This document shows, piece by piece, positions 1 through 60,324 of a stretch of DNA of 60,324 nucleotides. This DNA is from Bigelowiella natans CCMP2755 (lineage: Eukaryota > Protista > Cercozoa). The DNA lies in contig ADNK01002627.1 in assembly GCA_000320545.1 (NCBI GenBank), positions 1 to 60,324 on the forward strand. The letters are read 5' to 3'. The number at the start of each line of letters is the position of its first letter. The stretch's first letter is position 1. Under the pieces are notes generated by a model. It saw only the letters and a list, made by a program, of their open reading frames with translations. It made no database searches and was not told the origin of the DNA. The position numbers were made by a program, and so were the translations under genes.

Positions 1-1869
1 GGTGTCGTTTACTAACCCTTGTATCTTGTCTGGTGTGGTGCTATTTATCCTGCTTAGGTTGGCCAAGGTGCGGTGGAGTCGCTCTACCTTGGAGTTGGAC
101 TGGGCATAGTATACAGGTGAGGCATCAATATTAGGGTGTGGTAGCTGTAGAAGAGAGGTCTCATTATCCACATGTAACTTCTTTGGTATCTTGTTTATGC
201 TAACTTCATCAGGGATAGCCTGGAGCTCAGACTCCCAGGTACGGTAGCAGTTAGTAAGCCTCTGCTTATATAAGCCTTTGTTCTTCTTAGCAACGTTGAC
301 CTTGATAATCTTTTTAACCCAGCACTTTCCAGTGGCCACATCAACGAAGGTAAGGTAGTGATAGCCATCGTACTTATAAACATCAATTTGCACGATATCT
401 AAGAAGTTCCTTGCTTTGATTTTCTTAGATGCACGGCTCTTGCTGGACTCCTTGGTGGCGACGCCTGCCGCCTTCAAGCTGGAGCACCTGCAGCCACGCA
501 GGTATGTCCTTATCTCTTTTAGCTTGTAGGGCCAGTAGTAATGGTAGAGTAGAGCAGTGATATGGTTTTCTCCTACGTGTGCAGGTCCATGGGCGGTAAA
601 GAGAAGGGCTCCCCTGGTCCGCCGTGGCACGTAGGTACGCCTAACATTATTAGTGTATACATATATCCTATCACTAAGTACCTCATGCTTGTGTTTGTAT
701 TTATCCAGGTGTTCTTGAAGGTGCTGGAGCTCCTCTGGCTCAGGCAGGAAGTCGCCGTCCTCGAAGGTAATCGCGTTAACCATAGGGGTGACCTGGGTAG
801 GGACTTTCTTTTCGAACAGCCTGCTGAAATAGTCAGCAAGCTGCTTGTCTCCTGGTGCGTAGACCACTGTCCTCTTGTCCCTAAACTCTTCCGTGTCCGC
901 CCTCATAGCTGCATACTCATCGTTAGGCGCTTCGAGCTTGCGGTCGATGCCTAGGAGGGGCTTGTGGTCAGTCATTAAGGTGAAGCTGGGCACCGACAGC
1001 AGGTAGTATCTTAGTTTCCTCTGCGCCTCAGTCATGGCTTTATACTCTCCTTTTGTAGGGCTGTACTTGGCCTCAGCTGCTGTGCAGGCCCTGCCCCACA
1101 CCCGTATGATCTGCTGGTCTTGGGTAAGTACAGCAGCCATACCTAGCTTAGACCAGTCTGTCCATAGGGTAGCTGGTCTAGTAGTGTCTAGCTTAGCATT
1201 CAATAGGGTGTTGCTGCATAACTTTATTAGGTTATCGAAGTGGGCATCAAGGCCAGCCTTGGCCCACACCTTAGCGAAGCTGAGGCCTACAGAGTTCTCC
1301 TTCCGGTAAGCAGTAGTAAAAGCAGCTGCAGTCCTAGCGTAGGTAGGGGAGAACCTACGTAGTATCCAAGCTGCAGTCTGCAAGAATGACTTTAACTCCT
1401 TTGCATTCTTAGGTTTAGGGGCTTGCTGTAGTGCTGCTACTTTCTCGGGGTTTGGGGTGATGCGGCCTTGCTCCAGGTAATATCCACACCACTTGATTCT
1501 TGTAGCTAGGAATGTACACTTCTGCAGTCTAATAGTAAAACCGAAGTGTGCAAACCTAATAAATATATTTTCCAGGAGGAAGATCTGAGCGACGACTGTG
1601 TTGGTACATATTATGTCATCATCCACATACACAAACACAAACACCCACAACACAGACGCCATCCCATCATGTGTGTATGCCCTGTAGTTCTGACTACTGA
1701 ACGCATCCCCTGATATGCTTAGGCCGTAAGGGAATACGACGAAGTGCCACTTCCTGTGCCTGCTGGAGAACGCGGTAATGGGGCGGGAGGTTTTGTGGAT
1801 GGGTGTCTGCATGTATGATTCATTTTTATCTAGGGAAGAGTAGTATTTGTATCCTATGACGTGTTCAAT
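1..1869 (-). CDS. pol: gypsy pol fragment: reverse transcriptase (N-terminally truncated), RNase H, integrase
   Basis: Manual translation gives IEHVIGYKYYSSLD...FPYGL...FVYVDDDII (RT YVDD), LWTDWSKLGMAAVL...EAKYSPTKGE...LMTDHKPL (RNase H), AHGPAHVG...YYWP...GCRC (integrase HHCC) and SNSKVERLHRTL (integrase core). Probably absent from the ORF track because it has no stop before the window edge. Confidence 0.93.
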   Translation of the reverse strand, partial: MEHVIGYKYYSSLDKNESYMQTPIHKTSRPITAFSSRHRKWHFVVFPYGLSISGDAFSSQNYRAYTHDGMASVLWVFVFVYVDDDIICTNTVVAQIFLLENIFIRFAHFGFTIRLQKCTFLATRIKWCGYYLEQGRITPNPEKVAALQQAPKPKNAKELKSFLQTAAWILRRFSPTYARTAAAFTTAYRKENSVGLSFAKVWAKAGLDAHFDNLIKLCSNTLLNAKLDTTRPATLWTDWSKLGMAAVLTQDQQIIRVWGRACTAAEAKYSPTKGEYKAMTEAQRKLRYYLLSVPSFTLMTDHKPLLGIDRKLEAPNDEYAAMRADTEEFRDKRTVVYAPGDKQLADYFSRLFEKKVPTQVTPMVNAITFEDGDFLPEPEELQHLQEHLDKYKHKHEVLSDRIYVYTNNVRRTYVPRRTRGALLFTAHGPAHVGENHITALLYHYYWPYKLKEIRTYLRGCRCSSLKAAGVATKESSKSRASKKIKARNFLDIVQIDVYKYDGYHYLTFVDVATGKCWVKKIIKVNVAKKNKGLYKQRLTNCYRTWESELQAIPDEVSINKIPKKLHVDNETSLLQLPHPNIDASPVYYAQSNSKVERLHRTLANLSRINSTTPDKIQGLVNDT

Positions 1870-2035
1870 AACCTTTGGCTTCCACACACGGGAAACGATT
1901 TGACTAACAATGTCACAGCAGCTAGAAGAACAGCAGGACTTTGGCTCGCAGGCCGTGCAAGGGCACGAGCAGAAACAGGAAAGGAAGGGCGATACGGACG
2001 CTAAGGAAGGAGGAGGAACACCTCCACAGGCACCG
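1870..2035 (+). repeat. 166-bp inverted repeat, copy 1 (leader, PBS and gag start)
   Basis: aacctttggcttccacacacgg...ccacaggcaccg is the reverse complement of 4045-4210. Both copies start an ORF with MSQQLEEQQDFG...PPQAP. Confidence 0.95.
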
Positions 2036-4543
2036 CCGGGACCAGCACCCGGGATTAAGAAAGCAGATGCAGCAGCAGAGGCACTGGAGAACTTCTACGA
2101 GGCGGACGACGAGGACGTGGCCGCCGAAAGCAAGAAGGTCGTAATGGCATTACGAGCCTTGCGACCCAGGGCGAGCAACTACGCCAAACTGAAAGTATCG
2201 ATAGAATACAAGTATCAGACACATGATGTTTGGGCAGCTATCATGCAGGACATCATGGATTACGAAGCAGACTTACCTCCAGAGTGGGCAGCTTTGTTTA
2301 GGAACGACGGGGGTCTGGGCGCCTCGCGGGGGACGACCCAGAGCACCGTCAAGCAGCAGCAGCCGGTACAGCGGAACACCCAGTTCATGTCTGTTAAAAC
2401 AGCACCGGTTATGATAACGAAATACAACGGGAAAAGAGGTGAGGCAAGGAGGTGGTGGAAGAACGCTAGGAGTATACTCTGCGACTTTACCCCTAACCCC
2501 ACCGAAAACGACAAGCTCAAATGGCTAGCTATAATAAAGCAAGCCATGGACCTTTACGAGACAGGCAGGACCCGGATCAGGCAGCTAGAGAAAATACACA
2601 CTACAGTTAGTGGGCTACGAGACGTTGAGGCGATAATGAAGGCTTTTGTAAATGAACAGGATGCTAACTCCCTACCCCAGGCTATTAGAAAATACAGAGC
2701 AATGATGCAGCATGAGAGAGAACCTGTTAGAGACTTTGCCACGCGCTTCCAGGATATGATCGACGAACTACATGATTTTAATTACAACACAGGTGATGAT
2801 CAGGCAAGGTTTGAAGAGTTCAAGTTAAAGATAAAGGAATCCACTTACGTTACGGAGAAAGGCTACACCACGATGGAGGCAGCAGTGCAGGCTATATCCC
2901 TACGCGAGCAGGAGCAGGACCGCAAGTTTACCAGCCCTAAGGTACCTGGCATAGGAAACATTAACGCTATTAAGCCGCAGCGAGACTGGTACAAGGACAG
3001 GGAAGGTAACCGACGTTGCGGATACTGCTCACGTAAAGGGAAACACACCGCTAAAGACTGCAGAGACAGGAAAGAAGGACGACCCAGGATGACGATCAGG
3101 CAGCTCAACGAACACTACGAGAAGTTAAAGAGAAAGAAAGGCAGAGGACAAGGATATAACAACAGCAAATGGCAAGGCAGCAACAACGGGAAGAACAATA
3201 AATATAAGAACAAAAAGCAGAACAGTATCAATGCTATACAGCAGCAGATAAACGGAATATTAGATCACCTTAAGCAGGCGCCGACGAAGACAGCAGTACC
3301 AGCAACGCAGGACCAAGACAAGCCCATGACCCTAGACGACATAAAGAACTTAGGAGTATGCAACATTAATGACGAAGACGCTAACAGGACTATCAAAGTT
3401 GCTATGACCAAGGTTAAAGTTAAAGACAGCTACGGAGACTACAAGAAACTACCTGCCCTTTGGGATAGTGGCAGCATGCCGAAGTCCTTCATAAGCCTAA
3501 GCACAGTAAGAAGGTTAGGACTATTGGATCAAGTGACTAAGAAAGAACGTAAATATGCTCAAGCAGACGGAAGCTCTTCCATGAAGACCGTCGGTGAGCT
3601 AATGCTAAAGCTACAGATACCTGGCAGCGACGCGGAGACCCAAATCAAGACCCGAGTAGCCATGACTTTATCCATGGAACTACTCCTCGGACAGGATGCC
3701 CTAGAAAAATTAGGGGGGATCATATCATTCTACAATCACAAGATATACTTTGCTAAGTTGCCAAAGAAGTCAGGCAGGACCATCAGCCAGAACATGATAC
3801 GGCTTGACGAGTGGACCTCTGAGTCAAGCGTTAATGCGTTAGAGTTTATGGACCTAGCGGACAACAAGCTACCTACACCTACCGAGCTACGGAAGAAGAA
3901 CCCCGGCAAGACCATCCGACAGATAACGGAGCTACTGGACAAGACCCCCCCAGCTGATGATTGGGATATCGACAAAGGCAAAAAGTACATTAATAAAATA
4001 TTAAACGAGAAGTACTCTGACATCACCAAGCCGACGACGAAGCCCGGTGCCTGTGGAGGTGTTCCTCCTCCTTCCTTAGCGTCCGTATCGCCCTTCCTTT
4101 CCTGTTTCTGCTCGTGCCCTTGCACGGCCTGCGAGCCAAAGTCCTGCTGTTCTTCTAGCTGCTGTGACATTGTTAGTCAAATCGTTTCCCGTGTGTGGAA
4201 GCCAAAGGTTGTTGCGCGTAAGGTGTTCACAGGCCGAGGCGCTACGTGCACAAGTAGGCAGGGGGGGGGAAAGGCACGTTTGCTTCCTTTTGAAGAGTTG
4301 TGTTTATTTTTATTAAAGATTATATTTTTATTAAATCGTGCACTGCGTAATCATTCGCGAAGCTTTCGCGAATGCCGCCGCACGTGGGGCAGCACACTTC
4401 CGGTGTGCTGCCATGAGTCCCGCCGGAACCCACGTGCCTATGCTGTATTAATATCTACGTTATCTATATTCTATATCCGCGACAACCCCTTTGTTGTCGC
4501 ACGTGACTTGTGCCCGCGTAGTGGTACGCGCTACAACTGCTAG
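1910..4543 (+). CDS. gag: gypsy gag-protease (true homology ends ~4045), reading through into antisense gag start and antisense LTR; chimeric 877-aa ORF
   Basis: Zinc knuckle CGYCSRKGKHTAKDC and aspartic protease ALWDSGS...LLGQDAL. The last ~165 aa translate the reverse complement of 1870-2035 and of the LTR. Confidence 0.9.
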   Translation: MSQQLEEQQDFGSQAVQGHEQKQERKGDTDAKEGGGTPPQAPPGPAPGIKKADAAAEALENFYEADDEDVAAESKKVVMALRALRPRASNYAKLKVSIEYKYQTHDVWAAIMQDIMDYEADLPPEWAALFRNDGGLGASRGTTQSTVKQQQPVQRNTQFMSVKTAPVMITKYNGKRGEARRWWKNARSILCDFTPNPTENDKLKWLAIIKQAMDLYETGRTRIRQLEKIHTTVSGLRDVEAIMKAFVNEQDANSLPQAIRKYRAMMQHEREPVRDFATRFQDMIDELHDFNYNTGDDQARFEEFKLKIKESTYVTEKGYTTMEAAVQAISLREQEQDRKFTSPKVPGIGNINAIKPQRDWYKDREGNRRCGYCSRKGKHTAKDCRDRKEGRPRMTIRQLNEHYEKLKRKKGRGQGYNNSKWQGSNNGKNNKYKNKKQNSINAIQQQINGILDHLKQAPTKTAVPATQDQDKPMTLDDIKNLGVCNINDEDANRTIKVAMTKVKVKDSYGDYKKLPALWDSGSMPKSFISLSTVRRLGLLDQVTKKERKYAQADGSSSMKTVGELMLKLQIPGSDAETQIKTRVAMTLSMELLLGQDALEKLGGIISFYNHKIYFAKLPKKSGRTISQNMIRLDEWTSESSVNALEFMDLADNKLPTPTELRKKNPGKTIRQITELLDKTPPADDWDIDKGKKYINKILNEKYSDITKPTTKPGACGGVPPPSLASVSPFLSCFCSCPCTACEPKSCCSSSCCDIVSQIVSRVWKPKVVARKVFTGRGATCTSRQGGGKARLLPFEELCLFLLKIIFLLNRALRNHSRSFRECRRTWGSTLPVCCHESRRNPRAYAVLISTLSIFYIRDNPFVVARDLCPRSGTRYNC
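4045..4210 (-). repeat. 166-bp inverted repeat, copy 2, adjoining the LTR; contains putative PBS (TGGCTTCCACACACGGGA)
   Basis: Reverse complement of 1870-2035. A TGG-starting tract follows the LTR end and resembles the complement of a tRNA 3' end (Glu/Asp-like, inferred). Confidence 0.9.
4210..4535 (-). repeat. 5' LTR (326 bp, TGT...ACA)
   Basis: Reverse complement of 54943-55268, with termini tgtagcgcg...cgcgcaaca. Confidence 0.95.
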
Positions 4544-5800
4544 ACTGGACAAACACGTGCATCACGTGCTGGCGTGCATGGCTGTGTGCACCCAACTAGT
4601 CAACTAGTAGCCAAGCTAGCAAGTCGTTGACGAAGTACTTCAATGAACTGCGCACGTCAAAACATGACATGCCAGCGTGAGCCACTCCAACACTGCGAAA
4701 CCAAAGCTAGCAAAGCCGTGTGATGATCGAAAATCGCAGTGTTGTGTGCTTGCAGGGCACACTGGCACAGTTCAGTTGTCACCAACCTTCAGGCTGCAGC
4801 GTGCTCTAGTGCACCACAACGCACTGTCGTGAATGAACACCTTGGGAATGCGCTCCAGCTGTGACCGGGTGACGCAATGACGCACGCACACTGCCTTCAT
4901 TGGATCAGCTAGTCAGCTTACACGTTCTGTGCACAACCAGACAACGGAGCCGCCATTTTGACGAACAAGTGCTGCACGCATGCTAGCATGCACGCATGGT
5001 GAACAGTGACCAACTGTCTGGCTAGCACATGGCCTTTGTCATCAGTTCCTGAAGCAGTTCAATCGTGTTATCTGCACGTGCACTAGTACAGGCATGCATG
5101 TGATCTCGCTGATCACTCCACTGTGTGATGAGTGACTGAAACATCATTCAGTCCTGAGATGTCTGCGTGCTGGTCATGAAGAAATGTTCCACGTATCAAC
5201 GACCAAAACACATTGCAAGCATCACTCATCATCGTGCTCCATGACTACCAAAGCATTGTTGGAGATGAGTGGCAGCTGAGATTTTCTCTTCTTTCGGACA
5301 TCAGTGCGAAGATCACTTGCAGCTATGGTTGCGGAGATTCGATGCGAAACTGTTGAAAACATCAAATGTGTGCACTTTAGAAAAGAACACTGACCGACTT
5401 TCGAAAAGAAAAGACAATGATTTTAATTGAAGCGAAGAAAAATCAAATTAGCTAGCTACACAATGAGCATGTCATCAAGTGAAACGCGATCCATGGAAAA
5501 CAGCTCCAGATGTGCGATGCTGCAAAACGCCTGTGTCAGGCGTGCAGAAATGACCACATAAGGAAAGAAATCTTGTGCAAAATGCTCGCCATTCTAAAAA
5601 ATTGCGCTTACAAAGTGCTCGTATCGTCAACAAGTTGCTGGTGTAATTCATTTGAGGACTCGTCGCTCCTGCTGTAGCATCATGTCTTTCACTCTTTTGA
5701 TCCACAATCTCATTTGTCTTCGTGCTCTTCTTCTTTTTACTTCTCGAAACTGAAAATGACCCGCGGCGTTTCACCTAACAGAAACGAGACATTCCTGAAT
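4540..5800. other. TpA-depleted, TG/CA-rich island
   Basis: Few TA dinucleotides, many of them in CTAG; abundant TGCA/CATG; CpG retained. Confidence 0.75.
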
Positions 5801-5967
5801 AAATCCATATTTTTAATGCAAAAACTAGAAGCTCATATAATACATTTTCCACATGTTGTGACATTCACAACTGAATGCTGAACTTACAGTTTTTGTAGCA
5901 TCAACATTAAGCCATTTAAAGTAAGGCGCTTTTCCAGGATAGCTAACACAGATAACATCCACAATTG

Positions 5968-8249
5968 TTAGTAAGTGCCAGCTTCAAAGAAAATATCATT
6001 TAAAGACCGCAAACTGTCATCCTGTAACAACTCACATTTAATTCTGCCTAATGTTAGGGCATAAACTTGCAAAATCTGCCTACGCTCACTGCGACTATCA
6101 ACCACTACTGACGTTGATTTTATCTTGATATAAAAGACGAGATAAGCCACGAGGATGATACATCCAATATTCAGCATGGTAAGGCCTTAAACAGAAGAGA
6201 GGAAGAAGAGAGAGAGACCAACAATAGTAATAAGGCATAATAACGAAAGACGGAGAAAAATGCGAAAAAGTGTGGATCATGGATAGAAATAGAATTCAAA
6301 TATGGGATGTTCCCCAAGCTTTCTTCTTCATATTCCTCCTGCACAGCGATCTGCACACTTACCGAGACTGATAGCTCCTAGTCGTATGAAGTATCTTGCG
6401 TCGACAGAAGGCTTGATGCCACCTGAGGAGGGCAGTACTAGTCTCTCCCCGAACGCGGCATAGGCCCTGTTTGGCAATATCCACATGGGTTTTTTATGAA
6501 GTAAAAAAATGTAACTGCTCGAAGGTCTCTCCGAATCGACTTAACAAAATTATTCACACAACACACATATTACCAGCACATCCCGCAGTTAACTGCCGGG
6601 GGTAGCAGCGAAGCAGAAATAGCCACTCCCACGAGCGATGCGACGTTGTTTGATATCATACCCCAAGCTACGCCGAGGCCTGCCGTGTTGTGCCACTATC
6701 ATCATCTCAAAACTCAAAACAAAACGTGAGAATGTAGAGCAGAGAAAACATCAACAAATATTCCACAAACCAGACGGAATCGCGATGCCTAGGCCAATAA
6801 ATAAGCCATTTATGTGCCCACGACTGACAACAATCATTCGAATATGTTCTTTAAATATTTTCGGAGGAAAAACATAAGGGAAAAGGCGAAATATACACGC
6901 AGTGCAGTTGAGGAAAATCCCCTTCAGCCTTGAGTAACAACAACATCAGGCATTGTATCATAAGGGGGGCGGGGTTCGATGAGTTTCACGTAATAACGAT
7001 TTAATTCTACGTAGTCATTCAATTCATGGACATTGCAGCGACGAGATAGGCAAAATCCAAAACCTACCCTTCCATTTCTAAGTTTGGCCAATTCAAACGG
7101 TCTCCCCATGGAGAAAATATGATGCCCACAACAAAACCGCAGAGGATACAAATCACCTGCAATATGCCGCAGCATCAACAAACGCCACAAAGCGCTTTTG
7201 AAGATGGAAAAAATAATGTCTATTTCCAGGTAAAGTTCTTATTATTTATTCATATTCTCTCTCAGCTTCCTGGGCATGCCTGACATCTTCTACTGCGAGT
7301 CGGCGTTTATTTGTGCATGCGTGTGCGTGCGCGTGTGCATATCTTCTCGTACTAAAGCGATAATCTCTGCGAATACGGCTGGTAGAAGGAGATCTCGGAA
7401 CATTCTGAGTTTCAGTCTGATGTATGCGAAAACGATAGATAATCGCCGTAAGCTCTACATATGCAATGTGCAGAAACGAAAAGCTAAAGAATGTGCTAGC
7501 AAGCTATTACAGGGAAATTTTTATCATAAATGCAATCTCATTCGCAAAATCTCACACACAAAGCTGCAGCTGTATCGTCTATCTCCTCCACGAAGCAAGT
7601 GCAAATCAGCTTCCTCATCTCTCGAAACGGAAAAAATATGTGATTGCTACAGTTGCTTGTTACTACCCGAAAGTTATTGCTAAGATCGGGCCCATCAGCG
7701 GTGAAACCTACGACAAATAGTAGCAATATATCGTTATGTTTGAAAATCAAGATTGTCGTTTATACACGAATTCGCAATTATATAAGTGCTTTTCTGTGTG
7801 TGTGTGTGTGTGTCTGAACTTATCTCTCACTATTACCAGCATGGACGCGACAATAACAACCGTGTTGTCCGCCGCTAGCGCCACGCCTAACAATCGTAAC
7901 AACACTCAATGATACTTGAATAACAACAAAGTACATTTGCAGAGGATAGAAACAGAAGAGTAAAAATGAATCTATATCTCAGTAGCTCGTAGAAGGCAGC
8001 GGAAACACCACAAATTTGGTTCCCCCCCCTCTCCTTGTTCTCCCCTCTACTCCTGCACAATCCAAAACAGTTTCTGCAATTTGGATATTTCCTCCTCCTC
8101 CCGTTATATTTGCTGCTTCTTTCGGTAAAGGTTACCAGCTAAGAGACTCGCCAGGACGGTGAGGAGAATGTAATCGATAGTTAGAAGAGACCCTCCGCGA
8201 ATATCTTCATATACCTGCTCGTTGAGAGGGCAGTTGCAAAGATGTGTGC

Positions 8250-8285
<36 letters not shown>

Positions 8286-9201
8286 GTGTAAAGAAAATAC
8301 ATTATGTATGTTTGTGTGAGTGCGAGTGAGTGTGTGAGTGTGTGTGTGTGTGTGTGTGGTCAAAAACAATGCAAACGCTGATGTCGCAGCCAAACCGATG
8401 TCCTACTATTTGAACTTCCCCTCTCACACACCCTCTTTGCACAGTGCGACAGCTATTGCTCTCATTACGGACAAAACGGTGATTTCGCCAAGGCAGAACA
8501 TCTATCGAAAAGGCTGAGGGATTTGCCAAGAGTCACCATGCCGGCCACAATGGATGATGGTTGGGTAGACCAACTAATAGGAATGCCTCTATTTACATAC
8601 CCTGTCACCGACAAGGCCCATATCAATCGCGCCAGTATCCATGCTGCTCATCGTCTCTGCTGCGTCTTCTGCGGCACTATCCTCTGGTGCTATCGGTACG
8701 ATGGACGGGTCAAGAGCATGGCGAACCTAAGGAGGAAATGACGCATAAATGATGCAAGGAGAAGGAAGGCGGTGTAAAAAGGATATAATCACTATTTCCT
8801 CATGTGTTATATTGAGAGGATGGTGGAGTGGACAACACTCAACAAGCACGGAAGTTTCATACGACGAGTGGGATCATCACTTTCGTCATCGTCGTCATCG
8901 TTATCCTCTCTACTACCGTTTTTCCCTCCTGCATCTTCTTCTCCAGGCTGAGCGCTGGCAGAGAACAACAATAGAAACAACAACCACAAGGCTATTACTA
9001 AGGCCAACCGACCGAAGGCGTCTGAAGCTACTACTACGCGAAGATAAAGCACCATCGTCAAAACCCGCCTTCCCTCTCCCATTACTACTTAAAAAAAGGA
9101 ACATACATATCGTCTTAAAGGGGCTAAGAAGTGCTCAGTGCGCTTCATTTCTCTCTCCATCGCCATTCCCTGCGATTGCTTTTCTACCATCTCTACTCTG
9201 G

Positions 9202-9236
<35 letters not shown>

Positions 9237-11279
9237 CTTATTGTCGGTGAAAAGTCCATGAAAGTCAGGCGCTCTGTAGCTGAGGACACATGGCGCTAAA
9301 TGCACGTTTCCGAACCTAATAAACATGTTGTTATAGTGCGTTGCAGTCGCTGCTGCTGTTTTTGCTGCGAATGCGGCCGCGGGTGCGCGCGCGCGCAAGT
9401 GCATTATCATACATGGATAAAACGAGGATATCACCATCGTCATCGTCATCATCATCATTATTGAGTCGTATTTATACCGTATTCCTACGCCTCTCTTCGT
9501 CAAGTAGTCCATCACTTTGTCGCATTTGGAATAAGAATCAACAACAAACGTGATCTGGTAGTCCTCCTTCGAGCTGATCTGATATATCACCGTGTGTTTG
9601 TTGTTGGAGGAGTGAGATAGTAGCCGCTGCGGAGGATGCTATATGTCGTTGCTAGCCATTCTATCCGACATCGAGATTAAACGACTCGTCAAGGCAGATT
9701 TCCGACTTCATTCATGTGGCGGCTCGCAATCGCGTGGGGAGGAGGCCAAAGTAAACAAACCTTATAAATGACTGTGGATGCTTTTGCAATTCCAAGACTA
9801 CCGACACTTCCTCCCCCAGTGCTTAGCCCACCCGCAGAAGAGGTGCTATCCCCCCCCCCTCCTCCTATCACGCTCGCTCCTGTTGCACTCTGGTTGTCCG
9901 AAGAGGCAAGCTTTGTTTTCAGCTCTCTATAGATTATAAGAATAAACGTCGTAGATGAATATAGGAAAGCAGACTAAGCAGCGATGTACACCTGTATAAA
10001 TACTTATAGAACCTGACGAATCAACAGCACCCCTTCATGCACGACAGCATCCTTATCACCAGCATCATCATCAACATCATCACGATCATGGTAGTGATCA
10101 TAGTCATGGCCCTGCCTGGAAAAACAACTTACGAGATGACTTTTTCCGATATATCCACCAGTTGTCCAGCCCCATCCTAAAAGAGGGAGAAAAAAGAAGA
10201 CAGTGTTATCCAAGTGCATATCAAATCATAGCAGCCAGCACAGCAATCGATACGGGGACATTGCATTCAGGCTGAAGGGCCAATGTGGGTTGTTCGCATG
10301 CTGCGCAAGAACTACTCCTCCCTTATAGTCGACCCATCTAAGAACGTTTGCTAGGCCAGTGCTCGCACCTTCTTGTCCTCTTTGAAGTCAAAATCCACTC
10401 TCTAGTGATAGCGAAAACGCCGATAAGCAGACAGGGAAAATGAAAGACAGAGGGAGAGGAAACAGTTAGGAGGAGGTTGATAAGTCTTCTTGGCAAAAAT
10501 CAAGGAAAAACGAGTTTGGGACCTTCTTCACATCAGGAGAATCGATCTTTACCCGAACTACGTGCCTACCGTCGTAGGACAAACGGAGAGCAGCGTGGTG
10601 TGTTTGCATTGGAACAAGCACGCATGCTCTATTACTACTAGACAACGGAGAGCGCTTGCCAAAAGTATGGTCGGTTTAACTTACATTGCTTTGGATTCAA
10701 GTGATGACGAAGTAGAGTGGTGAGGATGGTGATGAGAACCACCATTAGAGAGCTCCAATGTCAGATTCGGTGAATCTGCATCAAATGGCGGGATTATTCA
10801 ATCGAATAGTTGGCTGCGTTGGATGTGTATTAAGTTGCACTTGTTTTCAGGTATTATTGATTTTATTACGTCGAGCGGTTGAGGATGACGACGCCACAGA
10901 TATTTGTGACGATGGGGTATCTATTCGATTGCCTACGCCTGGATCTGTGTAGGTAGCACAGACGCATCAATCCAACAGAGAGACTTAGCATGCACATATC
11001 TCCACACGTCCTCAGCGAACATCAAGTGATAGCGGTAGTAGTATTATTTTGGCTTTGCAACGAAGCACATGTTAAATTTTCCTAAATCATATAAAAACGA
11101 ACGTACGCAATAAAGCAGAGGCCTTCTGCACCACTTGCCTGAAGGGTTAGAGAGATATGCATTGTCAATCGGCTTAACTTAAGCTTACAAACTCGTTATT
11201 ACTCAAGCCGATTAAAAGCGATGTTCTTGGGGATTTTCTTCGGGAGAGTTATAACAAAGTATGTTGCCGAGAAGGACAT
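5968..11279 (-). CDS. DUF389-family multi-pass membrane protein, multi-exon (5' end uncertain)
   Basis: Minus-strand exons translate to QVYEDIRGGSLLTIDYILLTVLASLLAG (~8150-8220), VALAADNTVVIVASML (~7840-7890), VSPLMGPILAITFG (~7670-7710), GLFIGLGIAIPSG, VASLVGVAISASLLPPAVNCG (~6580-6660) and LNIGCIILVAYLVF. Stop at 5968. Confidence 0.8.
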
Positions 11280-11719
11280 CGCCGCAAGGTTGAGGCCAGC
11301 CAGGGCGTGGAGCTGCCCCACCCCTCGTTTGCACGTATCAAGCGAAGCGACGCTGGTTTCTACCGGTAGTACGACCGTAAGAAAACTAAAAACGCAATTC
11401 ATTTCGGTTAAAAGACAACAAATATTTCCTTGTCGCTCTCTGTAAATTCCATATTTTTTTTTTTTTTCCCTACAGTTTCGAGTCGAAAACTGAGAGCACA
11501 AGACCAGTTTCCGCTAGGCCGATGGATGGCGTTTTGGTATTGCGACAAGGTATTTTTGCTCTAGAAATACTTTCAACGCGGTCAAAACTAGCTCATTCAA
11601 ATATTTAAACACGTTAGTTCCGGGATTGAGTTTTTTCCTTGATTTTTGATAAATTTGAGGGCAAAACTTACAAAATTTCACTAAAATCGTCAATTCCATA
11701 CACTCAAACGCCACGACGA

Positions 11720-14700
11720 ATGGCTTCCGACGTGCGACCTTTCCCCGCTATGGCAGTCGCCATCATATCCTTTCTACTATCCTTCCAGCCATGCAAGACC
11801 TTCTCAATAAGAAGTGACAATAAGGTGAAGATCGAGTATGGGTTTGTTTGCTTCAAGAGATATGATTATGAGCTGTAATTCTGTTTGTTCCACAGATGCA
11901 GATGTTTGCGACCCCCCCTTTGCACGTGAGGCAGCTTCGAAATAGTAGTCAGCACCATAGCTTAGTCGGAGCAGGTGTTGGGGCTAGTTCTGCTTCCACA
12001 ATAAATCAAAATGATAGCGTTGCAGGCAAAGCTAAAGGCGCAGATGGAAATGATAAGTCAGAGAAGGTAATTAGTTACTGCCCAGCTTCTTCTTTTACGG
12101 ATTTCTATCTCGCAGTATATACATTATAACTTATTGTCCCTATCATTTCTTGGTTTGAAAGAAGAGCTAATATCTGCCGCACTACTGGTGTTTGTAGGAG
12201 CAAGTCGCAAAAATTGCGTTTTTCCACATGGTTCTCTATCCAACCAGGGCCAAAGACGATAAGCAGGTGCTGCTGGTGATGGTTCAAACTGTGTTTTGAT
12301 AAATAATGGCAAGGGAGAGATAATGAGAAATGGGGGGGGGGGGGGGGGAGCATTCTTTTTGAGCACACACTATACAAGATCCTTAACTTACAACGGATTC
12401 TTCGTCCTTATTATTAGCTGGAAGATCGTTACTTGGGAAATCTCAATGCAGTGCTCGAGACGCTTAGTCCAAACATCTTTTACATGTAGTCTTTTCTTAG
12501 AATGATTAGTAACGATTGGCACTGTTTTCGATTTCCCTGGGGAACTGGAAAACCTGACGATGGTTGGGTGCTGCATGCACGCTAGTAGTAGCAAGTACAG
12601 ATAAGGGAGGTGCCAGAATGTAATGGCGAAAACAATACTTCGTGAGTTTGTAATATCCATGCTCTCACTGACACCGCTAAATAAGTCAGACATTATTCCA
12701 ACCGATCACAGTGGTGACTTATCACATGCAGCTATGAGATGCAAGAAGGCACAACAACCTGCATAATCTTCTGCCCTATTTCATCAGCAGAGCATCATTA
12801 CATTCATACAAATCTCACCACCACAAATATATACCCCCTCCTCCCTCCCCCCTCTTCCTCCCCCTGTAGGTTTAGTGTGGTTGGAGTTGATTCTATGATG
12901 ACGGTTGAGCCGCTCTTAAAGGCCAAGTTAGAGACTTATGGTCCTGAGCGTCTCTCGTACTCACTCACGGTAAGTTATCTCGCAAATAGATCAAACCTCT
13001 TCGCATGAAGCATAATAAATAATGATAACAATATTCACGATGGTAGTTTTGGTGATAGCGGATACAGGTTGCTATGATGATTATAGTTATGTATTTGGCC
13101 TGTATTTCGTATAATTCGAGCGTGTTTTTCCCAAACACCATCCTCATATGCCGTTCTGCTTTCTCCCTCCCCCCCCCCCCTTCTCCCTCCACATTTTCCT
13201 AATGTTGTTATTTTGGTGTTGAGAGTTACCATTCTTTCGAACACGAGGTGGTAGTGAAGCCAATTCTGTTTCTGCAAATTATTCGTATAATATCATCAGG
13301 ATGAGAGCGTGGCAGGGGACCTGTGCATGCACAAGGTGCGGTTTTTGGAAAGCACGCTGCTGCTGTTATCAATCTACATGATGATATATTGCTGGAAGGC
13401 ATCAAAACTAAGTATTGAGCTAAAGTATTTCTGCTTGAACAGAACGCTTTAGAACGAATGGGGGACGATCACATACGCGACGAGGTCGCTTATCGTCATT
13501 CAACCAAATAACATTTTGTCGTGTATTAGTGGAAATATATGCTTCGATATTCTCCTCTTTGTCTCCTATCATACGAGGCGTTCTACTACCGTGGACGTTG
13601 CCATTTGTTGTATTTCTTCATTGCTGTTTATATTTTTCTTCCTTCTATACTGCTGCCTTTGACAGAAGTACGATCTATTCGTATTTGGAAATGATGGTAT
13701 TAGGAATAGTAGTAGCAGTAACTATTAGAAGTAGTTGCAGGAACTATTAGAAGTAGTACTGGTAGTAAATACTAGTAGTTATGGTAGTAGTTATACCAGT
13801 AGTAGCAGTGGAGATTCCTCATTCCAGCGAAATACATGTCTTTTTCGTCTAAGTTTATCATTTCAACGGCGAACGTATTATCACTGAATACGAGCCGTTC
13901 CCATAGCCCGTCACGCACTCAACTGCGTACGAATATGGATACACATGGCCATATATAAGCAGTGCACAGCCCGTGCTCTGCTGTCGCTCTCCATTTTTTG
14001 CTGTTTGCTCTTGACACGACGACAATAACACCTCATTTCGATGTGGAAAATGATGCGTAAAACAGGTGTTGTCCCTGTCGGAATTGGGGCCGATGGAGAG
14101 TGGACAAATAGCTTTAGGCGGTTGCTTGCAAGGTCACTCGTAGCTTTCTGGCGTGATGATGATATTGGCGTGTTGAGAGAGGGGAGGGGGGGGGGGGTAA
14201 GGCGTCAAACGTTGCGATGAACATGGATAGAAAGAAGGAGAAGGAGGAGGAGGAGGAGGAGGAGGAGGAGGAGTTACTACATCCTTTGTGGATTACTCTT
14301 CATTTAGCTGTCATCATTATCATCATCTTCATTTCCTTCTCTGCTCCTTTTTCTTCTTCTTCTTCTTCTTCTTCTTCTTCTTCTTCTTCTCCATTTGCAA
14401 TACACAGCCAAGATGTCGTACTGGCTGGCCCCCTCATATCATGCGGTATGTCGTTCATACGATAGCCAACAAGTATCACCCAATCAAACCTGCGGTTCTT
14501 TGGGGACTATATAAACGCATTTCTTTCATTCATTCACCGTACTCGGTTTGAATCCGCAATATGATTCATACCACAGATGATTTCCCCTGTTTTATCCTGC
14601 TGTCTCGAGTTCTTCTATTTTCTACAATTTCACAATCAATGATAGATATAGACTCGATTTCCACCGACGCCCTAGCAACGTGGTGTGCGCTCGTTATTCG

Positions 14701-15133
14701 TTTATCTTTTCTTTTTTTTCATAATTATTATTCTGTTTCCTTTCAAGTGCAAATAGCGACGATGTCTAATCATGCCTCTCTCACGCTGCTATACTCCTTC
14801 CTTTTCCAGGTGCTATGAGTCCTCATGTTCAGTCGCATCTCTTCGCAATAAACAAAGAAGGTCAATGTTGCGGCGATAGCGGCTTTTAGGCGTGATGGGT
14901 TTTGCTAGTTATTGGTCTTTAGCACTGTTTGCTGCATTATAGCTAATTTGATAGTGATGTTGTTGTTGTTGATGATGATGATGATAGTAATGATGATAAT
15001 GACGATAAGGTATTCAATTCCTTCGCAATCGAAAATGCTATACGAGTGGCAATACGCCGCATGAGAAGGTAATTTATTTGTCAGTTATTTCACTAGATTG
15101 CATATAGTTTAAAACACACGTACTCAAACGTAC

Positions 15134-15165
<32 letters not shown>

Positions 15166-16707
15166 CTATCATCACTATATTGTCCCTTACTGCAAACACG
15201 CTACAAATACTACTACTACTAATAATAATAATAATAATAATCACAATAATTGATTCCAAAGCTCGTTTGGGAGGAAATACGAATGTCCGTTGAAGTATTG
15301 CAAGGTATGCTTCATATCTACATTACATAGCAGAAGAACTAGAAAGACGAGAAGTAGAAGTAGTACCAGTAGACATGGCCAAAGTAGTAGTTGTAGTAAT
15401 AGTAGTAGTAGTAGCAGTAGCAAAGGACGGGGAGGTGGAGGAGGAGGAGGAGGAGGAGGAGGATAGACGTGAAATCATCGTTTCTTTCATCGTTTCTTAT
15501 ATCTTTCTCACCCTTTCTCTCCTCCTTCGCCGACCGATTGGCCTTTGTTTGACCCACCAGCTGGAAAGCAGATTGCTTCTCTGCAGAGCGAGTGAGTTGG
15601 AGAGTAGTGTTAATAGCATCGTTCTCCTTGTTGGGAAAGAGCTTGGAGAGGAGGGGGAGAATTACGATGATGATGATGACGATGACGATAATGATGATGA
15701 TGATGGAATAGTTAAAACTAGATAATATTAACTCTTAGCTGGGATAAAATTCATTACTAGCCATGTGAATGACCGAAAATCATATGTAATATCCATCATC
15801 ATTATAATTCTGTCAATATCGTCATCATCATCTAATCATCGTCACCACAACCATCCTTGCTCCCCCCCCCCCCTCCCCCTCCAAGATACGCTGGATCTTC
15901 CTTCCATATTCCGTCATGGGCATCTCTTCAGGAAGGCGTCGATTTGCGAGTCGCTCCGCAAGGTAACAGCTCAAAATGGATTGATGTAGAAATGGCAAAA
16001 AAGAACTCTGGAAATATCAGTCGCGTATCATAACGATAATGTTCTCGTGTGAAAATCCTTATTGCATATGTGCTACTTGCAACCTCGTCGTTGGGGGCTG
16101 TTTTCTTGAGACGGTATTGGATTCTATATCCATGATCTAACTGCCCTTTTCGCATTTAGGCGCTTTGCCTGAGCTGCCCTGCAGGGACTTTGGTAATGTA
16201 TGGATGCTGCCAAATATAATAATTACATGTAAATAATAAATGTGTGCGTGTGTGTGTGTGTGTGTATGTGAATGTGTGTGGTTGGAGATGTTAATTTCAA
16301 TAAAACCAAGTGCGGGCACGTCTCAAATACACAAGAGATCATAGTCATTGAAGAAGAACATCCGCATAGAAAAGGATGAGCTCCAAACCTATTATGATTC
16401 GACTGTTACTGCGCTGATTACTGCTGCTGTTGTTTTGCACTATGCACACGGTATTTGTCTCTAGGAAACCCAAGCACGTGCCTCGCAGGTGGTGACGATA
16501 GCAGCCATAACATGGCTACTACTACTAGTAGTTGCAAACAATCACTAGCAATGCCTTTCGCTGTTTCCATGATGATTCCTACTTCTTAAGCTAATTATTT
16601 TATCTACGGCTACTACTAGTATAACGTACACTGCTGCTGTATAAATGGGAGGGGGAGGGGTAAAAGAAAGTAGTGAATATCAAAACTACTCCCTTGTGAT
16701 TTTATCT

Positions 16708-16754
<47 letters not shown>

Positions 16755-16895
16755 CTTCAAGATAACGTTTACTTTATGTGTGTCTGCCTCTCTCCCGACC
16801 CCCTCGTTCTGCACAATACCAAAGGCAATCCGGAACGTCTCCATTTCCTAAAATGGGGAGGCGAGTTGTTCAAGAGAGACCTACTGCCGAAGTGA
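11720..16895 (+). CDS. Multi-exon hypothetical protein with signal peptide
   Basis: First exon MASDVRPFPAMAVAIISFLLSFQPCKTF followed by a GT donor, then short AG/GT-bounded exon-like blocks (11896-12067, 12870-12968, 14408-14537). Family not recognised. Confidence 0.5.
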
Positions 16896-17199
16896 TGTTT
16901 TTATAAGAGTTACGCCAGCGGCGCACGCTACGATGTATAGCTTTCCGTCTTAGCGTTTTGTGTGGAACAGCAACATACTAAAAAACATAATTCACGTCGC
17001 GAATTCTTCAATGTACTGTCGTTTTTTTCTAGAGGACACTGTGCATTCGATTGTATCGTGTCTGCTTCGATGAGACAGCATCAGAATTTATATCTTTTTA
17101 CAGGTGTGTTGGGCTGGGATCTTATGGGAAAGTTCATAACACAAGGCCATATTGTCAACCCCGGTATATCTGCGTTTTTTGTTCGGTGAAACATCAAGA

Positions 17200-18250
17200 A
17201 TTGGTGCATCTATAGGCGCACAACCACACTAACAAAGACCAGTGTCGCGCATGCATGCTTTTGCACGAGCATGATTGCATTTGCAATTTGCAACTAAGTG
17301 TCTGCTTCGCAGGTTTTCCCCCGGCGAACGGGACGCGCAAGGAGTTTCCTGTCCTAGATCCATTCAAATCTAATCCGTCATTGAAGAGTTTCATCGCCTC
17401 GATCCCGCTGTCGCATGCCGGAATGCATTGGCAGTTGGATGCATCAAATGATCCTTTGTGTGTCACTTTAAAATGGACATGCGTGCGCACAAACGTGTCT
17501 GTGATAGTTGTGATGCGAGAATGTCATGTGAGGCCATGTTTGATGCTTGGTGTGATTCATACATCGGCAAGTCTGAATTGTGCACGCGAGTTAGTGATGG
17601 GCAAGCTGACTAGCTGGGGTGCGTCCTCATTTCACGTTGCAATTCACCAACAATGTGCTCACCATGCATGTTGGTTTGCGTGCCAGCGTGCAGTATGCCT
17701 TGAGCAAGCGATTGCACACGCGCGACGTCGCGCTATATAGCTAGGTCAGACGACGCTAACAGCGCAGCTTTTCAACAGACGACTTGTCCAGCTAGATCGG
17801 CCCCGTCTAGCCGTGCCGAGCGGTTGGTGTTTTTGTGCACGCTGTGGCGCTGCATCATCTGGTCTGTTCATGCAGTGAGCATGCTCGCATTGCACTTCGT
17901 TGCGGCGCATTGCGTCAACGCATTGACGTTTTTGCAAATGCACGCAGCAGCTTCAAACGTGCACATAATATGCCACCTGCGATGCGCATCTCCAGGATGG
18001 TGTAGCGCAACAACTGCCGTTGTACCTGGCTAAAGCATGCAAGAAAATCAATGATGCTACTCGAAATAACAACGCTCCGAAGTTGGACAACAAACTGCAC
18101 ATCCGGCGACTGATGGCATCGTACATCTAACTTGTGCTGCATCAAAACCCATGTCCGCTAGCTTCAATTGCCTCCCAACGAATGCGCATTCCGAATGAAG
18201 AAAAATGGCAGTTGAATATGGCATTGTTCTCACATCTTGGTAAAGCAATA
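17200..18250. other. TpA-depleted, TG/CA-rich island between convergent gene ends
   Basis: TA scarce, CTAG retained, spurious Cys/His/Met-rich ORFs on both strands. Confidence 0.75.
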
Positions 18251-18342
18251 GCTAACTCGGACTACATTCAAAACACAAAAGAGAGAGGGCGAGAGAGCAC
18301 ACACGACTGCATTCCGCCGAGTTGTACCGAGGGCTTAAAAAT

Positions 18343-18779
18343 TTATTTCTGGACTCGCGGTCGGCGATTGGGGGGGGGCTGGTCCAACGATGGTGATTGT
18401 GGGGGATGTAGTAGGGAGGATTTCACTTGTTGGGCTTGTTGCATCGGAGGGAGAAGTCACAGGGAATGATGAGGGAGTTGAAGGTGATTCTACTGTTGGT
18501 GAAGAAGCTGTTGGGACTACAATGGCCGTTGGAGAAATAGACTAAATACCACAGAATATGATAGTTAGTCGGTTATGCTTTCAAAGAGCCAGTGCTGTCT
18601 CACTGGCTAAATACAATGTTCTGCAGCGCAGAAAAGGTATGTATGAAAATGATTCATCTTCGAAAGTGATATCGAGATCAATAAAAAGTGATAAAATCAA
18701 TGAAAAAATTGATAAATAAATATATACATATATACATATACATATGTATACATTTGCTCTTGTGTCTCATCAACGATGT

Positions 18780-18812
<33 letters not shown>

Positions 18813-19452
18813 CGATGGCATGAGCACTTGGACAGCAGGGTTGCCGGTGCTTAGAGAAGGCGTAGCTGCGGAATGAAAGTCAATGAGTCAATTATTTATC
18901 TAGTCTTTGTTTCCCTTCTTATTTAAGTAACGACGAGGATAGATTGGAAAAAGTAATCGGTGCATTGGATCTGATGATTTGCGAATTTGGAGGAAAACTC
19001 TTGCTCATGTTATCAGCCGTGCTAGCTAGTGCACAGTTTTGATAGTCAATGGTGTAGTATCAATAGAAGCACTTGTTGGCGTTGTAGTAGACTGCTGCTT
19101 GCACGCACAGTCGTAATCACAATTTCCCGTAGGAACCTGTTGGAATGAGTATTGCACATTTTCAATACATTGAAATAAGAGTACGGCAATTGGTACAAGC
19201 AAACCGCATGGCGATGAGCGTATTTGCGCAACACGCATATCATGCAAACTGAATACAAGGCGTCATGCGCATTACGTTGTCAGCTTTGAAAGTAGCGCCA
19301 ACATCGTGATTATGGTAGCAGTTGGCTGGCCCGTCGTCCGATCGAACGGTCACCTGGAGGAGTGTAATTCATGCAACATTTAAATTGCTACATCTTGTTT
19401 ACGCAGAGGGGGAAATATAGAGAACTATACTAGGCAAGAGCGTATGTGTGGG

Positions 19453-19493
<41 letters not shown>

Positions 19494-19886
19494 GAAAGAA
19501 AGAGGAGGGAGGGATATAGTATGAAATAAATATTACATTCTTGGATTCCCAGTTTAGAGTATGTGCGGCAAGAACGCACTCTTCATAACTCTGTATTTCG
19601 TTAAGATCGGCCTCCTGGCAGCCAACCTCAAAGTTATTCACCTTTATAGGCACAGAGCACAACATTACAAAGTCAGTAAATCCTTTGAAGTTTCAGGTTA
19701 TAATCCAACACATACGCGCACACGCACGCCATGCACATATTGATGTGCATGTTCACCTATGTATGTTAGTTTGTATCAAAGGTATACATATAACCAAACC
19801 TCGATGAAATTTGCAAGTGAGGACGGGGCTAAAATGACGAGCAAAGTGCAAAGGAGGAGGCCGAATCTTCCCCAAAGCGGCTCCAT
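18343..19886 (-). CDS. Secreted protein with Cys-rich N-terminus and Ser/Thr/Pro-rich mucin-like tail
   Basis: Exons MEPLWGRFGLLLCTLLVILAPSSLANFIE / VNNFEVGCQEADLNEIQSYEECVLAAH / GPANCYHN / GNCDYDCACK / SPTAIVVPTASSPT...RVQK*, with GT-AG boundaries. Confidence 0.75.
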
Positions 19887-20741
19887 TCTTGTTGAGAATT
19901 TGTCCGATTCAAGAGGCGGTTAGCTCTGACCTAAGGATGATTGTATTTGAAGCTTTTAAACCAAGTTTTTGCAGTTTGGTAAATTACAGCGTCGCCTTCG
20001 TAACATAATGTTTTACGGGGGGGGGCGGGCACCTTCTACCGGAGCAGGTGAAAAGTTCTACATATTTCTATGATGTTTCTGGGATAAAAATTGTCGAAAT
20101 GATAAACTTATGCTTCTTCTCTTGAAAGGGAACATAAACAGTAAATGATTATTTTAATTGTTATACTTCTATGATGTTTTACAGATAAAAAAGGATCTAA
20201 ACGACGACCATCGTTTGGATGGTGATCACGACGACACGTTACGTTTGCGGTTATGCGATTGTTGTAGCTTTTATCGAAATTGACGGCTTTTCATACATAA
20301 ATGAGGAGAACATGTTGTCGTTTCCCATAAATGATGGAAATAGTGTGACAATGATAAAGAATTACATGTCGCAAGCTGAAAACACATCCGAATTGCGGAG
20401 AGGCCAGCTTCTCAAACTTTAATTTATCTTCAAGGAGAGAGCAATCTTCGTTCAGAGGGAATATCTTGCGATCTGTATTGGGATTTTTAGGCCATAATTA
20501 TCGTGTCGTTCGTAAATAATGGATTCTAAATTAGACATTTCAATAAATACATTGCCCAATTTCTTCAAGATTTAAATCTAAAAATCAAAAAGGTCCCGGA
20601 CTTTGCCTCGTGCCCCCACCCTTCCGAGCACCTTCCGAGATTTTTGTGAAAAAAACACTTTTCCCATTGCAATTGCTGCGAGTCGCTCGCATCATATCAG
20701 TAAAACATAGAGCAAAATACTTAGGGAGGAGAGAGGAAACA

Positions 20742-21311
20742 ATGCTAAGTCGTTCATCGAAAGTTGCAGCTAGGAGCCTATCGAAGCGTGCGTTGTACTT
20801 CTCCACTGAGCAAGTGGGGGGGTGGCGCAAGACGCTTGCCAGCGGCTACGAGATGCCTGTCTTTGCTTTGGGAACGTGGAAGGCAAAAGCAGGTCGCAAG
20901 ATATTAGAATCAATAGTTTGGTGAGACATCCCATCAAAAGCAACATTTGCTCGATAGGCCTATGCGAAGACACGTGTGATGAACTTCGATTAGATTTATA
21001 CAGAACCATCTTATACAACCATTGCTTTCGAATCCCTCCTGCTGCTCTCGGTTGAAATCATTCTTACTTAGACGTGTTAAAATGTGTCTCAGGCCTCACA
21101 GGAGCAGCAGTAGAAACAGCTATCAAGGCGGGATACCGCAACATTGACACCGCCAACGACTACAACAACGAGGCTGAAATCGGAGAGACTCTGAAAAAGG
21201 TTTTGAAAATTAACATAAGGAAATGAAACAAATGACTATGTTAAAATTGACAGGAGCGTGTTTGTTAGTTCTCGACGCTCTCGCACTCACTTACTCCCTG
21301 CTACGCTCTTT

Positions 21312-21348
<37 letters not shown>

Positions 21349-21668
21349 AGGATATTGACAAGAATAACAACAGACGACGTCATAAGAGTCTCCTTATATG
21401 TAAAAATGCTCGTTCTCACTTATAAACCTACTTCGAAAGGTGTTTGAGGAGAAAATCGTGAGCCGAGACGAGCTGTTCGTACAATCAAAACTGTGGAACT
21501 CCAACCATCGTCCCGAGCATGTATGGCTTTCTTTTATGCGTGTGTGGGGGTGGATGGACGTGTTTGTATACATTTTACTTACATTTATTTCGTCATTTCT
21601 CGATGATGTGCTATCATTTTGAGTGGTTCTTGTGTGCAGTTATTATTCACCTCAATACATGTTACACA

Positions 21669-21734
<66 letters not shown>

Positions 21735-22030
21735 GAGAGAGGTGTGAATATTTTCTCTAGGTGAAAGGCGGAGGCATCTTACTCACGTTCGCATACTAAT
21801 ATGTCAAAATATGTATTTTCTATGTTTTATGGGGTATTAAGGTTGAGGCAGATCTTGACCAGACGCTCACCGATTTGCAGCTTGACTACGTCGATATGTA
21901 CGCTCTTACCCCATTTACCTCGAAACACAAGCATATTCGTTAATACACAAATTTGGCTACACAAGAAGTAGGGTGGATGATTTTCAGATATGCATACCAC
22001 AGACAAACACACAGTTCTCTCTCTCTCAAT

Positions 22031-22113
<83 letters not shown>

Positions 22114-22641
22114 GTGTATGGTTATGGTTATGGTTATGGTTAAGCGTGGCCGTTTCTGACGTAATTCATGCATATTGCACTATAAAAATGCAGGTACATG
22201 ATTCACTGGCCACAGGCTGCTCCGGCGACAGGGAAACAAGTAATTATGAGCGAATTTAAGCAATTATGAGCGAATTTAACCAACTTGATGCTGGGTGGAT
22301 TGATGCTACGCAAACAACACATACGTTCCTACAAAGATAGAAGATAATATATGCATTACATATATATATATATATATATATATATACATGATGATTATCG
22401 ACTTCTTGCCAGTAGTATTATATCAATAGTTTACTCAAAAACTACCCCCTCCCTCCTAAAATCTGCACAATCATGTTAGGCCTCTACACGAGTGAATGGT
22501 GCTATTGCTGACCATTACTCTAAGAACCCGATGTTTCCCCTTGATGACGAGGTAGCTCGTAGTAGTCGAGAAAACGATGAAAATGATTATAGATTATAGA
22601 TAGTGATAGTAATTATAATACTCTTGAAACATTTATATATC

Positions 22642-22681
<40 letters not shown>

Positions 22682-22782
22682 CATAATAGTACTGTCTTTA
22701 TTTATATGCGTATATGTGTAAGTGAGTGCGTATGTTGATATCATGCTCACTAGTGTTCTATAGAGGCCACAGACGAACAAGC

Positions 22783-22820
<38 letters not shown>

Positions 22821-23465
22821 CACACGCTCAGGGCTACTACTGCGCGGACATGGATTCGCACTATGTCGAAACGTGGAAGAAGATGGAGGAGCTTGTCGAC
22901 AAGGGCAAGGTTTGTAGGAAAATCGGAAGTTGTGTACGGATGATGATGATGATGATGATGATGACGATGATGATGGCGCAAGAGAGGTAGCATACGATCG
23001 GAATCACGGTGTTGTATTACAATTAAAAAGTCTATATGCTAAGGGAGAGAGGGAAAGCGAGAAAGAAAAGAAGGATGAGAATTGTTGCGATCCCATATAT
23101 TATGTCATTTAATTGCACCGCAATATTTTGACACACATCTGAAATGAGCTCCATCATCCTTCTTTCCAACACCAGGTAAAGTCTATTGGAATCTCAAACT
23201 TCAACAAAGCACAGATCGAGGAAGTCGTCGCCATTGCACGGCACCCCGTGTCATTGCTTCAAAACGAATGCCACGTGTACCTGCAGCAGAAGGACCTTCT
23301 AGACCAGTGTAACTTCCGCAATATCGCTTTCCAGGCCTTCTCTTCTCTTGGGTGCGACAGCGTTTTTTCCTTCCTACAGCAGTCTTCGAGAGCATGCGTG
23401 GGATTTATGAGAAACACCATCACCACCACCCTCCTCACCACGCTACCATCCATATATTGAATATA

Positions 23466-23501
<36 letters not shown>

Positions 23502-24538
23502 TTGTTGAAGGTCCGGTGACACGAACTACGCATCGTACGCCTCCCCCACTGGAACGATTCCTCTCCGCGACGAGCACATTGCAAGCCTTGCCGGAAAATA
23601 CAACAAGACACCTGCCCAGATCATGCTAAGATGGGGTGTGCAGCGTGGCAGCTCGGTTGTATCGAAATCGATTACCCCTGAGCGGGTAAAAGAAGTATTA
23701 GATCGTATCAGCAGCAGTAGTAGTGCTAGTACTTGCCGTGGACCATTTGTCGTGTTAGATACACGTTTTTGCTCAAAAACTTGCGCAAAATGTTGTTTTG
23801 CTTGTGCTGGCTGAGCGGCATCATTGTTGCTCTCTGGCGAGGGTCGGTTTGTTGATAACTCCAATCAATCACAGGTCATTGCAAACTTTGACATCTGGGA
23901 TTTCGAGCTCTCTGACGAGGACATGAAAAGCTTTGACAAGATCAACGTTGGATGGAGGCATTTGTTGTGGGGAGAGGTAAATCAGCATGCTACCCATAGA
24001 TCTCGAGACGGCCATTTGTATTGTGAGTATCGGCGTGTGTCGAGCGAATATTCGATATAACTAAAGTCTGCTTAGCCATCAGATGTAGCACTATCCATTC
24101 AGGCTATCATCCTCATATTTCAATCAGCATCACCTCTTCTTATCATCATTACAATGATTATCATTGTTATCATCAGGTGTCGCACCACCCTGACTACCCC
24201 TTCAAAGATGAGCTTCCGTACGTGCAACAGCAAATAGAGATGCGAGTGTTTTGATTGCGTTTTGCATTGTGTGCTTTCATACACATACTACTACACAAAC
24301 ATTCTCCTCTAAGACATGATGGCAGATTATATATTGTTTTGACTCGTTTTTTTACACGATTTTTTGAGCGAGAGTGGGTTGGCCAGATACGCTTCATTTT
24401 CATTTGAAGCGGTTGTGTGGGGTGCAAGCACGGAGGGCCAATTAACTGATTTCAATTATTTTCCAATGCGTTTAAAGTTACGGATACCAGCTGGAGAAGT
24501 GCTCAAACTTTGCTCCTGGCCAAGGAAACATCGACTAA
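20742..24538 (+). CDS. Aldo/keto reductase (NADPH-dependent), ~12 exons, probable mitochondrial presequence
   Basis: LGTWKA, GYRNIDTANDYNNE, SKLWNSNHRPE, YMIHWP, VKSIGISNFN, QNECHVYLQQ and TPAQIMLRWGVQRG motifs. The Asp/Tyr/Lys/His catalytic tetrad is present. Arg/Ser-rich N-terminus. Confidence 0.95.
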
Positions 24539-24559
24539 TGAGAACAATGCTGCTGCACA

Positions 24560-25300
24560 AAGAGTATGAGATGTGGCCTTAGCCATAGTTGTTACATTGC
24601 TGTGAGTTCTGTTGCTCGTTATTCTGAGAATTCTAGTTTGGAATGGAGCGTCTCGCAATGCAATCAAATGCTTTGGTCGGATTTTGTGTGCACATGTCCA
24701 TTTGGAATTAAGAAAGTGTTAGCTTTGTTCAAAATGTCATGAATTCTCGTGTAATCACCCGTGAGGATGTTCCACACGATAATCTTTGCGCCGCTACTAC
24801 GTGCACTTATGCTGTGTTTTGAATTTGCATTTGAAATGGTGATGTTGATTTGGGATTTCGCAGTGTATTTCAATTTACATGGGTGTGGCGCGCGTAATTA
24901 ATCGCTGCAACTTGATGTGCACGATAGCTACATGCTAGCATGGCATGTGTGCTAGCGTGGCTGATGACCCACTTTATGATGAAAAAACTAAGTCGAAAAT
25001 TTGCAGGATCTGTAATTGAATCAACCCTGATGGTGCCTTGCTTTGGGCAGCAGTCTAGCATTGTGCATGCAAAGGCAATTTGGCGATGGGCAAATCAGCC
25101 GGCGCGGTTGAAAGCATGCAAAGCGAGCAAAACAAAAAAAAAAAACAGTGATGAAGAACTACGTGAACAAACAAACAAGCATGTACAAAAGGCCCCATTG
25201 CACAGCCACGGAGCTACGAGGATGGCCATTGAAGAAATTTAATTGATTACTCGAGCATTTAGTCACATCCCTGTCGACTTTCCTGTCATCGGTTGATTTC
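24560..25300. other. TpA-depleted island downstream of the AKR gene
   Basis: Reduced TA, enriched TG/CA and several CTAG; weaker than the other islands. Confidence 0.6.
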
Positions 25301-26055
25301 GTCTCTGGAGACTCGCTAGAGATTAGTCTGTACGGACGTTTTAAGATCAGAAAATAATTGAAGGATGTCGCTATACTAAAAGGGATTCCATTTTGTAGTT
25401 TTTGGATGCTCCTTTTCCAAATATACTTTTATCGAGAAAACATCCTGTGAAAAATGTCCAATCGTTCCCCAGAACCGAGCAGCTGTTTCCGAAGAGAAAC
25501 GCCCAACATAGAGCCGCTCCGATCGGTGCTGAGAACGAGAAGGGGGGGGGGGGGAGGGGGTTGGGGATTTGGAGGAACAAAATGTGTCAATTTCATTGTA
25601 AAATATTCGAAAAATATGCATTTTGTGCAAGCTCTCTTGCACTTCATTCACGCTTTAGAGTTATCATGAACGGCACCTTCGTCATTCGTGCTATTGGCAC
25701 ATCTAATCTGTTTTAACGTGCATTTGTTATGCAGGAAGCTATTCCATAGACTGCTATTATGAAGCTGCAAGAATAGCGCATCATTTTCCTTTGAAAAACA
25801 AGCTTTCATTCGAAAGAAGTGGCGAAAGGGGTAGAAGTCTTTGAAGGGATACGCGCCTGTGGAGAACACGAGCAGCCATGCTAAATAGAGTCCCTCCCAA
25901 CTCTCTGAAGAAATGGCGTGAAAATCGTAAAGCCAATAGGAAACTTCGGTCGAATTCCGATTTCTATAGCGGTATGGGGGAGAGAGGTTGGTGATCTAAA
26001 ATGCTTATGCTTTTATATGAGTAGCTTCTCTTACACACTTTCATATGCAGGAAAC

Positions 26056-26108
<53 letters not shown>

Positions 26109-26109
26109 G

Positions 26110-26171
<62 letters not shown>

Positions 26172-26279
26172 CGAGCGCAAACCATAACGTAACACGAATG
26201 ATAAATTTCAGATAATAAAGAGATTCGTAGTCCGGTTCGGAGCAAAAGCCCTGAACGGTTAAGAGATGCCCGAAGAAGA

Positions 26280-26745
26280 ATGAGGGGAGGCGCCCTCATT
26301 GAAGCCGACGATGACAGGTGGCGATGAATGCTTGATCGATACCGAAGATGAACATTACTTGATTCTATCTTTTTCCGGTAGCGTTCCAAGTCGTGGAGGC
26401 CTATCTAGACGCCGAAGAAGTCCTTCCTTGCCTTCCATCGAGCCCTCGTACTAACGAAGCACTAATACCAATCAGCGCGCATGCAAAAAGCCATTCAGGT
26501 AAGGTAATGTGTTTTGCTATCGATGATTAGTTCCGCCGGGGTTGCCGCAGCTTACAGATATTCGGCTCCGCTCGAGAATATCGGCCAGTCTGCTGCTAAG
26601 ATGAGCTACCCGCGAAGAACGGCAACGCCACCATACTCAAGCACCCCGCAAACAACAGCAGGTATAGAGCACTTTCAGCTTGGACTGATTAAACGAAAGA
26701 TGTTCAATTGAAAAAGATTTGTAATTACGCATTGTACTATACTAT

Positions 26746-26787
<42 letters not shown>

Positions 26788-27704
26788 TCCAATTTGTGTA
26801 ATGCCAGCCATGTGATGAAAGTAGCATTTTGCGCGTGTAATGAGAACGATGCACCGAAATTCAATACAGTAGGCGAGTCTCTGGATGCTCTAGATATGAT
26901 TGTTTCCCGGGAGCAACCTGGTGCTGCTGCTGTTGTTCCTGAGAGAAGAAACTACAACGGTGGCCGGGGAGATGAGCTTGCCAAACAGATCATTCAGCAA
27001 ATGCAATATGTAAGTAGAATTCACAAGCCTATGGCCAGAATGAACACCGCACAATAACTAGGGCCACGTCGCATGTACATTGGCTATAAATCTTGATATG
27101 TTGGATGTTCATCCGATGATAACTTGCCAGTTGGCGATGGAGCTGAAGGCCGAAAGAGAGCTTCGTCACCAAATGCAGCTGCAAGTGATGGATATCAAAC
27201 ACCAAAACGATGCTCTATCAACTCGCACGGCAGCGTACGAGGCGAGCATGAAGGAGAATTCTCGTGAAAGTTCCAAAATATCCGCGAAAGTACAGGGCCT
27301 AGAGATGGTGCGTTCGATGGAAAGAAGAGATCATCATAAGAACATACCTTAAAAAAAATATCGATTATGAAATAATGTAATACGGTTTATAGTTTTTCTC
27401 TGTATTAAGTGTATAGTGCTTAAGGGTGGTACTATTGTATTTTTTGTTTTTAGTCCTTATCACCTCGAGTGACGAGCCTTGGCAACGAAGTAAGGGGACG
27501 TTTTCGAGCTCCGCACTTAGAAGAACAATCAAACAACTAGAGCGCGGCCACAACACAAAAACGCACGCATAAAGAGAGGAGGGCAGGGAGAGGGGGGTGA
27601 AGAGAATGAGAGAAGAAGGGCCGAACTAATCGTTCGTATTCTAAATTTGCAACGCTTGTCACTGATGGCCCTCCATATCACACACTCACACGCACACATG
27701 CACA

Positions 27705-27790
<86 letters not shown>

Positions 27791-27976
27791 TCACTTATGA
27801 TAAAAGGTTGCCTTGTTAAAGAAGACGGATTCCAGATTTTCAGAGTTGAAGCTCGAAAATCACGTCCTGCAGAAGACCATTGAGAGCATTACTAGCCGCT
27901 TAAATACGGTCGCATCTGAGCTCAGATCGGTCAGGAATTGATGCATTTTCTCTTTCTCTCACTCTCTCTATCTCCA

Positions 27977-28016
<40 letters not shown>

Positions 28017-28296
28017 TCCCTCTCTCTTTCTCTCTCTCTCACAAACACATCCTCTTTCAGAGTCATATATTCATTTCCCTGTCTACCTATCCCTCGATCG
28101 ATTCGTATTGGTTAATTTTTCGAATGAAAGCGATTTCCGTACGCCTCTTTGCAGCGCTGCCTGTTATTGACCAGATGTTTGATTAGGTGAAGCTGTCCTT
28201 GGAGACTCGAGGCACTGCTGAGTTGCGACTTGAGGAAGATGACAAACAATCACCAACGCTCATAGATAGAATGCAGGTGTGAATAAGATTTGTAGA

Positions 28297-28375
<79 letters not shown>

Positions 28376-30044
28376 CTTGCGACGCGCGTGTGTTTATACT
28401 ACTCTTCAGGATCAGAGAATTGAGCACATACAACGAGCGCTTGAGGATGTATCTCAAGAAACGAAAAACAACTCGGAAAGAGCAAAGTGGTTTTAAGTTA
28501 ACGTGATTGTAAACACGCACGCACGCACACACACGCACGCATGATGCGCACGCGTGTTTATTTATATCAATGAGCAAGTAATATGTTTTGAAAGATTTTT
28601 GACCGCAGATATCAAGAAGAATCAATAAAGGAGATCTCACGCCATTACAAGGAATTAACGGAAAATCGCATAAAAGACATAAAACTAGAGTAATTCCCAT
28701 TTCTATTGCAGCGCGAAACTGCCTTTCTCAGGCAGCATCTGATATAGTTGCCCCAACCCTCTTTGAAAGCCAATACCTCCAATTCTCACGCACTTAGATG
28801 TGCCTTAGTAGCTACAGCACCGAGGAGCTGGTCAAACGCTGTCGCACGTGTTCTAATCCCGCCGGTTTATAAAATTTCTCTTAGATTTCAAAAATTGCTG
28901 GGCTCTGAGCGCTCCGAATTCGAGCAGAAACAGACAGCGACTGTTTCTCGCGTGAATCAGCTTCAAGGCCTGATTGCCCAGTCGCATCAACAGGCCAACA
29001 TACAAGCCAACGCATTGAGGGTAGAAACCAGACTTCATTGCCCCTTTTTTTAAACACAAGTGATGCACAATATATACGTCTTCGTGCGCCGCAATAACAC
29101 GGATATGAAGTGGGATGTGTAGCCATCACGTAAAGAGATTGTTACACAAACATTCACAAATGGCGTATATGCTTGAGGAGACATAACGATTTGTGTAAGC
29201 AATCATTATATCGAGCGCTCTTTTTATGTTATATATATGTATACATATATATATATATATATATATATAATATGTGTATTTTTCATTTAAAGACGTAAAG
29301 TCTTAATAATTTGACTGGAATTGGACATTTTCATCGTTCGTTACAAGAGAATCATAACACTTTGTAGATATCGATCGACGGGGAAATGGCAAAGGATGCA
29401 AAGGAGAACGCAGCGACTCTCCTGAGTTTGGACGCCAAGCTTAGGGAAACACGGTAGCAAGAAGCTAGCCGTGTGTTCTTGAGAAAGATGCAAGGAACGA
29501 TGATATCTTGCTAGGAATACTTTATTCGTGAGAGGAAACTCGAAACGGCCAGTGCTTTCAGTAGATACTGCTCATATTCTCCACAAACGCCTGACTTGTA
29601 ACCCTTCCTCTTATTAGAACGGCTTTTGAGGAGTCTTTCCATACACTATCGCACTCTATTTCCTCAATTAAAAAGGACGGGGAGCGACTAGGAGCGGTAC
29701 CCCACAGCAGCAAGCAAATATCACCCCTGACTTATAGTACTTCGCGGATATGTGTTTGAGCTAGTTTAATTAGTAACCTGCACACCGGCACGCGTATATG
29801 AGGACGAAACACAAACGTGATTCAGGTACAAAACGCGTTGATATCGCTCGACGCCTCCTACCGAGAGAGTGTGTCTAAGATTGAGCAATCACGGGCAAGC
29901 GACAAGAAGAACGAAGCCAAATGGAGAAAAGAGCTCATTCAGAACGTAATTGTCCAAAGGGAACTATATGCTCAGATAAAATACGGCAGATGTAGAAAGC
30001 TCTATCTTTCTTGATGCTATATAAAAAAATGCATATATAATATA

Positions 30045-30091
<47 letters not shown>

Positions 30092-31308
30092 AATGCGTGC
30101 GCATGCGTAATATTAAAATGGCTAATTGCAGACACGACAACGATTCAAAGCAGGGGATAAGGCTAACCGACAACTGACTACGTGATGTTCCCTTTTAAGA
30201 CGTTCGGACTTGCAATATGGAATATTAACATATGTTTATATAGGAGATGTGTGTAGATATAGGTGAGAGTGTGTTTATGTCTGTGGGGGTGAGGGGGGGG
30301 GCGTGTTTTATCACGAACTTACATGCAAATGCCTCCTTGCAGTGAATTCTCTCGTCTAAAAGAGCAAGCTCGTTCTGCATTAGAAAAGTCTCAAAAGGAC
30401 ACTGCGACGTTAGCGAAGGTAAAGGACCGTTACTTCCTGTCCTTGCGCTTTTAGCACCCTTAACAAGTTACGCGTCGTTCTAAATTGGACTAGGAATTAG
30501 CTGAAGTTTTAGATCATTAGACTAAGTAAAAGATTTATCACATTACTATCTTCTCGTCTCATTTTTTAACCCACTTCCGTGGTTCCTGTGCCGCCAGGTC
30601 TACATGACCGAATCGAGGCGCTTTGATCGACGAATATCCACAATTTCTCGGCATGCATCGGCCATGAGCGTGGCAAACGTCCTCGAAGACATGGTTGCAA
30701 AGGTTGAGAGCAAGGACCTCCACACGCAAATTTGTGGAATCCGCGGAGACGTGGCTTTGAGCGAGAAGCGCATTCATTCTGCCGAGTCGTCAATTAACTC
30801 GAATTCCAGCGATATCAAAAAATCGGTACTAAATGCGTTGAGTAAGCATATCGGCGATAACCTCATACCTTTTCATTTATTTCTTTGATTCCTTAGAATG
30901 AGAAGCTGGCCGATACCCTTGCTAGAGTGTCTGCAATTGAAACCAAAGTACCTTTATACATGGCTACACAATAAGAGTTGTTTTTGAGTCATCATTTTCT
31001 GAGCATGAAATAGGTGGCCTTCAATTTACTTAGAGCTCGTGTGCGTAGATAGAAGAAAGGGGTTTTTGGAAATTACATATGTTTTGAGACGGCGTTTTGC
31101 TTGTGCGCGCTCCATAACTTTTTCATGATGCTAGCATATTTGGTATATTCCAGATAGCTCTCCATGACCAGAAGCTGCAATCGCATTCTCAAGAATTAGC
31201 CGTTCTGCGTCAAAAGGTCATACTGGCCGATATATGTTCTTTGAACAAGAGTGGTTTGAGAATCTACGGTGCTACCACCATTCGTATAACCAGTATACAT
31301 TTGCAGTT

Positions 31309-31353
<45 letters not shown>

Positions 31354-32252
31354 ACGTAAACAACATTTTTCACCACCAGATTGAAACCGAGCAAAGTGCG
31401 AGAAAGGCCGCGGACTCCCTCCTCACGATGAACGAGCGAGAGAACGCAGTGCGGAGCTACATCGCCGACCTTTCTGGTCAGATCGCTATCGAGTCTCTAC
31501 GAGGCGACGTTGAAACTGAGCAAAAACGAGCAAAAACGGCAGAATCGAAACTGGCCGAAGATGCGCGAGAGACTTCTGTGAAAGCGTGCCTAGAATCGAT
31601 CTCCCATGCAACAACATTAAATGCTTTAGAGTCTCGAGTTGATGAGCAAGCGAGGCAGGAAGAGACGGAGGCTATTCATGGTTGGATGGAGGCCATTACT
31701 TTGCGGGTGGAAGCAAAGGCCCTTCAAAATGAGCTCAAGAACACGAGAAACGTATGCAGTTGTGCGAATTGATTCATGTTTTTACAATCATTCTCTTTGC
31801 ATCAGCCATACTATTATGTTGTTGTTCGAATTCGTACATCTGGAAGTTGGGAGCTTGTTTTTGTTTCGTCTATCGGTGTTGTAGAAGGCCGTTGCGCGCA
31901 GCCCGTTGTTGTTTCTGTATCGTTTTTCAGCCTGAGTCTTTAACATCCAAAATGAACTAGGTTTTTGTTTATTTCTCTAGTGTTTCGTGAATACACCATC
32001 ATATTTACTGCCGAAAGGACCAGTGGCCTCTCTACGCATGTTCGATTAAGCAAAGCTCGGTTCTGACATCTACTGTTTGGCAGGGCATGGAGAGAAGAAA
32101 CAAGGAAGCTCAGGAACGAGCGCTGAATATGGAACTTCAAAGCTACTTGGACGACATCAAAGCGGTGAGCTACAAGGCCGCTCAAGATCGCAGAACATTT
32201 AAATAAATATATGTGGGCAGACACGTACACACACTTATAGATACAATGTATC

Positions 32253-32297
<45 letters not shown>

Positions 32298-32969
32298 AGA
32301 GAGAGATAGAGAGAGAGAACAATGGAATATGTTGTCAAAGCTTGTGCTAAGACGCCAAACATGATAATCGCTATCCTCCATGATGTCACAGGCCGTTACT
32401 GAAGAAGTCGCTCGTAAAACTCGTGAATCCGACCGCAAGATAGCAGCTGATCTCGCACTTAAACGCTCAGAAGAACAAGCACTGGCGCAGTATATATCGG
32501 ATCTGACAGCATCTGTCCAGATCCAATCACAGCTCAAAACGCTGACCGAAACACAAGCCAAGGAGGTTGCACAGGCCAAAATCGCGTACCAGGAACATGC
32601 CACCTCGATTCGATCTGAAGTGAAGAAATTAAATGCGCGCTCACAAGAACAAGTGATAGCGCAGTATATATCAGATCTGACCGCATCAATTGAGATCCAA
32701 TTACAGCTCAAAACGCTATCAGACGCACACGCGAAGGGCGTTGTGGAGGCCAACACCGCGTATCAGGGACAAGCAGTTTCGGTCCAATCGGAAATGAAGA
32801 AGATGGCGCTCAAGCAGAGGGAGGAGTCGGCCAAATACCAAGTGCGAAGCTGCATGGACGACCTTCTCAATCAGGTGGGGAGAGCATGCAGATGGTTTAG
32901 ACACGCGTTGTGAATATATACGATATATATATATACGAACCTACACACACACACACACACATGTATATT

Positions 32970-33009
<40 letters not shown>

Positions 33010-33030
33010 TATATATTATGCACACTTTTT

Positions 33031-33066
<36 letters not shown>

Positions 33067-34580
33067 TGTGTGCGTGTGTGTCTATGTCGATGCTTGAAAT
33101 TGAGATCATCTTTAGAGGCCGACCATTGTCATCTATTAACTGAACCGTGTCAGGTTTGCAGCAACGTTGCTTTGCAAGGCCAACGAACAATAGAAGAAGA
33201 TTTGAAAAGGTGGTCGAAAACTATTAATCATTGGAAAATATAGAAATATATAGAAATATATAGAAATGAAATATATAGAAATATATATTTAATGTATATA
33301 TTATATATGTATAAATATATAGTATGCATGCTTTGCCGTGAAATGAGTGTTATCCATGTGTATGTAGCTATCCATATGCGTATAGACATCTTGCCAAACT
33401 TGGAAATACGTTAGTTTTGCAAAGAAAGCGCTTGGAGAGGTGAAGAAGTCAAATGAGAAGGCACTGGATACTCTTCGTGCGACAATGAAGACGGAGATAG
33501 GGAGAATCAAGATTGATAATGCTGTTTCAGAATGGTAGTCGCAGCAACAGTACAGATGCACACTCATGCTGGGAGAGTATATTCTCTTTCGAATGCGCCG
33601 ATGTTTGTACGAAAGCATGGTGAGAAGAGAGATAAAACTGATAGTATATCTTAAAAGCAAAAGTCGCTTAACACACCAATTAGCGTGTCACATGTATATG
33701 TGCATAATGCTTAGTTGCTTATTCACACACACACACACACACACACATACACACACACACACACACACATACACATACACGTACACAAACGCCCAAACGC
33801 ATGCGCACTTCAAGAGCCTAGCTCACACGTCAAACACATACAAAGGTACGGATCTTTGCTAACACGTATTGAAGAGGCGCAGTTGATGCAAAGCAATTCT
33901 TACGAAGAGCTCCGGTTAGCGAAGATCGAACAGAGAATCGCTGGTAAGTCAATGTAAGATGGCAATAAACACACAAATACGCGTGGTATGCACAAGGTCT
34001 ATGTCAACCGTCTCTGCCTAACTCCTCTATATTCACGATTTCATAAACTAAAGACCTCGATGCTGCTCGGGTGAGCAACCAAGGAATCTTTAAGGAAACA
34101 ACAAAAGTCGTCTCCCACCTTCGCAACAACGTCGAGGAAGTGATGATGAGAGATTCGGTACTTCTTCCATACACAAACGGTGTTTTAGCGTAGAACGCTG
34201 TTTTAACGTAATGTTGGCGGGGTTGGAGAGCACCAAGCACGCACTCTGGATTTCGGCCCATTCACACGCACACTTCCGATGATTAAGATAACACATGTAT
34301 AAACTGTGTGTGTTCGTCAGGTTGCTGGATATGTGCAAGATCTCATCGCAGAGGTCTGCTTGAGGCATGATTGCGCACAGTTACGCATAGACGTGGGCAA
34401 GAATCAAGAGAAGCTTCAGGGCGAGATCACGAAGCTCCAACTCTCGCAGCAAAGGGATGAAAAGGTGCGAAAGACAACGGAGGCCGTTGTAGAGTATCTT
34501 CGGGACAAAGGTTGATTGTGCTGATATTCGGAAATCCATACATTTGCATTTGAAGTAGTCCAAAAGCTGTATCATGGACG

Positions 34581-34628
<48 letters not shown>

Positions 34629-35307
34629 CTGTATGTGTGAGTGTGTGTGTGTGTGTGTGTGCTAATTCTGCAATTTTGTTGTTTGACTTTATCATCATTG
34701 CAGTGGAGGTCACAATGATGAACGATTCTATTGCTGGCTACGTTGGCGACCTTATAGCGCAAATAGAATTAGGTTGGTAGAGTCTTGTTTTGAGTCATTA
34801 ATATACAGTTGTCATATTCACATGTCATAGCAGCCGGCTAAGATTTACTTGTTGGCACCATTCTTGGCATGGAAAAATGCATGATGGTGTTGTTGTTGGA
34901 AATTTTTGTATGCACAACCCAGAGATCGAGAGGAAGGAGCTGGAACAGAAGACTAGCAGCAGGTTAGCTGCATTCGATAGTTCTATCAAAGACCTCATTT
35001 CGCGAGTCTCTGCGTTGAGAGAAGCTTCCGAGTCTAAGCAAAAAATGGCCGCTGAAACAAAGTCCAAGGACACATCGAAAGAAGCCATCGATAAGGTTGA
35101 GAGACAGCGACGTGATTTGGCATTCCATGGGATCTTATACTGATATCATGTGTGTATGTGCAATGGGCTAGATGGAAGAAACGCTGCGCAATGTCTCTCA
35201 GGACGTAAAGGCCCTCAAGGAGGTAGGAACTCATTCTCATGCAAGATCTTCCTGATGTTGTGTAGTATGTTGAGAATGTAAGTAAATATAACACACATAC
35301 ACTCTCT

Positions 35308-35374
<67 letters not shown>

Positions 35375-36459
35375 ATACCTTTCCTTTGATAAAGCAATTG
35401 ACCAAAATCTCTGACGATGCGAAGAAGGCTGACGACACGGTACATATATTCTCAATATCTTCAAAATGCAAATATTAACAGTATCTCTTCCCCCTCGTCT
35501 CTATTTTCCGGCCTTTCGCTCGATGTATACGTCTGCATAAGCCTGTACGTGTGAGAATATAGTGAACTTCCGTATGTACACGTGCCACTTTTGCGCTGGT
35601 CGGTAGATGAATTGATGACATTTAAAAACTATTTAGAAAGGACAAGAGTCGGAGAAGAAAAAGACTCGAAGCAAAGAGGGTGATATCCAATCCTAATTTG
35701 ACGTGCGCACACATACTTACACATGCAAATGCACATTATTAATTTTTTGTTTTAAGCGTCACCGATATGTATCGTAGTTGTTTAGGCGAACACGTTAAAC
35801 ATATGGTCTTTACATTCTTGATATGGGCGTCTAATGAGATGAAAGAAAAGGAGGTTCTGAACCTAAACAAATGTTGGAATATTTTCCAGATGAAGACGAG
35901 CTGGAGAAGACTATCCAAGACTTATACGAAACTACTCAGATGGCAATGCAGGAAGTCCAAAGTAACATTATGACTATCATAAAGGAATTGCGCGATTCCC
36001 TACAACAATCTGTATCAACATACATTTGCTTGTTCGAGGCTCGCACCTCGGTGAAAAATAAATGGGCCCGCGATTTCTTTTGACATCATTTAATAATAAC
36101 TAACCGATGCGCTTCACTTAGAAATCGAGGAGCTTAAAAGGGACCAGATCGCAATATCAAACCAGACGGCGAAGATCGAAAGTAAAATCATAAACATAAA
36201 AAAAAAGTTAATACACGTTGTACAATCACTGCTCGAAGTTGACTCTTCGATGAGGTTAGGAGCATTAGCCGTTGAAAGGCATACTACGTTATTTGGGATT
36301 TAAGCAGAAGGTTTTACCCTCTTGTGCGTGCGCGCGTGGGAATATGCTTTCCATAGGTGAGTTGGCTGAACTTAAGAAGATCTGTGGAAATGGAGAGGCA
36401 AAACAGCAAGGATCGGGACAAGGAGGTGCAAGAGAGATACACTGTGATTTTATATAGAA

Positions 36460-36500
<41 letters not shown>

Positions 36501-36750
36501 TATATAATATAATATACTTATTATGATATTTCAAGGAATATATCCTATGTCGATGTAAGGTCATCGTCATAGTTCTCAGTGTGATGTTTCCATCCCTAAA
36601 GCAACGCTATGTGATTTTTCTATACCGAAGTACTGCTAATCAAATTGTTTGTTATTGCAGAATCTGCATCAGTGACCGACGATGACTTGAAAGGTTCCAT
36701 AAACGTTATCAATACTTGTGTTAAATGGAATCATGGTGTTGTTCGTTGAT
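26280..36750 (+). CDS. Large coiled-coil protein with internal repeats, >25 exons (ends approximate)
   Basis: Heptad-rich exons such as LAMELKAERELRHQMQLQVMDIKHQN, 31380-31752 and 32391-32874. The unit EQ.(L/I)AQYISDLTAS..IQ.QLKTL is duplicated. Confidence 0.8.
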
Positions 36751-37319
36751 AAGAGTTATAATCCAAATACATACCAATCAATTTTTTAGTGTTAAAAAAT
36801 ATTATATCGAACATCAACAAGAGCCTATCCGAGTATTCAAAGGAACAACAGATATTAGAGGTATGGTCTTCGCCGTTTTTTTCAGCCATCGAGTATTAGG
36901 ATCAAGCTGTGGAACGTGCCAATTGTATCGAGGAAATAAGCTGCATAACCAATTGTATTATGAGTAAATGATGAACTCGAAGCACAATGTTCAAGCGGGA
37001 GAGCCAATTCGTAGCTAAATGTCGAGATTAAATTTTTGTCCATCGCAACGATTAGCAAAGCTCAGCAACGCATATTTTACTTTGATATTCCAGAAAAGAG
37101 TAAAAGATCATGAGTTGGTTTTGAAGACCTATTTCAACGACGGTGCTCAGGAATGATTCGGATAAAATGGATGCATCCTCGAGGGACAACGCAACTGCTG
37201 CACAAAATTAAAACGATACATGTTAGTTATGATTATAGTACGTGGAATGAGCACAATGTAAATTATGAAAGTGTTGACCTTCGCTAAAAGAGCTTGGTAT
37301 AAAGTTACAGCAAATTTAC

Positions 37320-38264
37320 AGGTTCGAGCATGCACACGCGTGCCAAAGCGCATTCGCACATGTAATGAAGCAGGTAGTAGGTTGTGAAACAAGATTGCTG
37401 CTAATTGATAGATCATTCCTTCACATTCTGTGACTGCACATGCAAGTAGTACACACTGCGCAACTGAAGATGAGAAAATGTGGGCAGCGTTGCAATTAAC
37501 TTAGCAATGTAGTGACCATCACGCCAACGAATGGCACATGTCTTGATGTGCACAGCGCCCACTCCTCCAGTTTGCGATGATGGACACAACCGTGCACATC
37601 TAGCTCCTAGGCACGCGCGTGGCAGCAGCGTGACCGAATCCATTCTGATCAACACTCAATGGGCTGAACCTTTCAAAACCATGCACAGCTGTCCATGCAT
37701 GTCGAGCCTCTTGCAATTGCACGGAATGCTAATCACGTACAAAATCACGCTTGCTAGCTAGCTAGCTCACGCAAGCAAGAGCTGCGAACCATCGCACCAC
37801 TACATGCTGTAGCATGCCAGCACTGGAGCACATTGCACAATCAATTGTGCCACAAAATGTTAGCCCACAAACTCACCAAACAGGTGCGTGGGATCAACGT
37901 CTGGCAGAAATGTTGTGCACAGAATTTTGCGCATCTGGAGTGCTGGAGTGCTCTGGTCCATGCTAGCATGGTCCTAGATGCTCATGTGATGCACTCAAGC
38001 GTGTTGTGCGCCACGTTTCATCAAAACGCTAACTGCATCTGCATGCAACTTTGAGTGCATTGTGCAACCATGACCAAACCGACCACACAGCTAGCAGATT
38101 GGTTGTCAGCACTGCTGAACCACACGCACTAGACGCAGCCATGCAAGCCAGCAGCCAGCAAGCTAGCACCGTTCGTGCGCTGGTGCTGCCAGACTGGCTC
38201 GTTCTAGCGTTGGTTGTTGCCAAGCTCCACATCCAGAACTAGCAAGTTGAAACGAAAACCGTTC
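37320..38264. other. TpA-depleted island, left flank of the PLV
   Basis: 37861-38260 has 9 TA in 400 bp by eye, 7 of them in CTAG. Confidence 0.85.
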
Positions 38265-38621
38265 GCAGCAGAGAATGGACCACACCCCACATTTGATTTC
38301 CCATCTGCCGTCAGTGGGGGAATGACACAAAATTTTCATTTCAAAAATTCACCTACTGACGACCCACTGCTGAACTGAATTGTTGGAATGACATGGCAAA
38401 ATTGCCATGACGAGCATGACATGTCAAGTGTTCGACATTTGATTTCCCATCAGCAATCAGTAGCAAAATGTGCGAAAATGCGCAACATGAAAGCTTCACC
38501 TACTGACGACCTGCTGCTGAACTGAATTGCTATGATGACATGATGAAAATGTTCTACCCATGTGTTTTGTGAAAACAATCTTTGTTAAAAATGACATAGC
38601 AAAATCCACAGCAGAGCATCG
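38265..38621 (+). repeat. Left TIR (357 bp) with two internal subrepeats
   Basis: Reverse complement of 43268-43620 except for 4 substituted sites and one 4-bp indel. Subrepeats catttgatttcccatc and ttcacctactgacgacc..ctgctgaactgaattg each occur twice. Confidence 0.97.
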
Positions 38622-38660
38622 TTAAAAACACTGTAAATTTATTCTCACCTAAAATAATAA

Positions 38661-39491
38661 ATGAGAATATTCAAATCAAAAATAGGAAAACCATTGGACA
38701 AATGGCTGACGGAAGAACAATTCAGATCTTTGAAGAACAAAAGATTTCTGTATGTGATATCATCAAACATGGACACATATAAAAGGAAATCTACTGAAGA
38801 ACTTGTCATAAAGTTCGGTCAAGGCAAGGGAACTCAACCAGCATCAAGATTAAAAGATTACATGTCATATTATGGATATACTGATAGCAAAAGGCCCTGG
38901 ATGGGTTGTAAATTACATTATTTATTCATCACTGAAAAGAGTAAAAAAGTAGCAGCTATAAACTCTATGGTTCATAAATATGAACTAAAATTAAAACAGT
39001 ATGCTAGAAAAAACAACTTGTTAGTAGACAGAGGCGATGAAAGAATATTAATAAGGTTGAGTAAATTGATGAGAATATTAGATCATAAACAATTTAAAAA
39101 ACTTACAGACATTGAGTCAAAACCTACATACAATCTACGAAACAAAAAGCAGAAATACATCGTTGAAATATTAGACCATACAAACAAAGCAAAGAAAAAT
39201 AACCATCAAGAACCTACTACCTTTAAAGTGAAATATAGTGATGGAAGTCTTGAAGGCACCATTAGATATGTGTTGCCTAATGATGTTAAATCAAAGAATT
39301 TTGATAGATTGTTTCTTAAATATTATAAAAACTCAAATGACAAAGAGAATATTAAATTACAAGATGAATACATAAAATATCTTAGTCTCAAATCAGATGA
39401 TTTTGATAAATTGTTCCGCAAATATTACAAGATTTCAAAAGACAAAAAAACATCAAACTTGAAGATAAATAAAATTTATTATCATCAATAA
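38661..39491 (+). CDS. GIY-YIG/T5orf172-like putative nuclease with C-terminal chromo-like segment
   Basis: FLYVISS...VIKFGQG...SRLKDY...HKYELKLK pattern, followed by QKYIVEILDH...TFKVKYSDGS. Recognised by pattern only. Confidence 0.55.
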   Translation: MRIFKSKIGKPLDKWLTEEQFRSLKNKRFLYVISSNMDTYKRKSTEELVIKFGQGKGTQPASRLKDYMSYYGYTDSKRPWMGCKLHYLFITEKSKKVAAINSMVHKYELKLKQYARKNNLLVDRGDERILIRLSKLMRILDHKQFKKLTDIESKPTYNLRNKKQKYIVEILDHTNKAKKNNHQEPTTFKVKYSDGSLEGTIRYVLPNDVKSKNFDRLFLKYYKNSNDKENIKLQDEYIKYLSLKSDDFDKLFRKYYKISKDKKTSNLKINKIYYHQ

Positions 39492-39507
39492 TAATAATAA
39501 AAATTAT

Positions 39508-39663
39508 TTACTTACCATACTTTTTTAATGCTATCTCGTGGGCCTCTTTGAAGCTTTTACCTAACATTAGGTTCATTCTCATAGAAGCCATATGTTTTTT
39601 ACTGTGATGTTTAGAATGAACTGGTAATAAATCCTTTTGTCTTTTGGTTAATTTTTTTAACTA
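39508..39663 (-). CDS. Small basic viral-type ORF (~50 aa, start codon not evident)
   Basis: Manual translation KKITKRQKDLLPVHSKHHSKKHMASMRMNLMLGKSFKEAHEIALKKYGK*, directly downstream of the penton ORF. Confidence 0.5.
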
Positions 39664-39676
39664 GATATTTTTTTTC

Positions 39677-40348
39677 TTATTCCTTAGTCTGATAAAACAA
39701 AGATACTGTCATAGAATAATCTATACCATTATTTTCTATTTCATCTCCATCACCATCTACAAGTGTAAATTTCAAGTTGCTTACATTCTTTTTTTTCATT
39801 AATTCAATCCTTTCACTTGGTTTCTCATTATCATATAAAATACTTCCAAAAGAAACATCGCCGCTAACTTCATAAACTATGTTTGATAATTGACCTGCTA
39901 ATTCTGTATCCAGTTGTAAATCAGTTTGGATATAAACAGGTTCTGGTGATAGATTACTCATATTATCTGCTACATGTACTGTAGAAAGAGGTGTAGTGTC
40001 ATTATAACCTAAAAATTTAGAGCATTCGTTTTTTAATATTTTGAAATCGCTACTACAACCTATACTAAATTTTCCTGTTTTAGCATTGTATACAGGAGTA
40101 AAAGTTCCTACTGATGAGGCATTAGTTGAAAGTTTAGTTTGTAATTCTGTTACTAATTCAGTAGCAGAATAATTTTGTTTTGTTAATTCTGCACTTGTTT
40201 TGTTTCCAGAACTGTTCTCAATTTCTAAAATGTTATTTTTAGCAGAAACATTGTAATAAGTAATTGGAAATCTTACTCTTGTAATAGAAATAGAAGATAC
40301 ATTATCAATTAAACTATCAAAAATTAAGTTATTTGTGGATAAGCACAT
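39677..40348 (-). CDS. Polinton/PLV minor capsid (penton) protein, N-terminally truncated
   Basis: FPITYYNV...NYSATELVTEL...YNAKTGKFSI...FLGY...FGSILY...LKFTLVDGDGDEIENNGIDYSMTV matches the PLV penton pattern as I recall it. No ATG start. Confidence 0.75.
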   Translation of the reverse strand: MCLSTNNLIFDSLIDNVSSISITRVRFPITYYNVSAKNNILEIENSSGNKTSAELTKQNYSATELVTELQTKLSTNASSVGTFTPVYNAKTGKFSIGCSSDFKILKNECSKFLGYNDTTPLSTVHVADNMSNLSPEPVYIQTDLQLDTELAGQLSNIVYEVSGDVSFGSILYDNEKPSERIELMKKKNVSNLKFTLVDGDGDEIENNGIDYSMTVSLFYQTKE

Positions 40349-41429
40349 TGATAAAAAATTTATTGCTACTGGTGATTTAGCTCAATTGGATCCCATTGAA
40401 AACGAATATCTGTTTAATAACATCAAAGACCTTGATGTTAGAACAACTGAAGCTTTGAATGATATGTTTCCTAATATTATTACTCTTAAAATCTGTAAGA
40501 GAGTAAAAACAGACGAGGAAAGAAATACTCTTGCACGATTAAAACAAGAAATATTTGATGTAAAAACTAAACCATTTGACATACTAAAAAAATATTTTAA
40601 AGTTGTGAAAAGTATAAGTGAAGTTAGAACTCTCAACAATATTACCTTCTACAACTTTAGATCCCGTTCAGTAGGTAAGCACATCCATAGCCTACAAAAG
40701 AAACCGAGAAAAAAGGTTTATGTAGATGGTATTTGCTACTATGCTGGTATGGAGATTGTGTGTAAAAAATTTAATAAGAAACCAAAACTATATGTGAACT
40801 ATGCTTATGAAATTGTTAAAGTAAGTAAAAAAGAATTTGTAATACAGGATGTATGTGATATGGAAGAAATAAGAATTCCTATAGAATTAATTAGTAAGCA
40901 TTTTAGATTATCATATGCCTCTACCTGTCATAGTTTTCAAGGATTATCAGTAGATGGCCCTATTACCGTATTCGATACTAACACCTGTAGAATTAATCGC
41001 AAGTGGCTCTGGACTGCTATAACTCGTTCAACTGACCTTTCACAGATACAAATATATCAGCACAGCGATAAAGAATGCTACAGATTAAAAGAAAGTATGA
41101 TTTCTCAAAAACTACGAATGAAAGTATCTTCATATAAATCTCAGGACAAAAGAGCTGGTAGAACTTGGAAAGATAAAGAATATATTGATGAGGAATGGAT
41201 AAAAAGAACTGTTAATAATCATCCACAATGTCCTGTGTGTAGATGTGGATTTACTGCTGATAATGTTTCTGTGGATAGAATTGATAATGATCTACCCCAT
41301 CTCTGGAACAACTGTAGATTAACTTGTGTGGAGTGCAATCTTAGTAGAAATAACCAACAAACATATCCTCAGGATGTTGAATTTGAAGATAAAATAAGAG
41401 AAAAGGATCTAAAGGATTTAGGGATATGA
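40335..41429 (+). CDS. SF1 (Pif1/RecD-like) helicase C-terminal half fused to an HNH/endonuclease VII-like Zn domain; N-terminally truncated
   Basis: ATGDLAQLDPI (motif III), YASTCHSFQGLSV (motif V), LWTAITRS (motif VI), then CPVC...SVDRIDNDLPH...NCRLTCVECN. Walker A/B are missing. Confidence 0.85.
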   Translation: MDKHIDKKFIATGDLAQLDPIENEYLFNNIKDLDVRTTEALNDMFPNIITLKICKRVKTDEERNTLARLKQEIFDVKTKPFDILKKYFKVVKSISEVRTLNNITFYNFRSRSVGKHIHSLQKKPRKKVYVDGICYYAGMEIVCKKFNKKPKLYVNYAYEIVKVSKKEFVIQDVCDMEEIRIPIELISKHFRLSYASTCHSFQGLSVDGPITVFDTNTCRINRKWLWTAITRSTDLSQIQIYQHSDKECYRLKESMISQKLRMKVSSYKSQDKRAGRTWKDKEYIDEEWIKRTVNNHPQCPVCRCGFTADNVSVDRIDNDLPHLWNNCRLTCVECNLSRNNQQTYPQDVEFEDKIREKDLKDLGI

Positions 41430-42079
41430 GGCAGTGAAGAATAGAAATGCGAAATTCGATTTTGCGTTTTTTTAATGATGATAAATTGTTATTATTATTA
41501 AAAAATCGGTACAGCTACGGATGTAACCATTATTTTTGGGAGAAACGGTATAAGTCTCCTCACATTACATGTACTTTACTTCCTTTGAATTTATATACCC
41601 CGACAACCATCTCACTGATAAACCCCTCACGACAACTTTAAACAACAATTTTCCTTTTAAATTGCACACCTTATATTCCCATCATTAAACTTATCAGAAT
41701 AAAGGCCCCAAACCTAAAAAAAAAAAAAAAAAAGCCTCAAACCTAAAAATCAAAAGAAAAAAGTTTATTAGTCCCATAAGTCACAAATTTTGCCATGTTT
41801 TGCCATGCAAATTTTGACTTTCGCAATGTCCGTTATGAGACAACATCCACTATGAAAATCACTTCGGTGTAACAACATAGCTGGGAAGTCAAGGGCGCGA
41901 AAAGATTAACTAACTAACTAACTAACTACATGTCGGTTAGCGATTTGGCCTTCTCTTTTCCAATTTGCGACATCAATTTTCGGTTCTTCATGTGGAAATA
42001 GTAATGCGTTTTCCTCTTTGGCGACGCTTGTATGCTGAACTTGATGATTATTAAACTTGTCCTTCCGTCTATCTCAGTC

Positions 42080-43012
42080 ATGGTTCCCGCCTTCGCACTT
42101 TTGCTACTCTGGGCATCCACAGCGTTAGCGTCCTGTTATTCCGTCCGAAATGACGCGTCGTGGGTTAAGGTTCGCACGATCAATTCCAGCGCGGCTGACT
42201 GTCCATATTTCACCGACAACCTTAACGGGAGTCAAGCTGTTGGTGCTGTCACAGGCGGCGGCGAAGTCATCCAAACTTACGACGGCAGCAGCATTGTGGG
42301 GTTCAAGTTTGAAACGGGTAACGGAGCGAATTTCCTCATCGCAAGAAGGTTTCAAGTCATCGGGGAAACCTACACTGGTTCATCCCCACGAGACGTTTAT
42401 TGCAGCAGCTATTCCAACAGTTCCTACACAGCAGAGTGGTACAACCGTGGGAGCAGCAACCCAAGCGACCCTTTGATATTTCTCCGGGGCTACAGCACCT
42501 CCACCACTTCAAAACAAAATTGTTTCTACTGCGAATATGAAGCTGGTCAAGGCGACCCATTCCAAACGATGTGGCAGGCCAACGGCGGTATTGACATCTA
42601 CGTGACCTCCAACCAAGTCTTCCCGACCAGTTCTCCAACAGCCATGCCAACCGCAAGCCCCGCAACCACGAGCCCGACCGCAAGCCCCGCAACCGCAAGC
42701 CCCGCAACCACGAGCCCGACCGCAAGCCCCGCAACCGCAAGCCCCGCAACCACGAGCCCGACCGCAAGCCCCGCAACCGCAAGCCCCGCAACCACGAGCC
42801 CAACCTCAAGCCCGACCTCTAGCCCGGATGATGACGATGCCGAAAGCATTGTGGGTCCTGTCGTCGGTGCGGTCTGCGGATTCTTGGTGTTGGCAGCTGT
42901 TGTTGGATACTGCTACTACCAGCGAGGCAAGCCCAGCGTCGACCAAAATGCGAATGACCAAAACTTCGCTGGAGTAGTCAATGACCAAAAAGGGGGAAAC
43001 AACGCATTGTAG
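42080..43012 (+). CDS. Intronless type I membrane protein: signal peptide, lectin-like domain, (T/A)SP(A)T repeat stalk, TM helix
   Basis: MVPAFALLLLWASTALA signal, WYNR...DPLI...NGGIDIYV domain, tandem TASPATTSP repeats and the TM segment IVGPVVGAVCGFLVLAAVVGYCYY. Confidence 0.85.
   Translation: MVPAFALLLLWASTALASCYSVRNDASWVKVRTINSSAADCPYFTDNLNGSQAVGAVTGGGEVIQTYDGSSIVGFKFETGNGANFLIARRFQVIGETYTGSSPRDVYCSSYSNSSYTAEWYNRGSSNPSDPLIFLRGYSTSTTSKQNCFYCEYEAGQGDPFQTMWQANGGIDIYVTSNQVFPTSSPTAMPTASPATTSPTASPATASPATTSPTASPATASPATTSPTASPATASPATTSPTSSPTSSPDDDDAESIVGPVVGAVCGFLVLAAVVGYCYYQRGKPSVDQNANDQNFAGVVNDQKGGNNAL
42648..42826 (+). repeat. Coding tandem repeat (42-bp unit built from 15/12-bp subunits)
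   Basis: accgcaagccccgcaaccgcaagccccgcaaccacgagcccg repeated ~3.5 times. Confidence 0.9.
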
Positions 43013-43267
43013 GCCTAAAAATGGATTGCTGCATCGCTGGGGGATGGCAAGTTGTTTGCTGTTGGCGGGCCTAACGATGAAGATGTTCCTTGCACATCGG
43101 GGAAACATCTTCGCATTGCCATGCAGCCTGCTTTGATTTGAACATTTAATCGTTGTGTCATTTTTTATTTGCTTTTTTTTTTTACAATTGCACTGAAATC
43201 TAAAATTAATATTTTGTTAAAAACTTTGTTAAAAAAAATTAATATTACTTTTTAAGAGTAAATGATG

Positions 43268-43620
43268 CGATGCTCTGCTGTGGATTTTGCTATGTCATTT
43301 TTAACAAAGATTGTTTTCACAAAACACATGGGTAGAACATTTTCATCATGTCATCATGGCAATTCAGTTCAGCAGCAGGTCGTCAGTAGGTGAAGCTTTC
43401 ATGTTGCGCATTTTCGCACATTTTGCTACTGATTGCTGATGGGAAATCAAATGTCGAACACTTGACATGTCATGCTCGTGCAATTTTGCCATGTCATTCT
43501 AACAATTCAGTTCAGCAGTAGGTCGTCAGTAGGTGAATTTTTGAAATGAAAATTTTGTGTCATTCCCCCACTGACGGCAGATGGGAAATCAAATGTGGGG
43601 CATGGTCCATTCTCTGCTGC
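43268..43620 (-). repeat. Right TIR (353 bp)
   Basis: Reverse complement of 38265-38621. Confidence 0.97.
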
Positions 43621-44450
43621 ATCAAAATTTTCGAAAAACTGCGTGGACAGTGGACAGCTAGACAGCGTTGGCGGCCGCAGCAGGGGACATCACATCGAAG
43701 CAACACGAAATCACAACGTCATCAATGACTGACAACAACAACACAGAAAAAAATCAGAAATGATGCATCAAAAGAAAACGAAATTCACTCAAATTCACCC
43801 GTGCTCAAGTCGATCAAAGTCCTCTGTCCCCTTTCGTGGCCATTCACAACGTCCAGAACGTCCAAACGCGCTGCATGTAAGCCAGGAAGCACTCTCATTG
43901 GTTGCAGGATGAAGATTGAGAACAACTTGCACCCTGATGGTCTGTGACACGCTGGCTTCACGCTTTGCGTCTCAATTGAACCGAAAACACACTCAGCTCA
44001 AGATTCAATCTTCAAGATCCTCAAAGCCCATGCCAGCATGGCTGCCATTTCGACCGTGGTCGCAGCTCAAGATTCAATCTTCAAGATCCTCAAAGCCCAT
44101 GCTGGCATGGCTGCCAACGGTCGAAATGGCAAGAGCCGAGAACAATGAACAATGAACAAAGCGTTGATCAAATCTGCATGCGCCAGAATCACATGGGAGA
44201 CAGGCGTTTATATGCATGCAGCAGAGCCTCAACAACACTCGTTGCAAGGACAATGAACAATGAACAAAGCGTTGATCAAATCTACATGCGCCAGAACCAC
44301 ATGGGAGACAGGCGTTTGCATGCAGCAGAGCCTCAACAACACTCGTCAACAAACAGAGGAACAAAGCATCAGGTGCTCTCAGAGATGCCCGTCTGAAAGC
44401 ATGCGAAAACACAGATGCGACATTCAAAAATCTCGACAAATCTCTAGAAT
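43621..44450. other. TpA-depleted island, right flank of the PLV
   Basis: 43621-43980 has 2 TA in 360 bp by eye; CpG is plentiful. Confidence 0.85.
43994..44347 (+). repeat. Two adjacent tandem duplications (~69-bp and ~108-bp periods)
   Basis: cagctcaagattcaatcttcaagatcctcaaagcccatgc occurs twice, and acaatgaacaatgaacaaagcgttgatcaaatct...caacactcgt occurs twice. Confidence 0.9.
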
Positions 44451-47043
44451 CCCATTGTTTTTGAATCTCGAGGCACGTTTCGTTACTTTCTTCAGATGTT
44501 ATTGCCTTAAAAAAGTTACTCGCAGGAAAAGAAAACGCCAACACAAACAACAGCGACGGCCCTGCGATGCGCTCGAAGAGACTGGTTCCGATGTCTGCCT
44601 GCCTGCTTCCTCTAGCTGATATTTGTTCAATTCTAGCCGCAAGTTGTTCCAACCAACCTGTTTGATTTGGTTCTCATTTTCTCGATCGTTGTCTTTAATG
44701 CGTCGCCAAGCAGAAGGGCCATGCCCCAGATACGTTAGGAAATGCAATAACACTGCAATTTTTGGCTATGGTCGTTCAAACGTATAACGATGACGCACAA
44801 TTATATCATATAAACTTGTAATGAATTGTACCATTTCCTGTCTTTAGCTGTAGCAACCTTGTAATGCGTCCTTTCTTTACTTTCCGCCTTCGCAGACGAA
44901 CCCACATTCAATGATACCGCAGAGCTGGGAAGGTGGGATGTTTCCAACTAAAACTCAGCGAGGAAGGGGAGAGAGCGTGAGGGCGGTCGCAAGACTATTG
45001 ATCATGTTATCTATGTGCAATTTCGCCTATGCACGAGAGTTTTATCCCGCATAATTAGATCTTTTTCAGGCAAGTGTAAAGTCGATAGATTCTCAGCTTA
45101 TGCATTCTCCTCCTTCACATATGCCGGGACAGCATTAGGTCGCAGTATGTGTAGTTTACAAAGTGTCATTGCTCTTACGTAGGTGCTAGAGTACACGTAT
45201 AATTAACGGTATGCGTTCTGGAAATATTGACGTATTTCAGATACATCAATTTCTTCCGATCTGATATACGCTTGTGCATAATGTTACGTACTCAGCGCTA
45301 TGGACGGTCTTCGCATCGGCGCGTTATTACCCAGGTTGGCGCAGTCAACCTATCAATAATATAGATTATTCTTTACGAATAGAGTGTCGCACTGTTATGG
45401 CTAAGGTGGTTATTTGTAGGGGACCCGGCATTTGATGGTGTTTTGTTCGCACTGCAAAGCGTCTTCACGTTCGTGGCGGATGTAATGTATGTTGCGTTGT
45501 CCTACTCGTTCTGAAACATGATTCTTGACAATGACCCGCCAAAAAAACGATTCGCTCATGGCGCCAATTGGCGTAAATAGGTATCTCGGCCATGATTCTA
45601 TGTGGCATGCTCTTGATAGGTTTTCAACGAATGGTTTCGCTTCATAAATTAAACGCGATTAATGATGTGTATGGGCTTATCGCGTATTATTTGAATATAC
45701 GGTGATTATAGATGCTACGCCACGTTCGTAGTACTATGGCTAATCGGTACAAAGGTGAGTGTAACGAAAACATCGCAGAAGCACACACACACACAAAACA
45801 TTATAATAAATAAAATAAATGTATATTATGCGCTTGCCCCAGCAATAAAACACTCCAAATTGAAGCACAAAGAGCATGCACATTTCCTTTATATTTCGAA
45901 ATTTATTCCTATTCTTCCAAACATGAAGAGGATCTGAGCAATTTTATGCTGTCGCTTCAGATTTGGCGGATTTCGGGCATAGAAGTACTGATATGGATCG
46001 CAGGGACAATACTTGGAATGTATCAACACAACTTTCCCAGACTCTATAGCTACAATTTGCTAAAACTCTTGAAATTTTTCTTTCTGAATTGTGCATGTAA
46101 TACGGCGTAAAACGGTCACTGACAGGTTTTGCCTTGGCCAATCACGGCGCGCGCGGAGCGAAGAACACGCCAGCTGGGAAGGGTAATTAGCTAGTTTCTA
46201 TTACGAGACATTTGAACTATCTGAGCTATATGTTTTTCTAACTTCGACAAAACAAGACGTTGCGATACAAATGTGCAAGATTACGAGCATTATATCTATC
46301 ACATCAGTTTTCAGTTCTGGCATTCGATCTGGCATCTCTCATTGCCTTTAAGCTATATTTGCTGGTGCGTCTATGTACTTTAATTATGATTAAAAATGAT
46401 ATTACTCATCGATTCAACATGAATTACATGCCGTGGCGAACCATGCTTTGTATGTCTTGTCGTTGAGTGATGATGCTAGCTGCCCACCACGTGAAAAATG
46501 AGCGGTGCTACATGCGGTCTAGCGGTGCTGTTGATTAAAATGTGAGGTGTAGAGGTACTAGCCTTAGAGCCTGTAGTAGTAATCATTCAAGCATGATGAG
46601 ATAAATCGTGTTTTTGAGTCATTGTTGTGCAACGCCTAAAACTTAGCTGCGCTCTTGTGCAGTATCGCAAGCATAATGTTTCGCCCCCCTTCCAATCTAG
46701 CAAAGCGCAGCATCTAGCTCTAGAGCTATGCAGATATCTAGATTAAAGCAATTAAATGATTCGGAATGATCATACGATTTTTTCTAATCTTATTGCAACT
46801 GTCCTAATGGGTGTGTGTTTATACACATCTAGCATGCTAGCATGATCAGCGTCTAGATTGACTAGATTGCACACTAATAGATTAAATGATGTAAGCTGTG
46901 TGAGCAGAAACTAGGTTTTATTTAGTAGATGTATCACAATGTTTTGGTTGGCTATCAATTTGCATTGTTCGCATAGTTATGTATTTTAATGAACATAAAT
47001 GATGTTCTTTGGAATCAAGACCTCTTTTAATTTGCCTTTATTT

Positions 47044-50000
47044 TCAGTTTCGAACTGACTTTAGTTTTTTACCTCTTCTGATTGAAGCTAAAAGAGCGTT
47101 CCTAGAACCATTATTTGATTTCTTTTCAACTCGAAAAGAAGTCTTAGATGGAGGGGCTTGTACTTTGCTTTCAGAAGGCTTCATTAGTGGCGGAGGTGGC
47201 AACATTGCAGTCAGAGAAGAAGGGGGAGGTGGTGGAATTGCACTTCCCATTACAGGTGGAGGCGGGATACCACTTCGCATTACAGGCGAGGGTGGAATCC
47301 CACCTACGACACTAGGTAGAGGAGGGTTTGTATTGCTTAAGACGGAAGGAGGTGGGACTCCAATAACTGGTGGAGGAGGAAGAGGAAATCCATCTTGGTT
47401 CATAGTCAATGGGGGAGGAGGAGGAATCTGATTTCCCATGCCAGAAAATCCCATCCCAGAATCGATAGGTGGCGGAGGGAGTGGAACACCACCAGGGGGT
47501 TGGGGAAGTGGAACGTTGCTTCGAGAATAACTGGGGGGGGGTGGAATGAGATCCCCTGCCGGAGGTGGAATCCCTAGAAATTAATTAAAATTTAACACAT
47601 GTATTTTGCCCTATTCTATAAATTTATACCTGGAGGTGGAGGAGGGAGTTCGGGAGTCTTTGATTCACGGGCTTCAAGGTGAGAATCTATTGTTGTAACA
47701 ACAAATTTGACAGTAGTTGCAAAGAGAAAATATTGTGGTATAGATTCTTTGGCTTATTCGAGTGCAGAAGAGGAACATGGGATAGAAATGTTGAAATTGG
47801 AAATAATCTCAACAAATTAATGTTATCCTTTTACAAATAAAAGCAAAACGAAATCTAGTTATAGCATTGCAAGTACTCTTTCTACTTGAGCTTCGTCAAT
47901 ATGAAGGCCATTTATACAGTAGTTTCGCATCATTTGGAGAACTTTTTTGCAAATTTTATTTCTGGTTTCAAAGACCTTTATTGACTGGATAAGATGATAT
48001 GGGTGGAGGTAAAGGATTTTCATCGTAGTCTTTATTAGGAGGCAAGGAATCCGGTAGTGGAGGGAGATTTGGAACAGCTGGAATACTGTCATATCCACTG
48101 AGAGCCGGTGGTGGATTCAAAGGTGGAGGAGGATTCTGACTAACGATGTCTTTGCCCTCACCATAAGTGTCCGGAGTTGGCATTCTATTAAAAAAAAATA
48201 GATAATTAGTATTTGTATTACAAACATTTATCGTTGTCTATGTCAATTATACGACCTAAATGTTGGTGCAGGCGGGATCGAAGATGAAGGAGGCGGCTCG
48301 TATTCTCTCTGACGGTCATCAGAGGTTCGATTAAACAGATTATTCGTACTGCTTAGTATTCCAGACTTTGTTAGCTGCCCATAGAGACGTGCGCTAAGGA
48401 CATCACCCTCGCCTTTGTTTACCATGGAAATGTTATAGTTGTCATGCCTCAGACCGCATTAGCATATAGGGAGTATTAAAAAATGTATGCTGGGAGGCAA
48501 TAAATCAATTAGTGCTAAAGTGATTATGTCCACACTACCTGCTTGCAGCTGATAATGGCTTGATGCTCTACTCACAGCGCTTCTATCAAAATGATTTGAC
48601 TGTTGTGAAAGAACTTGCGGCGCATCTGAGCCAATTGTACTCCGACGAACTTTGATAAATGTATCATCGTCTTCTACTATCTCCACTGGAGGTCTTGAAT
48701 CAGGTGGTGGTGGCTTTTCAATAATTTGGGGTTTTGAGACATTTGTAGTTTTGCTCCGAAGAGATGACGAATCGTGAACAGTTTCATATTTCCCAGGAAC
48801 GGCGTAGAAGCTGCAGTAAATGTGTAGCAAAAATTCCAACTTAAAATACAAGTTGAACTCTTTAGTCTCTTTAGTATTCTTGATTGAAATATCAACATTT
48901 TACTTTTTTAGGGGCTTGCTCTCACCTTTGTGCTTCCTTGTGCTTTGTTTCAAATGAGCCATCGCGATAAAAGTTTAGGTTTAGCCAATTATCATGATCA
49001 AACTTGCTCTACGGTAACAATTTGGGATTATAATTATGAATCTGTCTTCAAGTCTTCAATGCGTATTGTGATATTGATTTTTTTACCGCTTTTATGCACT
49101 GAGGTGGAACCTCTTCGTCTTTCATCACATACTACAAAATATAGACTATTTATTTCAGCTTTTCAACCATTTGTATGTATGCCTATTGTTGTATTATTAC
49201 GTAGGCAGGGCGACGATTATGTCTTCGAATGAGTTTCTCGGGTTCGCTGACACTCGTACGAATGGAGGTTCTGTAAATCAAATTTCTAGTTTGCCTGATA
49301 TTTTCTGTCAACGCTCTTATATTTTGAGATGTTTCGCCCATTCCAAGCTCTTGCACCGCTAGTGCGCTGTAATTTATTAGCAGATGATAGATGAAACGTA
49401 AGAAATATCATGATTTTTGTTTTTTCCACTCAATAAGTTTTTATTGTATCATTTATTGTCACGGCTTTGACAAACCGTGATATATGGCTTCCAAGTGCAC
49501 AAATCTGATTCGCTACAGCGCCAGTTGAATCTTGCATATACTTCGAAGCGATTCTTCAGAGTTAATCAAGTGATTAGATAAAGTAAATATATAAAGTACA
49601 TACGCTAAACTACATTGACCATATAATACCACCTAGTGACTTCCGGAAGGGGTTTTCTGCCAGTGTTGTGTTGTTTCTCTACATACTAAAATCATTCGAA
49701 ATGTACAGAAAAATTTAATGTAACAATTATTATATGAGATATGCATACAACTGCATGCAATTGAGATGAAAATAATCAGTGATTAGTGTTCATTAAATTA
49801 TTTGGATAACGTTACTTCGATGATTGTAGAAAAGCTTCAGCAACGACAGTGGAACCATACCCAAAATTCCAATTTAAAAAATTGAAACTATCAACACAAG
49901 AATAATTTTCAATATGTTCAGTTGCAAACTCACGCTGATCCCAAACTCTTAAGTTTGTCCAGAGATAGGTGTAATCTCCCTGCGCATTTGTTGAACTCGC

Positions 50001-50054
50001 TCTCAAATTCGAAATCCTTTTCATCATTGCCTTGATCGCTCCGACGATCTGCAC
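47044..50054 (-). CDS. Proline-rich actin regulator with C-terminal WH2 motif and Abi-like N-terminus, multi-exon (start uncertain)
   Basis: Terminal RNALLASIRRGKKLKSVRN* (WH2) and many polyproline runs. N-terminal exons SKYMQDSTGAVANQICALGSHISR / ALAVQELGMGETSQNIRAL resemble the Abi coiled region. Confidence 0.75.
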
Positions 50055-50249
50055 ATCATCAAAAAATTTTAGTTCCGTAGATTTTTGTTAGTCTCCTCGG
50101 CCTCCCATCGTGGGATGAGGAAGTAACGCGTAGAATGGTGGACTCGTACCGAAGGCTGGAGAAGATACTTCCATGGCTTTTTGGATTGTTTCACTGCACA
50201 TTTTTTGTGAATGAAATTCATCGCTTTTGAGTGTTACGACATCACCATT

Positions 50250-51000
50250 GCTATGTCGTATCGCACGGCTTGTCGCACACGGTGTACATTGTGATGACCT
50301 GCGTTTCTTCATGGCGACTTGTTGCATCCGATTGATTTGGAGTTTCATTTGCTAAAGGCGCGTTCAAAGAAACCTTTGTTGATTGACCAATGGCATTTTT
50401 TGTTGTCACACACGCAGCACGTGCAACGCGCACACGTGAAATGCAGCCAGCTAGGCAGTTCCTCACGCGCAGTTCACAGCTTCAGGCTTCAGACTTGCGT
50501 TGATTTTGTTTTTCACGATGAGCTGCACTGAGGTCTGTGTGCACGCTGGCACGTGCTAGCGTGAAACATGGCTGTGGAAGCCTGAAAGCGCAAATGCACG
50601 AGGTGATGGCAAAACAGAACGCACAAAAGCCAAAAGTGCAACCAAAATCATCATCAAAACTGTGAATCCATGCATGCAGGGGCAACGTGTTGACACTGGA
50701 CAGCGTCGATGAGCAGAGACACTTCGACGGAATGATGAACCGCTAGACCATGGCACACCATTGCTTGCATCTAGACATGTGCATCAAGCTGCATGGAAGA
50801 AATCGCGAATGTGCGAAACTGTCGTTCTGCCTTTTGGTCTTATTTGTTTGCTCTTGCCCATTCGTGGTTTGGATGAAAGTTGAGAATTTTGACATCGATG
50901 ACTGTGAGCCCCAACACCGACGTTCTCCAGCAACGGATCTTTTGCGTCTGTTTTTCTACGTGATGTGGTGGACAGTGATTCAAAAGTTGTTTTTCTGCAT
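50250..51000. other. TpA-depleted island overlapping the 3' end of the photolyase gene
   Basis: 50401-50820 has 4 TA in 420 bp by eye, all in CTAG. Confidence 0.85.
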
Positions 51001-54000
51001 CCACTACTAGCACCTTTCAATCTCTCTCTACCAAAACTTGCTGTTTTAGCATCTGCATTATTTGATGCAAGAAGAAATTCGAGTTTTGTCTGCTTCAAGT
51101 TCTTTCCCGCACTGCCTCCAACATTTTTCAACGATGCAATGGAGGGCGAGGGTATCGGCATTGAAGCACCGCCACGGCGCGCTCTTTTCAGTTTCAAACG
51201 TTGGGTACTTTTTTTCCATCGATCATTTTTGCTCTGTGCGCCTTTGCCTTTCTTGAGTCGTCTCCCGCTGCTTCCTGCATTCATCATCGTTGTCCTACCC
51301 CCTCCTCGAAATTCTTTTCGCGTGAATACTCTCGTCCTCTGCCCATTGGGAAGCGAGATGATATCATAGCCATTAGCATCAATGCTGTCCGAATGTCTTT
51401 CTCTCAACCTCCTTAAACCCTCAACTGTCTGCTTCCGAGCTGCCTTTAAATCAGTGACAATACGATGAGGGTATGTGCGGCCAAGGACCACTCCTGCTGA
51501 ACGGAGGGTATTAGCATCAGCACTCCATGGGCGGTGAAGGTACCTGCACAATCACAAGAGAAAAAAGAAGATGTATAATTTCAACCACCGTTGTTACTCA
51601 CTCTTGTCTCAGCGTTATGGCATTTCTAAGCTAAATTAGAACTCAAGGCTGCGCGTGGCCTTCCCTACTTACACTACTTACTTCTTAGGCAAGCCCCTTA
51701 GCTCAGGCAGCCATCGCCGCACATACGACCCGGTAGGATCCTGAGCACCGGATCCAGGGTCCAACACAAAATTCCACTGATCTATGCCGCTGCGGCCAGC
51801 GTTTTGCCACATCATCGCATTAATAGCAGCATCTTCGTCGACGAGGGTGTCGGCGAACCACTCTCTGCCCCGCTCCCAGTTAATGCCGAGGTACTCGACG
51901 AGCAAAGAGGCCGCAACCATCCGCACCGACTGCTGCATCCAGCCAGTCGCCCAAAGCTCGCGCATGGCGGCATCGACGATGGGATAACCCGTTCGGCCCC
52001 TTTGCCAGGCTCGCAGGAGGGATGGATCGCGCTCCCCCTCCCATGGATGTTGCGCATAGTGCGCTCGTATCGGCTCCGTCTGCATGCGGGGAAAGGCCTG
52101 GAAGTGAAAGTACGCCAGGTCGCGCCAGAAAAGACGCCGCGAAAAAGTCTTGAGCTTCTCGCGCGGGAGGGTTTTCGATGTCTGTATGTCGCGCACACTC
52201 CAATAGAGCTGTCGGCAAGAAAGCTGCCCCCACCGTAGGTAAGGCGAGAGAGTTGAAACAGGCGACTCTCCAGACGCAGACTTTGTATGGACGTCGGCGC
52301 GCGATCTAGACTTCTCGTAATTACCTAGTTTTCGGGCCAGGAAAAGAGCTAATCGCTCCTGGGCTGCCTCCTCAGACGCAGGAGATACTGATGAGTGTGA
52401 CGTTATTGCCTGGTGCTGTATCTTCTTATTGGTTCTCTTCTTACTATCTCCTTTTCCATTGTCACTTCCTGCAGGGGTGGTGCTGACACCTCGCCAGGCA
52501 TCGAGCATATTGGAAGCCCACACGTTGCGAGGGCCTCCCCATTTTAAGGAACAGTCGTCCAGGTGGAAGCCATTACCATCTTTTCCAAGAATCACCTACC
52601 CGATGCACATGATGAAATTTGCATGTGTCAGCAGCACAGATAAGCACGGTGATAGTAAAGCCGACGCTACAGACCCGCATTATCTGGACAAACTACCACG
52701 CAAATAAAAATAAAAACAACGGCAAAGTCCATAGGTGCTTTCACTCAAACACTATCTCAATACAACTGATAATTTACTGACTACTCTTAAGAAAACAGCT
52801 TCAACCTTAAAATCACGCCACGGTGTTGACGAACTGATCTCTGTGATATACGGGTGGGGACATATCGTGCGTGGTATTGGTAAAGGTCGCGGCGGCTGAG
52901 GGAGCTTCTTGGTTGCTCGAACGTAAGGCATCAGCGTCCCCCAGTGTCCTCCGTTAAACCCGCATGGAACATCGACAGCGGCTGGCTCGTAGAGCAAATA
53001 TCCAGAAAACGAGGAGAAGGACACTCGCTGACAAGGGGATAGGGAAGAAAATGTAGGGAGGAGAAGATTGGTTAATATGTAATGTATAAGAGAAGCTGTG
53101 TTAGTAAGCGAATGAAGTGCAAAGTTTCAGAGTCCATCGAGCTTACTGGGAATCTCGACTTTAGCTGGCGTTCCAGTTGTCTATCCCGAGCCATAAGCAG
53201 CGGTTCGTAAACTCGATTGTAAAAGCTGATTAATCAACATATATTTCAGTCAACGAACCGTGCAGATTCTTCGATCTCGCAATTATATATATTGTCATTT
53301 AAGCACGTACATCGCAGTTGCTCCCGACTCTTCCATAATTTTTCCCAGGGCATCGGCAGCTTTCGGAGCCATTCGCAAGACGAGGGGACATCTAAACCTA
53401 CGGATGGTAATGAGCAGTGTGTGGGGGATGGAATAACATTACTTTTTTGGATGAAATTCAATGTGAATGTGAAGGTTTGTTCTTGTGTGTATTCTTTAGA
53501 TGCGCACGGTTTTACCTCACATTTTTCATCGAAATCACTCGCATATTCCAGCCACAGAACAGATGTACTATTTTTTTCTCATTAGACAGGTATACTAATT
53601 CTCTAAATGCTCCTCGAACAACTTCATAGAGTATCATCTCCATTACTACAACCAGTGCCTATGTTGTACCTTTGAATCAGAGAGTGATTGAGTCCCTCAA
53701 GTCCCTCCGTTATCCACGCCCTTGCGGCTGCTCCAGGCACACATCCCTTTTCCTCTTCAGGAGACCACACGAATACTGGCACAATCGATCCGAACGACTG
53801 CACAAGGAGGAGGAGGAGGAGGAGGAGGAGGAGGAGGTGGCGGGGGAAATTTTGTAAGCACGTGAGTGTGGTGGTAGCTTTAAGGGGATTAAAGTATGAG
53901 ATTATACACCTGCGCTGCGTGGAAAAGGGCAGGGTTATCCCTCAGCCGGAGGTCCTTACGAAACCAGACGATTGCTGTCCTTTTGTTCTTTGCGGGTCCT

Positions 54001-54032
54001 AACGACGCTGATGCTGACGATGAGGGAGCCAT
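50784..54032 (-). CDS. Cryptochrome/photolyase family flavoprotein (plant-like CRY/CryP type), multi-exon; upstream N-terminal extension possible
   Basis: AIVWFRKDLRLRDNPAL, GYLLYEP, STLSPYLRWGQLS, WQRGRTGYPIVDAAMRELWATGWM, DAAINAMMWQ, QDPTGSYVRRWLPEL, LHRPW and YPHRIV. Confidence 0.95.
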
Positions 54033-54559
54033 TTCTGGAGCGCGCTGCAGGAAAGAATGCGGTGCTGAAGCAAGAGAAATAGAGGAAGAGGGGAAGGCTG
54101 CAATGCTCGCGAAATGAACCGCAGCAACTAAAGCGACAGCCGTCGTCGTTACCCTGGCCGCAGCTAAGAGAAGCCGACCACCATTGATTTCTCCTACCGG
54201 GAATGCTCGTTGCACCTGAATGAAGACCAAATATCACTGCGACAAGTAATATAGTCAACATTTGACGAAATTCCCCTGGGTATGTACACGTACGCATGGA
54301 ATGCCCCTCACAATTAACAAGTCTCGGAGAAAGAAAGGCGAACTGACACCAGAGAAAGAAGCTGTTAAAATTCGCCCCTGAGCTCGTGGAATCCCGTCGA
54401 TGTTCAGCATGAGACAATCTCATGCTGTTGTCTCTAGTTCGAAAAGGCAGGCATATTTGCAAAATAAGCTTTGAGCCATTCTCAGCCATTCTATGCCACG
54501 AACATCGCCAGCTGGACTTGGAGATTTTTGAGATATTCTAAGGACATCTCTTGAGATCT

Positions 54560-55420
54560 CCGCTCGGCTCTGAAATCAAGAGAAGGATGAACGCAATTCT
54601 GCAATTCTGTCAAACAGACACTTGTGATGAATTTTGTCTGTGGCTGCGTGCAAACGCTTGTTCCCCATGCTGTTCTTATGCACGTAGTTCTTGCATCAAT
54701 GTGAAGTTCAATTCTCAATGTCTAATGACGTCGATCGTGATGATCTAGATGATTGCTAGATTGCGATGCTGGTGAACCTTGCACGTCGGCCAGGCGGCAT
54801 GATTCACAACGAAAGCGTTGCAAGTTGCAAGCTGCATCATGGTTCAAAAGATTCACACGCAAGTGGCTGCTGTCATTACGCAGTGCTAGAGTGGCAGTCG
54901 CAGTCTCAACTGCAGCTCGCTCTCATGAAACTTTGACAAATTTGTAGCGCGTACCACTACGCGGGCACAAGTCACGTGCGACAACAAAGGGGTTGTCGCG
55001 GATATAGAATATAGATAACGTAGATATTAATACAGCATAGGCACGTGGGTTCCGGCGGGACTCATGGCAGCACACCGGAAGTGTGCTGCCCCACGTGCGG
55101 CGGCATTCGCGAAAGCTTCGCGAATGATTACGCAGTGCACGATTTAATAAAAATATAATCTTTAATAAAAATAAACACAACTCTTCAAAAGGAAGCAAAC
55201 GTGCCTTTCCCCCCCCCTGCCTACTTGTGCACGTAGCGCCTCGGCCTGTGAACACCTTACGCGCAACAAATTTTGCAACTGTCAGACGTGCAGAACGCTA
55301 GCCAACGCCACACGCACATGATTTCAGCTAGTCAGGCACATGTTGTTTTGTGGATGCGTATGAACTGCATTCACTGATAACTAAAGTGCTAAATTGCATG
55401 ACACAACAACACTACTCACA
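54560..55420. other. TpA-depleted island hosting the solo LTR
   Basis: The flanks are TA-poor with CTAG retained, while the LTR itself is TA-rich. Confidence 0.75.
54943..55268 (+). mobile_element. Solo LTR of the gypsy family at 1-4535, with 4-bp TSD AATT
   Basis: 326 bp, TGT...ACA; no difference from 4210-4535 seen. AATT at 54939-54942 and 55269-55272. Confidence 0.95.
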
Positions 55421-55706
55421 TTTGTTCCAGTACCCGTACTTCTACGTCGTGTTCTTCTGTCATCCTGTCATGAAGAATGGTATTTTTTAAAGAATTGAGT
55501 TCATAGGGAAGGTGATACAATTAAACAAAAATTCTCAGGAAAGGCATTGCCTTTTGGAAAAACAAACCTTGTAATCTTTATCTTTCCCAAGCTCTTCAAG
55601 GAGGAAAACCTTATTGTCCAATATGTGGGCCTGTATTCCCTCCGAAAGTAAAAATCTAAGTGTAGAAAAAAATCATACGCCAGCATTTCATCATTTCAAG
55701 TTCTTG

Positions 55707-58528
55707 CTATGAGGAGTATAGAAACCTTGAATACGAGTCGTTGTCTAATAGATGAAAGACCTACATAAACACTTTTGAGCAAATATAGTTCTGCCATGTA
55801 AGGGTATAAACCTCTGCTTTAGCACGTGCAAGAAGATTGGATCCCTCTTCTACAAGCTCCGCCTTTTATCAGAATTTTAAATTTTCCACTATAAAGAAAC
55901 CAAATATACTTTATTTATGTACCATCTTTCCGTCTATCATTCGTCCTTGACTAAGACTGTTGTAGGATAAGAATATATGCTATTTTTTTAAGGGTTGAAA
56001 TGTTAAACTACAAATATTTTACTTTCTTTTATGCACCATCTGAATATTTGCTATGAAATCAAGAGTAAGGGACCTGCAAGACAAGATGTTAGTGGATGAA
56101 AGCCTATACAAAATACTAGTGCACTTTGAAGCCATGAATTTACGCTGTCGAGCTTGACGCACTATCCTGTGAAAAAACATAGTTTATACTTTACGGGTAT
56201 ATCGCATAAATGTACACGTACACTGAGAGTTGGTTCTTCTTATAAAAAAGATGGATTGGCTTCACATTGTACTCACTGAGATTGACCTGTAGTATGAGAG
56301 GATGATCTATAATATTTGCAATAGCATATGAATATAAATTGCTTGTTTACCTCAAATTTTGCGCCATTGGACAAATATTTATCATAAATTTGGGCTATTT
56401 TTATTATATTGCGAGGTGGCGCTAGTTTTGCCTGCCATAATTAAAAGTCAGTTTATAAGAAATTATGAGAATATGACATTTTTCATCACAGCTTTGATTT
56501 GAAGCTTTGTAACGTCCTCGTAAAATAGTAGGTTTTCAACAGCCCATTCTTTGATTAGATGCTCGCGAAATTTTTGAAGTGTAGGACGATGTGTGAGAAC
56601 GTTTAGCAATGGCGGCTTCAATATCTGATCCATACTTTAGTCAGGCATGATTTGTGCAAAATAATCATTTTGAACTAAACCTTCTCACTCAAATTGCAAT
56701 GTTCTTCAGTTGCCCTAATTATTGCAGGCCAAATAAGAGGAGAGTGGATCTATACTCCTAAATAAGCTTTTACCATAAAGCAGGCATCAAAACGATAACA
56801 ATCGCGAGGCTGAGTTGCTGAAGAACAGCTACGTCGATCTACAAATTCAATTGTGTAAATTAAACTAGGAGCATGTACAAATATCCAACAACTATCATAC
56901 CTGCATGTCTCTAATTGTTTGGGAATCAAATTCGCTTTCTATTATAGATTGTTTCAAATTATGCCAATAAACAATGTCTACAGACTTTCTTACCAATAGC
57001 AAGAGTTATCCCAGCGAGGACCAAGGTCAACACAATTGCAGCTGCGCACCTAAAATGACACTTTAATTCAGATTTATTCATACCACTGAATTAACTTAGT
57101 TGTGATTTTACTATTTACTTACCCTGCAATTTCTTCTATCTGATGAAAAATATCTTGTATCTACAACGGAAATATATTGAATTACTGATATCATTTGATC
57201 ATGTGCCATTATTTCTTACCTCAAGAGATCTAAATCCAATAACTATCACTCCAAAGAGAATAAGCAAGAACACCCCCGCATGAAAGCTGGTTTATAGTTT
57301 CGGATTAAGCATTTGATTTGTCTTTTTAGGTCCCCCAAAAATAATACACATTATTTTACCTACTATCTGGATAACAAGAAACCAGGGATCGAGTCTAAAG
57401 TAAAAAATCCTCGTTTCAATTTAGTTATTTTTTAGATAAAGAAAGGAGTGTTACCTCGTAGTTATTCGGGTTCGCGACAAATATCCCGATGATAGTTAAA
57501 AATTGAAGGAAAGAATACAGCAACCGATATTTTTGGTTAAGCAGATAATTGTTCTGTAAGAAACAGATATATCAACACACAGTAGCCTTAATTTTTTACC
57601 ACAGTACATGCACATTTTGTTCAACCCGCATGCAGCAGTTGTCATCTTCTGCGTCTTCCATCGCCTCTTCGATATCTACTTCTTCCTCTTTCAGTTCCTC
57701 AGTTTCCATTTTTAGAGAGGCAACTTGGCCACTGAAGGAAAATTAATGACTATTTACTTTTGTACTTTTATAAGGAATCTTTGATGCGTACGTGATTATT
57801 GGCGAATTCTGGGAACGAGTGGGATCATTTCTATCATTGAATTATGATCATGCATTGACACCGTTTCATACTGATAAATAACGATACGTTGGGGAATCCT
57901 GGAGTGGATTTTTGTCTCTGCCAGGTTGTGTCATCGCAAGGTATCGGATAGCTTTCTACCTCACGTAATTGGTATATGATTACTGTTAAACGTGTTAGAG
58001 TTTTCAGCCATCAAAGGGAAAACCTGCGCTTTTAGTTGAACTGTTACAGCGTGGAGAATACTATACGTCCGATATATTATAATCTGAAAGAAATAAAATG
58101 TGGCGCTTGCCTCTACCCGATATTAATATTGATTTCACCGTTGATATGATTGCAATGAATACTTGAATTAGACCAAAAGCGAAGACACACGGAACTAAAA
58201 TGTTTGTGGTAAGAATACTGAAATGGGAGACCGTCTAGGTTAACCTACCAAGAACTTCCCAAATTCTTGACATTTGAAGGACCATCCACATTAGCAGTAC
58301 AATTCCAGTAACAATAATCTAAAGAGCATTCGCTAAATCAAAACAATGTAACCCACACATGTGCATGTTAGTTACCGAACATGCACCACGGCTTCGAATG
58401 ACAATGTGATTTTTCTTCACGATGGTGCCATACAGTCCAATAAGAACGCATAAGAAAGCTGAGAAGAGCACGACACTTGCAATTGCTTTGTGGATAAACA
58501 CAGCCGTGCTAAACCCAAGTTCCGTCAT
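55707..58528 (-). CDS. Multi-TM (7TM-like) RGS-domain protein, many short introns
   Basis: N-terminal TM helices (IASVVLFSAFLCVLIGLYGTIV...IVIRSRG) and RGS motifs LNVLTH..TLQKFREHLIKEWAVENLLFYEDV, IYDKYLSNGAKFE/VNLSE and VFHLLDNDSYSRFL. Confidence 0.85.
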
Positions 58529-58699
58529 CTTCGAACCTGTTCCACCCGCCAAACCTCCACAAGCAGTGTGAGTTATGTGAGTTCTTGTGACTCTGAACGA
58601 ACTTTTAGTCTCAATTCTGCCCGACAGTGTCATTTCTTGTTGGGATTTACTTCTACGACAATTGTTTTTAGTAAGTTAGTAACAAAAAGGCATCCAATT

Positions 58700-59280
58700 T
58701 AGGTGATAGCGGAGCTCGAATGAGTCATCTCATCCGATGTCGATGAAGCACTAAGCTACATGACATTCACTCGTTTCAGAAGGAAGTTGTGGCTAGTTTT
58801 CTTGTCGCGATGAAGGAAGAAGCTGAGCTTTGCCTCCATCTTCAAGAACAACCGGGAAGAGCGTCCCAAGGACACAAGAGTGAGCGAATCATTTGCATGT
58901 CGCTAAGGTGAAATGTGCACCATTTTTGCAACAAGTGCCACCTCAAAACCTGATGCACTTTTTCCATTCATTCTTCCTTCTCATTGACTTTCACCGTTGT
59001 CGTCGTCCAACCTCTCTCTTCGTTCGGAGCCTTTCCGAAGAAAAAGGTGTCTCTTCGGCATCATGCCTTCATCTGAACAGTGTTTCAGCCATCGTGTTGC
59101 CCACTCTCTTTCTCTCTCTTTGTCTCTCTTTCTCTCCAGTGCATGCAAAAAAGCAGCGTTGGTGCAATGTGGCTAGCAACAATGAAAACGCAATTCCAGC
59201 GCATGAGAAGTTAGCTTTCTAGCACAGCTCATTCTGCTCTGCCCTGGGTCGCAGCACGAAGGCTCTCCTGACAGCCTGCC
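58700..59280. other. TpA-depleted island between divergent gene starts
   Basis: 58801-59222 has 4 TA by eye (CTAG twice, CTAA, TTAG). Confidence 0.8.
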
Positions 59281-59495
59281 GACGATAATTTCGGTATTAA
59301 TCTATGGTGTTCTAGATTGGTCGTCATACATTTTTGCGTGTCGCAGTCAGTAGCAGGATATATTTCCTAATTATTACTTTTTTGCTTGAATTTGCATGTC
59401 GCATCTCATTTTCGTGCATTTATATTTTTTTAGATAGTTTTTGGTATAATTTGATTGTCGCGTTGCAATTTTGGCCTGCTGTGATACTATTAAAG

Positions 59496-60324
59496 ATGGC
59501 CGGCCGTGGTGGCTTCGAAGCGCTTGATGACGAAATGGTAGCGCCGGTGTGGGGAGGGAAGTACGAATCTTCCTTGCCTCTGCCGAAAACCACAACCGTT
59601 AGATTACATTGGAAAGGAAAATGTTGGATTGAGGCAAGTGTTTGTCTGTTGATACTTAGGATGACGATGGCAGCTACCTCGATAACGAGTAAGTATTCAT
59701 TTCCTTCTTCGCTTCTCACCCAACTCTTTCATTTTTCCATCTCGATAAGACTGATAACTGTTACAACCCTGCACAGACGAAGCTCGGATGAGCCTGCGCA
59801 GACAGTGGAGGAGCAAGAGCAAAGGTATGTGCGCCATCATTTAAGGGGGGGCGGCGGTATTTTAGAGCAGTTCTTCCCGCTAACGTTAAGTTGTGCATTG
59901 CTTTGATTGAGTAGACAAATGCAAGCAATAGACGATGGATTGGACCGAATAATATCGAAAACAGATGCCATCCATGTACCAACCAAGCCTTTTAACATTT
60001 CCCGAACGAGTGCACGAGTAGGAGTGTTATCCTGAGAAATCATGAACATTCAGATATACCTCTTTCGTAATTTTATGTATGATTACCTGTGGTTGAATGC
60101 TCCAGCGTACTGGCGAAGACACAGCAGCCCAACTTATCGCCCAAGGCGAGACAATGAGGTACTTCCTTCATTCGGCACTACGGCGAGTCGATAGATTGTA
60201 CATTTGTGGACTTGACATAGAAGTTTTGACATAGAAGTTTTGACTAAAACCGCATTTCGTATCGCTATTTAGGAAAGCCATCGATGATTTAGAAGATCCA
60301 AGAGGTGGATTATTAGTGCGTCCG
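59496..60324 (+). CDS. Probable Qb-SNARE (NPSN/Vti1-like), partial, multi-exon
   Basis: Inferred spliced sequence QMQAIDDGLDRIISKTDAIH/RTGEDTAAQLIAQGETMR/KAIDDLED fits a Q-SNARE heptad motif. Confidence 0.55.

What the first reader, a model, noticed from the sequence alone, without database searches (positions are those of the whole stretch)
38265..43620. All substitutions between the two PLV TIRs are TA/CA/TG interchanges
Seen by manual alignment of 38265-38621 against the reverse complement of 43268-43620: one 4-bp indel and four substituted sites. These are CA (38283-4) vs TG, CA (38365-6) vs TA (43519-20), TG (38384-5) vs TA (43500-1), and TA (38531-2) vs CA. The site in subrepeat gacgacc[NN]ctgctg occurs as CA, TA and TG (38512-3) among its copies, most simply explained by ancestral TA decaying on either strand. 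The terminus GCAGCAGAG may derive from GTAGTAGAG or TA|CAGTAGAG (inference), which could also explain why no TSD is visible. Both TIRs are already TA-poor (7 TA in the left copy) at shared positions while the core is TA-rich. This suggests earlier decay was copied into both ends and that the process reaches only a few hundred bp into the element.
Basis: partly seen in the sequence, partly recalled or inferred. Interest (0 to 1): 0.82.

Follow-up and report, generated by a model that had tools for sequence, protein, structure and literature searches.

The report
TA-erasing mutator scars algal virus ends

Summary
Observation confirmed: the 357/353-bp TIRs differ at five bases in four TA/CA/TG sites plus a 4-bp indel. 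The host is Bigelowiella natans and the element is an internally deleted polinton-like virus of the PLV-Bnat family. TpA->CpA/TpG hypermutation of integrated viral DNA is already shown in this species (bioRxiv 10.64898/2026.01.13.699255), so the core idea is right but not new. Other copies support ancestral TA at two of four sites; at one the majority is CA, one is unresolved. The 'few hundred bp reach' is not a general rule: another copy is hit through its central helicase (11 of 12 private changes), and TA loss runs 0.8-0.9 kb outward into host flanks. Additions not in the preprint's main text: TA-free islands of 0.5-1.2 kb, three of six without a visible element; an edge at a polyadenylation site inside the TIR; TA lost mostly at silent codon positions in the outer viral genes; CTAG spared. 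The scan noted the mutator and CTAG sparing before, elsewhere in this genome and in diatoms. Real, mechanistically useful, a new case of a known process.

The parts
38265..38621 (+). Left terminal inverted repeat (357 bp) with two internal ~108-bp subrepeats (38289-38395, 38435-38542); 7 TA, none free of a TAG on either strand in the outer 300 bp
43268..43620 (-). Right terminal inverted repeat (353 bp); 8 TA
38283..38284 (.). Site 1: CA (left) vs TG (right); ancestral state unresolved (TA or CG)
38365..38366 (.). Site 2: CA (left) vs TA (right); T in 24% of family depth, CA majority
38384..38385 (.). Site 3: TG (left) vs TA (right); A in 20635 of 20956 family depth, so left copy derived
38531..38532 (.). 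Site 4: TA (left) vs CA (right); no T>C row among the 40 best-supported of 68, so TA likely the family state
38406..38409 (.). 4-bp indel, present in left TIR only; most family depth lacks it (1559 of 2536)
38565..38565 (-). Family-level polyadenylation site inside the TIR (right-TIR equivalent about 43324); coincides with the edge of TA loss
   Evidence: 40 RNA reads of run X21 with a non-templated T run
38661..39491 (+). ORF1, 276 aa, possible GIY-YIG nuclease; synonymous TA sites depleted, strongest in codons 1-70 (3:14 vs 39:6), Tyr codons kept
39677..40348 (-). Minor capsid (penton) gene lacking about 20 N-terminal codons; no synonymous TA depletion
40311..41429 (+). C-terminal 372 codons of the PLV Pol-helicase-HNH gene (93.7% to residues 890-1268 of Bigna1/134767); the internal deletion junction lies near 40311-40339
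42032..43012 (+). GC-rich 326-aa predicted secreted protein with T/S/P/A stalk and C-terminal hydrophobic stretch; carried by another copy too; synonymous TA depleted (11:52 vs 117:135)
37500..38264 (.). Left host flank, TA-free island (1 free TA, 173 CA+TG), single-copy-level depth over most of it
43621..44500 (.). Right host flank, TA-free island; holds a high-copy repeat (44139-44346) and two tandem duplications whose differences are again mostly TA/CA/TG

Best explanation
The two end repeats of this shortened polinton-like virus differ only at TA/CA/TG steps plus one indel, and they and the neighbouring host spacer have lost most TA steps, likely because the B. natans TpA mutator (predicted to be a DNA adenine deaminase) works in bursts on silent, untranscribed DNA and largely spares expressed or selected genes. 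Steps. (1) Shown in the literature: T/A->C/G transitions confined to TpA arise de novo in integrated viral DNA of this species, in some lines only. (2) Shown here: the same signature separates the two TIRs and separates PLV copies; the A of T-A-G is changed least. (3) Inferred: A in TpA is deaminated to inosine on either strand and read as G, giving TG or CA; enzyme unidentified. (4) Inferred: the element landed in an intergenic spacer that was already TA-poor; the untranscribed outer 300 bp of each TIR then took five more hits at its last, slow sites while the core took about one. (5) Inferred: ancestors of this copy went through earlier rounds of integration, TA loss and remobilisation, which copied decayed sites into both TIRs and left TA loss mainly at silent codon positions of the outer genes. 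Copies that fell fully silent were hit through the core.
For: Spectrum; 26 of 28 transition rows shown in the TIR lay fall on TA/CA/TG dinucleotides (p=5e-7), 19 of 28 are direct TA<->CA/TG; 13 of 14 shown T>C/A>G rows in the element are at TpA against 23% expected. Direction: Bigna1/87971 has 18 TA-type of 28 scored helicase changes against 5.8% background, and 11 of its 12 private changes; preprint. Context: 37 of 91 surviving TA in islands are CTAG vs 99 of 3209 in other host DNA. Silent-DNA pattern: six TA-free islands, three with no element seen; the one at 50200-50783 sits between two host genes whose bodies keep TA; two TA-rich LTR copies (24 TA each, no TA-type difference between them) sit against islands, so the islands predate those insertions; free TA are 0 of 11 outside and 19 of 25 inside the polyadenylation site (p=2e-5). 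Selection filter.
Against: Site 2 has a CA majority and site 1 is unresolved. At 38323-4 T>C (3854 of 8195) far exceeds G>A (865), so CG is common there, which fits a CpG origin or a double hit. Only 40 of 758 and 40 of 68 difference rows were visible, chosen by support, and summed contig depth is no copy number. Gene bodies are not fully spared: the photolyase last exon (OR 0.21, p=3e-6) and the element's expressed-looking membrane gene are TA-depleted at synonymous sites. The polyadenylation reads cannot be assigned to this copy, and selection on promoter or 3' signals could keep TA inside that edge without any shielding. Helicase vs membrane gene contrast within Bigna1/87971 is not significant (p=0.08-0.30). 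Islands were delimited by me after seeing the data, in one 60-kb window with only partial gene mapping. The preprint found no raised rate outside two viral regions in 378 days, so these islands were not being mutated then.
Confidence: 0.62

Rival explanations
1. Junction-centred halo: the same TpA mutator is recruited to the ends of inserted elements (for example by paired TIRs, dsRNA or heterochromatin seeded there) and leaks about 1 kb into the host flank and a few hundred bp inward, like RIP leakage in fungi. Islands without an element would be scars of lost or unrecognised insertions.
For: All three elements in the window abut an island although islands cover 11% of host DNA (0.0014 if independent). 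TA fraction rises with distance from four of five junctions (Spearman 0.78-0.87, p<0.01 each). The PLV lies near the centre of its island. Synonymous TA loss in ORF1 is strongest in the codons nearest the end. A scan note describes a halo around a small diatom transposon (e1-9916015; unchecked).
Against: The LTRs themselves are untouched and identical at all 24 TA; the solo LTR's right flank shows no gradient (rho 0.20, p=0.58); three of six islands have no visible element; profiles look like plateaus with edges near genes rather than smooth slopes; another PLV copy is hit in its centre. Elements are expected in spacers anyway, which inflates the 0.0014.
Confidence: 0.22
2. Same pattern, other chemistry: an error-prone Y-family polymerase (Pol eta- or iota-like misinsertion at TA) or a modified thymine in silent chromatin makes the T->C changes, not an adenine deaminase.
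For: No enzyme has been tested (preprint). From my own knowledge, not from a call: Pol eta mutates WA motifs with TA preferred, and eukaryotic ADAT2/3 tRNA substrates often have U-A-G, which does not predict the TAG sparing seen here.
Against: The preprint reports the viral-region changes as all on TpA (230 of 231 changes A->G or T->C), tighter than polymerase signatures I recall, which also hit AA and give transversions.
Confidence: 0.1
3. Opposite direction: CpG decay (CG->CA/TG) and RIP-like CA->TA changes, or gene conversion among many TIR copies, produced the differences.
For: rho(CG) is 0.5 in the TIRs; site 2 has a CA majority; CG is common at 38323-4; many TIR copies exist to convert from.
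Against: RIP-like change would enrich TA, but TA is four-fold depleted; site 3 has TA in 98% of depth; private changes in another copy run TA->CA/TG; the published de novo direction in this species is TA->CA/TG. Conversion would move alleles between copies but not explain the spectrum.
Confidence: 0.04
4. Assembly artefact: the two TIRs are mosaics of reads from different family copies.
For: No shown contig links the three inner sites to unique flank.
Against: Site 1 is linked to unique flank on both sides in independent assemblies; the rare G at 38385 exists in the reads at low depth; even a mosaic would sample the same TA/CA/TG family variation.
Confidence: 0.02

Closest known systems
TpA hypermutation of integrated NCLDV and virophage DNA in Bigelowiella natans (Mettrop et al., bioRxiv 10.64898/2026.01.13.699255)
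   Same: Same species, same change (TpA->TpG/CpA), integrated viral DNA, uneven between lineages; both TIRs pass its composition cut-offs (rho TA <=0.43, rho CA+TG >=1.52), though those were set for 1-kb windows.
   Different: The preprint's two hypermutable regions are an NCLDV and a virophage; its main text has no occurrence of 'polinton', 'inverted', 'CTAG' or 'flank'. Here: a PLV, TIR pair, host flanks and element-free spacers, TAG sparing, an edge at a polyadenylation site, and a selection-filtered record in outer genes. Its supplements could not be seen and may hold some of this.
PLV-Bnat, first described as B. natans 'transpovirons' (Krupovic, Yutin, Koonin 2016, PMC5499653; Blanc et al. 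2015, not readable here)
   Same: TIR-bounded linear element with Tlr1-like SF1 helicase plus C-terminal HNH-type region and a penton gene; helicase 93.7% identical to gene model Bigna1/134767.
   Different: Only 5.36 kb: major capsid, packaging ATPase and the polymerase part of the helicase gene are missing; a non-autonomous deletion derivative.
Repeat-induced point mutation (RIP) of ascomycetes, with leakage into single-copy DNA (PMC9453070)
   Same: Dinucleotide-specific transitions on both strands in repeats, spilling into unique neighbours.
   Different: RIP is C->T (recalled: mainly CpA->TpA) and builds TA; this removes TA. No link to repeat pairing or a sexual stage shown here.

Membership tests
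B. natans TpA hypermutation | Changes are T->C / A->G transitions | tested here: met
   All five TIR substitutions are transitions; A>G 183 and T>C 200 places vs G>A 60 and C>T 46 in run X1 over 36500-45500, similar in X2-X4
B. natans TpA hypermutation | Confined to TpA | tested here: met
   13 of 14 shown T>C/A>G rows in the element; 11 of 12 private changes in Bigna1/87971
B. natans TpA hypermutation | Direction TA->CA/TG at the four TIR sites | tested here: inconclusive
   TA majority at site 3, likely at site 4; CA majority at site 2; site 1 unresolved
B. natans TpA hypermutation | Host is B. natans and target is integrated viral DNA | tested here: met
   ORF 42032-43009 is letter for letter in EukProt and clusters at 90% with a B. 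natans gene model; helicase relatives are Bigna1 models
B. natans TpA hypermutation | Long-term TpA depletion with CpA+TpG excess | tested here: met
   rho 0.23/1.80 and 0.27/1.78 in the TIRs; sliding 1-kb windows over both ends pass the preprint's cut-offs
B. natans TpA hypermutation | De novo rate about 1000-fold above genome baseline | not testable with these tools
   Needs per-line read data at this locus; contig tables cannot give a rate
Polinton-like virus, PLV-Bnat | Terminal inverted repeats | tested here: met
Polinton-like virus, PLV-Bnat | Tlr1-like SF1 helicase with C-terminal HNH region | tested here: met
   UvrD_C_2 28.2 bits, cut-off 27.4; 93.7% to Bigna1/134767 residues 890-1268; HNH match itself is weak, E=1.6
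Polinton-like virus, PLV-Bnat | Minor capsid (single jelly roll penton) | tested here: met
   Model of the 84%-identical relative P0001 (pLDDT 75) matches mavirus penton, E=2e-9; window copy lacks its N-terminus
Polinton-like virus, PLV-Bnat | Major capsid protein and A32-like packaging ATPase | tested here: not met
   The four long ORFs between the TIRs are otherwise accounted for and no Pfam hit points to either; so filed as a deletion derivative, not a complete PLV
Polinton-like virus, PLV-Bnat | Inactivated protein-primed polymerase domain fused to the helicase | tested here: not met
   The first 889 residues of the 1268-aa relative have no match in the element
Polinton-like virus, PLV-Bnat | Stand-alone GIY-YIG nuclease | tested here: inconclusive
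   ORF1: Atlas lead 0.86 to a cluster with 32% GIY-YIG members; no Pfam hit
Fungal RIP | C->T transitions enriching TpA | tested here: not met
   TA four-fold depleted; direction opposite

The most novel reading that the evidence does not exclude
The B. natans TpA mutator is not aimed at foreign sequence as such but at untranscribed DNA, erasing TA from ordinary intergenic spacers up to the edges of transcription units; PLV-Bnat survives it by cycling through integration and remobilisation, so its TIRs and the silent codon positions of its outer genes carry a cumulative, datable record of passages through the host's editing defence.
Probability: 0.35. Interest if true: 0.72.

Novelty: new member of a known kind. 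Interest (0 to 1): 0.47.

Why it matters
The mutator is reported but its enzyme and targeting rule are open. TIR pairs are natural before/after controls: each copy dates its own exposure. The TAG sparing gives a motif to test candidate enzymes against. The TA-free spacers, the edge at a polyadenylation site and the copy-to-copy contrast turn 'what does it target: foreignness, element ends or silence?' into a question that existing genome and RNA data can answer. It may also explain the preprint's unexpected result that viral coding sequences are not TA-poor: in this copy the central genes keep TA while ends and spacers lose it.

Tried and rejected
No whole genome is held for this window, so a copy-by-copy TIR alignment could not be made. 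No relatives of the penton or helicase in viral contigs (29 and 1 pattern matches, none confirmed) and no exact match to a 25-letter TIR motif in metagenome contigs: no free-virus or outgroup TIR was found. Blanc et al. 2015 is not held. No PDB sequence match for the helicase fragment. TSD search: no exact duplication of 2 or more bases at termini 38265/43620; if the ends are moved in by one base the flanking pairs are CG and CA, two and one TA-type steps from TA, which fits but does not show a decayed TA target duplication; no TA-preceded or GTAGTAG-like end appeared among the loose ends shown (24 of 116). No empty-site joint among 15 of 39 joints shown. No RNA holder listed for the 9-kb stretch. 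Pfam scan of 179 host-region reading frames plus the Gag frame placed only three host genes with matches above cut-off (photolyase, WH2 protein, aldo-keto reductase), too few to classify every spacer. Left and right flanks show no similarity to each other. A family-level gradient of variants by distance from the end could not be measured because the tables are cut to the best-supported rows. Rejected: transpoviron label (penton present; Krupovic 2016), RIP direction, simple AT-richness as the cause of the TIR pattern (shuffles). Literature searches for the additions: searches found only the preprint.
Full report
1. Observation. The left TIR (38265-38621) and the reverse complement of the right TIR (43268-43620) differ at five bases in four sites and by one 4-bp indel, exactly as described. 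All five are transitions at TA, CA or TG steps. Such swaps make up 92 of 1065 possible single changes in the TIR, so four of four has a chance of 6e-5, or 0.0045 given that they are transitions; the class was picked after the fact. The TIRs hold 7 and 8 TA against 29.5 expected; none of 20,000 shuffles fell below 14. Independent assemblies link the CA allele to the unique left flank and the TG allele to the unique right flank with no other letters; the inner three sites are not so linked in the pieces shown.

2. What the element is. The reading frame at 42032-43009 is letter for letter in EukProt and clusters at 90% with a Bigelowiella natans gene model; relatives of the helicase are B. natans models from several scaffolds. 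The helicase fragment is 93.7% identical to residues 890-1268 of Bigna1/134767. The reverse-strand gene is a penton: a model of its 84%-identical relative matches mavirus penton at E=2e-9. Krupovic et al. 2016 (PMC5499653; I saw passages and section 6) reclassified the B. natans 'transpovirons' as polinton-like viruses with penton, major capsid, ATPase, GIY-YIG nuclease and a helicase-HNH protein. This copy is 5.36 kb and lacks the major capsid, the ATPase and the polymerase part, with a deletion junction near 40311-40339. It is a non-autonomous derivative of PLV-Bnat. ORF1 may be the GIY-YIG gene (lead only).

3. The process is known. Mettrop et al. (bioRxiv 10.64898/2026.01.13.699255; I read parts 1-4 of 5, abstract to acknowledgments; supplements closed) found 231 de novo mutations in an integrated NCLDV and a virophage region of B. 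natans, 230 of them A->G or T->C and all of those on TpA, in 11 of 15 lines, and proposed an ADAT-like DNA deaminase without testing it.

4. Direction at the four sites. Laying other genomic copies on the left TIR (40 of 68 rows shown; depth is summed over contigs and is no copy number) gives A at 38385 in 20635 of 20956, so TG in the left TIR is derived. No T>C row for 38531 is among the best supported, so TA is likely the family state there. At 38365 T is only 2759 of 11709: the majority is CA, and at the sister site 38512-3 the majority is TG with A in 4442 of 21037. Site 1 has no row. At 38323-4 CG appears common, which fits CpG origin or a double hit. Overall 26 of 28 transition rows fall on TA/CA/TG steps and six of the seven TA left in the left TIR are mutated in other copies. 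Two sites where both window TIRs share one state but other copies have TA or the opposite product (38315-6, 38497-8) support decay copied into both ends.

5. Reach. In this copy the ends are hit far more than the core: 5 of 40 TIR opportunities since the repeats were last identical, against 1 clearly private change in 145 non-synonymous opportunities in the helicase (p=0.002; assumes all five are TA-derived). But the limit is not intrinsic. Across 36500-45500 other copies differ by A>G at 183 and T>C at 200 places against 60 and 46 the other way (run X1), and 13 of 14 such rows shown inside the element are at TpA, from 38641 to 42053 (40 of 758 rows shown). Gene model Bigna1/87971 has 18 TA-type changes among 28 scored in the helicase against a 5.8% background, and 11 of its 12 private changes; the other 13 helicase sequences scored (14 of the 44 proteins held were used) have 0-2 each. 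Exposure is copy-specific.

6. A selection-filtered record. At synonymous positions TA is depleted in the two outer genes (ORF1 45:41 vs 141:29, p=6e-7, strongest in codons 1-70 at 3:14 vs 39:6; membrane gene 11:52 vs 117:135, p=2e-5) but not in the penton (p=0.21) or helicase (p=0.68). ORF1 codons 1-70 keep four Tyr and have no His or Cys, while Bigna1/87971 has His at two of them. I infer TA loss while the lineage was still functional, i.e. repeated integration and remobilisation. Host controls are mixed: two exons show no effect, the photolyase last exon beside an island does (p=3e-6), and one more is borderline (p=0.044).

7. The surroundings. TA loss is strongest just outside the element: 1 non-CTAG TA per 400 bp on each side, among the lowest 1% of host windows, recovering after 0.8-0.9 kb. 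The window holds six such islands (4537-5500, 17200-18400, the PLV site, 50200-51000, 54400-54941, 58750-59250; delimited by me, 11% of host DNA). All three mobile elements abut one, but three islands have no visible element, one lies between two host genes that keep their TA, and two LTR copies against islands keep all 24 TA with no TA-type difference. So at least those islands predate the insertions. RNA run X21 (about 6% read, reads up to 60 bases) shows a polyadenylation site at 38565 inside the TIR; outside it 0 of 11 TA are free of a TAG on either strand, inside 19 of 25 are. The reads cannot be tied to this copy, and selection on signals could mimic this. In islands 37 of 91 surviving TA are CTAG against 99 of 3209 elsewhere: the A of TAG is changed least, and the TIR differences fall mostly on these last slow sites.

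8. Mechanism. Best reading (0.62): episodic TpA mutation, likely adenine deamination, of silent DNA, with TIRs exposed because their outer parts lie beyond the element's transcripts. Main rival (0.22): a halo seeded at element ends, akin to RIP leakage (PMC9453070, passages seen). The enzyme is untested; a polymerase or modified-thymine route remains (0.10). The terminus and TSD proposals are compatible with the data but unproven.

9. Novelty. The mutator is published for this species. I found CTAG sparing before looking up earlier scan notes, which report the mutator and CTAG sparing on other pieces of this genome and similar patterns in diatoms (unchecked AI notes). Searches for the spacer, TIR and motif additions returned only the preprint, whose main text lacks 'polinton', 'inverted', 'CTAG' and 'flank'; its supplements may bear on the motif. 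Other papers: PMC6723459, passages only; the rest, search listings only. Verdict: real, a new member of a known kind, interest 0.47.

Noticed in passing
window 1904-4536 and 54942-55275: Gag-protease frame of an LTR element ending in an inverted 170-bp duplication (1866-2035 vs 4045-4214, one difference, T/C at a TA) and a 334-bp LTR; a 99.4%-identical solo LTR with an AATT target duplication sits upstream of a photolyase gene.
   Followed up: partly
window 17200-18400, 50200-51000, 58750-59250: TA-free, CTAG-sparing islands with no recognisable mobile element; the second reaches into the last photolyase exon at synonymous sites.
   Followed up: partly
window 44139-44346 and 54643-54722: A high-copy repeat (summed depth 35,000-64,000) present as a tandem pair in the right flank and as a 72% relic in another island.
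   Followed up: no
window 41617-41917: Very high summed depth inside the element, around a 29-bp A-rich tandem repeat; may be a separate abundant repeat or a mapping pile-up.
   Followed up: no
window 42032-43012: GC-rich, host-like predicted surface protein gene carried at the end of at least two PLV copies; no Pfam match.
   Followed up: partly
window 39140-39260: Part of ORF1 looks to me like a chromodomain-type motif (recalled pattern, no Pfam support); if real it could steer the element to silent chromatin.
   Followed up: no
window 38565-38621: The inner 57 bp of the TIR is joined to many different upstream sequences in RNA reads and contigs, suggesting a shared terminator used by different terminal genes across PLV copies.
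   Followed up: partly
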